From the NCBI RefSeq assembly GCF_041146345.1, contig NW_027191405.1:1860001-1924000 (forward strand): a stretch of 64,000 bases of DNA. Reading direction: 5' to 3'. The notes under the pieces are model-generated. The model ran no database searches. It was not told the origin of the DNA and saw nothing but the letters and a program-made list of their open reading frames with translations. The DNA comes from Neodothiora populina (taxonomy: Eukaryota). Below are positions 1 to 64,000 of this stretch, piece after piece. The position numbers and the translations under genes are program-made. Each line of letters starts with the position of its first letter. Positions within the stretch are counted from its first letter, which is position 1.

Positions 1-747
1 CACAACACTTATTCTGTAGAATGTATTTGTGTCTTAGGTACTTAGGTTTATAACATCTGTGGATCATGCATGTCGTCATGTCCCGGCCATGACTCGTGCT
101 GCAGACTACATCGTGTGGGGAGCTTTTTGAACGTCTATATCACTACATCACTCAGACCTCTTGCGACACTTATTCGTTCTCTTATTATTGTATATCTCTC
201 GCTCCATCGATGCTAGTAGCAATATTGCGAAGCGTATGAGGAGACTTGAGTGAATGTACGGAGATCTGGCTTTGTCAAGCTTAGAATCTCTTGGTCAACT
301 TCAACCTTTCATCGATTTTGAATAGACTCGACCAAAATTGTGAACATGACAGTGGAGATATGCCTTTGTGATGCCAAACTGTCTAGGCCGTACAATGGCT
401 CCGTTTCTTGGACATAGCACACCAAAGTAGCTTTCTGTAGTAGGTTAATGAGGTGCTTGAAAACTGGTGCAAGTAGATCCTCGGCGACGCTGCACTGAAG
501 GACGTTACTGCCTGATCGAGATACAGTTTGTTTCACGCGCCTTCCAATTGTTGGTTACCTTTCCTTTGCTCTCTCGTGCTCCATTCTGCTTATGTGCCTG
601 CACCTACACACCTGTATCTCTGATTTTGTTGTCTGACTTCTTGCGCCATCGCCTTCTCACTTATTCACCTTCTTTCACTTGTTCCCTCGCCACCTTCAGT
701 CACGTCACTCCAAATTCTATCGTATCATCCCGCAGTATAAGGTGACC

Positions 748-2242
748 ATGAGTGCGGCACGCCCCAGCTCTGGACCCCTCACGTTCTTTGAACGCATGAA
801 CTCGCTCAAGGGTTCTGAGGGAAATGTCTCTGCTGGAAACACGATTGCTAGCCACGTTGCCCAGGAGAATGCTGAGCACGATACGCGTATTCTCAAACAG
901 CTCTGGGAGCCGGCACAACAGCCTTCGCCGACTACTCCGAGGACCCTTCCCGGCTCAAGTGACGAGTCCGACAAGGCAGGCTCTTTGGCACAGAGTCTGC
1001 ACTCGCCTCGGCCTGTTCGCTCACAGCATGACTCTGATCCTGAGACTCTGGCTCAACCGATGAATGCCCACGAAGCCCCCTCGAAGCCTGAGGCTCAGCA
1101 GTGGACTTTCGCTTATCCTCGCAGCGATGTAAGATGTGGCGTATGACATCCGTGACGATTCTGTCTGACTTATTGTAGGAGAAAGAAAATACTGCACCTA
1201 CGTCTGCAACCAGCATGAGCAGTCATGATCTCGGCGCACTAAAGTCAAAGACTCCAGCTGAACCGGCCATGTCTCCTAAGGCTCTTTCCGGACCTCATCG
1301 CAGATTTGCCGCTCAGGTCATCAGCAAGAGAGTAGAGAACGCTGCTAAGCCGCCCAGTCCGGCCACTCGGGATGTAGTCACCATCACCAGTCCTGCAGTG
1401 ACCGAGTTACCCGGAGCAAACGTGGAGGAGTCAAGTTCTCCTCAAATCAGTCCTCCCCAATTCAACCCCCTGGCCGCTTTCAAACCACGTTTCGATTCCG
1501 ACGACGAAAGTAGTAGGGGCCAGCCTTCCGTGGTCCAGGCTAGCGCCAGCGTATCCACAAACCGGGATGAGATGGATCGAACCATGGAAGATAGTAGCGT
1601 AAGCCCAAATTTGACTGACTCGTTCACGGCTCACGGTGATCAGACCGTTGCCGCAGATCTAGCTGCCGCGTACAGCAGGCTGTCTTTCACGTCAAACCAG
1701 AGCAGTTGCGAGAAATCTACTAAAATCCACTCAGACTACTCCGCAGGAATCCGTCAAACAAGCCCAGAAATGCTCGGTCCGGGAGCTTCATGACCTTGTC
1801 AAGACTACGACTGAGCCGCACGACCTCAATATTCTTCAGGTCATCAATTTCGAGGAGCGGTTCGAAGACATGGACTGGCGTCTCAAGCAGCTGGAAAAGG
1901 TTTCAAACATTGGTGGAAATGGTGGGGTCGACTTTCCGGTGAACATTCGATTCCGTCAGTGTCATCTGTCTTCTCTGATACATGACTAAACTGACAAAAA
2001 GAATAGCATCTATAAATCTACCGATTGAAATCGACATCGCAGCTCATCAGAAAATGTGGGACGTTCTTCAGACGGTCAGGAGAGCTACTGGCCAGCGCTA
2101 CGTCTACTGCGTCTTCAAACACTTGGGCCACGTTCTCGATATGGACAAACGTGTTGGGGATTATGCAGTCAGACCCGGAGACGACCTGTACCTCGCTCAG
2201 CAACCCCCACCAGCAGGCTCGACTGCGCCTGAGCGTTACTAG
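748..2242 (+). CDS. Orphan protein: long disordered Ser/Pro-rich N-terminus and a C-terminal ubiquitin-like (beta-grasp) domain
   Basis: ATG at 748. Introns 1129-1178 (GTAAGA..CTGAC..TAG), probably 1599-1734 (GTAAGC..CAG) and 1955-2006 (GTCAGT..CTGAC..TAG) join ORFs 679-1146, 1215-1793 and 1982-2242 in frame. The C-terminus ...VFKHLGHVLDMDKRVGDYAVRPGDDLYL resembles ubiquitin [27 protein letters not shown]. Confidence 0.6.
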
Positions 2243-3001
2243 ATGCAGAGTGAATGCTCGAGAGTTTTCTCGCTGGGAATAGTGGAGAATGAGTATCTGA
2301 GAAGTGGTCCTATCTCGGACATGGAACTGCACGTTCTCGGGTCGATGAGAGGGTTTACAGTGCTGTTTGCTGTAATCTTACCCCATGATTCTGTCGCTGG
2401 TTGCGAATGTATTATAGATCTCTAATAAGACAGCCAAGGACCAAATATGACTGCGTTTCGAATAAGTTGTCATCGACGACCGAATCGTGTTTTGTGCATT
2501 TTGCCATGATATATGTATCATAATCACCTACCTTAGCCTTGTAATTATCGAAGCATCTCTGAGCGCCAACAGACAAAAGTTTGCTCCCAAGAGCCAGGGG
2601 AGTGTGAAGACGCGCTTGACCGAGTTCCGAGTCGGAGGATATGACGTCTCGATGCAGGACAGAAAAAACTATTTCCTGTCGACACGCATATAGGACACCT
2701 CGGACAGGTTACTCTGACACAGTAGGCACGAGCAATGCACAAAAAGCCAACAGCACAAGACTTCCTTTTTGTGGTGGAGTCTACCTACCTGAGGTACCTA
2801 CCTAGTATACGGCGAAGAAAGCCCCTGAATCAGCAACACACTCCCAACGAACCTGTCAGGCGGGGGTGTCTGGACCGACGGCCAGGACGATATCATAGCT
2901 TACCTACCTAGCTCCTGAACCTGCTCTATCTCGTGTCACGTCCTCTTTCCACGTCCATTTCAGTGAATAGAGAACGGGAGAAAGTAACCGCGGCCACAAT
3001 A

Positions 3002-3869
3002 ATGGATGACCTATCGTCGTCATTGACGTCTACCGACTTCTCGACGACATCGGCCAGACCAGTGCCGAATGTGGCATCCAAAGCGCCCTCAATCCGCCGC
3101 CTTTCAAGCCTAGCAACGACAATTCCCTTGAAGACAGCAGCGACGGCACCAGGCATCATCATCTCGCCTCTCGAAGGCATGTCTGGACGCGGTGCTGGGA
3201 GCGCCATGGGCTATTCTGCGGCGGGTCCATCTTTCATTCCTGCTCTGAGCGATAATGTCACCTCTAGCGATAGTGCTAGGAAGGACAGTGCTAAAGATGC
3301 TAATGGCGCAAGCGCATCCAGCATCGCGACTCTGCTAGCTCGCACGAATCAACAAACCCTCTCCGGCGCGGTCTCGAATCTAGCGGATCTAGTGGACAGT
3401 GAGCAGGCTGCCGTGGCGCGGTTCAAGGCAAGATATGCGCGTCTTCAAGAAGACTTTCTGAGGATGAGTGATGAGATGGAATCACTGCGGACCGAAGCTG
3501 CAGCTGCAGCAGCTGAATCTGCAGCAAGAGAAGCTGTTTGGCAATCGCAGCGGATTGAAATAGAAGCAGTGTTAGCAGAAGCAGCAGCGGTATCAGCTGT
3601 TCTCAAGACGAAGGACGGAAAAGCAACGAGAAGTCAGCCCGACAGCGGCACCGCACCGCCTCGCCGGGGCAGAAAAGGACAAGCATGCGACAGAAACAGA
3701 AACGCGCATCGACGACCTGGCCCGCTTCCAGAACGAGGACCGTCTGAGTATAGAGAAGATAACCAAGGACTTCAAGGCGTTTGAGAGCAGACATGTCGAG
3801 ATGGCGAATCGGACCAAAGTCGTCGAGCATCGGCTTGCGAGGGTTGAGCGGCGCATTGATGAGTTATGA
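3002..3869 (+). CDS. Hypothetical coiled-coil protein; junction near 3570-3680 unresolved
   Basis: ATG at 3002 inside ORF 2933-3784 gives a Ser-rich N-terminus then a heptad-like helix (AVARFKARYARLQEDFLRMSDEMESLR). A second coiled-coil-like segment (AEKDKHATETETRIDDLARFQNEDRLSIEKITKDFKAFESRHVEMANRTKVVEHRLARVERRIDEL*) lies in the +1 frame and ends at TGA 3867-3869. Confidence 0.5.
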
Positions 3870-4463
3870 TGGCTTGACGAGGCAATGTGAGCGAACGGGA
3901 ATGGTGTTGATTGAGGTTCTTTCCCTCGTTTCTATGGTGATTATGAGTGAGGAGATTGGGGCCATCGGGGGTTGAGTTCTAGTTTATGCTCCGTAGAAAT
4001 GGTGTGGGATATGAGAAAGAGGAAGACCTGGGACGAAGCAAACCTCGGTCTGCTACACAAGACATGTGACGACTTGACCAACATAGAAAAAGGAGATGCA
4101 AAAGTACGTTTACCGGAAGAAAAATGGGTAGTCGCCCACAGGGAAATGCTAAGGTGAGATAAGGTAGATACATGTGAAAGTTGGGGTCTTTTCTAATTTC
4201 ATACATACAGCATGATATACGTGCGGAGATGATTCTTTTTTCTTTCATTTTTCTTCTGCTCTTTGCTTCCTCTGGGGCGATTGATCCATAAATCGACGCT
4301 TGGTTGTGCCGTGCTCTTTCTCTTCTGCTGGCAATAACGTACGAAGCGCTGCAATATGAGAAGCAGAAACAAATGCTGGAATTTGATGGTACAGGCCGAG
4401 GATCTTCGCATCGATGCACAAGAGTGTTTCGATCAACAAGTCAGATCACGAGACGGAAACCCC

Positions 4464-5711
4464 TCATCGCTTGTTCTTGGTCTCCTCGAAGCTGTCCAGG
4501 ACGCTCTGGGTGACGCTATCCTTGGACTGAGGTTCTGATTGCTCGTTTTGTTGCTTTGAGTCAGAGGAGCCAACCTTGGTGGTCAGCGTCCTCGCCTGGC
4601 TCTCCGACACTTTGCCATAGACACCCATTGCGGTGGCGATCATGCCGCCAATGTCGCCGACGTTACCAGGAACGACGACCGAGGTGCCCTCCTTGGCTAG
4701 GTTCGCAAAGGCATCGACGTACTTCTCCGCGACACTCAGCGACACGGCGGCGTTTGCGCTGGCTCCGCGGGTGGCAATGGTCTGGGCGACAGCGTCGATT
4801 CCTCGGGCGGTGGCGGTGGCCTTGAGCAGGATGGCCTCGGCCTCACCAGATGCCGTGTTGATCTGCTCGGCCTTGAGAGCCTCGGAGGCCAGGATGACGC
4901 TCTGTTTTCTTCCCTCGGCGATGTTGATGGCGCTCTGTCTCTGACCCTCAGACTCCAAGATCTCCGCTCTTTTGCTTCTTTCGGCAGTGACTTGTCGATG
5001 CATGGCCTCGACGACGCCGGCGGGAGCATGGATGTCTCTGATCTCATATCTGAGACAGGTGACACCCCAGTCCTGCGCTGCTTCGTTGATGGCGGCTGTG
5101 ATGTTTGTGTTCAAAGCGGCGCGCTCCTTCAACACGTGGTCGAGAGAAAGCTGGCCAATCTCGCTGCGCATCGTGGTCTGGGCGAGCTGAGAAATGGCGT
5201 ATTCGGCATCCTCGACACCATACGAGGCCTTGTAAGGGTCGAAGACACGAGTGTAGAGGACTCCGTCGAGCTCGAGAGTGACGTTGTCGGCGGTGATGGC
5301 GGACTGCGAGGGGATCTCGAGGGCGACTTCTTTGAGAGACTTGACGTAGGCGATGCGGTCGATGACAGGCATGAGAAGAGCCAGACCCGGTTGCAGGATC
5401 CTGTGGAACTTGCCCATGCGCTCGACGATCCATGCTGTCTGCTGAGGCACAAACTTGACGATGGTGTTTGCGGGTAGGGATGGCTTCTGAAAGTACGACA
5501 CCGGAGGGCCGCTGCCACTCATTGACGAAGACGAGAAGGGCGCAGACAGGGGCGACGATGGCGAGCTCGTAAAGGGTCGTCTGGAGTTGTGTCTGCTGTT
5601 GGCCAGCACTGCCAGTGAGCGGCGAGAGGGAGTGCGGCGGGAGCTGCGCAGGACACTGCCCATGTTGTGCTCCATTGTCGCCAGAGTGGCTGCCGTCAAT
5701 GTCGGAGCCAT
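4464..5711 (-). CDS. Stomatin-like protein 2 (SPFH/Band 7 family), probably mitochondrial
   Basis: Intronless ORF. SPFH signature FVPQQTAWIVERMGKFHRIL...SAITADNVTLELDGVLY...LRYEIRDI...AERSKRAEILESEG. Arg/Ser-rich presequence-like N-terminus. First ATG at 5711. Confidence 0.93.
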   Translation of the reverse strand: MAPTLTAATLATMEHNMGSVLRSSRRTPSRRSLAVLANSRHNSRRPFTSSPSSPLSAPFSSSSMSGSGPPVSYFQKPSLPANTIVKFVPQQTAWIVERMGKFHRILQPGLALLMPVIDRIAYVKSLKEVALEIPSQSAITADNVTLELDGVLYTRVFDPYKASYGVEDAEYAISQLAQTTMRSEIGQLSLDHVLKERAALNTNITAAINEAAQDWGVTCLRYEIRDIHAPAGVVEAMHRQVTAERSKRAEILESEGQRQSAINIAEGRKQSVILASEALKAEQINTASGEAEAILLKATATARGIDAVAQTIATRGASANAAVSLSVAEKYVDAFANLAKEGTSVVVPGNVGDIGGMIATAMGVYGKVSESQARTLTTKVGSSDSKQQNEQSEPQSKDSVTQSVLDSFEETKNKR

Positions 5712-6123
5712 GGTTCTCGACGATGGGTAGATGTGGTTGAATGGACAGTAGTGAAGGAGAGATGGAGAGATGATGGAATGCTGCACCTCGCAGACGCCAA
5801 GGGTGGCACCAGCTACCTACCTTAGGTAATTACCTAGTATCGTACTTGTACCTTCCTACTTCTAAAGTGTGGAGACGGACGCCTGCCTATTCTGAGGGAA
5901 CCGGTAGGTAGTCACCAAGGTATTGGTCACTCTCTACTATGAATGCAGCAGTCCACCAACATATCCATGCCTGATGGAATCTGATTATAGCGATTGAGAT
6001 CATGATTATCTAAAGTACTGTGTTGTAAGGTAGCCATCACTCATTATTGTGACCGACTGACTCATGTTCGACGCATCGCATCTCAGACCCGTAATCAGCC
6101 ATCACGGCGGCCAAAACACGGAG

Positions 6124-6236
6124 GTGAGCTCGGACCATCACATCTGAAGTCATCGCCATCTTATACATTATTATAGCTTCCATTCTTCTTTCGCAAGCAT
6201 GCCGTCCCATGTTTTCGTCCAGCTCACACCTCTAAG
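6124..6236 (+). other. Probable 5'-UTR intron of the U1 zinc-finger gene
   Basis: GTGAGC donor at 6124, GCTCAC branch-like site and AAG acceptor 2 nt before ATG 6239. Splicing would remove the upstream ATGs at 6199 and 6209. Confidence 0.4.
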
Positions 6237-6238
6237 CC

Positions 6239-7150
6239 ATGTCGGAATACTGGAAGTCGACTCCAAAGTACTGGTGCAAGTTCTGCAGCACTTTCGTGCG
6301 AGACACGAACCTAGAGAGAAAGTCGCACGAAGCCACCCCGAAGCATCAGTCCGGCATCCAGCGATCCCTGCGGAACCTCCACAAGAACACCGAGCGCGAG
6401 GAGCGCGACAAAGAGAGAGCCAGAGCCGAGGTCGCGAGGCTCAATGGCTTAGTCGGCGGAAATGCAGGTTCAAGCTCAAGCTCAAGCTCAAGCGCTGCGC
6501 AGCCGGGCTCCAAGCCGACCACCACCACACGCTCCGCCACGGGCGCCGCCGCTGCCCCACCTCCCAAAGCGAGCATCGAGGAGCGCAAGCGGCAGATGGG
6601 ACAGTTGGCTGCCATGGGCATCGCTGTGCCTGAGGCATACAGGAAAGAGATGGCCGTCGGAGGAGAGTGGACCACAGTATCCGAGACGCCCATCTACCAC
6701 AAACCCGCCATAATCAAATCAGAAGACGACGACGATCTCGACTCGAAAGAATCGACTGCGTTCGGTGTCAAGAAACGAAAGTTGGACGAAGACGAGTTGG
6801 AGGCAGAAGAGGTCGCTAGAAAAGGATGGGGCTCCAAGTTCAAGACTTATCCCAACAAGAAAGCCAAGGAAGAAGATCTGGATGCCTTGCTGAGCGGTGC
6901 ACTGAACAAGAAGCCTGCAATCAAGTCTGAAGATATGTCGGACGCAATCAAACAGGAAGACAACATCACATCAGATCCAACACCAAATGTTACAGGAGAT
7001 TCCGTCGCGGCGCTCAAGAAAGAGGAACCCTCAGGAGAATCTGCACTTGACGCCGTTCCAGACATCAACCAGGCCAGTGACCCGCTGAAGCAACAAGCAG
7101 AGGCCTCGGAACCACCGGTGGTGTTCAAGAAGCGCAAAGGAAAGCGATGA
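6239..7150 (+). CDS. U1-type (matrin) zinc-finger protein, WBP4/FBP21-like splicing factor
   Basis: N-terminal MSEYWKSTPKYWCKFC...ERKSHEATPKHQ is a zf-U1 motif. It is followed by a coiled coil and a C-terminal basic NLS-like VVFKKRKGKR. Confidence 0.85.
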   Translation: MSEYWKSTPKYWCKFCSTFVRDTNLERKSHEATPKHQSGIQRSLRNLHKNTEREERDKERARAEVARLNGLVGGNAGSSSSSSSSAAQPGSKPTTTTRSATGAAAAPPPKASIEERKRQMGQLAAMGIAVPEAYRKEMAVGGEWTTVSETPIYHKPAIIKSEDDDDLDSKESTAFGVKKRKLDEDELEAEEVARKGWGSKFKTYPNKKAKEEDLDALLSGALNKKPAIKSEDMSDAIKQEDNITSDPTPNVTGDSVAALKKEEPSGESALDAVPDINQASDPLKQQAEASEPPVVFKKRKGKR

Positions 7151-8070
7151 ACATGAAATCACTCTTCTATCCACATATAACAGTCCGTCGGACATGACAG
7201 CATGTCAACATCAATAATCATGTCACCACGCAACAGCTCAAAGCATCGAGAGTCTTCACAAAGAAGACGAAGAGAAGACTTGAAGTCACTCTTCCAGGGG
7301 GCACTCTCGATCGCCGCTGTCCCCTCAACGCAGCCCCAAACTGGATACCGACATAACTATGCGGTCGATATATGGACTGGAGTCTATGTCGTCAAGCCAG
7401 ATCTCCTGCCGTGGCGCAGAAGAAGGCGAGAAGTATTGGTGAGGGGGTCTGCGAAGCTACCGCATGCATACATGTGCGCATGGCTTCACAGCAACGAGTA
7501 GCATAGAAAGTATAGGGTACCATATCACATACGATATTCGAATCTTACGAAACAATAGTATAGGGTTGCGAGTCCAGCGACGTGAGAGTCGTGAATTAAT
7601 CAGGACAGAGTGGTCTTGATGAGGTAGATTTCTAATAATTGTATAAGATCCTAGTGCCAGGAACGCTTCAAGTCAATCAAGCCCTCTCCACATTTTGCAA
7701 TAAAGCGATCGACGTTGCTCGGGGGAGTAGCGCGCCCTGTTCTACCTCGCTCCAGAGAAACCACCTAGATGCCTTACGCGCATGTGAGACGGGACTAGAG
7801 AAAGAATCCACTCGGACATTGATCAAAAGTGCTGTGAGTCGTCCACAATCGCCATATCGAAGAGCAACACTCGCGCCCGGCGTCGCACAGCTCTCGGCGC
7901 ACAGTGTTCAGATATAAGCGCACATGAAGCCAGCACCTCGTGCAGTAATTAGTAACACAGCTTGCCGCATCTGATACTTGATACACTGTCGTTGTTGTCC
8001 TAGTCGCGACGCTGGACTTTCTGATTCGACTGGGTATACAAGACACACGGCGTCAGCCCACGAGGCTGCC

Positions 8071-11000
8071 ATGCGCTTCACCAAGCCGCTCTGGTTGACA
8101 CACGGAGGTTTGTTGTTGTCGTCAGACAATCATCTTTCGCTTTAGTGCCCTGTCACTGATCTTGTATATACACAGGTGACAAGAAGGACTTTGAGGTATA
8201 CAGTTGCCATGTCTCGCCGGATGGAAGTCGGCTGGTAACCGCAGGAGGAGGTGCGCGCACATGCCCATTCGTCAAAGAAACAATAAGATCCAAACAAGAG
8301 CAGTCGGACTCACAAAAGCGCAGATGGTCACGTTCGAATATGGTCCACCGAGGCCATCGCCAACTCGGGCAATGCCAGCTACAACAAACCAAAGCAACTG
8401 GCTGCCATGAGCCACCATTCCGGCACCATTCACTCTGTGCGCTTCTCCGGCAATGGCAGATACTTGGCTTCTGGTGCCGACGACAAGATTGTCTGCGTAT
8501 ACAACCTGGACCCGACGCCGCCTGCGCATACGACGTTTGGTGCGTGTGCTTGTCGTTCTGTTGTCTAGCTGGAACTGACAGAGACAGGGTCGAATGAGAC
8601 ACCGCCAGTGGAGAATTGGCGCATCTACAGGAGGTTGATCGGCCACGACAACGACGTCCAGGACCTGGGCTGGTCTTGCGACTCTTCCATTCTTGTCTCT
8701 GTGGGACTGGACTCCAAGGTCGTCATCTGGTCTGGACACACTTTCGAGAAACTCAAAACTCTCTCTCAGCATCAGAGTCACGTGAAGGGCATCACATTCG
8801 ACCCTGCCAACAAGTACTTTGCTACCACCAGCGACGACCGGACCATGCGCATCTACCGTTTCACCTCCCCTCTACCCAACTCGAGCGCGTACGACCAAGG
8901 CAACAACTTCACCCTCGAACACACAGTCACCGCGCCCTTTCTCACTTCTCCTCTGACCACATATTTCCGCCGCTGCTCGTGGTCGCCCGACGGTGCTCAC
9001 ATAGCTGCTGCCAATTCAGTCAACGGTCCTGTCAGCTCCGTCGCCATCATCACCAGAGGCACATGGGACAGCGAAGTCAATCTGATCGGACACGAAGGTC
9101 CGGTCGAGGTGTGCGCCTTCTCCCCTCGAATGTTCTGCAGTCAGCCTCCTCCGCCGCTAGATGTGCAGAACGAAAAGGACTACCACCCGCCTCCAGCTGT
9201 CACCGTCGTCGCCTGCGCTGGACAAGACAAGACCTTGAGCGTCTGGAATACGAGCTCTCCCCGACCATTTGTCATCACTCAAGAACTCGCTGCCAAATCA
9301 ATATCAGATCTAGCCTGGTCTCCGGATGGAGAGACGATATACATGACGAGCTTGGACGGCACCATCGCCTCTTGCATATTTGACACTGGCGAACTCGGCT
9401 ATCCCGCTCCTCTACTCAATAATGACAAGTCCTTGGCGAGATACGGCGCTGGTCGAAGGCTCGGTATCGTCGAGGGCACGGATGCCCTCAAGCTCGAGGA
9501 GAACAGCAAGGCAGGCGAGATCAAGGGAGCACAAGGCCGCATGGGTGAACTCATGGGGCATGGCAGCGGGGCGCCGGCCTTGAATGGCGAATTAGCGAAA
9601 CCCTCAGCTGCCACGACTAACGGAGCCAATACACCATCTATCGCAGCTAATGGTGATGCTCAACCCAAAGACGCCATCCCTGCTGCCACGCCGGATCCAC
9701 AGGTCGCCAAGATCGACAAACTCAAGCAGCGCGTCACAATCACAAAGGACGGAAAGAAGCGTATCCAGCCCCTGCTTGTGTCATCTGCTTCTGGTGTCGG
9801 AGAGTCTTCACTACCGCGACCTCAGCTCATGTCCACTGTGGCCCAGAGGGCGGGAGATGACACGGCCAAGGGTGCGACACTCGATCTCTCAAAGCCATTC
9901 GATGGACTACCCAGAGGAGGCTTGGCTTCGCTGTTGCTCGGCAACAAGCGCAAGTTTGCCGAGGTGGGCGGCGACGACGATCAACGAGCCCAGAAACGTA
10001 TAGCTTCCGTCCAACAGACCGGCGCGACACCTATTGTCATGAACGCGACCAACGGACTTGTACCTCCCAGCTTAGCTGCAAAGCCTGCCTCGACCGAGCC
10101 CCCGGAAGCTCTTCGACCGGCGATAACGAATCCTAGCCTCACTGTCAGCCAAGTACGACTCGCGGTGCCTCTTGTCAGGAGTATGATCGTCCGCCCGATG
10201 GATGTCGGGGTCACCTTGAATGGCGAGAACGGACAGTCTACAGAAAACGCAATGGACGATGCAGCCACAATCCTCGAAGCACGTAATGCTTCGGGTCCAG
10301 CCAGGACGGGGCGGGCGCAGGATCGCGAGCCGACAAGACTGAACGTATCTCGGCGGGGACAGTCGATATGGCAGGACTACCTACCGCGAGCAGTCCTCCT
10401 GGTAACCGGAAACCAAAACTTCTGGGCTGCCGCGTGCGAAGACGGCTCACTGTATGTCTGGACTCCAGCAGGTAGACGCATGATCAATGCCATGATACTT
10501 GAAGCACAGCCAGTCATTCTGGACTGCAAAGGCTGGTGGCTGCTCGCGGTGACAGCCATAGGTGTCTGCTACGTGTGGGACATACGCTCGCTGTCATCAC
10601 CTCACCCTCCGGTATCACTTGCTCCCGTACTGGACATCGCCTCTTCTTTCCAACAAGCACATCTCACACACGCACCCGCAGTCATGTTTGCTCGCCTCAA
10701 CTCACAAGGTCGAATTATCGTAGGCATGTCTAACGGAGACGGCTTCAGCTACTCACCAAGCATGTATGCTTGGCAACGATTGTCCGAGCCATGGTGGGCA
10801 GTCGGCAGCCAGTACTGGAACACCGCTGACACATCCATATCCGCCGTGCAATCAGCACAATCATCTCGAGACGACAACGACGACGAAGATCTGAAGCCAG
10901 AGAACATTTCGGCGGGTATCATACCATATCTCGAGCGCAATACAACGACGCAAGCTCTTCTGCGCGGTCGCTCGTACTTCTTGCAACGCCTGGTCAAGAC

Positions 11001-11504
11001 TTTGCTTGTGGCAGAAGGATTCGAAGGCTTCGAGTCATCTGTCAGTATCGCGCATCTGGAAAACCGTGTTGCGGCTGCCATGACACTTGGAGCCAAGGAG
11101 GAGTTCAGGTTGTATCTCATGATGTATGCGAAGCGCATAGGTGCAGAAGGCGTCAAGGGTAAGGTTGAGGAGCTACTTCGAGGCTTAATGGGCACCATTT
11201 ACGAGGATGAGGAGAAGGAAGACCAAGGAACGAACGGAAATAGCGCACCAGTTAAGAGACCCAACAGAAAAGCTGGGGACGGTTGGATGGTCGAGGGAGA
11301 TACGATGGTAGGCTGGAAGAGAGGAGACTTGCTCAAAGAGGTGGTCCTGATATTAGGTGGAGTGTCTCTGTTTATCACAGATTACGTGAATCGAGGCTAA
11401 CCCGGATCACAGGCAAACATCGCGACCTCCAGCGTACTACAGTGCCGTATGCACGATTTCTCGGCGTTCTAGAGGGCGACTCGGATATGGTCACTGATAT
11501 CTAA
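8071..11504 (+). CDS. HIR1: Histone chaperone / transcriptional co-repressor HIR1 (HIRA)
   Basis: The spliced N-terminus MRFTKPLWLTHGGDKKDFEVYSCHVSPDGSRLVTAGGDGHVRIW leads into WD40 repeats, a HIRA B-motif (QRVTITKDGKKRIQPLL) and a C-terminal Hira domain (SIAHLENRVAAA). Introns 8108-8175, 8251-8323, 8540-8587 and 11357-11412 all keep frame. Confidence 0.95.
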
Positions 11505-12614
11505 AGGGTTTCATGACTACGAAAAGGTTGGAATGAAGATGGGAAAAGGCTGTCTCTTTGTGCTTAGCGCTATATCCACATCTCATCATCGTCTCTGTCT
11601 CGCAGAGAAGCACATTATGCTATGGAAACGTGGGTGTAGTGCGCATAGTGTGCCAATCTGCAACGACTCTGTGAAGAAAGTTATCGCTGGTTGTGTTCAT
11701 AATTATCGTTCATGTGTAGCGTACGTCATGGTGACTTATTTTTCACCTCCTCGCTACCTACTCCACTTGCAACTTGCCCCTTTCTGATAGCAAGGGAGAG
11801 AAAAGGACAAGGCAACTCAATAGCCCACTCGTGGCCACAATGATTATGTAGTATATACGAACTAGCACCCAAAAGGGGATAGCACATCTCTTAAAAAGTC
11901 TCCACAATACGTCTCGACAATGCGATCTTCCCGTGGCGTCTGTCTGTGCTTGCCAGATGATGTGGGGTTGAATCGAGTTTAGTGTGTCGCCGCAACATGC
12001 GACAGTTGAGCCTTCCAAGATCTTACGTGTTTCGGGGGAATAATATACAAGGACAAATTGAGAACTACCTGACTAGGGCTATGCTATTATGGGGTTCTTT
12101 GAGCAAGAGACCATGTACAGTACAATTGAAGACGGTAAAGCTTATTTATGGGTGTTCGCTTCTGTGCCTCTATCTATTCCCCGCCCGCAGACGTTACGTC
12201 GTTCCTCTCGTACTGTTTCCTTCAAACTGGCCCGCTTCTGGATTGTGTCAGCGGCGGCTGCAATCGGTTTTTTTGCTCAATGTCGATCACTTTCCTCACG
12301 GACTAGCCGATAGGTGAAATCTTGCAAGTGCTGGAACTAATCTATGATGTACCAGCGAGCGGAAACCCTACAGTCCCCACTACAAACAGTTACGCACTAT
12401 TACTGGTTGTACTGTATCGTCTGTATGTTGAATTTTCTGGGTACCTGTGCTAGAGGTTCTATATCCGTCATCCGGTTTGGACAATAAAACCGCGGGCATC
12501 TCCCGCTCTTTTTCGAGGATGAAGGCGTACACGAGAAAGCCGACTGCTGCTGCGCGAATAATACATTCGTTGCCATTCTTCCGCATCTTTCACTTTTACT
12601 CGTTCAAGTGAAAG

Positions 12615-14460
12615 ATGTCTCTCAAAGGTGGTGACAGCCATGCTGTTGCTCCAGAGTTTGAAGCTCCCCGCACTCCTTCGACTGTGACGGAGGACGAGTT
12701 CGAGCATATGAGCTTGTATGAGAGGAAGTGCATTCTCATCAACGCCGAGCTAGACAGTCATGGCATGGGCCGCTATCAGTGGTATATCTGGTTTCTATGC
12801 GGCTTTGGTTATCTGCTCGACTTGCTCTGGGCGCAAGCTTTTGGGCTTGTGCTGCAGCCGCTGATGCAGGAGATGGGGTTTCCTGGTAAGCCTGCCCAAC
12901 TGTTACATGAAGAAGCAGATTTTGACTAACATGTGGTGTTTAGCCAATCAGTCAGGAAACATCTCGGTTGCCTTCAGCGCAGGCCTGACAGCCGGAGCCT
13001 TTTTCTGGGGAGTCATGACCGACTACATCGGTAGAAAGTGGGCTTTCAACTTGACCTGTCTCATCTCTGCGGCTTTTGGTCTGGCTCTGGGTGGCTGCAA
13101 CACCTATACTGCCTTTTTGGTCGTTACTGCGTTCAACGGCTTCGGTATCGGTGGCAACATCCCAATCGACACGACCATCTGTCTCGAGTTCATACCACAG
13201 AACAAGCGGTTCCTGCTTGCCTTGCTCTCGATCTTCCAACCGATCGGTGTCGTGATCACGAGCGTACTCGCATACGGCTTTATTCCCAACTTTTCTTGTT
13301 CACCAAACTTCAGCGAAGAGAACCCTCTGCCGTCCTGTAATTCAGTGGACTTGGCTCCGGGAGCCGAGTGCTGCACCAAAGCGAGCAACTACGGATGGCG
13401 GTATCTGATGTTCACGATCGGTGCAATCACGCTCTTCGTGTTCTTTCTGCGTTTTGTGGTCTTCACTTTCCAGGAATCGCCAAAGTTTTTGGTGTATCGC
13501 GGCAACGACGAGAAGGCCATCGAAGTGCTACAGCACATTGCCAAAACAAACAAGCGCGAGTGTGGCATCTCGCTGGCAGACTTTGAGGCTCTCGTCCGCG
13601 TTCACAGTCAGTCCGATGATAGCGCGGCCGGCGTGCTTGGTGCAGACGGCAAGCCCGTGGCTTTGACGCTGGTGCAGAAGTACAGCAGAGAACTACTGCG
13701 GTACAGAATGCTGTTCGACGGGTGGCAAATGGCAAGACTGACCATTCTTGTCTGGTTGACGTACATCATGGATTTCTGGGGCTTCACGCTCGCAGGTGAG
13801 CAGTCTTCTACCCTCCATCTCCTTCGCCTGTTCACAAAACTGATACTGTCTCACAGGAACCTACCTACCCAGTGTCCTAGCATACAAGAACAAAGACATC
13901 AACCTCTCGCTGCGTTTCACATACCGAAGCTACATCTACATCTACCTGCCCGGAATCGTCGGTGTCATGCTAGGAGCCCTCATGTACGGCGTGCCGACCG
14001 TCGGCAGGAAATGGGCCATGTGCATCTCGAGCGCACTAATGGGCGCGTCCATTTTCATCTTCAGCGCCGTCAACGACGAGGCCTCGAACATCGGCCTCAA
14101 TGTCCTCGAGTATTTCTTCCAGAGCATGTTCAACGCTGTTCTCTACGGCTGGTGAGTCCCTTCTTTCCCCCCTTTCTTGTCCCACCACGAGAACAGAATA
14201 CTGACTTTTGCAAAAACAGGACCCCAGAAGTCTTCCCTGCCCCAGTCCGCGCCACAGCCTGCGGCGTCGCGAGTTTCTGGGGCCGACTCTTCGGCATCAT
14301 CGCTCCCCTGACCGCGCAACACCTGCTGCCGCCAGAGACGGGTTTTGCGGATCCGATTGCCGTCAACAGAATCTTGTATCTCGCGGGCGGAATCACGCTG
14401 GGATGTGTTATCACCACTGCATTGTTGCCCAATAAGCGTTTGGGGAAGCAGAGTATGTGA
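12615..14460 (+). CDS. MFS transporter (SV2/SVOP-like branch of the sugar-porter superfamily)
   Basis: Motifs GMGRYQW, TDYIGRKWAFNLT, GGNIPID, ESPKFL and TPEVFPAPVRATACG, with many hydrophobic helices. Introns 12886-12943, 13796-13856 and 14152-14219. Confidence 0.9.
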
Positions 14461-15986
14461 GTCTGGAGAACGGTGGGATCGGGCGGCTTTACTCTTTTTT
14501 CACTTCGCCTATGCGCTGGCTGGATTCCAGTCTTTGCCTCTTTGGCTCGCGTAATATACTGGTGTCCTCTTCTCGCGACCTTCTCGTCTGTTTGTGAAAC
14601 GTGGAATTGTGAAATGTGGAAATGTGAAGCGGAATGTGCATGTCATACATTAACATGAGTATGAATATGTTTTGCACATGCAGTGTGAACAAACGAAAGT
14701 ATCTCCCACCACGAGTATCACTCACTCACGCGCTCACAGCCATCAGGAACCAATCACAATGATTTCGCTAGCTACTCTAGCCAAACTGGAGAAGCGACTG
14801 AGTCGATGGGTCGGAGCCATATCGTGCCATGGCTCTCTCGTGTTCTCATGTAGGAAGTATATCAAGGGGAACTAACTGATTGACTGAGTGGCTACGATTC
14901 CCAGTGCGATCAAGTCTCTCTAGGGCCAGACAATCGAGTGAGTGAGAGAAAGAGTTTACGTAGAGTAATACATTACAGATCTTCGTGTCTCGACACGGTA
15001 TAGTACGGATACTCTATAGTATGGTATGGACAAAGTCCGCCCCCACATCGCTTGCGCGAGAAAGTGCTGGTCTACTTCTCTATCCAAGCCGCTGATGTTT
15101 GCAGTGATGCGGTGCCTGGCTCTGTCAAGATCGGAAGCAGCGACGCGTAAGCCCTTCGGCTTGTGTACCCTCCGTCGAGTTTCACCTCCTCGATAATTCT
15201 CAATTTCGGTAGTGGTGGTGGTGGTGAATCCACAGCGATATAGGCTGCAGGAAACATGGAGTGCGAGTAGCGAAACCACCAAAGCCGCCATGTAGTGTAG
15301 GACAAATCGAGGCTGCCGTCCACTAAAGTCCTCGGCGTTCTCGATAGGACTGCCCTGATGTAGACTCAATGTCACCCCACGTCCCAATCAGGGGCTAGTA
15401 TACACCATCATTGGCTTGTCTTAATGCTGGCATATATGGGTTGAGCCGATGCAGAAGATTCGGCAATCGCATTATACGCTTGGTCTTCCAAGTGTAGAAG
15501 TAGATGGTGTATATTGACTTGAGTTCAGAGGCTCACCATAGAGCACTTTGAGCGATTGAAAGCTCACAAGTATTGCTTTGCAGAAGTTCGTGAAGATTCG
15601 GCTATGCTCCTAGTAGATGATTGCTGTCTTGTCTTCAGGCCCGACCCACCACTTCTTGGAGGTAATACTTCTTTTGCGCACCCTCACGGACTACGGAGAC
15701 CGTCGCGTAGCTTACGGCTGCATTTCAGAGCGTATAGCTGATCGAGGTTCGGCAATGTGGGTGAGAAGCATAAAGGTTGTGGAGACGTTCGCTCCTGAAA
15801 CAGAACTTGGACGCCATATTCGGTACATTTGGCCAGTAGAGTGTGGTCCTCGGGTTTGTAAGGGCCGCCATGGTGGCACGGCTCTCAAGGAGCGATTTGT
15901 GTTGCTCATTGCTTCCACGGCCTCGCAACCTTGCTTGCGAACTAGATCCGACCGGCATTGCGACCAGTATGTGATTGATTGACGCA

Positions 15987-18487
15987 TCAATTGCTCAAAG
16001 CAAGACACGCATCTACAGCCAATCCTACCCTGCCATCTTTCATGCGCACGACGTCGCTAATTACATCTCGATCGAGGTCTGGGAACATGCCTTGAAGTGT
16101 TCTGGCAATGGGGTTAGCATTTTGACAGTCATACAAAACAAGTATCCTGCTTACTCAACAACCACCAGGTGTTCCTGAGCTTGTATCCTCTGTGCCTCGG
16201 CGGCCTCTGCCCTTGCCTGACTAGCTGCAACCGTTTGTTCGTCTTGCACTTGAATCCTCGATGCACCTGCACTTCTAGCACGTTGCTGATGATCAGGACT
16301 TCTCCTTCGCCTTGACTCTTCACTGCTATTGCGCTGCAGCGGCCGTGTAGGAGGAGCTGGCGACAGACGCGGAGTAGAAACAGGCTGTGATTTGAGCGTT
16401 GACTGAGACGACGGTTGACTTTCGTCGCTAAAGATACGGCCAATAGATGACAGCGGCTTCTGAATGGTGCGTAGCAAGCCTGAAACGGCGTCCTTTTCGT
16501 CACCGCTGTCTGACCCATCGCTGCGGGCGCTTTTGTTTCGAAGAGCTCTCTCGCCTTCCGTACTGTTTCTAGGCGTAAGCTCGGGCCTGCTGGGGGCTCC
16601 CTTCTCCGAGTAGTGCGGTTGGTAGGACTTCGTTGGCGAAGTAGGAGTCACGGGACCTTGGTTTGTATCAGGGCGAGCGGAAGGGTCGTGTGTGGTAGAC
16701 TCATACTCCTCTGCCTTGTGACCTTCAGCAATGGCACTGACGGAAGCTTCGACATTTCGCTCAAATTCCTCGTCCGTCACTGTCAGATTAGTGCGGTCCA
16801 GATTCTCTACGAAGCTGACCACACCCATGAGTGAAGATATGTAGTAGCCAGCCTCTCCACCTAGCTTTTCCTGATTTCGGAATCTCAAAATGTACTGGAC
16901 ATTGCTGACCAGGTGTTCTGGATTTGCTCGTAAGACGGTGTAAATGAGGAGCGGTAGAAAAGAGTCGGCTGATTGATCGCCCTTTGAGTTTTTCAAGAAT
17001 CCGAATATGACTTTGCAGGCGTTTAGTACGCAAATGACCTTGTCACGTGGAGCACGATATGAGTTGATCTTTAGTAATTCTTGCTGTGCTAGCAGGAGAA
17101 ACTTGCGACCCTTCTCATTGAATGGGGCAAGGTCAAGGTGCTCTTCCCGAACCCAGCGATAAATGCGGATCTTCTGCGCGATGACGGTATCGCGTTCGAC
17201 ATCTTCCTGGTGCTGCCCCTTGCGACCCGGGGCCTGCGAGGATTGACTCCTGGGCCTCCTTAGCTTCGCTGGCGATAAAGGCTCAGGAGGGGGAATTGCA
17301 GGAGAGAACGTCTGGTTGTAGAGCCGGTTCATGACCAGTTTCTCCATACCTTCTCGAGCGTTGTCGAATTCTTGGTCTGAGACGTTACGCCAAACATCAC
17401 ACAAGGCCATTTTCTTGGCTATGAAGTCGAGGAAGTCAGAAATGATCTTGACCTGCTCATGCACCATCCACTGTTTCTTGGCGAACTCAGTAAGGAAGGA
17501 GCGTAAGAAGCGGGCAACAGGATCGGCGGTTCGATGGCGCAACTGATCAAGGAACCGGTGAAAGTCGAAGGGTAGGGCAGGCTCGGGGTCAGGCGAAGGA
17601 AGAGGGGGTTGTATCATAACGGAAGGAGGTCTAGGTGAGGAGGTCCCTGCTCCTACTCCTTCCTGGACAGGCAGTGACACATTTGAGATACTTGCTCCAG
17701 AAATTGAACCAGGTCTGGCGGCGGAGGGATTGAAAAGATAGCTTTCCCGAGAGCCTGCTGAATGCGAGAGAGGGGATGGTAAATTAGGATTTGAAGATGA
17801 AGGATCGAGGCTGGAACTCCTTGGAGGGTAGGACGCAGGTGCATCGAAGCGCGGGGACATGATCTTCTGCAACTCGGGCATAGTGGCCTCGGTATCGAAT
17901 TGATCTATGATATTCTGGATTTCTGACGAAGATTCCTTGTTGTTAGAAGTCTCTTTCTGAGTTTGCATATCCAGGGCTCGTTTCTCATCGTCATTACCAT
18001 CGTCCCCATCGTCAGTGTGTGGCGTGAGCGGAGGAAGTGGAGGTTGGAAGGAGCTGGCTTGACGAGTAATGAATACATCATCCTTTGGAGGCGGAGGTGG
18101 AGGTTGAGGAGACATGGTAGCAGCATCAGATATTGTGTCTTCACTCTTCTCTTCTTTCTCGGTATAATCTGGTTGAGGAGATGTCGGATTTCCGACTAAC
18201 GACAAACTTGCGGTCTGGGTAGACAATTGGCCCTCGGCGTCTCGCTCGCTCTTGTCTTGTGTCAAACCATTCTTTTCATCTGATTTCTCAGCTTCGATTT
18301 GCCCAGGTGACACTTTAGTTACAATGTCTGTGTCTTCTATTTCATTCCGAAAGTCCATCAAGTCGTTGCTGTTGTCTTTATTAGCATTCGGCGCCGTCTC
18401 GTCTGTTGTTTGGGCCTTGGGTTGTGATGCCGCTACGTCCTTGTCCTGCATATTCGCAATGCGTGATTCTCCGTTTTCTTGTCCCAT
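15987..18487 (-). CDS. VPS9: Vps9 Rab5 guanine-nucleotide exchange factor with C-terminal CUE domain
   Basis: VPS9 domain (YRAPRDKVICVLNACK..SADSFLPLLIY..GGEAGYY). Intron 16102-16154 adds the CUE domain TLQGMFPDLDRDVISDVVRMKDGRVGLAVDACLALSN*. Confidence 0.93.
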
Positions 18488-18999
18488 AAGTACGGCCCCT
18501 CTATCTTACTCTGTAGTGAAGCGAGAGGAGAACAGCCAGGCTAGAGTGACAAGATATCCTATGATACTGTGGTTATACGCCTTGTTCAAGGTAAGCTCAG
18601 AGGGCGTTCATGCCAAGGAGATGCCTTCCTCGCACGTTATCAACTTCCTAAAGTCACGCGCTTGAGGTGAAGAAGGTCAGCTGTACTTCCAGAGTGGTAG
18701 AGTAGTAATTTCCTGTTTCGCGATAATGATAAGGCATGCGATGCTATGGATTCATATTGATCAACGACTCGCGATTCTCTTTACACATTGTTGGCCTGGA
18801 CTTTATCACTGTAGCTCCCTTCCCCCACTAAGAAGGACCCTTACGTACCTCCGTGTCAAAGTGTCATAAGTAATATATAATGATTAGTATATGACTCGAG
18901 CCTTCTCGAGCCCATGCGTGCGATCAGTGTTTTGGTCAAACTCTACTCCTTACAATATATCCAGTCTACGACATCCACTACATCTCGCGCACAAGACGC

Positions 19000-20831
19000 A
19001 TGTGTGGCATCCATCTTACCCTCAGCACCGAGGACTATATACTGCCGAGTGCCAAGACATGTGAACTATTGCACCGGAGGGGCCCTGATGCAGTCCGCGA
19101 ACTAAAAAGGACTTGTACAATAGACGACAATGGCCGACAGTCCAAGGTTTTCATCACCTGCTATAGCACAGTTTTGGCTCTTCGTGGCCCTCAAGTCGTC
19201 CCGCAGCCTATCACGTCTTCCTCTAGCGAGGGTGCGTTGAGCCATTGCGATGATTTTCTCTGCTGGAATGGAGAGGCCTTCAAGATCAATGATCACCCAG
19301 TCACGGGTAACGACTCCGAGACCGTGTTCAACTTGCTTTCCAATAATGGACAGTCTTCGCTCGTCCCGGCGCCTGTAGACCATCTTGATGCTGCTGAGGC
19401 GACGGCTGCTATCAAAGGCCCTTATGCCTTTGCGTTTTATCATTCTGCTCGCTCTGAAATCTCTTTTGCTCGGGATCCACTTGGTAGACGTGCGTTGATG
19501 TCAAGGTATGACGATCATGGTAACTTCTACCTAAGCAGCATCGTAGATTCCCGCGCAGAGCCAGGTTGGCAAGAAGTCGAGGCAGACGGCGTCTACTCCA
19601 TTCATCTTCCCACTTTCTTCCAAGTCGCCTCCAAAGGTGAGGTCAGCTTACCCAAGCACGTCCCTTACGTCGCAGGATGGGGCCCTCTGTCGGCACTAAA
19701 TGAAGGCCAACCGGCAGGTGGTCCGCCTGAAACACCTATTAGACCGCAGTCATGTGCTCCCTTGAGTAGCTTGTCTGCTTCTGTGAGCCAGATCGAGCTT
19801 CTGTTACGCCAATCACTTTCGACTCGTCTGACTACCATTCCACCTTGCGCCAGTGAGAACATCAGAAACGCAGCACATGACCCTGCTCGCCTCGCTATCT
19901 TGTTCTCTGGTGGGTTGGACTGCACTCTGCTGGCCCGCATCGCAAATGACTTTGTGCCGGGTGATGAACCTATAGACCTACTGAACGTTGCCTTTGAGAA
20001 TCCTCGTGTGCACAAGGGACCAAAATCAGCGGATGAGGCAGAAACATATTCTCCATACGAACTTTGCCCTGATCGAATCACTGGGAGAGCCTCCGTTGAG
20101 GAGCTTCGGACAGGTTGTCCAGACCGTCAATGGCGCTTCATTGCCATAAACATCCCGTACCAGGAGACCTTGACTCATAGAGCCGAGATCGTCGCTCTCA
20201 TTCATCCGCATAACACCGAAATGGACTTGAGCATTGCTTGTGCGCTATACTTTGCTGCTCGAGGTCATGGAATGTTGACAGACTTATCGTCGGACGAACC
20301 ACCAGTGTCATATACTACCGAAGCTCGTGTACTTCTTTCGGGACTAGGCGCTGATGAACTGTTTGGGGGATATCAACGACATGCCATCGCTTTTGACAAA
20401 CACGGTCTATCCGGTTTATTGGAGGAACTCAATCTCGATATCGGAAGGTTGGGCAAGCGAAATCTTGGCCGAGATGACAGAGTCCTCTCGAATTGGGCCC
20501 GCGAAACACGATTTCCCTTTCTTGACGAGGACTTAGTTGATTGGGCCGTGAAGTCTGATGTCTGGGAAAGATGCGACTTCGGAGCGCAACCGAGCTTCGG
20601 ACCCGACGCCGAGATCGATGGCAGCATCAACTTGGAGCCTGGAAAGAAGGTCCTGCGATGTCTCGCTTGGAAACTTGGCATGGCCAAGGTTGCGAGCGAG
20701 AAAAAGCGCGCTGTAAGTACTTGGGAGCCTTCCACTTGGTCACGCTAATACTCCTTTCACAGATACAATTTGGAGCACGCACAGCAAAGATGGAAGTCGG
20801 AAGAGTAAAGGGCACCCAACTTTTGTCCTGA
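19000..20831 (+). CDS. Asparagine synthetase domain-containing protein (ASNSD1/YML096W-like)
   Basis: N-terminal MCGI (Ntn glutaminase), HRRGPD, LCWNGE, ARDPLGRR, LFSGGLDC, SGLGADELFGGY and NLGRDDR. Intron 20713-20762 gives the conserved end KRAIQFGAR. Confidence 0.92.
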
Positions 20832-21201
20832 AATTGTAGGCCTATCTCTTCGAGAATTGCTTCGGTCATCGTGGTAGCGAGACCCCCGCATGGATTACCA
20901 TTACTGTCGAGTAAGTTTCCTTTCGCTTTCCCCTATCACGGCTGTGATGACACTTTGACATAGATACTTATGAGGACCGCGTAAGACTTGGTATGCTATT
21001 TCACCATCCGTCTTCTGTGTTTCCAGTCTTTCCAAGGCTTCGGTGTAACCTTTTGGCGAGACGTTGAAATGGCTGTCAAGCAAAGGTCTGCTGACTTGTG
21101 AAAGGCAAGTCTGAGCCAACGCCAAAAGTTTGAATTTGTTTCCGATCGTGCGACTTCGGTGGTCATGTACTAACATCATCCTGGCTAGCATTCGGGTACG
21201 T

Positions 21202-21727
21202 CTACAAGGTAACAAGATATGTATCCAAGGTGACGACAGTGCGATTGGCGTTCGTACTGGTGCTTCCCAATATGAAGCCGTTGGTAAGGCTTGAGTACTG
21301 CGAGCCACCAATCGTCACCTCCTGCTTGCATATCAGCCGCCTATTCGCGAAACAAAGATAGCAAATGAGCAAGACTTACGACCCTTGTGACTTGTCCGAC
21401 CGGACTACCAGCACCAGCAACATGGAAATAAAACGAAGAATTACTATAAGTCATGCCATAGGCATCTATGTCGTTCTGCTCGACAGTCTGATTGTAATAG
21501 ATCGATGGGTGCGCAAATCCACCCAGAATCTTACCACTCAGCAGTGGTCCTGAGATGGTACCATTGATTGGCAATACAACGCTGGTGCCTCCTGGTATTG
21601 CGATTGGAGCGGGAGTGCCAAGGAGATTCAGAGAGGCAGTGAAGGCTGGACTAAACGTGAAGGGAAGCTGCGCGATGGCCAGGGCCCAGAAAGAAAAACA
21701 TATACAAAGCAGAGGAAGAACATGCAT
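21202..21727 (-). CDS. Small secreted beta-rich protein, possibly DUF3237/UPF0311-like
   Basis: Signal peptide MHVLPLLCICFSFWALAIA. The segment LPINGTISGPLLSGKILGG resembles the DUF3237 core. Intron 21322-21379 (GTAAGT..CTGAT..CAG) adds EVTIGGSQYSSLTNGFILGSTSTNANRTVVTLDTYLVTL*. Confidence 0.65.
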
Positions 21728-23303
21728 CTTATCGCTAAATGATAAGAGAGTACGCTGTGAAATAGGTACTGATCTCAGGTTTTATCTCGACTGTCTCGAT
21801 GTACTCAAGGCCCAAAGCGGGGACTAGCTAGACATTATATACCAGAGATCCAAACAGAACAATCCTCTCGCTGAACCGATGGTGCTGAAATCCAGTTCGG
21901 CAAGATAATCGTCCCTCTACGAGTCACCACAAGCGACCGACAGGCAAGGAAGTGAGCAACAAGAAGATCCGTCTATCCAAAGGATCGCTTACTGAAACAA
22001 GCCTCACTATCTCTTCCCGAGAACCCGACGTTGATCATCAGTGATGAGCAATGCAGTCAGCGTAGCCACTTCAGCTATTCATATACAGTACCGTGCTTGC
22101 GTAGATCTCTCCGCTGCCTGCTTATGGCTATATTGGAATGGCGTTTTTACCTCCGACAACCCATTCCTTTTTCTGTTTCGATCGGTTCCCTCAGTCCTGT
22201 GTACACTTTCTGATATGGCTTCCTTTTGCTCTTCTAAGCTGATGTGTGAACGTTGAACCAAAAGCCACGGCAAGGCAAATCGAACTTCTAGTCGATCAAG
22301 GGCGTGCATCAATAAGTTTCGATATCTAAGAAAGGCCACTCTTAACATTTCACAACGGAATATCTCATTCTAGATAGATGCACCAGCTACGGCATGATGC
22401 CTACAGGCTACAAGATCGACACAGCCGACAGATGAGAAACTCCAAGTTGCACAGCAACCTGTAGCCCCAAAAGAGCCGTCCGGCCCGCATACAACTCGTC
22501 GATCAGACCCGCATACATACAGTAAGATAAAGTACGATGACAACAGCAATACGGAAAGCCAGGCTGGCTGCCCTGCAGTGTAGTCACTTTTCTGCGCTGT
22601 AGGAGCAAATCCTGCCTTTTAGTCAATGAGTTCGGCATAACATTTTATTGGCGACCTGCTTCTCGGCGCCGCGGCAAGGGGTGGACATTATGCGTTGGCG
22701 ATGGCCTTCAAGCAACTATTTCTATATCTATATGTGGAATCCGGCTAGATGTTTGTGTAAGGAGGATATTCGTTTTGTCACAATCGGAGATTATCTTGTT
22801 TTTCTTTCTTTGCTCATGTGGGTATGTGCGGTGCTCTGAATGTGAATGCAGGGAGGGGCTCAGCCGCAGACGTGCATGCTTGAGTAGGGACCATATGTAG
22901 ATAGGTAAGTGGAGGTACGTAGTACGTGGCTTGTCATATCACCACATACTTGGGGTATAAGACGATCTTGCTACTTAAAGAAAAGCCATATCAAGGTGGA
23001 TTTGCTGTTCGTGAGAGTGATATGGGCTGTCTCGGATGGTCGGATATTTCTTGTATTCTTGCGTTGTTGTATTTGATGATAGGCAGACTAAGAAATCTCC
23101 GGCCGAGCACAACGCATTCGAGGTCCAAAGTTGCTCGATTACAGGTAGAAGGCGTGGAGTCATATATTCGCTGCATCCAATGTGCGGAGTCACGAAAGAC
23201 AGCCTTAGATCTGCTGTTGGGGCTATTATGATAGAGGCTAGATCTTCACATTCAGTTCTGCATTGGTGTTTTCCTTCTCCGACCAAGGCTCGCAAGCTCT
23301 ACT

Positions 23304-26300
23304 TCAAGTAAAGACATCGGTCGCGAAACGTGCGTTCCTCAGGCCTTCGTACCACACTCCAGCCTCTTCTTCGCTGCACGCTTTCCGCTCGATATGCAGC
23401 TTCTTGCTCACCTCACGCACACTGACTTCCAGATTGCGGCTTCCACAAACGAAAACCTTTGCGCCCTCGTCCCATAGTTTCAATACTTCCGTCTTGTGGG
23501 CAAGGATTTGATCCTGTACATACTTGCACTCATTGCTGAGTTCCGATCTTCTGCTGTATGCTCTGATGACCTTGACTGCGCCCATGCTCTCCCACTTGTC
23601 GAATTCCTGCCTGTATAATTCGTCCTTGTCTGGGTCTCTGCATCCCACGAAGAATAGGGCCGGTGCAATGGTGCGGCCTGCGCCGATCTGGGCAGCTCTC
23701 TCTTGTACGAAACCACGGAAAGGTGCGAGTCCCGTACCGGAGGCGACCATCATGACCGGTGTATTCTCTGCATCAGTAGGGGGGTGAAATGCGAGGCCAC
23801 TCTGTCGGACTGCAACATGTAGTGTGTCCCCAGTTGCCAATTTTGAGAGATAATTCGAGGCTACACCCACGTATTCTCCAGTGCCACTCATATGAGTCTG
23901 GTGCAACACCGAATATGTCAATGTTACGCGGTTGGGGTTCCAAAGTGGGGACGAGCTTATGGAATATTGGCGAGTCCGCATTGGTGGCAGACAGGCCAGG
24001 AAGGTACCGATAGGCAGGTGTACCGACGGATATTTGTCCAGGAGGTCAAGCACAGACACACGCTTCTCACTGACTTCTGCGGTATATGCATCGCCGGAAA
24101 GTCGTTCGAGTTCGGCTTTGCTATCATCGTCAGAGCATGCCTCTACTAGCATAAGAAGGTTTCGTCTTGTTGCTGGTTGGTTCAACTCCACGTAGGCGCC
24201 AAATAGATCCTGGGCTGACACTGGTACCCCTGTAGGAAGCATGGTGCCTGATGCTGTGGCACCAATGGTTAGAGTGCTGTCCCATGCGAGATCAAAGTGC
24301 CGCATAGCTCGCATCACGATCTCTGGAGGATTAATCGGAAGAATGGCAAGATAATCGCCTGATCTGTATGTCATGTTCGAGGGTAGTTGAATCTCAATGT
24401 GCCTTTTCTCCGGAGCGTCAGACGAAGACAGTGACCTCGCATCGAGCACCTTTGCCTCGTACACATCTGCGCGAAGATGGGAAGAGCGAACATTCGATAC
24501 TTCAACAGAGAGGCTTTAGTCGTGTTAGTAATTGGTCTCATAGGAAATAACGATGAGAGGGCTTACCTTGGTGCGGTCTCAGCTGTACTTTCAACCCCGT
24601 ATTTTCCTGAGACTGCAGTCCAGAATTTATCTTCACCGAAGACTTCGAAGTCGGAGAAAATATCCCCACTGGCCACATCGGCTCCACCTCTCTCACACAA
24701 TCGCTCGCCACCGTTCTTGGCTATTATTTCGTCGATCGAAGTAGGGATTCTATGGAAGGTAGCCTTCCAGTCACTATGTCCAGCACCAAAGACAGCATAT
24801 GCTACTCCGGTCAAGTCGCCCGGAGAAGTCTCCAACCAATTGTAAAATTGGGCGGCATTATCGCAGGGCTGCCCCTCATATGAAGCTGTGATGATCAGAA
24901 CAGGTCTGTCTTTGGGTATGTTGCCCTTGGCACTGTCTAAAGTGTCAACAGTCGCGGTGAAGCCGTGGGCTGGGGCATCAGAGCTCGCTCTTTGTGCAAG
25001 TGCCTGACACGTTCCAGTATTCGATCCATAGAGAATAGTCATCGGTTTGAGATCCTTGGCTGAGACAGCTGTGTCTTTAATGTTTCTGGCTACACCTTGA
25101 GCTTTTGATTGCACCTGGGATATCGGCATGGATGAAGCTAGTGACTGTTCCAGTTGGGTCGCTGTCAGTCCGTGTCGGATCTTAGCATTCATGTACAGGC
25201 CTTTGGGCTTGATGGTCAAGGTCTGCTTGATCTGAAGTTCGTACTCGGGGTCATTCAGACCAAGATCGAAGTATTGTAGAAGCATCACGGTAACGATCAA
25301 CGCTTCTTGCCAGGCGAAGGGTCTTCCAATACATGCTCTTTGGCCCTGACCGAAAGGTTTCCATGCGTTCTTCGGGAGTTTGTTAAAGTTTTCGTCGAGC
25401 ATTCTCTCAGGTTTCCATTCTTCTGCATCTTCACCATAGACAGCAGGGTCTCGGTGAATCTTTGGTAATAATGCCAGAATCGGCTCATTACCATATACAG
25501 TATATTTGCCACCACCGATAGTGTCAATTTCATTAAGTGGATGCAGGGTGAAGGCGGGCGCAGTCGGCTGGAGTCTCAGAGTCTCTCGGAGTACTGCAGT
25601 AATGTATGGCAATTTTGAGAGGTGCTCGACCTGTATAGAGCCATTACCGACCACTTGGTCAACCTCTTGTTGTGCTTTCGCGTAAGCAGCTGGATTCTTC
25701 AGAAGATAGTAGAAGACAAATGACAGCATGCCCGACGTTGTCTCATGACCCGCGATGAGGAATGTGATCATGTTATCAACAATACTGTCTGAAGTCAGAG
25801 ATTCTCCAGTCTTCGGGTCCTTGCCGTTGATCATGGCATTCAACAAGTCTTTCTTGTCTTCGGGATTATCTCTGCGAGTCTGAACGATCTCGTGACTCAG
25901 CTTTCGCATATATTCTAAAAGATGTCAGTTTATGTGCCCAAACAAAGACGTGATTATTCTTACCTATGTCTCTCCAATACTGGTACTCTTGATTCCTGTA
26001 GAAAATTGACAAGAGGCCCGAACGTCGCGCCCTATTACCACTCTCGATGAGAAAGTCGACCATAGCATCAACGAACGGATGCATTTTCTCCTGGTAAAAA
26101 GAGTTGAAGCGGTAGTTCATGCTGCAAAGTGCCAGCGTATCAAGGGTCAGGCGTGTGAAGTCGTCCGTGACGGGGATTTTGTAGTTAGGTCCATGCCTTG
26201 CCCACTTCATTACAAGTTGTGAGCCAATATCTTTCATGTCGTCAAACATTGCCCGGATGTTCCTTGAAAGAGAATTAGCCGTATTACAGCGTAAGCATCT

Positions 26301-26695
26301 ATGGAGTATCTTACAAAGGACCGAACGCTGGGACAAGCACTCGATGTGCGATCTCCCAGTTGTGCTCGCCGAGTTGCGCTGTGAAGAGACCATCGTGCGT
26401 GCCGTTTCGTACCTCTGCCAGGCCAGCTGATACCATTTTGGAGAATCTTTGTTCGTTACAAAGCTCGTCCATGAGTTCAACCGAAGAGATGACAACTCGG
26501 CGGTTTCCAGCCAGACTAAAGCTGAAGACCTCGCCTATCATGATGTAAGTAAAACTTGAATACTTGATTCGACATAGGTGTCATACCATATGTGTCGGCC
26601 AGCTTTGAAAGGGAAACTATTGGTAATTCTGCATCAACATCTCTGACGTTGCCTATTAATGGCAGGCCAGGAGGATGTGGAATCTCGGTGGTCAT
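23304..26695 (-). CDS. CYP505: Self-sufficient cytochrome P450 / NADPH-P450 reductase fusion, CYP505 family (P450foxy/BM3-like fatty acid hydroxylase)
   Basis: N-terminal [18 protein letters not shown]-helix AGHETT, ETLR, heme motif [13 protein letters not shown] loop [12 protein letters not shown] motif [19 protein letters not shown] and terminal RFATDVF. Introns 26535-26586, 26263-26314, 25915-25963 and 24514-24566 all keep frame. Confidence 0.96.
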
Positions 26696-27381
26696 TATCA
26701 ATAGATTGCAATAGCACGAGATGAACAAGGCAAATCGATATATGCAGTGATAAAACTAGAATGCCGTACGTGAAGGTAGAGAACCTGTACCCATAAACTA
26801 ACCTGGGTTGTCTTATATACCAAAAAATGTTTAGCTATTAAGGTCGCAACCATTACTGTATTTATCATGCATAAACGAAGACAACCCTTGCTTATGAGTC
26901 TCATGTTGCAGCTTGGAGTTGAGGTAGCGGGGTCGAATACGGGTAAGGCCAATTGTTGGCACAAGCACGGATCAGACTAATCCGTTCTGGGTGCGGCTTG
27001 CGAATGGACTCCTATACAATACCACTGTCATATCTTCTAACACTACGAATCAGCGGCAGCTTCTGTCTCGACTAGTGGTCAAAGAGCACATATTGATAGC
27101 CGGGCGTCGAAGATTGCTGACACAAGCTCTGGTATTGGCCTATTACTGCTCGATCGCAAGAGAACAAGAAAAGGAACAGCCTCGGTCACGGAACAACGAA
27201 CTCCCGTGCCGACCTTTTCCTGCATAATTGTTGACGTTGTCGATCAGCATAATTGTACATTCGACCTTCGTTTGTACTCCGCTGTCGTACTTTTCTATAT
27301 GTACAGATACTTCCACGCAGCTGTTCTTGCAGGCTAATCTTGCAGTGATGAACTCTCGAGTCACACACGTAACGGACGACG

Positions 27382-28687
27382 TCAAGCTTTGGTAACTCCA
27401 TCGCAAGGGCCACCCTTTCCAAACATAGCCTTGAGATCTTTGGCCACTTCTTCTGGTCTCTCCCAAGCCAGAAAGTGCCCTCCTGATGAATGTTCCCTTT
27501 CGTATACCACCGGGCCATGGGTCCTATTCAGAAGAGTGAGTATGATTCTACAATCAATTGTGCTTGAACTTACCTGGCCCAAGTTCGCGGTGGTACTCCG
27601 AGCTCTCTAGGAACATATGCAAGTCCCAACGGAACGCGATCAATCCACTGAGCTGTACGGTCGCGGGAGACGCTTGGAATGCCTTCAGGAGTCGGGTGTG
27701 TAGCCTCGTAATAGACACGACAAGTCGCTGCAGGACCGGCAGTCGAGAACCAATATATGCTCACCCATGTGAGGATCTCGTCATCGGTCCAGGGATACGA
27801 GTCTGTCCAATCGTGCAATTTCTCATAGATCCATGACAGAAGGGCAACTGGGCTATCTGTAAAGGCATAGCCAATGGTCTGAGGCTTCGTGCTTTGTAGC
27901 AGTCTGTAAGCGGAACCCTCGTTCAGGAACCAATTCATTCGAGTCAACCCCTCCTTCTCTGCTTGAGTGTATGGGGTGACGGCATGTTGTAATGCAAGCA
28001 CTGGGTTCTCGGCCCATGTTGGCGGATTCGCCCGAATCATGTTGATATGAGAGGCCTTGCAAAAGTCTGGATATCGCAGACCAACGGCTCTTGTAATCTA
28101 TATTCGACCATTAATCATATGTATAAAGATTTCGGATTAGAGGGAATTCGTACATAATAGCCCCAGTCTCCGCCTTGGGTCACGTACTTGGTATAACCAA
28201 GCTTTTGCATCAAGTTATGGCAGGCCTCTGCGTACTGCGCTAGACCAAAACCTTTCTTCGTCACACCACCAGACCAGCCATAGTTGGGCAGAGAAGGTGC
28301 GACTACGTTGAACTGGATACCAGATGCATCTTCAGTCAGCAAAGGTAACATCTTGCTAACTTCGAGATAACTGCCCGGCCATCCATGACAGAACAGCAGA
28401 GGTACGGCATCGTCGGATGATCGTTGGTGAATGAAGTGCATATCAATCTCTCCAAAGCCTTCCACAGCCACCGTTGTTTTGTAATTCGGTAGAGCATTCA
28501 GTTTTGACTCGGCTGCCTTCCAGTCGAAAGTCGTCTGCCAGTAGCTGGTCAACCGCTTGACATCCGCGAGCGGAGTTCCATACTGCCATCCAACGTCTTC
28601 GACTTCATCGGGAAATCGTGCAAGCGAAAGTCTTTGTTTGAGATCATTCAACTGGGCGTCAGATATCGAGATGTTGAAGCTTGCCAT
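27382..28687 (-). CDS. Epoxide hydrolase, microsomal/EHN type (alpha/beta hydrolase)
   Basis: EHN N-terminal domain ([28 protein letters not shown]), oxyanion motif HGWPGS, nucleophile QGGDWG and catalytic His GGHFLAWE. Introns 28098-28153 and 27524-27573. Confidence 0.95.
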
Positions 28688-29555
28688 GGCGGACTCCAAA
28701 ACAAATATAAGGTGTGACTATGCCGGTACAGCAAGAAGCTTGCCTTGCAAGTCTGTATGGAAATTCACAATCGCTTGTATACAATGACATACATATGCGG
28801 GGATATGGGGAAAGCCACAAAGCGGTATGTTCGGGGTCAAGGAACGGCATCTGTGGAGTGCGTGGCTTCGGCAAGTGTCACACAGCCAATCGGATGCTAC
28901 ATAATGGCGAAGGAATAATTAAGGTAAGTAGGTAGACACTCAGGCCAGGCAAACTGCTTTTCTCACTTGTATTTTCGATATTGCATGCGACTAGTAGGCT
29001 TATGTGTGTCCGGACGGACTAGGAAGGACCGTCGAGGTTGTGGACCCGTTTCGATCAGACAAAGCAAGACTGCTTGTTCTAGCTCAGGTTGACAAGTCGA
29101 TTACATGGCCACCTTATAGTAGGTGCTCTATCTCGATTGTCCTGACACAGCCCACAAACGGAAGTCTTGGATTGGCTTGGTTGTCCGATTCAAGTCTGTG
29201 ACATAGGACAAATCTATGGTTCAGTTCATGATTTACGCGAGGAACAACCGCTGACGCCTTTTCCGGAAGCTGGGCGCCGGGCTCGATCTGACTAGTCCTG
29301 CTTAGGGATATTGGAATGACCAGATGTTGGTAGACTAGTTGATCATCTCGTTTCCACCAAAACTACAAATATGTACTGCACTGTAGGCTCACGGCACAGC
29401 ATGATGGGACGGGAATCATGGTGACGATCTCTATCGTTGGCGTATGGATTTTGAGAATAAGAAGGTAGGAATACTCGCTTCCTCTCTCCCCTTCAATTTT
29501 TGCTCTATCACTAGTTCTTGTAGACAATCAGGCTATCGTCTCCCAGCCCTTCAAT

Positions 29556-31286
29556 ATGCGACCTTCATTGTCTTGTGTGGTGCTCTTGTCGTTATGTCAG
29601 TCGGTTATTTCTGCTCCTGCACCAAGCGCCGTGCCATCCCCAGCTCCTACGACACCAGCGCACATCGAAGACCGCGATCTTATTAGCGACGTTCTTGGGG
29701 ATGTCGGAGATGTCACTTCTGATCTGAACAAGGTCCTTTCCGACCTGGGAGCTGGCTCTCTCGTGGGTACCGCAGGATGGTCAGCCATTAGTTCAGCACT
29801 TGTTCCCATCACTGCTACCAAAACACAAACGAATGCTGCATCAGCGATCAGTACTCTGTCTGCAATCCATGCGGCCAAGCCCTCTGCGAATCTATATGAG
29901 TTCATTGCCTCGATCGTCGCGGAAGGTTTGACAACGGACTCTGTTGCAGACGCTTTGCAATTTGTTGACGGCATCCTGACTGGCGAAAACAACATGAACA
30001 ATGTGTACGTATTTTCATCGTCTCCATATTTTTTTATTGGTATCTAATTTTGGCGCAGTAACACTCGCAACCCAGCCACGCCGGTGTATCCTCAGAAAGC
30101 GTGCGGAGATGCTCCATACAGTCTTGATGAAGGAGCATTGAGAGCCGCGATATACATCCCTTCTACATTCACCTACGGAAAGGTTCCACCCGTGATATTG
30201 GTTCCAGGAACCGGTAACACTGGCTACATAACCTTCCAGGGAAATTTCATCCAATTGTTGACTGGAACAAGCTACGCCGACCCAGTATGGCTTAACATTC
30301 CAGGATATCTGCTTGGTGATGCTCAGATTAACGCTGAATATGTCAGTACTAGAATATGATGGTTTGCTGAAGAAGCTAAAATATCTTGCAGGTCGCATAT
30401 GCTATGAACTACATCACTGGGATTTCCGATCGTAATGCATCGGTCATTGCCTGGTCTCAGGGTAATATTGATACCCAGTGGGCCTTCAAGTACGTCTCAA
30501 TACCTAACGTGGTAGACCAACGAATGCTAAATATTGCTCAGATATTGGCCATCTACACGAAAAGTCATCTCCAACCATATTGCCATTTCTCCAGATTATG
30601 CCGGTACAGTATTGGCTGATCTTGTCTGTCCTGACGGACTGCCATGTGATCCAAGTGTCTTACAACAGCAATACTTGGGAAGCTCCAACTTCATTACTAC
30701 ATTGCGAAACAACAACGGAGACTCGGCCTACGTTCCCACGACTACACTGTATAGCGCACTGTTCGACGAAATCGTCGAGCCACAGGCAGGAACAGGTGCC
30801 TCGGCGTACCTCAATGATGCCCGTCGAGTAGGCGTCACGAACAACGAAGTCCAGACTGTTTGCGCTGGCTTGGCGGGTGGTAGCTTTTACACCCATGAAG
30901 GCATGCTTTACAATCCCTTAGCATTCGCGTTGGCCAAAGATGCACTCACGAATGGCGGACCTGGCCAGGTATCGCGCATTGATACAACTGCAGTTTGCAA
31001 CCAATATCTAGCCACTGGCCTGAACATTGGCGATTTTCTCTTGACGGAAAATGCAGTTCTCGTCGCCGGACTTGCCCTCATCACTTATCTTCCCAAAGCG
31101 ACCGAGGAGCCGGCGATCAGTGGCTACGCATTGAGCTCAGTCAGTACATGCAAGAGTTCCGCCTCATCAACAAAAACCTCCTCCACTTTGTCGACAAAGA
31201 CCTCCTCCACTCGCACAACGATCACTTCAAGCACGAAGACGTCATCGAAGTCAACATCGAAAATGTCGACTTCGACTAAACGTTGA
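29556..31286 (+). CDS. Secreted lipase B (Candida antarctica CalB-like) with N-terminal extension and Ser/Thr-rich tail
   Basis: Signal peptide, PVILVPGTG, nucleophile AWSQG (CalB TWSQG), DEIVEPQ (catalytic Asp) and YTHEG (catalytic His). Introns 30005-30058, 30342-30391 and 30490-30541. Confidence 0.92.
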
Positions 31287-32778
31287 TTGTGGGTTTCCAA
31301 GTTGAGATGACGAGACGCACGTTGATCTTTACCAAATCATTCGCTCGTTAGACGGCGATTTTGCCTTTCTGTGCTTGATCAAACACGATTCGGATATGTT
31401 AGCTAACGGCTCCACGAGTTTCACGATCTTCTTGATTCATCTCTTACATGCTGAGATGTCTTCTCACGTAATGCTAATGTACATGTCAAAATTTAATGCT
31501 TGCCTTCACCAAGTCCATCGAAAGTCCCGAATTCATACCATGTCTACTTTCGCACAAAACGTAAATCGTAAAACTCGAACCAAACCTCAAAGTCGGGGTC
31601 TCCTCCGTCAAGGTCGAAGTGAATCTGCTAACCATGACTCCCCGATGAGGCTGAACCATAAAGGAGACAAGCTTCTGGCTGCCCCTAACGGTCGTGACGC
31701 ATTCGGGAAATGTTAAATCCAACTCTCCCCTCGTGGCGTCGATGAGTTTCCCTGTATGGTCGACACAAGACTGGATACATGCCGCTGGCAATGTAGGAGT
31801 AGATCCACATACTGCCCTTGCATAAGATACTTGTACGAATAGAAGTGCTATACCATCGCAGCCTTGAAGATCTACAGTACATAAGAAACCTAAGTATCTT
31901 AGCCGAGGCGATCTCCATCGTGCTGATCGACATGGCACACGTCATGGAGCGCCCCCTTATCATCGTCATCATCGTTGACAAGTACCACAAAACGCCCCTC
32001 GGGGATTTGATCCATTCCTCAAGCTTCTTTCGCCCTTTGGCTGTGTGGGTCCTGCAGGGGTCATGAACCTTATATGCGCATTCGTGAGGTGAGCTTGGTA
32101 CTACGTCTTTCCGCCTTGTGTCGAGGAATAGAATTGCGGTTTTGGCGCCGCGCAGTGTAAGTCGCTGTGAAGCCCTGGAGTAACATTCATTTTACCCTGT
32201 CATGAGATGGGTTTGTTGGTTCGGAGGATCTTGAGTTACGGAGATTGGCAGGGTGGCGGTGGGTTGCGATTCTACTGTACAAGTACCATATGGTTCATGA
32301 TGCCTGAGTGGAGTCTTCTATTGCCTTTCTATTCCCGTGTCATCCCTAATCTTTTGCGGGTCTGCACTGGACATCGGCATGGCTTGCGTGTCTACAGGTA
32401 CAATACCGTAGCCCCATAACCCGGAACAAGGAAAGTCGCTCGAATTGGTAGTTCTACGCTTCACGGACTTCACAACTGGACTTCGTTTACCAAGGTTGAA
32501 GACCGGATCGGTCAGGTACCAGTAATACTCTTTGCTTGTTGGATCGCAAGGTGTAATCCATCATTGTGTGGCACAAGTCCCACCATCGCTTGTCATATGC
32601 ACTTCCTTTCTACCAGCAGATTCACCCTCGTGTCCTTCATATCTGTAATAACAATACGTGAGGTGGTCATTTCGTCATCGCTGAGGCATCCGCTGTTTGT
32701 CCATCATAATCGGTATCGGACCGTAGTCATTGGAGACGTCGTATGCGCCGTAATTTGTGCAGCATTTTCCCAAACAAA

Positions 32779-33413
32779 TCACAGCGGCAGATATTCAAGT
32801 GCTCTGAGTATGATTCGAGCATACAGCGGCTGCGCGCAACACATATCAGCCAGATGCGACCAAAAAGAGATTCTTTCGAACATACCGTGCGTAACGACCT
32901 TACTCCATCACTTCCGATGGTTGCGACCGTGGTACTAGCAGCGACGATGAATCCATTGGTAGTAGTAGCAGTACCGGTTCCTGAAGTTTGGGACGTTCCA
33001 CTCGCTAAGACCAGCCCGTTCGTTGTGCTGGAACTCCCCGCACTGGTTACCAAGCCGGCGTCACTTGTGGAGGCCACGCTACCTCCCGCTGCAATGGTGC
33101 CTCCGGTGACAATTCCAGTGATGGTGCCGGTACAGGTCGCTCCCGAAGGACAGCACGCAACGTAGCCATTGTTGTCCGCTGTACAAATCTGACTGTTTGC
33201 ACAACACAGGTTCGCCGCTCCTTCGTTGGTACAGGCTTTATAACTTGATGGACATGCGTCTGATTGGCGCTTCAATAGATCGTGGGATGTTTCGTTATTC
33301 GTGACTTGTGCGTCCCATGAGTCGAACGCTGATAAGAAGGGCGAGAAGAGCGAAGCATTTGACAGCACAACAAAAAGTAGAAGCTCCAAAACAATAGAAG
33401 AGCGTACACGCAT
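32779..33413 (-). CDS. Small secreted Cys-rich, Ser/Thr/Gly-rich cell-surface protein, possibly GPI-anchored
   Basis: Signal peptide, a Kex2-like LLKR site, an 8-Cys module (CPSSYKAC..LCC..IC..ACCPSGATC) and a S/T stalk. Intron 32830-32885 gives the end SLRTPLYARIILRALEYLPL*. Confidence 0.8.
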
Positions 33414-34342
33414 CGTGGATGTCAGTAGGCAGCTGCTGGAATGCAGCTTGCGATGACGGAGGAGCTTCCGTCAATTCGTGTAACTGTATGAAGTATTAGC
33501 TATTCAGCATTCCTGAACGTTGGTACGCTTCTCGATAAACCATACAGGTTGATTCGCTCAGGCCCTTCGAGTACCGGCAGTAATGTTAGATACAACGTTC
33601 GAAAGATAGGTGGAAGAGCTACCGTTGCACTATCTAACCTCATGTACTGTCTATCTTATAACTTGGGTAGGTATGTTTTGACTTGGCGCGGTTGGCAGGT
33701 GAGCGGATAGTTCTGTGGCCCGGGCTCCCACACTGCACTGGAGTGGGATGACGCTGCAAACACTGTCATATCGATGATCGAGTTGACATTAATTGATACA
33801 TTTCAGTCAATGTCAGGGACAGAATGTAGATGACATTCACTTGTGTTAAGACTGTAATGACTAATAAGTGACCATAACACGCTAATTTGTGCTCTCTACG
33901 TGCTGCACAGCATCAGTGTAGCTTTGATCAGATATTGTCACCTTTCTTGACTTTTTCTCCCCAATCTACTGCTGGCCGCCAGTAAGTGCGTAGGACCAGA
34001 CGAAAAGATGTGATGGGGTATTCAGAATATCCGTATCCCTTGTCGAACATTGTCGAGCGCATCATCGGTCGATTCACATATTACACGCACCTTGGAGGAG
34101 CAAAATTATGTCACCTCTAACGTCCATCGTTCTTGCCCTCATCAGACAATTTGACGAGCGACTCGCGGGTCGCTCTTACCGCGCGAGTACGCTATGCTAC
34201 AGTATCTCAGAGATGACATATCTTACCGTACCTTGTTTGGAGGTAGGATTGGAATCAGTATGATAGTCTGAAATGATATACTTGTTTGTGACAGTCAGTG
34301 TGAATAGAATTGCTACATACAGGTTCTACAGCATTCCCCATC

Positions 34343-36053
34343 ATGGCATACTTTGCGAGAGCCAGAATGATAACGGCATCTTCTTTTCTTTTCCTGACCT
34401 GTGCGAGCTTACTGGCGACGGCTGCTGGATCCCACACTAATTGCGAAGCAATCACGTCCAGCGGAGTTGTTGCTGTATCTGAGTATGTCTCTTGGTCTCT
34501 TGATCACATCCATACGTGGTGTAAAGATCACGATCCCTCCGCAAAGAATCAGTGTGCTTGTAAGTCTTGCAGTGCGATGCGAAGACCACCTGCTGACCTT
34601 GGAGAAAGCATTCGCATGGCCGTCCGATGTTGCTATGCCAAAGTACAAGAAGTTTCGCCGGAACATCATCGAATGGTTATTGACAGTACGCCCCAATATC
34701 GGTACGCGGCCGGACTGCATAACAAGATCTGCGGCATTGGGTATAAACACGACGTCGAACGGGGCTGGTCTGGTCGAAGCGGTGACATGCGACCTGTATG
34801 ACTTCGGCAAGCATCGCCATGAAGAATGTGTATGTTTTCCAGTCTACGCCGATCATATCGTGACTGAATATGTCATTCACAACGACGTACGAACGCTACA
34901 CACGACGACGTCAGTGTTCTACCCTCCTGAGCAAGTGATGCAGAGTGTACTGCTTGCGGCAGCAGAGGAAGGACCCCCATTCGGCAAAGCAGCGAAGGTC
35001 ATGCAGCGTGAGCCTCGACAAAATGGCTGTTTCCCATACTGCCCACTGCCAGGCTCTGTACCGAAGGCTGATGTCGTACGCCGTACTGCCGTCGAAACAA
35101 TCACTAAAACAGCAAAACACGGGAGTAAAACAACTATGACAACAACATATCCTCCTGTTCCGACGACAACGCCAGATTGCAACGATGTGACTTTCTATGC
35201 CAAACGCAAAGCTTCGGCCTGCGGAATCGATATCTGCATGTGGGATTTCATCAAAAACTACACGTCCACAGTCAGCGATTGGGTGACGTTCTCGGATGCC
35301 AGGGGTAATGCACTACGCGCAGACTGGAACACGACATTTTTCCTGGTGACGACGACACATTGGGGCACCTTCCCACCGTTTTCTGATCCTTCCGAAATGA
35401 GTAGCGCGAAGAGGACAGATCCTTGGAGCCATGGCATGGTAGGTTCGTATTCACGCTATCTCACATCTATCGGACTGCCTCCACCCAAAGACGAGGGGCA
35501 GAAAGTGTTGGGGATGAAAGTGAAGGAAGTCAAGGCAGCCTGCCACAACGAGACGGATTGCTGGCGTTACTGCGAGAAGCGACAAAAGAAGGCCAAGACT
35601 CAGCTGCTCCAACTGATGGGTTTTGCAACAGTGATTACAACCATTGCACTTCTGGGTATGGCATGGACACTGTCGGCTAAATGGAGGAAGGAGACTTGGG
35701 ATGGGCAGTCTCCAAAGTGGATGAAGAAAGGAGGAGGCGGGCCGCAGGACCCGGCACCGGCAGAAGCAGTAGAGACCGAGGCAGGAAATGGACATGAGAG
35801 GGGAGCAACGCAGGTACAGGCGCAAGACGGAAATGCTGGTGCAGTGGGGACGATGGGCAAAGCCGCCGAAGAAGGCAGGGGCAGACCTCGAGTGCGCTTC
35901 TTTCCAGACGATCAGATTGCTAGCGCGCATGGAGAGAATGGGGCAGGCAACGGAGTTCGGCGAGTCAGCGGAAGGAATGCCTTGTTCGAGGTGAGCGAGA
36001 GGGGCAGTATCAGAAGCCGAGTACCTTCTCTGGCGGATCAAGCAGGGCAGTGA
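34343..36053 (+). CDS. Orphan type I membrane protein with Cys-rich ectodomain
   Basis: The signal peptide in ORF 34310-34801 (ATG 34343 or 34367) joins ORF 34401-36053 through intron 34560-34608 (GTAAGT..GCTGAC..AAG). Single TM LLQLMGFATVITTIALLGMAWTLSA followed by a basic stop-transfer segment. Confidence 0.7.
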
Positions 36054-36618
36054 CTCTGTCTGCAGTAGAAGAGGATGGCAGATGGCTTCCAGTGAGACGA
36101 GTGGAAGCACAGGTTTGCGGGTCTCGCGATGAGCAGAGGAGGTCACAGGAAGGTAGGTATTTCTACAAGAGCATGTATTTATCGAAGCATGTCATAAATT
36201 TGCAGAGCTGTGTCCTGTGAAGATTGTACCAGTGACACAATACAGCACGACAAGGGCAGTAGTCATTCATATTCTTCATCGATCTACCAGGTATAATTCC
36301 ATTCTCTCGAGGAGTAGAAATGCGAGGTTCGGTGGATGAAAATAGAGTAGAGGTGTTGTGTTCAGTATTACAGTAAAGTGGAGTGCGGAGTGGGTCCGAG
36401 CGTTGCGGTATACAGTGCAAAGTGGAAGGTACAGTCTCAAAACAGCAAGAGCAGTTACTCCGACTTGACCATCTTTATTGCTGCAGCTGTAAATCATCCT
36501 CTCCCTCATCTCCATTTCCCCTCACTAAACCATCCCCATCCCCACCTCCATCGCCATCGCCATCGCCATCAGAATAATTCGACGACTTCTTCATCGCATC
36601 TTCACACCACCAGCAAGA

Positions 36619-38511
36619 ATGGCTGGATCCGAGCCAGACTCCCCATTGTCGTCCCTGGCCTCAGACGACGACATGGCCGACGAGTTGACGACACCAAACC
36701 GCTCCTCGCGACCAAGCGTCGAGACACGCGTCTCCCACGAACCCGACTCACACCCGCGACCACCAAAGAGACGACGAACAGGAGGCGCAGCGGCAGCAGC
36801 GCGCGAGAGCACAGCAGGAGGTGGTGCCGGCGGCAGCAACAACAGCAACAACAATAACGGCGGGGCCTTTACGACGTTCAGCGCCAACGAGCGGGCGCCT
36901 TCTTCTGCAGTGGAGCACGACTCGGACATTGAATTGTCAGAAGACACCGAGGGCAGCGCTCCGGGATCACCTTCGCATGGGGAATACGCGCTGCGAGCGG
37001 ACCAGATCACGGCGTGCCAGTGGGACAGCTGTCCCGTGGGCGACCTGGGCAACAGCGACGACCTGATCAAGCACGTCCAGGACGAGCACATCAGCCCAAA
37101 GAGAGCCAAATACACGTGTGAATGGGGAGACTGTGCGCGCAAGGGCACGGTGCATCCAAGCGGCTACGCTCTCAAGGCCCACATGCGCAGTCACACCAAG
37201 GAGAAGCCCTTCTTCTGCAGTCTGCCAGAGTGCGATCGCTCCTTCACGAGATCAGACGCCCTCGCCAAACACATGCGCACCGTCCACGAACCCGAGCCCG
37301 CGAAGCATCCTGCCACCAATCCCGAAGCCACACCCACCTCTACCAAAAAGACCCAGGGTCCCAAGATTCGTCTCGTCAACGGCAAGTCTGCTGCAGCGGC
37401 GGCGGCGGCAGCGGCAGCGGCAGCAGCATCTGCGACAGCCGCCGCATCGACGAGAGCAGCTCCCGCAATCCCAGCAGATTCTCCACACCTTCTCGATCCC
37501 TCGCATCCGAACCACGACCCCAGCCCGCCAAACGACAACATCCAGTACATACCCGCCAAGCACCCCATAACCGGCCAGCCAGGCTTCATGATCACCTATC
37601 CACCAGACATTCACTTCACCCAGTTCGAGTCGGAGATCCCCGCGAACCAGCTCATGCGCCTGCTGCGCCGACAGCTGCACTGGGCACAGAGCGAGAGCGA
37701 CCAGCTCAAGCTCGAACTCGAGACACTGGAGAAGCTGAAAAAGGAGGAGTGGAAGAAGAAAGAGGCGCTTCTGCAGGGCGTCATGCACACCGAACTCGAC
37801 TTTGCCATCGAGAACCACTTTCATGCGTCCGATCGCGTGCTGGCGGGTATGAAGGACGACGTCGCCGCTCTGACGGCGTCAACGACCGCCACGATAACGA
37901 CAGCGCCGCCGCTGCAGTGGACCAAGCCGCCAAAGTGGAAGAAAGTTGTCGAGAAGAAGAAAGAAATCCAGCCCCCTGCAGCGAGTGCAGCCGATGCGGC
38001 GCGGAGCGGTCGAGATGAAGCCGGCGACGAGGAAGACGTCGACGACGAAGACGAAGAAGAGCCCGAAGAAAAGAAAAAGGCAAAACCCAAGGCCAAAAAG
38101 GCCGCCGCTGCTGCTGCTGCCGCTGAAGATGCATCCGAAGAAGATGAAGACATTGAATTAAACGACGCTCCTCCCCTGCCAGCTCCTTCTGCCGCCGCCG
38201 CCGACGACGACGACGAAGACGACGACAACGCAAGCGAAGTCATCCCCATCGCAGCCATCCCCATCGCAGCCATGCCGAGCAGTAAATCCAAAAGCAAAAG
38301 CAGGAAAAGCAACGGCGGCAAAAGTAGCAAAAGAGCCGATGCCGGCGGCGCTGCTAATGCTGCTAATGCTAATGCTAATGCTAATGCTAATGCTAATGCT
38401 AATGCTAATGCTGCCAAAGATGGTTCGACAACAGCTGCGACAACGGCGGGTCAAGTGGCCTCGCAGGAGAGAGACGCCATTTCTGCGCTGTTGGGCATGT
38501 CTGCCACTTGA
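36619..38511 (+). CDS. C2H2 zinc-finger protein, Iec1-like (GLI/Zic-type fingers; putative INO80 subunit)
   Basis: Three fingers: CQWDSC..HVQDEH, CEWGDC..HMRSH, then linker TKEKPF and CSLPECDRSFTRSDALAKHMRTVH. Downstream coiled coil LMRLLRRQLHWA and an acidic low-complexity tail. Confidence 0.8.
   Translation: MAGSEPDSPLSSLASDDDMADELTTPNRSSRPSVETRVSHEPDSHPRPPKRRRTGGAAAAARESTAGGGAGGSNNSNNNNGGAFTTFSANERAPSSAVEHDSDIELSEDTEGSAPGSPSHGEYALRADQITACQWDSCPVGDLGNSDDLIKHVQDEHISPKRAKYTCEWGDCARKGTVHPSGYALKAHMRSHTKEKPFFCSLPECDRSFTRSDALAKHMRTVHEPEPAKHPATNPEATPTSTKKTQGPKIRLVNGKSAAAAAAAAAAAAASATAAASTRAAPAIPADSPHLLDPSHPNHDPSPPNDNIQYIPAKHPITGQPGFMITYPPDIHFTQFESEIPANQLMRLLRRQLHWAQSESDQLKLELETLEKLKKEEWKKKEALLQGVMHTELDFAIENHFHASDRVLAGMKDDVAALTASTTATITTAPPLQWTKPPKWKKVVEKKKEIQPPAASAADAARSGRDEAGDEEDVDDEDEEEPEEKKKAKPKAKKAAAAAAAAEDASEEDEDIELNDAPPLPAPSAAAADDDDEDDDNASEVIPIAAIPIAAMPSSKSKSKSRKSNGGKSSKRADAGGAANAANANANANANANANANAAKDGSTTAATTAGQVASQERDAISALLGMSAT
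38353..38412 (+). repeat. (GCTAAT)n coding minisatellite encoding an (Ala-Asn)n tract
   Basis: About 9 hexamer units, read directly. Confidence 0.95.
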
Positions 38512-38929
38512 TCCCTCTTTCTTTTTATTTTCTCTCACTGTTTCTTCTTCTTCTGCATTGCATGTGCTCCTGCAATCATCTTGTTCTTACTCTCTTCATC
38601 CGATGAGACTCCATTCCAGGCCTTGTTTCATGCACATGGCAGCTAGCTCAGTGGTTTTGTTTTATTTCTGTGTTTTCTCCAAAGAGAGAAAAAGGGAGCA
38701 GCTTCGGGCAATGACAGAATTATATGATGATCCATCAATGCCAATGCCAATGTCACATCGAGTCCATACACACAACCCACTTTTGACCACTTGGTTGAAT
38801 ATTGCGTATTTGTTGCCTTTCCTTGATCCTCAGCCACCGATAGAATCGCTTGGGTCACCCGTGTACCACTCCTCCCTTTTGGGATTCATTTTCACTACTT
38901 TTGTAAACAAAGCCAAATAAGCAAATCAC

Positions 38930-39850
38930 TCATCGTCCCTCCTGCTCACGAAGTTTACTCCTGCCCCCACCACCACCACCACCAAACCAAGACAACGACG
39001 ACGAAGAAGGAGGCGAAGAAGCCGACACGACAGGGCGACCGGATATCGACGACGGCCGATGATGATCATGTCGCTGTCTGGCCTTTTCCTTTTCTTTTGT
39101 CTTTTCCTTTGCTATCATCGTGCTTTTCGATGTACTGTGAGGAATCACCGACGCAGAAGAAGAAGAAGAAGAAGAAGAAGAAGAAGAAGAAGAAGAAGAA
39201 GCCGGGACTCGTTCTCGCGCCGATGCTTTTCTTCTCGACGAGGATGACTCTAGTGATGATCCCGTTGCTGCTGTGGAATCTTCGTGTGATGATGTACCCT
39301 GTCGTTGTCGTCGCAGCGGTGGAGCAGAAGACGGAAGAGAAGACGGCAGCAGCAGGAGCTGGTCTTTCTGATAGTAGTGATTTCGATGTAGATGCCGATG
39401 ACGACCGCCGCTGCTGCGCAGACTGGTCAGGGATGGTTTGGAGCCGAGGGTTCGTCTGCTTCTGTTTGTGCTTGATGGGGCGGTGCTGGTGCTGCTGTTG
39501 CTTTTTGCGCTTCGTCTGAGGGCGGGTCTGCTTGTTGCTGAGGAAGATGGTGGTGTCGCTGCTTCGCGGACGAGTTTGCTAGTTGTTTTCGGGGGTTGGT
39601 CAGGCAATGATGCTCTGGATCGGTTGCTCTTTCTGTACGCGTCCTTTTCCACAGCGGAATCCTGGCTTGTTTTGTTTTTGCTCGCACTCGGCTTTCTTTC
39701 TGTGCTTTTCGTTTTCGTCTTTTCGTTTCTTGATTTATCGTCGATGGCTAGTAGCCTGCTCTTCGAGCTGTCCATGCTCTTTGGTTTCCCCTTCACATCC
39801 TCCGCCACCGCCTCATCGTCCTCCGAACCCCTTCTCCCCTCCCTGCGCAG
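38930..39850 (-). CDS. 306-codon open frame directly continuing the membrane-protein gene past its TGA (putative readthrough extension; Ser/Arg/Lys-rich, disordered)
   Basis: ...AAA CAC AAG TGA CTG CGC AGG GAG... stays open to TGA 38932-38930. ORF 38930-39808 of the track is in the same frame (42-nt offset). Confidence 0.45.
   Translation of the reverse strand: MRREGRRGSEDDEAVAEDVKGKPKSMDSSKSRLLAIDDKSRNEKTKTKSTERKPSASKNKTSQDSAVEKDAYRKSNRSRASLPDQPPKTTSKLVREAATPPSSSATSRPALRRSAKSNSSTSTAPSSTNRSRRTLGSKPSLTSLRSSGGRHRHLHRNHYYQKDQLLLLPSSLPSSAPPLRRQRQGTSSHEDSTAATGSSLESSSSRRKASARERVPASSSSSSSSSSSSSSSASVIPHSTSKSTMIAKEKTKEKEKARQRHDHHRPSSISGRPVVSASSPPSSSSLSWFGGGGGGGRSKLREQEGR
39156..39200 (+). repeat. (GAA)15 microsatellite; poly-Ser in the minus-strand extension frame
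   Basis: Perfect trinucleotide run. Confidence 0.95.
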
Positions 39851-40463
39851 TCACTTGTGTTTCCTCGCCGCCTCGGCATTCTTAAAGGGAAACCCCGAAG
39901 TCCTCTTGTCTGCTCCCGTGCGCTTACTGATCTTTCCCTCGCCTCTAAAGACCAAAAGCAGCAAGCCCGCAATGCCCAGCAACAACTCGAGCGCACCGCC
40001 CAGCGTCATGAGAGAAGACGACAGACCGGGGTCCAAGCCATGCACGTACAGCACAATGGCAAAGACAAGATGATAGACCAGCGTCGAGACGGCGGTGATG
40101 GTCGCCGAAACAGACTTGTCGTCGGGCAGCGAGACGGCCTGCGAGTCGTCGCCGTAGAGCCGCTTGAGTTCGCCAGAGCATACGAGCACCAAGAAGGAAG
40201 CGAGGATCAGAGAGCAGGCGAATCCGCGCGAGAGGTACGACTCGAGAGAGGTCAGGGCGTGAGGCTCGGGGGATACCATCCAGGCGACCAGACTCGGTGA
40301 GACGAGCAGGGGAGCGGCGAGCCCGGCTAGCGAGGCCGCCGATGCTTGCGTGTAGAGTCTGAAGTTCTGTGTCTGTCAGTCTCTGTTCTTTCTGCATTCC
40401 TCGATCCTCACTCGAGCCTCAAGAGGGATAAGAAGGTATGCTGCGGCAGGAACTTACATCCAT
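39851..40463 (-). CDS. Small multi-pass fungal membrane protein ending ISKRTGADKRTSGFPFKN...
   Basis: Micro-exon ATGGAT (40463-40458), intron 40367-40457 (GTAAGT..CTGAC..CAG), then NFRLYTQASAASLAGLAAPLLVSP... with about 4 hydrophobic segments. I recall the C-terminal motif as conserved in uncharacterised fungal proteins. Stop TGA 39853-39851. Confidence 0.8.
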
Positions 40464-41497
40464 GATGTATGTCAGTCCGACCCACAAAGCACTCAATCCT
40501 ATATATCAGAACAAAGCCGAGTCAAGTCCAGACGAATGCCTAGTCGACTAGTACTGTGTTTCCAAACAGAAAGGTAAGAAAACAACAAGGTGATGATTGA
40601 GAAGGTGCAGCAGTATGCAGGAACAGACGACAGGATAGAGTAACTGCCTTGCCTTGTCTTGGTATGAAGGCTGTCCTCCAAACAGGCAGGCACATACCTA
40701 ACCTGGCGGAATGACGTATCTTCTGCCTGTGCCTTCCCATTATCAAGGTACCCTGAATCCTTTGGACACTGCTACCCCACATCTTCGACGCCTCGAGGCA
40801 CAAGCAAGGTAAGGTAAGCTCGGTACTGCTTCACACCGCCTTTTATCAGGTACTTTTGTACCTCTTCTGATAAATAAATGATCCATTTATTCAATTGCTG
40901 CATGGTGATCATACTAGGAGAAGTCGCTGATCGGCGCCATGAACATGGCACAGTAGGAGTGGGCGAGAAGTGGCACAACACAACAGAATGCCTTACCTCC
41001 GGCTATTCTCAGCGGTGTAATGTGTACTTTGCATTTCACCTACACTCATCGATGCGGGGATTCAAGACGTGCATCGTGTGCGCACGCGAGAGAAAGCCGT
41101 GCCACGATTAGAGAGAAACGAGAAAAAGAAGAGAGAGTGAGATGGAAGGAAACGCCCCGCTTGCTCCGATTGATAATGCTTGCATCTGTTTCGCCGTCTA
41201 CTACTCCTTCTCCCGCCACCTCTCGTTTATGATGACGACGATGCTGATGCTACCTGTCCAATGCTACTCTTCTCTGTCCTCCTCCTGCTGTTGCTCTTGC
41301 TCTTGCTTGTCCCCATGCACTGTTCCACCGCAACAAAACACACTTTGCGTGCATGAACCATGTCCGCAGTCCGTGTACAACTACAGCCAGAAAACAAATC
41401 CGCCACCCGCGTGGGGCCCGCAGCGAAAGCGCAACGAAAGAAAACGGCCTGCGTGCTTCGATTGACAGCTTCACCCGTTGCCCGCCACGCCATGCGC

Positions 41498-43346
41498 TCA
41501 GCTTCCTCTGAAAGCATCGAAGCGCTTGTAGGTGTATCCGATAAAGGGAAGACTCATGCTCGCTTCTTCCGGTCCGCCAGCCTCCGTCTGTGCGCGCAGC
41601 TGGGCCGAGTTGTCCGTCTGCGGGATCTCGTCGATGGGGAAATACTGCGTGTCGACGGCGGATTGCAGCTTGGGTTCGAAGGGCGCGCGGATACGGCGCA
41701 GCTGGTCCCACTGCACACCACGGAAGAAGGGGTGGTCTTTGAGCTCGCTGGCTCCGTAAGAGCGACCCAGGCGGTGATCGGCATCGCAGATGAGACTTCG
41801 GATGAAATGCTCGGCTTCGTTGCCAATCTGCTGGTCAGGAGGGAAGTGCAGATTACGGGGCCAATCAACAATCTTCCTGTAAGTGTCGTGAGGCTCCTCA
41901 GCGCAGAAGGGCGGCCAACCGATCAAACACTCGAACATGATGGTGCCAACACTCCACCAATCGCAGCCGTAGTCGTAACCCTGACCGGTAAAGATCTCGG
42001 GGGCGATGTAATCGGGAGTTCCGACGGTGGAATAGGCGAGTTGGCGACGGGACTTGCGCCAGGTGTTGATCTGGTTGCGGTTGCTGACCGTGAGCTGGAT
42101 CTGGTCGATGCTGACCGACTGGCGGTTGGCGGCATTGGAGCGTGTGCGGACGTTGGACATGAGCTGTTGGTAGTACGAAGCATTGTGCTCCTTGTAGAAG
42201 CCAGTCGACAGACCGAAGTCGGTCAGCTTGATGTGTCCGCCGCGGTCGAGAAGGATGTTGTCGGGCTTGATGTCACTGCAGCAAGGTCAGTGGTGGCAAA
42301 GAAAACAAAAAAGGCAAGGACCAAACACGCACCGATGGATGAAGCCTAACTTGTGCACAGCCTCTAGAGCAAGAGTGATCTCGGCCATGTAGAAACGCGT
42401 AATGTCCTCGGAGAAGATTTCGTATTTGATCAGCATGGTCATCAGATCACCACCGGGCAAGAACTCCATCAGCATGTAGAGGAAAGTAGAGTCCTGGAAG
42501 GAGGTGTGCAGCTTGACGAGCCAGGGACTGTCGGCATTGGCGAGGATGTCACGCTCGGCGCGGACGTGGGCGAGTTGATCCTTCTTGAACTAGATGAAGA
42601 AGTCAGTATGGTTGATAATCCAAGAAGAAGAAAAGACTCACCATCTCGGCCTTGATCAGTGACTTGAGAGCATAGATCTTGCCGTCGTGTCTCCGCTGCA
42701 CCAGCTTGACTTCTCCAAAGGCACCCTTGCCGATGATCTTGAGTGTCTGGTAGTTCTGCGGTCTCTCGCTGGTCCTCAGGAAACGCAGAAAGTTGACCTC
42801 GGACTTGCGCAGACTCTCTTGCTTGCTCTTCTTGCGGTTGTCCGACAGCGTGGCGTCTTTCATGATCTGATCCAACTCTTGTGCACGTCCGTTTCTGTCA
42901 CGCGCTCTCTCGACGCTGTCCTTGAAGAAGCTGCCCACGAGCTCCGTCTGCAGCTTGGCTCTGTTGGTGATGCTGGTGGAGAAGCGTTCGGGGTTTTTGA
43001 GAGGAGCCTCGTCGTCGTAGACCGAAGGGGAGCCGTTGTGTTGAGGAGCACCCAGATAGCTTTGTTGCTGCTGCTGTTGTTGTTGTTGTTGTTGTTGTTG
43101 TTGCTGACCTTGTCCATGGCTTGAGCCTCCCGTCCGCGGTCGTTGGCTGCCGTTGGCGTTGGCGTTGGCGTTGGCGGGCGAGGGACCCCGGCCGTAAGGA
43201 CTCTGTACTCTGCCCTGGTTGTTGTTGTTGCCGCCGAGGTTCTGGTGGGCGAATTGGTGAACCATGCCAGTCGTAGCGTCATTGTATCCTTGAAGGGCAC
43301 GGTAGGCAGCAGAGGGTGGTTGCAGTGCTCCCTGCTGCTGCTGTTG

Positions 43347-43388
<42 letters not shown>

Positions 43389-43646
43389 TTGTTGCATCGC
43401 AGGTGTATAGGGGCCGTTGGCAAAGTAGCCCTGTTGATTGAAGCCACTCTGTGGTTGGGCTCCCGGTGTGCCTGCTCCCCATACCTCTTGCTGTCCTTGT
43501 GAATTGGGAAAGGGCTGTGGGAAAGTCGAGGGTGTGGTGGGATAGGCCCGTCCGGTCTCTGCACCGCCGAAGACGGGGTTGTTCTGGAAGCCAAAGTTGA
43601 GGTGCAGTCGATTGGACTGTTGCTGCTGCTGCTGTTGGGGATTCAT
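41498..43646 (-). CDS. CBK1: NDR-family Ser/Thr kinase Cbk1/COT-1 (RAM/MOR network)
   Basis: Q-rich N-terminus, [40 protein letters not shown] and hydrophobic motif [10 protein letters not shown]. Introns 42590-42641 and 42276-42332. Confidence 0.96.
43063..43394 (-). repeat. CAG/CAA polyglutamine tracts (and an Asn-Ala repeat) in the Cbk1 N-terminus
   Basis: (TGC)/(TGT) runs at about 43063-43105 and 43332-43394; (GGCGTT)n near 43150-43175. Confidence 0.95.
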
Positions 43647-43776
43647 CTTGGCAGAGTGTCGATGGATCTAGGGAGCAGAGATGCAAGGAGGTGAAGTCGG
43701 ACTTTCTAAAACAAGACACTTTGTTACAATGAAGGAAGGGAGGTGGGAGGTGTTGTAGCTCTTGGCACGTGATGGG

Positions 43777-43830
43777 CCTGAACCTGATCCTGAACCTGAA
43801 CCTGAACCTCGACCTGGACCTGGACCTGGA
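43777..43830 (+). repeat. (CCTGAA)n/(CCTGGA)n hexamer repeat upstream of CBK1
   Basis: About 9 degenerate units, read directly. Confidence 0.9.
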
Positions 43831-45179
43831 CTCGGACGTCCTGACCAGATGTTTGTGTGTCTGAAGCCCCTGTTGTTGACAAGTTGCACGTGTGGTGGTG
43901 GAGGTGCAGCAGCTGTCTGCTTTGTGCCGAGCCTGCAGATGAGGATGAGCGAGTGACGTTGTGTTGTATCTTCCAGCAGGCGAAAGGGTGGAAGGGTGGG
44001 GGACACTGTAACTGTCGGCAAAGGCAAGTACAGACAGATAGTACAGAGGCTACCTAAGAAACGGAAAGAGACAACAGAAAGCAGGCCCAAAGTAGACTCG
44101 CAATGACTGCACAGTAAATGTGGCCAGACTGAGGCAAGAGTAGGTGCACAGTCAATGGCAGTCGGTAAGCTATCTTCTACAGTGACTTAGGTTGCAATTG
44201 TGAATTGTGTTCAGGGCAGCAGCCACAGCGCACGAATCAGGGTTCAAAGGTTATTGTTTCGTCTAACAAGTAATGTGTAATAGAGAAAGAAAGAGGGGCG
44301 GGCCAACTAAGGGTGAAGCAATTGGAAACACTAGACCATTGGATCACCAGGCACGGGCAGGGAGCACCACTAGAGGAGAGCACTGTACAAGTACTGTACA
44401 GTACCACACGCAGCACTCTTGATCCAATCGTTCTAACTGTAGCACCTTACAGAGCAGTATCTGTTTTTTCGTGCAATAATACTTCACTCATGCTGCCCCC
44501 CACCGAGCCCGTTTCGCCCCTCCCAGCCAGACCCTACCCTACCCTACCCTACGCTATCTTGCCCTGACAGAATAATCACGAGTCCCTGGCTGTCTCAAGA
44601 GAAAAGGCAGGGACGGGGACCATTTCTGCGCTCACTCATCACAAACCCCGAAGGACCAAAGCCAAGCCCAGACAGACCCCACGTTCCTTGTCTCTCTCTT
44701 TCTCCCCCTGTCCTGTTGACACTCCGTGTTCGGCCGCCTTTTCTCGCTTCGTCTTCTCGTCTTTGTTTCGTCTGGAAATAAAGTACACCCCCTCGTCTTC
44801 CGTCCATGGCTTGTTTTAAAGCGATGGCGGCGGCGGCGCCCCGAGCCTAGACGCTCTAGAACAGATCATGCCAGGACCAAGGAGCCAGGGGTCGAGGCGC
44901 TTGATTGGTTCGACTTGAGCTATGTACTTGACTCGACGGCTTCTTTCACACCGCTTGCTTTTTTATGCATTGCATTACTGCTTTTCATAAACTCCCTCCC
45001 TCCATATATGACAACAAAACAGATGATGTGATTATATGTGACTAATAGAATAAATGTTGTTGTATTATTGATAAATTAAGCTGTCAAGGCCGCCTGCTGT
45101 GCGTCCACCACCGTCAGAGTATCCAGCAATCATCGGGTGAGGAGCAGGTCATTGGTTCTAGTCCAAGCCACCGCTTCTC

Positions 45180-48100
45180 TCACTCTACCGTCATGAGCTG
45201 CTGCGTCTTCTCTCTCTCGTCCTCAATGTCCTTCTTGAGGCGTCTCATGAGCTTCTGCGAATCGTCTCGCTCGCCCTGCAGCGCCGCAATCTCGTATTGC
45301 GAGCTGTTGATTCGCTCCACCACCTCCCTCATCTCCGCGTCTGCGTCCGCCAGTGCCGCTTCGAGCGCCTTGACCTTTCTCTCGAGCATCGCCGTCTTGC
45401 TCGCCTCGAACAGCGTCTCGCCCTGTGCCTCCTCGCCGTGCCCGATGCGTGGCGACTTGATGAACAGCCCTTGGGACACCAGAGGCGACTTCATGAGAGG
45501 TGAGTGGCGCTGAGAGTTGGGGAAGCCTGTGTTCAGGCGTGAGAGCTTGGGGCTGTTCGCCTCGTCAAGTCTCTTTGCTTGCTCCTCGTGTCCGCCGAGT
45601 GCTGCCTCGGACATTTGTTGTGCCTGCATCACGTTTTCCTCCATCTCCTTGAGTCGTGACTGCATGTCGGTGATGCGCACTGTTGATTCGTGCTGTTGCC
45701 TCTCGCCTTTTGTGACTGCGTCCGTCAATCGCTGGCGGAGCTCCATGTTGGACTGAAGATGCTGCTGTACTTGTGCCGCGAGCTCTTCCATGCGCCCGGC
45801 GGCGGCAAGGAGCTGATTGGCCAGCTCCTGCTCTCTGTCTACATCCGTGTCTTCGGTGTCTTGCAGAGATCGTGCACGCTCACGGTACGCCTCGGCCTCA
45901 CGGAGTGCAGCATCGCGCTCGTGCTCTGCGAGCTGGATGCTCTGTCGGAGAACCTTGATCATAGCGTGTCTTTCGTCTTCGCCAATCTCGGGAGCGGGAA
46001 GCTCTGATTCTTCTTCGCCCGCGAGAGAGATGCCCAGACCACTTGCCATTGATCTGATACGTGGAGGGCTACGGATGAGGCCAGACTGGCGTCCCGCGAG
46101 ATAATCGCGCAGGGACTTGGTCTCTTGTCCTGCGCGGTCGAGGGCCATCTTGACACCACTGATGTTATTCTCGGCTTGCCATTTGTGCTCGAGCGCTTCG
46201 TCAGCACGGCGTCTGAGCACGCCTATCTCCTCGCGCAGAAAGTGCACCTCGCGGCTGTACCCGAGTCGTGCGGGTGTTGTGCTTCGGGCCCGATCACGGT
46301 CGGCAATCAGTCTTCGCATGGCCTTCGAGTGTTCTCGCTTTTGGTTCTCGAACCTCCTGAGCAGATTCTTCAAGGCCTTGTGTAGTGCGTCTCTCTGCTC
46401 CTCGACGTCCTTCATGCGCTCATTAGACGCCGAATCCGCGCGGTTTCTGGTGTCGCCGCCTCTTTCCTTGACAGAGCCGGATCTCGTCAGCGACGAGCCG
46501 CGCTTGACGCTTCCGTGTGTCGAGGCTCTAGCGAGGGAGTTGGATCGGCTCAGGCCAGCCCTCGGCCATGCTTTGGCTGGGACCGTGTCATCCTCGGCAA
46601 TGGTGTTGAAGGCGGAAGATGAGTTTTGTGCTTCCTGAAGCAACTTGTTCTCGTTCTTCAAGGTTTGGATGTCCTGCTGCATGCGCGAGTGCTCGTACTG
46701 AGCCGATTGCATCTTTGTAGCTTCCGCCTCGAGGCCTTCGATGCGTGCCCGCAGTTGGGGTATGATTTCGTCGCGCAGGTTATCGCGTTCGTTTCGGTGT
46801 TTCGTCGACTCCTCGCGCAGAGCAGCGAAAAGGTCTTCGAAGTTGTCCTTGGCCTGGCGTTCTTGACTCAGGCGGCGACGCGCATCGTCGAGATAGACTT
46901 CGAGTTCGCGAACCCGCTCGTCTGCGACGGGCTCTTCCGGGGGAGCTTCCTGGTGCTTGTGTAGCTCTTCCTCCAGCGCATGCACTCGTGCTTCCAACTC
47001 TTTCCTTGTGCTCAGCTCTTGTGACAGTCGCTGTGCGTAGTCGACTTGCATCTGCGCCTTCTCCTGCTCGGCCTTCCTCTTTGACTTCTCGAGTTCGTCG
47101 ATTTTGGCCTCGGTGTCAGAAAGAGGGAATCTCAAGGAGCTGGTGCCGGAGTCGGAAAAGTAGTCGCTTCCTCGTCGGCTGAGCTCGTGAGGATGCTCTT
47201 GCGCAAAGGACGTCATGTCCGTCCGGCACTGTTCGAGCTCATCCTCCAGTTCCATCTCTCTGCGAATGGAGCCGGCAAGCTCGGAGCTGACTTGGCGCAA
47301 CTCGCGTTCTAACTCTTCAACATGGAGGTTGACTGAATGCGACCCCGACAGGAGAGGCGTACCGGGAACATCAAAGTACTGTGCTTGCTGTTGGTTTGCA
47401 TAAGAAGTGTCGAGCGCGGGCGGTGTGAGCCCCATGCTGGGACGGCGCGCATCGAAGGTGTCGACCCTCTGCAAGGAAGGGGAAGGCATCGGTGAGGCGG
47501 AATGATCTGAGAATGTGGTGGTGGGTGACTGGCCTTGACCAGGTTGTTGCGACGAGGGTCTCCAGCCAAAGAAATTGGTCAACTTGCCGCCGGGAGACTT
47601 GGATCCTGAAGATTCGAAAGATTGCTCGGTGAATGATCGAGGAAGACGGTCAGTACCTTCGAGTTGAACCGTCATGGAGGGAGGATCCACGGGTGAGCCC
47701 GAGGATGACATGATAGAAGAGCGCCGCCTTCGACTCTTGGGAGAAACTGGTGGCGAAGCTGGATTTGACGTAGACGCGACGGTAGACACGCTGGAGTTCG
47801 CGACGTGTTGGTGGCGAGCGACGTTCTTATCACCATATCTCAACGGCACCGGTGAACCGCGAGACTCGGCAGCAGTGGGTCCTTGGTGGGATCCCGAGTC
47901 GTCGATTTCTGTGCCACTGAGACGGGAGTCGACGGAGAGGCTCCTTCTGTCATGCGCATACGGGGTCGTATGCTCGAGTGGATAACTATCATCCCCTGAC
48001 TTAGCCATTGTGAATGCTGTACAAAGGTATACGGCATGCAAAAAGACCAGAAGGTTCAAGGAAGGTTTGTCCCCCTTAAAAACGGTCGAGAGTATAAAGA

Positions 48101-48596
48101 CAAACGGCAAAGGCAAAGGCAGAAGTACTTACTGCACAGAGGTGGGGCTGTTTGCCTGCCGCAAGGGACCCGAGGGACGCAAGGGACGCACCGAGCCTTG
48201 GGATTGTCTTTGGCCCGTTGGCCTCTGCGGTTGAGTACACGGAGGTGAAGAAGCTGCTACAAGTGAAAACGGTCTCGCATGGGTCTCTGCAATGGCATCA
48301 TATACTGGGGCTGAGGCTGAGGTGGATAGTGATAGTGATGCCGATGCTCCGTGTGAGAAGGGCAGTGATATCGCTCTGGGGGATGCGTTCTCAGGCAGGG
48401 GCTTCCTCCGAATTGGAGAGGAAACGGGGATAGATGAGGCCCTGTCGCGAAACGCAGAGAAGGATGGAATGGCTATTTGAGCGAGAGATGCTCGTTTAGT
48501 CCACTCTAATTGATGATCATCCGGGTGCACCTCCTCCTGGGCGCTCGCAAGCGACTCTGGAGATAGTAGTGAGGATCTAGCGGACATGGCGGACAT
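45180..48596 (-). CDS. Large fungal coiled-coil protein with Ser/Pro-rich N-terminus; function unknown
   Basis: The 978-codon ORF has extensive heptad repeats. Upstream exon 48596-48133 joins via intron 47986-48132 (GTAAGT..GCTAA..TAG), which keeps frame. Confidence 0.75.
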
Positions 48597-50891
48597 GATG
48601 GTCGATGCACATGACACACGCCCTTAGCTCTCTTGCAAGACGATACTACACCGTAGATAGATTGTCGTATCGAGTGTGCTCAGAAGTCGCGTCCGAGTCG
48701 AGTCGAGTCGAGACTCAGGGGCCTGACTATACGGGACTAGGCGAGAAAATCAGGCAGCGGTCCGTCGCGAAAATGACAACCCAAAAAGAAAAAAGGAGGC
48801 TCGACCGTTAGACTTGAGTGGGCGGCGGATCACTCGAGACGCGGCTAAGACAACAATCTACTTGTAGTAGAGTACTCCGTACTGACTAGAGTATGGCAAG
48901 CTTAGAGTAAGCGAGAGAAAATGTGAAATGAAAAGACGAAATTGCTCTGAATGATAACAGTGATAGCAGTGATTACAATACATGAAGATCCAGCCTGCTG
49001 GAAAATGCGATGGGCGCATGCTGGAGCTTAGGCGCCCACCGCTGCTACGAGGGCTACCGAAGTGCTTCGAGAAAAGATGATGAGATGCTGTTGATCCATC
49101 CTCGCCATCATCCGTCGCGGCATGAGCTCAAACATGCCAGTTCCAGAAAATCCACCAAGACAAGTCTTGATTGGCCCCTTTTCAATCGGCCCCTGTGTGC
49201 TTGCAGTGAGATGGTGGAAACCCTGAGTTGAGCTCCCCTGACTACTCGCACCTTAAACATCAGAGCTTGACTTTTTTAAGGGTGGCTTCGCGTCAGCACA
49301 CGGACGTTGTGTGACTCGCGCGCGTTGCGCCGTGGCTGGAGGTAAGATGGATGATGGTCAGGAATAGCATTGGGAAGATTATCGTCTTATTACTTCCACA
49401 CGAAACAATGGGGTCGTCGTGTCTGTCTCGTTTGGGACTTATACTACCGCAAATCTTTCCTTACTCGTGCAAGATATAGACGCGATATCTTCGCGTGTCC
49501 CGTTATAGTGAATCCACGGCACACGAGTACATTGACATGGCGGGCTCCAACCACAGAAATGGGCCGCTTTGTGCACATCCTCATTATACACCTCACCGCA
49601 TGATAACACAGCACTATGGTATGTCGACTAATGGTTGATATTTGCCAAAACACCTCATCGACTCCGTCTTTGTCCTCACGCACTGAAAGGTACCTTGCGC
49701 TACTCCATGAGCACATGATTACCCTTCACCCTCGTCGGCAAGAAGTACGACCTATTTCAGCTGTGAACTACGAGTACCTTACCTATGGCAAACCAGGGGT
49801 CCAATCGCCAAAATGTCGGTATCTGATTCTGACCTCGACTCCGAGCTATTCGCGGTCGGCAGACTTGCCATGCTCGCCTTTGTCGAGTTTCTTGCGAACT
49901 ACTAAACTATAGAATGGACGAAGATATGGATCGATATCTTGTGATCTGTTCGAATATCTTGATGATGGCGCTCCTCTCACCTGGCTTCTCTTAGACGTTG
50001 CCCTCCTGGAAGGGCTGCGAAAGTCATGTCTGTTTCAAGGTCTACTTCTACCTCACTAAACCCTGAAGGCCCTGACGGGCAGATGTGTGCCACTGAACAA
50101 ATCTCATAGGGTTCGAGATCCGGTAACAGCGAGTGTAAGATGCTGATCAAAAGTAGCCTGACACGTCGAATAAAGAGGTATGTTAATTATCTTACTTCTG
50201 CTTTGGTTGTTTATCTGCAAATCGCGGGGACATCTCAAGCTCGCATATCTCAACAGCAGCTAAATTCACATCTTACACTCCTCATCATCCTTGTCGACAT
50301 GTCATCTATATCAGCGATTGGAGAACAAACAAAGCTATGAGGAAGAAAGACTCTCGTATGGAACATTCTCAGAGACCAGAATGACGCCGACTATGGCTCA
50401 GCATGTTACCCAGTCGGTTGCCCACACGCATCTTTCGACACCATTGTCGGCCTAAGAACACCTGCATCATACGAGCAATCGTGTCATCTTATCCAAGGAT
50501 ACGGCTTCACACGACCCCTCATCGAAGGACCAAGTCGTCATTTCCATTCCACTACACAATGTGCAGCCTATTTCGTGTAATTGCATCTATTCGTTCGCTT
50601 GCGACATGTTACATGACGACGTTGCATACTGTACCTGTCGCCGGGAGAAGACAAGCCGATGATCTTCGACAGATCTTCTACGGTTCCTGGCAACCCCGCA
50701 CCCAGTGGAGACGGAATATATACCAAAATTTTCCCATCTCTTCCCCGCATATATGGTCATTAAACATGCGTGATCAGTCGGACTGCATGGCTATCGTCAT
50801 AGTCTGTTGTTCCACTTGCCCAAATCACACCAAGAGACAGGTGATCATGCATCTGATATGCTGGCATGCATCTATCATACTTCGGAGATCA

Positions 50892-50898
50892 GGCTAAA
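50892..50898 (+). promoter_or_regulatory. XlnR-type GGCTAAA site upstream of the alpha-xylosidase
   Basis: GGCTAAA about 140 nt upstream of ATG 51035, with TATA-like TTATATAT near 50965. Confidence 0.4.
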
Positions 50899-51034
50899 TT
50901 GATTGTTCAGCGGTGAAGTGTCTTGTTGCGTACCGCGGTTCCTTGCGTCTCCGCGTGGGAGGCATTATATATGACCTGGTAAGTGGATCTACACAAGTGA
51001 TATTGGCTCACCGATAGCTGTAAAGTTTCTTATC

Positions 51035-53275
51035 ATGGGTTTGTCTGTTCTATCGATTCTGGCCTTGAGCTGGACTTTCCTCCTCGATATCGTGAACTCA
51101 CAGAATGTGAGCGCCGGTTACATCTTCCCCAATTCAACAGGCTTTCGGATGCAACATGGATTTGAGACTGTATTAGTGCAGCCCTTTGGATGCGATGGTT
51201 TCAGGGTGAGAGCTTGGCCGTTCCGTCCGCCTACTGGCGACGAGATCAGCTTCGTTTATGATCCGCCGCTCGAAGGTCCGGAGAACGGTAAAGCTCGAGG
51301 CATGACTTTCGACACTAAGACCAATGGCAATGGATCTGTTTCGATCAGGAACGGAAACACTATTGTCCGAACCTATGGACTAGACGGTGGTCACTATCGC
51401 TTAGCTTTCTACCGAGTCAATGAAGACAAGTCAGAAACACTACTCACGAACGAATACAATCCTGTCAAGGCTCTCAATCCTCGCTATTATTCTTGGGCAA
51501 ACTCTATCAGCAGTGACTTTGCAGCCGAGTATTCATTCAGTGCAACCCCAGACGAGCAGATTTTTGGGACAGGCACCCAGCAGGATCACCTTATCAACAA
51601 GAAAGGCTCGGTCATTGATCTCATCAACTTCAACACGCATATCCCTACTCCAGTCTTTATGAGCAGTCGTGGATATGGATTTGTCTGGAACTCTGCTGCC
51701 GAGGGAAGAATGGAGTTTGGAACCTTGAGAACACGCATTACATCCGAGTCCACCAGCTTGGTCGATTATGTCATTGTCAGCGCTCCGGAGGGCGACTACG
51801 ACTCCCTGCAGCGGAAATTGTCAGCCTTGACTGGTAGAGCACCCAACCCGCCAGAGTTCTCTCTTGGGTACTTGCATTCCAAACTACGTTACGAGAACCA
51901 GACTGAAGTTCTCCTTCTTGCACAAAACTTCAAGGACCGCAACATTCCCGTATCGCTGATCGTGATCGACTACCAAAGCTGGGCACAGCAGGGTGACTGG
52001 GGACTTGATCCTAGACTGTGGCCGAATGTCTCCTACATGGCTGATCAAGTCAAGCAGCTGACTGGTGCAGAGATGATGGGATCTCTTTGGCCAAGTGTAT
52101 CTGATCTCAGCGAGAACTATGTCGAGATGCAAGCTGCTGGGTATCTTTCGGCTACCAAATCCGGTCCTGGAACCACAGACTCTTGGAATGGATCGTACAT
52201 CCGTAACTACGACTCTACCAACCCCGGAGCGCGGGACTTTCTCTGGGACACGCTCAAAAGGAACTACTTCGAGAAGGGTATCAAGAACTTTTGGATCGAT
52301 CAGGCTGATGGCGGTGCCCTTGGAGAAGCGTGGGAGAACAACGGCCAATACTCTTACATCCAGTCGATCCCTTACGCACGGCCAGACACTCTCTATCATG
52401 CGGGCACACAAGCGAGTGTAGGCAAACTATATCCCTGGGCCCATCAGCAAGCTATTGAAGAAGGAACTCGCAACGCGACCGGTACTGAGCAAGGCGCGCC
52501 GTGCGACTATGTATCCCTCAGTCGCTCAGGTTACATTGGCTCCCAGCGATTCTGCAGCATCGTATGGTCCGGGGACACTGTGGCTATCTGGGATACTCTT
52601 GCCGCTCAGGTCTCATTAGGTCTATCCGCCGCATCGACAGGTTGGTCGTGGTGGACCGTTGACGCAGGCGGATTCCAAGCCGATCCAACGATCGAATGGA
52701 GCAACAACATCGACAGACCCGAATACCGCGAGCTCTACGTCCGATGGCTCCAATGGACCACGTTCCTACCCTTTATGCGTAACCACGGCTCAAGATCATG
52801 TGATGTGCAAAGCGCGTATACCTGCGACAACGAACCCTGGACGTACGGCTCCGAGAACACGCCCACCATCGTCTCGTACATTAACCTCCGTTACACTCTT
52901 ATGAACTACCTCAAGGCCATATTCAACGAATTCCACGTCTCCGGACGCATGATTATGCGACCTCTGTTCATGGACTTCTCCATCTCAGACTCAGCAGTCA
53001 TGCAACTGACCAAGAACAACAGCAACGTCACCACTCAGCAGTACATGTTCGGGCCGAGGCTGCTCGTCACTCCCGTCACTCTGCCTAACGTCACGGAGTG
53101 GGATGTTTACCTCCCTGCTACTGGCGGCAATTCATCAGCCAAGCCTTGGACTTATTGGTGGACTAATCAGACTTATGCTGGTGGTCAGACGGTGAGTGTG
53201 CCTACGCCGCTTGAACACATTCCTCTCTTTCATCTCGGATCTAGGGACGATGTTTTGTCAGGTGGCGTCTTTTGA
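51035..53275 (+). CDS. axlA: Secreted GH31 alpha-xylosidase (Aspergillus niger AxlA-like)
   Basis: Signal peptide. The N-terminus PNSTGFRMQHGFETVLVQPFGCDGFRVRAWPFRPP matches the AxlA subfamily as I recall it. Nucleophile region FWIDQADGG, acid/base WSGD, plus DAGGF and FMRNHG. Intronless. Confidence 0.88.
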   Translation: MGLSVLSILALSWTFLLDIVNSQNVSAGYIFPNSTGFRMQHGFETVLVQPFGCDGFRVRAWPFRPPTGDEISFVYDPPLEGPENGKARGMTFDTKTNGNGSVSIRNGNTIVRTYGLDGGHYRLAFYRVNEDKSETLLTNEYNPVKALNPRYYSWANSISSDFAAEYSFSATPDEQIFGTGTQQDHLINKKGSVIDLINFNTHIPTPVFMSSRGYGFVWNSAAEGRMEFGTLRTRITSESTSLVDYVIVSAPEGDYDSLQRKLSALTGRAPNPPEFSLGYLHSKLRYENQTEVLLLAQNFKDRNIPVSLIVIDYQSWAQQGDWGLDPRLWPNVSYMADQVKQLTGAEMMGSLWPSVSDLSENYVEMQAAGYLSATKSGPGTTDSWNGSYIRNYDSTNPGARDFLWDTLKRNYFEKGIKNFWIDQADGGALGEAWENNGQYSYIQSIPYARPDTLYHAGTQASVGKLYPWAHQQAIEEGTRNATGTEQGAPCDYVSLSRSGYIGSQRFCSIVWSGDTVAIWDTLAAQVSLGLSAASTGWSWWTVDAGGFQADPTIEWSNNIDRPEYRELYVRWLQWTTFLPFMRNHGSRSCDVQSAYTCDNEPWTYGSENTPTIVSYINLRYTLMNYLKAIFNEFHVSGRMIMRPLFMDFSISDSAVMQLTKNNSNVTTQQYMFGPRLLVTPVTLPNVTEWDVYLPATGGNSSAKPWTYWWTNQTYAGGQTVSVPTPLEHIPLFHLGSRDDVLSGGVF

Positions 53276-53693
53276 TGGTCTCGACCGACATCCACATTTC
53301 TCCGAAGACCAACGAGGACGAAAAGAAGACGGGATAGCGAGGATGCGCGGATCGTAGCATCAGACTTTTCGGCATACTCAACCCAATGAATAAGATCATG
53401 AATTATGTGCATACATTATAGTTCGTGCATATCACAGAGATATTTACATGTGATATTATCGTATACAGTTCTTCTCACACCTCGGTTCCCCTTCCCTCTC
53501 CCTCATATATTCATTATTTACAATTCATGAAAACATAAACAGAGAACGCAATGAGCCCGAAGTATTTACAAATTGGCTCTGGTCTTCACATACCTCTTCC
53601 TCACGTACCTCCGTCGTCCTCTACTCTAGCAGACCATGGACTGTTATACCATCGTCATCTTTCTTTCCCTTCTCTCTCGATATCTATCAGTGG

Positions 53694-55401
53694 TCATGAA
53701 GCATTAGAGTTGACCTGCTCAATCTGCAAAGTAGCCGTCTTCTTCTCATCGAGATGCACCTCTTTCCCCGCCGAATGCGAAACAGTAGTGGCGAAAGGGT
53801 CGACGACAGTGCTGCTGAACTTGCGAGCCGACACCTTCATCTCGAACAGCATATCCAGCTCGGCGTAAGTGCGTCCCTTGGGCTCCGGCAGACGGAAGAA
53901 AGTCCAGGTGAAACAGAGCGAGCACATGCCTGCCCAGAAGAATCCGGACTTGGCGCCCCAGTTCCAGGCTGTGGGGTTGAGCATGTGGGGAGTCAGCACG
54001 TTGGTGCTGATGCCGGTGATGTTGTAGAGGTTGCGGGCCAGGACGATGGTCTTCTGGCGGAGACGGGTGGACGAGAGCTCGGCGACGAGGGAGTAGCAGA
54101 CTGGACCGACGGTGGCGTCGTAGGTGAACGTGTAGGCGAGGAGCATGGATCCAATGGCCCATTGGGCACCGACGTTATCGCGGGGCGCGATGGCGCAGAA
54201 GCCGACGATGAGCAACAGGATGGCCATGATAATTTGTCCGTAGAGATAAAGAGTGCGGCGGCCGAATTTGGTCATCAGGAACCAGGAAGATATAGTGCCG
54301 ACGGCGCCGAGAGCGTACTGACCCAATGACATGGAGAAAGCATTAGAAGTGTCGAGGCCGGCTTGCTCGTAGAAGTAGGTCGAGTAGCCCATGAATGTCG
54401 AACCACAAAGAGTCTGAACAGCCCAGACGCAGCAGACAATCTCGGTGCGACGGAGGTCGACACCTTTGAAGCAGTTCAAGTACGATGTGCCCTCTGAAGC
54501 GGCCTTCTCGAGTTCGTTGGTGTGGATCATCATGGCAATGGTCTCGTCGGCGTTGACGTTGGTAGTGTTGGAAGTGAGTCGGTGGAGCATGCGCTTGGCC
54601 TCTTCCTTGCGACCTTTACGAACTAGCCACCAAGGGGACTCGGGGGCAAGAGCGATGCCAATCATGAGTGGGAGAGGCCACATCCACTGAAGAGCAAAGG
54701 GGATCTTGTAAGCAAGCTCATCAGTGCGACCACTGATGCCCTTAAGTACTGCGGAAGAGAGGAACTGGCCAAAGACCCAGCAAAGATTGACATATGTGGT
54801 AAGATAGGCACGAAGAGCGACCGGGCATACTTCGGCGGCATAAGTGGTCGTGAGGGTCTGGAAAACACCCCAGGGAAGTCCACAGCTGAGATTGCAGATC
54901 AGTATCAACTCAATGGTTTGAATGTGTTTGCAAGGCCACTTACAGGATCTCTCCGATGAGAAGCATGGTGAAGTTCTTGGCGAAGAAGAGGATGAAGATG
55001 AAGCCAGTGAGCATGGCAAGAGCACCAATCATAGTCTTCTTGAATCCAAGACGATCGGCAACCATACCAGCAGCGAAAAGACCAAGAATCTCTCCGACCA
55101 GAGCACCATTGGAGAGACCGGTCTGCCAAGCGGCGGTCACTTCGTAGCCACCCTCAGGTGTAGGAGAGCCAAATTTCTGCTTGAATGCCGGCACAGCGAA
55201 AAGTGAATTGATAAGGACGATATCGAATCCTTCCATGACAATGCAGGTACTGAGAAGGATCGACCACCCCACAGCCTTGGGATAAGTCTTCAGACCTTGC
55301 AACAGAGTCATGGAATGCTCTGCTTCCGTGGCCCTCTGGGCGTCCAGAGTCGTGTTGGCATCCAGATCCACCTGGTGGAGGTCTTGTACAGCGACAGGCA
55401 T
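53694..55401 (-). CDS. malP: Maltose/alpha-glucoside permease (MFS sugar porter, Mal31/MalP-like)
   Basis: EHSMTLLQGLKTYPKAVGWS, GLPWGVFQTLTTTYAAEVCP, PESPWWLVRKG and LPEPKGRTYAELD. Intron 54886-54943. Confidence 0.93.
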
Positions 55402-55572
55402 TGTTTCTCAGAATATGAAGAACGACTTGAGGTAATGAAAGTGAGACTCGACTGATCAGAGACTATAAGAGAAGAGATGACAAGTGAAGTGATCGTGCTC
55501 TATACCCCATGGGATCGCGACATGGAGATTTTATATCCTCGAACGAATGTATGTCAGGTATAGAAGATGCTG

Positions 55573-56589
55573 CCCCAGATATGACCCCAGATAATAGAAC
55601 GTTCCCCCCGCACAAAGACATGGGAATATCATGGCTTTGTCAACGTAATGCAAAGTTTGTTGGGTATAGTGTACAGAAGGTGTAGTGAAGGGCAATGTGG
55701 CACAGACCATGGCACTTAGTCGTCGGACCGAAATCCCACCTATGAGAACATGGATTCTATCAACGGTGGCCTAGTCGAGAACGACGACGGCTTTTGGAGG
55801 CTTGGAAAAGTGAGTTTGCTCCTACCCGGCAATAATACAGTACCTCGAGCCTTGGCCTGATGGTCACGCTGTCCATCGAAACAGAGTAGGGATACCTTGT
55901 ATTGAAGGATGTGAGCATAGAGGATATGTCGGACCGAAAGGATTAGGTTCAGATCCGCTATGGAATCGACGGTATACATAAGATCTTGGATGCGTCGACG
56001 TGACTTCTAATGGGAGGGCGCTCCCCCATCGAGCACTGCCGCTGCGCTAAGGTCTGTCTCATCTACGGGGTACTCCGTATAGTATGGCAATTCCGATATC
56101 CCTCGCCGAAAATGAGTCCGAGAAAGTATTATAGCACAATAGACCCTACAAGATGTGGGCTGATTCGGCTGTGGACCCCGCAAAAGGCTTTGTGAAGGTT
56201 TGGTTCACAGAAGACAAGAGGACTTGTCCTGTTTAAGAATTGGTTGTCAATCACGGATCGGGTCTAACGCCACCCCGCAACCGACACAAGATACCTAGCC
56301 ATAAACCGAAATCCTGCAACTTCAACATCGCCATGCACATGCAGATTTCAGCTCAGTATAGGGCCTTGTTTAGCTTCGTCTGACTGATATTTAACAGCAA
56401 ATGCGGTCATAACATCTCGGATCGAGATCGGCTATCTCCAAAAGACATGCACACATCGCCAAGTAGGTGATCTTTTGGTGTGGGTCCGCTATCGTGGGCC
56501 GACAGACAGCCAATGATTGAACTTGATATTGCATAAACATGGACGATCTTCAATCTCCATCTTCATGAACAGGGAGGGGCCCCGTGGGG
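55573..56589. promoter_or_regulatory. Cluster of CreA/Mig1 SYGGRG catabolite-repression sites
   Basis: CCCCAG at 55573 and 55585; CCCCGC at 55606, 56176 and 56273; GTGGGG at 56584. Confidence 0.45.
56418..56431 (+). promoter_or_regulatory. CGG-N8-CGG direct repeat (AmyR-type Zn2Cys6 site) in the permease/maltase divergent promoter
   Basis: Sequence CGG ATCGAGAT CGG. A CCG-N9-CCG element also lies at 56106-56120. Confidence 0.45.
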
Positions 56590-56861
56590 TTCTGTCTCAA
56601 CCGGTGGTGCCTTTTCATGTGCTTAAACTATTTCTGTAAGCTAAGTTTGCAATGCCAGAGATTATAGATGCCCCTTCTCTGTCCGCATCCTGTTTCTGGT
56701 TCTCTTTCTTTCTTTATTTCTATCCTCATCGGTACTCTTCATACATTTCTCGGAAATCTATCATAACCGCATACACTCTGTGGACACTGTATTCTGTCAT
56801 TGGTGTGCTACTTGTCAATTACTTGCTACCCTGCGGTGAACCTTACCTTACCCATATAACC

Positions 56862-58637
56862 ATGACTATCATGCAACGCCCTTGGTGGAAGGATGGGGTT
56901 GTATATCAAATCTATCCTGCCAGTTTCAAAGATTCGAATGGGGACGGGATTGGTGATATACCAGGCATCACGCAGAGTCTCGATTACATCAAATCACTCG
57001 GTGTGAACATTATCTGGGTTTGTCCAATGTATGATTCTCCACAAATCGATATGGGATACGACATATCCAACTACGAAGCGGTTTATCCTCCGTACGGGAC
57101 CGTTGCCGATATGGAGGAGTTGATTCAACAATGCCATGCGCGTGGAATGCGAGTTCTGCTCGACTTGGTCATCAACCATACTTCGGATCAGCACAAATGG
57201 TTCCAGGAATCACGTTCATCCAAAACCAACCCCAAACGCGACTGGTACATATGGAGACCTGCCAAGTACGATGAGCAAGGTAAGCGAGGACCTCCAAACA
57301 ACTGGCGGTCCAATTTTGGTGGGAGTGTCTGGGAGTGGGACGAGCACACCGAGGAATACTTCCTACACCTTTTCTGTCCAGAGCAGCCAGACCTGAATTG
57401 GGAGAACGAGGAGACACGTGAGGCAATCTACGCCAGTGCTATGACGTTCTGGCTGGACAAAGGTGTCGATGGCTTCCGAGTAGATACCGTCAACATGTAC
57501 TCAAAGCCGCCCACTTATCCGGATGCTCGCATCACTGATCCAGGCGCGGCATGGCAAGAAGCTGGTCAAGTGTATTGCAATGGACCGCGCATGCATGAGT
57601 TTCTTGGCGAGATGAACAACATTCTCTCTCGGTATGGTGCCATGACAGTTGGTGAGTGTCCTCATACACCAGACATGTCGAGAGTTGTGAAGTACGTGAG
57701 TGCCAAGGAAAAGCAATTGGACATGGTAAGTGAAGCAGCACAACTCGTTTAGTTTGGGATCTAACATGGAACCTCACAGGTGTTCCAATTCGACACAGTT
57801 GACCTTGGCATGGGCAAAGTCTTCAAATACCAAACAACCCCATTCAATTGGTCACTCAAGGATCTCAAAGAGTCGATAACACGCACACAAGGCATCATAT
57901 CTGGCACGGATGCCTGGACGACAGTCTTCATGGAGAATCATGACCAGGCTCGATGTGTATCACGCTTTGGAGATGACTCTCCAGAATGGCGAGTCAGATC
58001 TGGGAAGATGCTGGCCCTCATGAACGCCGCACTCAGCGGAACTCTCTACATATACCAGGGACAGGAAATTGGAATGATCAATCTCCCGCGGGATCTCCCG
58101 ATAGACGAATATAAAGACATCGAGTCTGGCAACTACTATAAGATGGTTGCAGAGCGTAGCAACAATGATCCAGTCAAACTTGCCGAGGCACACGCTGCAA
58201 TCCAGCATCTCGCTCGCGATCATGCACGTTCGCCCATGCAATGGACGTCGGAGCTTCCCAATGGTGGATTTACCGGCTCGGAGACAACGCCGTGGATGAG
58301 GGTCAACCCATACACTGCAGATATCAATGTCTCGCAGCAACTCGGAGACAAGGAATCTGTCATGGCATTCTGGAAACGCATGCTTGAGGTCCGCAGGAAA
58401 TTTGACAACCTACTCGTGCATGGAGACTTCAGCGTTGTAGACGCAAAGAATCAGCATGTCTTTTCTTTCGTCAAGAATTGGAGAGATCGAACTGCTTTGG
58501 TTGTTTGTAACTTCAGTGGGAAAGATCAGCCACTGCCAAATGAGGTCCCCGGCCATTATGAATACTTGGCTGGCAACGTTGACGACCGTACTGACGATTT
58601 AGAGCCGTGGGAAGGCCGAATCTACTTGGTTGATTAG
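56862..58637 (+). CDS. malT: Intracellular GH13 alpha-glucosidase/maltase (MalT-like)
   Basis: WWKDGVVYQIYPASFKDSNGDGIGD, DLVINHTS, nucleophile GFRVDTVN, acid/base TVGE and ENHDQ. Intron 57726-57779. No signal peptide. Confidence 0.95.
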
Positions 58638-59141
58638 ACTTTCGCAAGGCTGTTGTAGACGTTTGGGGATCCGATGAATAAATGGCTTTCTTTATGCGTA
58701 ACACATATTTACTGATAGATATATATGTAAATGTTGACTGCGTCCCGTGGAATTATCTTCACTCAGGGTTGTTCTCTACCATGACTCGAATATCCTTCTA
58801 TTGAGCTTCGATGGTCCAATGCTCAGAGATACTGTATAATGCATCAGTATCGTTAGTCGCAGGTTTAAGTAACTCATGGCGCAAACCCTCGCGGATAGCC
58901 TCGGCCCTTTTTCTGTCATCAAATAGACTTCAGCGTGCTTCTCCACACTTTCGTCTCTGGACGTCAAAGTTAGCATACCTTACAAGACAACACATATCTT
59001 GAAAGTCTACAGTCTCTACCTCTTGTGTTTGCGAGTTGCGCTCACAAGACCTTTTGTTTTCAAGCAATGGGGAATTGTACATGAAATGCTTCCGCAGTAG
59101 TCTTGTGATTTCTTTAAAACGCCTCGAGCCTCCCTCCGCCC

Positions 59142-60923
59142 ATGTCTCCGACTTCGGCATCTCCAAGTCAAGTGCCGCAGGTGCGCCGGACTGCTCGAGC
59201 TTGTGATGCCTGTAAGCTGAGAAAGGTCAAATGCAATGGACAAGAACGATGTCAGCAATGCAGCCATCTCAATCTACGATGCGTTTACTCTATACCCAAA
59301 CCGCGGACCAAATCATTGAAGCGTGGCCAGCTCATAGCCAAGTATAAGGAAGCCACGATAACAAAAGAAGTGTATGAAAGTCAAGCAGAGCAGACGACAA
59401 AGACTACTCGACCGATCTCGAGTCGGCAGGAGAATCAGATCATACCTGCTGCGACCTCAGGTCTATCTGATTCGCCATCAAGTTTTGCTGCATCTAGCCC
59501 TCAGCATGATACGTCTTTTTTCTATAACTTTCTTCATGATTATGAGGTTTCGGTCTATCCTGTGAACCCTATCATCACCGTGGACGAGGTACGGCAAGCT
59601 ATAGACGAGAGAAACATCAATCAAGAAGCACGCGCTTTTGTCTTTGCTTATGTGGCTGTAACCATCAATCTGACTGGATATTCAACTGAGCGCGCTAGCG
59701 ACACGACAGCACAAGTGGAGTTCTGGTCTTTTAAGGCTGCGAATGCTAGAGGACCACCTCTGCCGGGTAGCAAAGCTAATGTACGAAAGATCATGACAAC
59801 GCAATTTCTTCACATCTGCCTTATGGGACTTCGCGACATAGATATGGCATTCTACTATCTCCGCGAGTCGATCAGCATGATACAAATGCTGAAGATCTAT
59901 CATCCTGAAGCAGTGCATACCTTGTCCCTGCAGGAACGCGCTCGTAGACAGCGATTGTACTGCGAAGCCTTTGTACACGAAAGGTACCTTGCTATCCTGG
60001 ACTATCGACCAATAGTATTGCCTCCCCCCAACCACATGCCGGAAGATGACCCATCGCTCAGCCCTTCAATCCATGAAGGCTTCAAACAAATCATCAGAAT
60101 CTTCCAGCTGATTGATCATGAATTTGTGGGAAATTGGCTTGGCAGTCATGGTGGCAATGCCGTCGTGACATCCGCTTGGATCGAGAACAAACAGAAAGAG
60201 ATTGATGCAGAGCATGCTGGAGATGATGAGCAAGTGTCTCGCCTCAGCGAATTGCAACAGGCAGATCTTATTATCACCAAGCATTGGTTGCGCACGCTAG
60301 TATGGCAGATGGCCATGTCAAAATGTTTGTTGAGCTCGGCAGCTTCTAAAGAGTCAATGTCCCTACTTTTTCCCGTCAGATTGTCGAAGCAGCTGCGATC
60401 TCTGGTATGCAAGATCTCTCGCCAATCTGTTGAGATACATGGGTCCGGAATCCAACAGAAGTTGTTTGAATTGACCGACACCATTGCAAACGTGGTAATC
60501 ACTGTTCCGGCGAGTACGGTCGAAGAGACAGCCGGTAGAGTCGATGACTTCATGTTTTTGGTACATTACTTTTTCTCTTTGCCACGGTTTGATCCGATGC
60601 GAAGGGATATTCTGCAGAAAAAGCTTGAAAAATTACAGTCAATGTTTCCTTATTCCGCCAATACGCCAGACTCTACCCTACCAGCGGGAGTAATTGAAAG
60701 AGACGATAGGGAAGAGGATGATCCATGGCTCGGTGTAATAAAGGGCAGTAACATCAGAGGTTATAACGGAGGATTTCATGATGGACTGAGTCCTCAGTCA
60801 CCCCTCGACCGACCTCCTCAAGCACCAGCAAGAATGTGGCAAGACGTGACACGACGTCTTTCACTTGCGCCTGCAGCCTACAATGAGCATGTTCCAGGAC
60901 CACACATGTTCCAAACCCATTGA
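59142..60923 (+). CDS. malR: Zn(II)2Cys6 transcription factor, MalR/Mal63-like cluster regulator
   Basis: ACDACKLRKVKCNGQERCQQCSHLNLRCVY binuclear cluster and a fungal TF middle domain (QQADLIITKHWLRTLVWQ..VEIHGSG). It sits next to the maltase and permease. Confidence 0.82.
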   Translation: MSPTSASPSQVPQVRRTARACDACKLRKVKCNGQERCQQCSHLNLRCVYSIPKPRTKSLKRGQLIAKYKEATITKEVYESQAEQTTKTTRPISSRQENQIIPAATSGLSDSPSSFAASSPQHDTSFFYNFLHDYEVSVYPVNPIITVDEVRQAIDERNINQEARAFVFAYVAVTINLTGYSTERASDTTAQVEFWSFKAANARGPPLPGSKANVRKIMTTQFLHICLMGLRDIDMAFYYLRESISMIQMLKIYHPEAVHTLSLQERARRQRLYCEAFVHERYLAILDYRPIVLPPPNHMPEDDPSLSPSIHEGFKQIIRIFQLIDHEFVGNWLGSHGGNAVVTSAWIENKQKEIDAEHAGDDEQVSRLSELQQADLIITKHWLRTLVWQMAMSKCLLSSAASKESMSLLFPVRLSKQLRSLVCKISRQSVEIHGSGIQQKLFELTDTIANVVITVPASTVEETAGRVDDFMFLVHYFFSLPRFDPMRRDILQKKLEKLQSMFPYSANTPDSTLPAGVIERDDREEDDPWLGVIKGSNIRGYNGGFHDGLSPQSPLDRPPQAPARMWQDVTRRLSLAPAAYNEHVPGPHMFQTH

Positions 60924-63900
60924 TCTCAGGACTTGGATTGCCGTCCGGGACACCTCTGCGACAATCCTCCTCAGATTTTACATTTGCTTTCTGGACAGCC
61001 TGTTGCTCAGTGCCAAGCAAAGAGCCACTCTAGACGCGTAGATGTCAGGAAACCTTCAAGGTATCCACAACTGACATGGCCTCTGTCCCATCGAGACTGC
61101 ACGCCGAAGTAAAGACAGCGCGCCGATACATACACCATACCCAATGCCCACGTTTCAACATCTCTACTGGCAACGAGGCAGACATTGAAAGTAACATACG
61201 AGGCTTGAGGGTTCCTAAGCCATGAACGCTATGTTGCAGACCCTATATGTGCAGTGCTAGCGAGACAATTGGACATGAGTCAACCGACGTCATGTACGAT
61301 CACAATTTTATTCCGTACACAGCATGCTTGCCGTAAACGCGGGATCGAACAAAGAACTCCTGTCACTTCGAGTCAGGAGTGAAACTATTCGCTCACGGGA
61401 TATCATATGTTCATGCTATCACTCGAGGCCCGTACCCGATATCAAGTATTTGAGATACTCCCACGAAAGAGTCATGCGGCTATGACCGTCGAAGTCTGAA
61501 ACAGGCGGAGTATTGTCGACAATTAGATCAGCACACGTGGGCATTATCGCACCGGACATGATCATCTGAAAGGTCAAGCAGATGCGAAGGAGTTATTGTC
61601 TACGACGAGACGACGTAGTGATGGATTGAATTTCTGGCATTATTCTGATATCTGACAAACAATGCGACAGAGCCCATTGTACTCGCTGCTCACCGCAACT
61701 TCGCAGATAGTCCATGGTCCCCGTTCGCCCTTGTGGCGATAGGGAGAATCCGGAGTCAGGAAAACAATGGAAGTCAAGTAAAGGTGTGCACCGCTGATAA
61801 TATTTCCATCACACCCAAGAGGCGCGTCGGCGAGTAAGCGTGTGGCGGATCCTATCTCCGGATAGCCAATACACCTTTCTCATGCCGTCAAAGTACTTGG
61901 GTACAGGTTTATTCGCAATAGGCTGCCTGCCGGAGCTAGCTACTTACCGTAGTCGGATTTCCGGTGGGCACTAAAAAATATGTACTGTACAACTGTGATC
62001 GAAATGTTTGCCACGAGGAACAACAAATTGTCCTCGGTACTTGCAGCCATTATAGTGATCATTATTCCTTGCTGCATGCATAGGGCGCGGATTGAAGCAC
62101 TAATAGAAATAGTTGTTAAACAAACGATATAATGACATTTCTTACAAATGAGTTATGCTACTCATCAGATCGTCCTATACGCATCCACAACTGATCCTAC
62201 ATGCCCGCGAATCGCGACCCAAAGCTCTTCCATCTGACCAAGATGTCAAGTCAGCAAGATTCCGATTGGGCATCAGTGGGTTGTACGAAAGGATACTAGA
62301 GGTAAGGTATATTTGTATTCTTGTTTCTCGAATGGCAGCGGGAAGGAGATGAACGAGTAATGCATATAAAGTTTTTCGCTTCCGAGCGGCTTTATTTGCC
62401 AGGTCTGTCGGCTCCTACCTTTAGCTCCCCTCGCTACTTGTACGGTGGCTGAGAAGCCAAGATTTGTAGGCGATTGAAGGGGAGTTGGTGATCGATTGAT
62501 GGGATTGTGATGATCGTTGCTTACCTTCTGTGATGGGGATCAGGTGTCATGCGCATCTTCAATGTCACTGTTGTCCCTTTCGGGATTGATATCCTCAAGC
62601 CGACGAGCTAGATCTCGCAAGTGCGGCTGTGGCAGTGTCTATCTCCCGATTGGGTATAAAGTCCGGCCAGTGGAGCAAAAGTACCCTTACAGGGACAAAA
62701 CTATGCGACGATGTGCACTGTTTTCTGGCAACGACGGAAGGCGGTGTGTTGCCACTCCATTCAAGACTGAAAAGCAGGCTAGCGCCGGGCATGCTATTTG
62801 GCTAGCGAACGGCAGCGTGAGTTGAGGGAGGGTCAGGGAAGGTGGGCGATAGCGACGGTGCGATCTCGATAGGATCAGAGAGACATCTGAATTGTAGAAA
62901 TAGTTCCGAGTCCGACGACACTCATAGAAACCACAGATCGGTCAATGTCAATGATTCTAACCCTCGCCAGTCTTGCGGACGTGGCTATCGCGTCTCCTAA
63001 GAGATATGGCACCACATTCCAGACATCCTGCTATGGGGTGGCTGGAGTCCATCTCGCGCGTATGTATCCCAAGATCTAGGGACGTCTTTTTTTATAGTCA
63101 CGGGTGGCTAAGTGATAAGACACAATCATCACATGGTCCTCGAGCAATTGGAGGGCTTCATGAAAGTCCAGCGCAGGGCGGAAGAACAGGCATTGCCTAC
63201 GCCGTTGGTTTCGGAAGGCTAGCAAGGAGGCATCAAGCAAGCAGGGCTTTTCGAGATAGACAACATCAGCAGTCGCAACTCTTCAGGCAACAGGAGCATA
63301 CCTTACCTCTCAGCGATGAGACATCCACACAAGCCCGTTGATATACACGTCTCCGATCGCGCCAGCCCGGTATCCTTGTGCCGGGTTCTCACCATGAAGT
63401 GTGTTTCAACCTGAGTCGCGACCAGGGAAGCTTCAAACAAACGGGGGACGCGGCGCTGGCCGGCTTCTTCAACCTCTCTCTGTCCCTTGTACGACCGCGC
63501 GACCAGAATATATGGATGACCGTTGGGTATGACACAACCAAGCCCGTCATGTTACACGAAGAAAACTGTGGGAGTTGAGGAAACCCGTCGTGCAGCATGA
63601 TCTGAATCAGGATCTTGCAGCTGTTGACTTTTTTGAACGCTTGCCTCAAACGCTCAACGTCAACGGTCTTGCCTTAGGTAGATCTATGGATTCTATCTAT
63701 CTTGCTCAGCTCGAACGTTCACGGAGATTCCTTCTTTTCTGATCTTCTGCGATTTGAGAAGCATACAGTAAATGCTCGGCAACGTTTCCGGAGACGCGTT
63801 TCTTGTTGTTACTAAGTTACGCTTGGACGTGGACGCTATGCCGGAATTCCGAGTAAGGGAAGAAGTTGTGGCTAGTGATCCTGTGTAGCAAGAGGCTGGG

Positions 63901-64000
63901 TGTTTTGATTGCTGGTGCTGAGCAACGCGCGCTCATGCCGCATGAGATGGAGACAAGTCCGAGACTTTCAGAGCGAGCAGGTACGTTGATAAGATAGTAT

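Follow-up and report, generated by a model that had tools for sequence, protein, structure and literature searches.

A 306-codon open frame behind the UGA-CU stop of a conserved membrane-protein gene in Neodothiora populina: a candidate readthrough extension

In the window analysed here, a 64,000-nt stretch of the Neodothiora populina genome, a short membrane-protein gene of the minus strand ends at a single TGA behind which the same frame stays open for 918 nt. This raises the question of whether the stretch is untranslated DNA left open by chance or the coding part of a longer isoform reached by stop codon readthrough, as the original prediction proposed. The arrangement underlying that proposal was confirmed by translation: the CDS ends with ...AAA CAC AAG TGA (39853-39851) followed by CTG CGC AGG, translation of the region 40375-38930 contains this one internal stop and no other, and the frame behind it is open from 39850 to 38933. 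The first in-frame ATG, expected about 75 nt past the stop, was found exactly 75 nt downstream, at 39775-39773. The location of these and other features is shown in Table 1.

Table 1. Features of the membrane-protein locus and of the open stretch behind its stop (positions are those of the window)
Feature	Position	Strand	Remarks
Start codon of the membrane-protein gene	40463-40461	-	ATG
Exon 1	40458..40463	-	ATG GAT; from the sequence, product corresponds to the annotated protein (MDNFRLY...)
Intron	40367..40457	-	91 nt; GTAAGT donor, ACTGAC branch-like site, CAG acceptor; the join reproduces the annotated protein exactly
Exon 2	39854..40366	-	171 codons; four hydrophobic stretches and invariant family tail motif SKRTGADKRTSGFPFKN
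Stop codon and following triplet	39848..39853	-	TGA + CTG; matches the UGA CU readthrough core
In-frame open stretch	38933..39850	-	306 codons; Ser/Arg/Lys-rich low-complexity tail
Linker from the stop to the first in-frame ATG	39776..39850	-	75 nt; LRREGRRGSEDDEAVAEDVKGKPKS; triplet phase shared with the tail behind it
First in-frame ATG of the open stretch	39773..39775	-	A at -3, G at +4
Tandem repeat, period 9	39484..39502	-	2.1 copies
TCT array, period 3	39155..39201	-	Perfect; 15.7 copies, 100% matches; poly-Ser in the open frame
Purine-rich repeat, period 6	39082..39110	-	KEKTKEKEK
GGT array, period 3	38967..38984	-	6.0 copies; poly-Gly in the open frame
Stop codon closing the open stretch	38930..38932	-	TGA
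AT-richer stretch	38861..38929	-	TAGT (38897), AATGAA (38890); GC 0.37 in bin 38861-38920
Convergent C2H2 zinc-finger ORF	36619..38511	+	INO80 subunit 1-like

The spliced model of the gene in front of the stop is 100% identical to the annotated 173-aa protein AAFC00_005634 of N. populina. No Pfam family was found for this protein, for which 158 homologues were detected at E ≤ 0.001; an alignment of 26 sequences displays 15 invariant columns, and all of these sequences end shortly past N165. The protein shares with them its length (ca. 170-180 aa), its hydrophobic stretches, the C-terminal SKRTGADKRTSGFPFKN and an end located 5-14 residues past the invariant Asn, and it is, as judged from this alignment, a member of a Pezizomycotina family of about 170-180 aa with that tail motif. 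Since the family ends at the same place in every relative seen, the TGA at 39853-39851 is, by the same comparison, a genuine ancestral stop. In a protein atlas, the membrane protein falls into an ascomycete cluster with an Ilm1 look-alike at 0.82, which we regard as a lead only. The same applies to a di-lysine C-terminus that occurs in 19/26 and 27/52 family tails and is absent from the N. populina protein.

The open stretch would encode a tail that is basic and Ser-rich, as had been described, with 25% Ser, 20% Arg+Lys and 11% VILMFWC. The statement that its TCT and GGT repeats preserve the frame holds for all four tandem repeats, each with a period divisible by three, and the 47-nt microsatellite, being perfect, points to recent and unstable growth. 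No copy of the stretch occurs elsewhere in the 64-kb window. Seven types of poly(A)-like hexamers are absent from the 918-nt tail, the first such words after the membrane gene's stop being located 35-40 nt beyond the tail's stop, where GC falls. From the stop of the convergent zinc-finger ORF it is 1339 nt to the stop of the membrane gene and 418 nt to that of the tail. At its C-terminus (...SKLREQEGR) the tail has an internal SKL; a peroxisomal signal of the SKL type (PTS1) must stand at the very C-terminus, and none was recognised at the tail end, so that the extension lacks the functional signal seen in the fungal cases.

The other two frames of the stretch contain 7 stops each. Of 20000 dinucleotide shuffles, 13 left frame 0 open, and of 20000 shuffles made block by block, 26 did so, with the caveat that a 1-in-1000 event is expected occasionally when many genomes are scanned. 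Behind the 17 other long ORFs of the window, the frame continues open for 1-65 codons only. The TGA-CT context itself is not rare, being found at 2 of 18 ORF ends of the window. All six frames of the region have few stops, and ORFs of 100-252 codons overlap the tail on both strands; Pfam gave no match for the tail or for the region's ORFs in other frames and on the opposite strand.

In silico analyses of triplet phase indicate that the tail is not ordinary non-coding DNA: it is phase-coherent like the disordered coding regions of its neighbours and unlike any non-coding control. Its phase-by-dinucleotide chi-square was 93.7 without the two perfect microsatellites and 90.0 after masking of all four tandem repeats, versus a median of 95-103 (minimum 53-55) for coding windows and a maximum of 47-49 for non-coding ones. 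When cut into pieces of 100 codons, all five pieces of the tail scored 57.5-67.7, the maximum among 174 non-coding pieces being 54.3. Phase coherence was seen in 4/5 pieces after removal of the microsatellites and in 5/6 pieces of the full tail; all 51 coding windows reached 4-6 of 6, and at least 4 was reached by 5 of 60 non-coding windows. Comparable triplet phase was found in 0/64, 0/74 and 0/174 non-coding windows or pieces, these controls being defined as free of any ORF of at least 120 codons, which excludes look-alikes by construction and which is repaired only partly by a scan of 632 windows, in which the triplet signal appears only over known CDSs and the open stretch.

Several features further characterise this phase. 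Excess identity within the tail is confined to lags 3, 6, 9 and 12 (0.146, 0.130, 0.071 and 0.073, for a non-coding maximum of 0.042 at lag 3), a pattern also displayed by low-complexity coding sequence in the zinc-finger and kinase genes. Serine codons, counted by phase without the TCT run, are distributed as 23/5/10 for AGY and 39/8/19 for TCN, and this bias toward the open frame is present in each third of the tail. After removal of the TCT and GGT runs, 39 of the 46 T-first codons in frame 0 are TCN; the share of T followed by C is 24-41% in the two remaining phases, and from this ca. 42% is estimated for an otherwise unconstrained open frame. The sense strand is T-poor (0.18), a property found elsewhere in the window only over long, mostly Pfam-backed ORFs. 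The phase pattern correlates with that of Ser-rich disordered pieces of the window's real genes (r = 0.70) and hardly with the all-gene pattern (0.13, where real genes reach at least 0.52). Finally, the 75-nt linker has a shift-0 margin of 0.186 bits/nt; a margin this large occurred in 0.9% of 436 non-coding pieces and in 21 of 5000 shuffles.

Codon-based scores did not favour the open frame. With a first gene-trained model, the log-odds of frame 0 (-0.061) were lower than those of all 90 coding segments, and in a second run they were at the bottom edge of coding (-0.024), with frame 2 scoring +0.138 despite its 7 stops. On Ser-rich disordered pieces of real genes, the codon model placed frame 0 best in only 21/27 cases, and because of this weakness its scores were given less weight. 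The base-by-position chi-square over the whole tail had its signal cancelled between the two halves, synonymous codon usage had no discriminating power for the tail in this weakly biased genome, and GC3 was uninformative. Recognition of the tail in the protein atlas was 862, versus the 2300 reached by 91 in 100 proteins of known families, and no usable match was obtained. By themselves, the codon scores and the whole-tail chi-square would make a 3' UTR open by chance the rather probable reading; this was rejected on account of the weakness of the codon model, the cancelling of the chi-square and the phase tests, which point in the opposite direction.

Comparison with related species indicates that neither the leaky stop context nor the extension is conserved in orthologues. 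An alignment check for a conserved TGA-C stop with its extension had been put forward with the original prediction, and in the relatives compared its outcome did not support conservation. In 62 distinct contexts of relatives, the stop is TAA in 25, TAG in 23 and TGA in 14, with TGA-C in none, and the frame behind the stop ends after 0-82 codons (median 13; closed in 59, running off the contig at 15-35 codons in 3), this DNA comparison covering relatives beyond the closest ones, which are 62-79% identical and known only as proteins. The tail had no match in 80 related loci, and no homologue of it was found by a word-index protein search with 8000 candidates scored or by phmmer against 1.84 billion representatives, where all 97 matches fell on the membrane part (query positions ≤213). 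The convergent zinc-finger neighbour is kept at 24 loci, and there the two stops are separated by a spacer of 74-756 nt, shorter than 918 nt; the 418 nt left in N. populina when the tail is counted as coding lie inside this range. Since the spacers of relatives are too short to hold it, the tail would be a recent and narrow novelty, and it is, on these comparisons, lineage-specific. No protein has been annotated over the open stretch, and exact look-up in a collection of 15 billion proteins retrieved neither the ORF starting at its first ATG nor the zinc-finger model, and a homology search with the zinc-finger protein gave no match from N. populina itself.

We tentatively propose, giving it somewhat less than an even chance, that the tail is produced by readthrough at the UGA-CU stop. 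Most ribosomes would end at the ancestral stop and release the conserved 173-aa protein. Ca. 900 nt of triplet-phased, serine-rich sequence would have grown directly behind this stop, in the same frame and in this lineage. Because termination at UGA followed by CU is weak, some ribosomes, a minority, would incorporate an amino acid at UGA and go on translating through 306 codons, resulting in an isoform of ca. 480 aa whose basic, Ser-rich and disordered cytosolic tail would bury the conserved basic C-terminus of the family. We infer that a single mRNA would span the tail, that readthrough would occur on it and that the long isoform would be under selection. The proposed readthrough is supported by the stop context, by the frame-preserving repeats and by the coding-like phase that begins at the stop, and is not supported by conservation, RNA structure, homologues or codon usage. 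A wider and rather doubtful interpretation is that a conserved four-helix membrane protein acquired, in one lineage, a disordered domain of 306 residues from scratch, triplet repeats having expanded behind a leaky UGA-CU, with readthrough serving as a cradle that would expose new coding sequence to selection while the short protein stays the main product.

The same stretch may also be 3' UTR or intergenic low-complexity DNA grown by triplet and hexamer slippage, any readthrough product being unselected noise, a reading that we consider possible and on balance improbable. Both the open frame and its match with the frame of the upstream gene would then be due to chance, one frame being open because the DNA is T-poor and built of stop-free triplets. 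The lineage-specific, homologue-free and unannotated nature of the stretch, for which relatives have no space, fits this situation, as do the active slippage displayed by the TCT (15.7 copies) and GGT (6 copies) arrays, the scarcity of stops in all six frames, the codon log-odds and uninformative synonymous usage, the low atlas recognition, and the expectation that an event of p ~0.001 will occur somewhere across very many genes. Slippage in non-coding DNA, however, need not avoid periods 1, 2, 4 and 5, yet the excess identity has only the lags listed above. Two mutationally unconnected serine codon families also prefer the open phase over its full length, TCN among T-first codons is well above the estimate for an unconstrained frame, no non-coding control and no other non-CDS part of the window reaches a comparable signal, and the block begins a few bases at most from the stop codon, in the same frame. 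An unannotated orphan gene of 281 codons starting from the ATG at 39775, and sharing the frame of the upstream gene by coincidence, would also account for the coding-like phase; it would have a transcript of its own beginning within the 3' part of the membrane gene or be the second cistron of a shared mRNA. The purines around its ATG (A at -3, G at +4) and the AT-rich, poly(A)-signal-like region 3' of its stop are consistent with such a gene, which nevertheless seems quite unlikely: the 75 nt between the upstream stop and the ATG leave no intergenic room for a promoter and contain two out-of-frame ATGs (39816 and 39798), and they are open in the frame of the upstream CDS with a stop in each of the other two frames. 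They are already in the triplet phase and frame of the tail, and phase ahead of the first ATG argues against a separate ORF that begins there. The absence of the exact ATG-started protein from the collection also speaks against it, as do the adjacent locus tags carried by the membrane and zinc-finger genes in the three species with both tags listed.

Highly improbable, in our view, is a bypass of the stop in the RNA, whether through an alternative intron that would remove the stop and fuse CDS and tail or through A-to-I editing that would turn UGA into UGG at certain stages. Seven frame-preserving donor/acceptor pairs have a donor matching at least 5/6 positions, but a branch-like CTRAY at a suitable distance accompanies only one of them, with an intron of 369 nt that, like those of the other pairs with donors at 39927 or 40049, would delete the invariant motif of the family. 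Visual inspection gives one more candidate, a frame-preserving intron of 87 nt between a weak GTGACT donor located at the stop and a CAG acceptor at 39768; it is purine-rich, lacks a branch site and carries C at donor +5, and the linker looks coding rather than intronic. None of the frame-preserving introns across the stop was convincing. Editing, to our knowledge not reported for Dothideomycetes, was already rated the less likely route in the original prediction, and this is supported by the G that precedes the A of UGA. Stop-loss editing has been documented in Fusarium (PMC4817773, PMC13123824), and fungal A-to-I editing is described in PMC11156358 as preferring U at -1 and hairpin loops. 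Because of this preference it acts on UAG and UAA; here position -1 is G, and no RNA structure stands out downstream of the stop (z = +0.32).

If readthrough does occur, the 306-residue tail on a membrane protein would exceed every other fungal example known to us by a wide margin. It would also represent the datable birth of a large disordered segment behind a retained stop, with a bearing on the de novo origin of coding sequence. If the stretch is untranslated, triplet-phased low-complexity DNA would mimic the within-sequence hallmarks of coding, and readthrough should not be called from statistics of this kind alone. Peroxisomal readthrough tails are about a dozen residues long, and long readthrough extensions occur in Drosophila, as in kelch and headcase; we know of none in filamentous ascomycetes.

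The closest mechanistic parallel is provided by the UGA CU core, which is sufficient for readthrough in Ustilago maydis and in HeLa cells (Stiebler et al. 2014, PMC4207609). The context of the N. populina stop, first noted as a near-match to the readthrough motif, does match this core with its UGA CUG. As in the UGA CU(A) cases of metabolic enzymes in U. maydis, other fungi and animals, UGA is followed by CU and by an in-frame extension that is here proposed to lie on the same mRNA, and a minority isoform would arise by near-cognate decoding with no need for downstream RNA structure (PMC4207609). Those extensions carry a PTS1 and recur in orthologues, whereas the N. populina tail does neither and is a low-complexity sequence of 306 residues; the third base past the stop is G instead of the stimulatory A (PMC4207609). 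PMC12233894 holds no readthrough data for UGA CUG. Editing in Fusarium graminearum and Neurospora likewise gives a stage-specific long isoform by stop recoding, but requires U at -1 (UAG, UAA), whereas the stop of N. populina is UGA with G at -1, and this fungus belongs to another taxonomic class (PMC4817773, PMC11156358, PMC13123824). In the case of de novo C-termini derived from 3' UTR (PMC4494051), new C-terminal coding sequence also comes from DNA behind an old stop, but those additions are short and involve loss or displacement of the stop, while in N. populina the ancestral stop is kept and the stretch is very long. In Drosophila, about 1,400 readthrough cases have been described (PMC13278127), with mention of "lineage-restricted extensions" (bioRxiv 10.64898/2026.07.13.738141). 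These cases are based on cross-species coding signatures and ribosome profiling, whereas that of N. populina is based on within-sequence statistics; in their anatomy the two are alike, Drosophila extensions reaching up to hundreds of residues and being often disordered and young, behind a stop that has been retained.

The frame of the membrane-protein gene stays open for 306 codons past its stop (39850-38933, minus strand), until a TGA at 38932-38930, so that the original prediction accurately described one UGA-C stop followed by an in-frame extension, from 39853 to 38930. This extension, hereafter the tail, contains four tandem arrays whose periods of 3, 6, 3 and 9 (Tandem Repeats Finder) agree with the earlier statement that its repeats preserve the frame. 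Joining the two exons of the membrane gene gives a product identical to the annotated hypothetical protein AAFC00_005634 (173 aa).

Features of the locus in N. populina (window positions)
Feature	Position	Strand	Basis or remark
Membrane-gene exon 1	40458-40463	-	spliced product matches annotated protein
Membrane-gene exon 2, coding	39854-40366	-	spliced product matches annotated protein
Intron, 91 nt	between the two exons	-	GTAAGT donor, ACTGAC branch-like site, CAG acceptor
Stop codon TGA after AAG, then CTG	39853-39851	-	sequence
Zinc-finger gene, C2H2 (INO80 subunit 1-like)	36529-38511	+	convergent with membrane gene
Protein kinase, upstream neighbour, at least two exons	41498-43667	-	low-complexity N-terminal part, strong triplet lag signal

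Relatives of the membrane protein are widespread in Pezizomycotina: its family (ca. 170-180 residues, 158 homologues at E <= 0.001, no Pfam model) is characterised by four hydrophobic stretches and by a cytosolic tail motif, SKRTGADKRTSGFPFKN, that is almost unchanged among members. All 26 aligned members terminate 5-14 residues past the invariant Asn, and the seven closest proteins (62-79% identity) share the end residue, with KKHK, KKHS or RKHR. Judged from these sequences, the stop of the membrane gene is real. Family names differ between sources (MARVEL, DUF4149 and even "glutathione transferase"), and a protein-atlas look-alike, Ilm1 (0.82), is a lead only. A di-lysine-like C-terminus (K at -3, K at -4 or -5) was observed in 19 of the 26 aligned proteins and in 27 of 52 distinct metagenome tails, a pattern from which the N. 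populina end, RKHK, departs. It recalls ER-retrieval KKXX signals, which require a free C-terminus, yet may be due to chance in a Lys-rich tail.

The 306-codon tail is restricted to this lineage. Searched with phmmer, 1.84 billion representatives yielded 97 matches to the read-through product, all on the membrane part and none past query residue 213, and no match emerged among the 8000 candidates scored in a word-index search using only the tail. The closest relatives are known as proteins from assembled public reads; DNA was compared with 80 loci from JGI metagenome contigs, encoding relatives 28-54% identical, 76 of which have the family motif. Conservation of a TGA-C stop and extension in orthologues, expected under the original prediction, was not borne out: the 62 distinct stop contexts of relatives comprise 25 TAA, 23 TAG and 14 TGA, none of them TGA-C, and no similarity to the tail was found at the protein or DNA level in the 80 loci. 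The membrane and zinc-finger genes form a conserved convergent pair, arranged as in N. populina, in 24 of the 27 loci with a zinc-finger match (among L003-L077 of the metagenome loci), and have adjacent locus tags in Sphaceloma murrayae, Pyrenophora teres and Polychaeton citri, the three species with both tags listed. In Aureobasidium-like loci, a casein-kinase-II-beta-like gene (named by eye) occurs downstream instead. The stop-to-stop spacer of the 24 pairs is 74-756 nt versus 1339 nt in N. populina, these spacers being approximate since zinc-finger stops were estimated by in-frame extension of the last alignment. Because the searches found no homologue of the tail and the spacers of relatives are shorter, the tail (ca. 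900 nt) corresponds to DNA extra to this lineage.

Among 20000 dinucleotide shuffles of the tail, 13 left frame 0 (its open frame) without a stop; block-wise shuffling did so in 26 of 20000 cases. The other two frames of the actual tail contain 7 stops each. Open in-frame codons number 1-65 behind the remaining long ORFs in this window (n=17) and 0-82 (median 13) past the stop in related loci. The open frame at this locus has a probability of ca. 1 in 1000, which alone is not compelling in a many-genome scan.

Triplet phase was further assessed by tests independent of amino-acid composition. The phase-specific dinucleotide chi-square of the tail is 93.7 without perfect microsatellites and 90.0 once the four tandem repeats are masked, compared to coding controls with a median of 95-103 (minimum 53-55) and to non-coding controls with a maximum of 47-49. 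The non-coding controls are regions without an ORF of at least 120 codons, which excludes look-alikes by construction, and they come from one 64-kb window, a small sample. All five tail pieces of 100 codons score 57.5-67.7 (coding median 59.1), above the maximum of 54.3 in non-coding pieces (n=174). With a model trained on the remaining pieces, shift 0 was best in 4 of 5 tail pieces (5 of 6 including repeats), a coherence like that of coding windows and reaching at least four pieces in only 5 of 60 non-coding windows. Excess identity in the tail occurs only at lags 3, 6, 9 and 12 (0.146, 0.130, 0.071 and 0.073, respectively), a picture also seen in low-complexity coding sequence of the zinc-finger and kinase genes; at lag 3, non-coding sequence does not exceed 0.042. 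Serine codons by phase number 23/5/10 for AGY and 39/8/19 for TCN (TCT run left out), and both families favour the open phase in each third of the tail. Its phase pattern correlates with that of Ser-rich disordered pieces of real genes at r = 0.70 versus 0.13 with the all-gene pattern, and its sense strand is T-poor (0.18), a composition found elsewhere in the window only over long ORFs, mostly Pfam-backed. Over the whole window, the triplet signal is confined to known CDSs and the tail. The leader 5' of the first zinc-finger ATG (36001-36620, plus strand) has elevated identity at three lags, namely 3, 6 and 9 (ca. 0.075), and a low phase chi-square (48-56); judged by eye, this signal comes from a short hexamer repeat (read as IAIAIAI) that is probably non-coding.

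When trained on 17 Pfam-backed ORFs from this window, a codon table chose frame 0 in 90 of 90 real-gene segments of 306 codons, all of which score higher than frame 0 of the tail (-0.061). With a second model (coding versus non-coding sense codons) the tail scores -0.024, next to a coding minimum of -0.025; the 174 non-coding windows all fall lower, with -0.057 as their maximum. The top gene-trained log-odds, +0.138, was obtained for frame 2 of the tail (39066-39578, minus strand) despite 7 stops, a frame that would encode a 15-residue poly-Phe run, because second codon positions in the open frame, rich in Ser/Thr/Pro/Ala, are C-rich and mimic the C-rich third position of the genome; codon log-odds are thus misleading on low-complexity sequence. 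Frame 0 was best in 21 of 27 Ser-rich disordered pieces of real genes, and synonymous codon usage in the N. populina genome is too flat to discriminate. An early reading of the tail as ordinary non-coding DNA, drawn from codon scores, was abandoned since the model is weak on Ser-rich disordered coding sequence and the composition-independent tests differ.

The zinc-finger ORF has 630 aa from its first ATG versus 434-455 aa in Aureobasidium, and the annotated model may differ since the protein search gave no N. populina self-match. Its extra C-terminal part (37650-38511, plus strand) is low-complexity, with poly-Ala, acidic runs and (Asn-Ala)n. The upstream kinase presumably resembles the NDR kinase Cot1/Cbk1 (by eye). 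The locus generally seems prone to triplet-repeat growth. Untranslated triplet-repeat DNA mimicking coding sequence is the second most likely explanation of the tail, only somewhat less likely than the readthrough set out below.

We tentatively favour, as one possibility, a lineage-specific, coding-like tail reached via readthrough: the transcript would run across the tail, some ribosomes would pass the weak UGA-CU stop into it, and the longer product might have a function. The UGA-CUG context, proposed as leaky, matches the UGA CU core that suffices for readthrough in Ustilago maydis and HeLa cells but has G at the third position, where A gives a further boost (available text of Stiebler et al., PMC4207609). 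No published readthrough measurement for UGA CUG was found, including in the accessible part of PMC12233894. No RNA structure was detected downstream of the stop and no poly(A)-like hexamer inside the tail; TAGT and AATGAA occur 35-40 nt beyond the tail's stop, where GC falls to 0.37, although such words are weak evidence because fungal signals are degenerate. A separate orphan ORF, starting at the earliest in-frame ATG (39775), is improbable: as argued originally, the 75-nt linker between stop and ATG leaves no room for a promoter, and such a gene is further disfavoured because the linker contains two out-of-frame ATGs and already follows the triplet phase of the tail, in frame with it; the margin, 0.186 bits per nt, is reached in 0.9% of non-coding pieces (n=436) and in 21 of 5000 linker shuffles. 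Bypass of the stop through splicing or editing is very improbable. No convincing frame-preserving intron skipping the stop was found, and introns from the scanned donors at 39927 and 40049 would delete the family motif; stop-loss A-to-I editing is described in Fusarium (excerpts of PMC4817773 and PMC13123824), but the A of the UGA has G at -1, unlike the U favoured according to the portion available of PMC11156358.

The closest known system to the proposed readthrough is that of UGA CU(A) in fungal and animal metabolic enzymes, with which the N. populina case has its stop context in common. It differs in lacking conservation across orthologues and a targeting signal, PTS1 being the C-terminal peroxisomal one, and is for these reasons only a candidate for this class, in which its extension would be unusually long, young and disordered. 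Long readthrough extensions are exemplified in Drosophila by kelch and headcase. Long extensions and lineage-restricted ones are also reported in Drosophila (excerpts of PMC13278127 and bioRxiv 10.64898/2026.07.13.738141), and de novo protein C-termini from 3' UTR sequence are described in the available text of PMC4494051.
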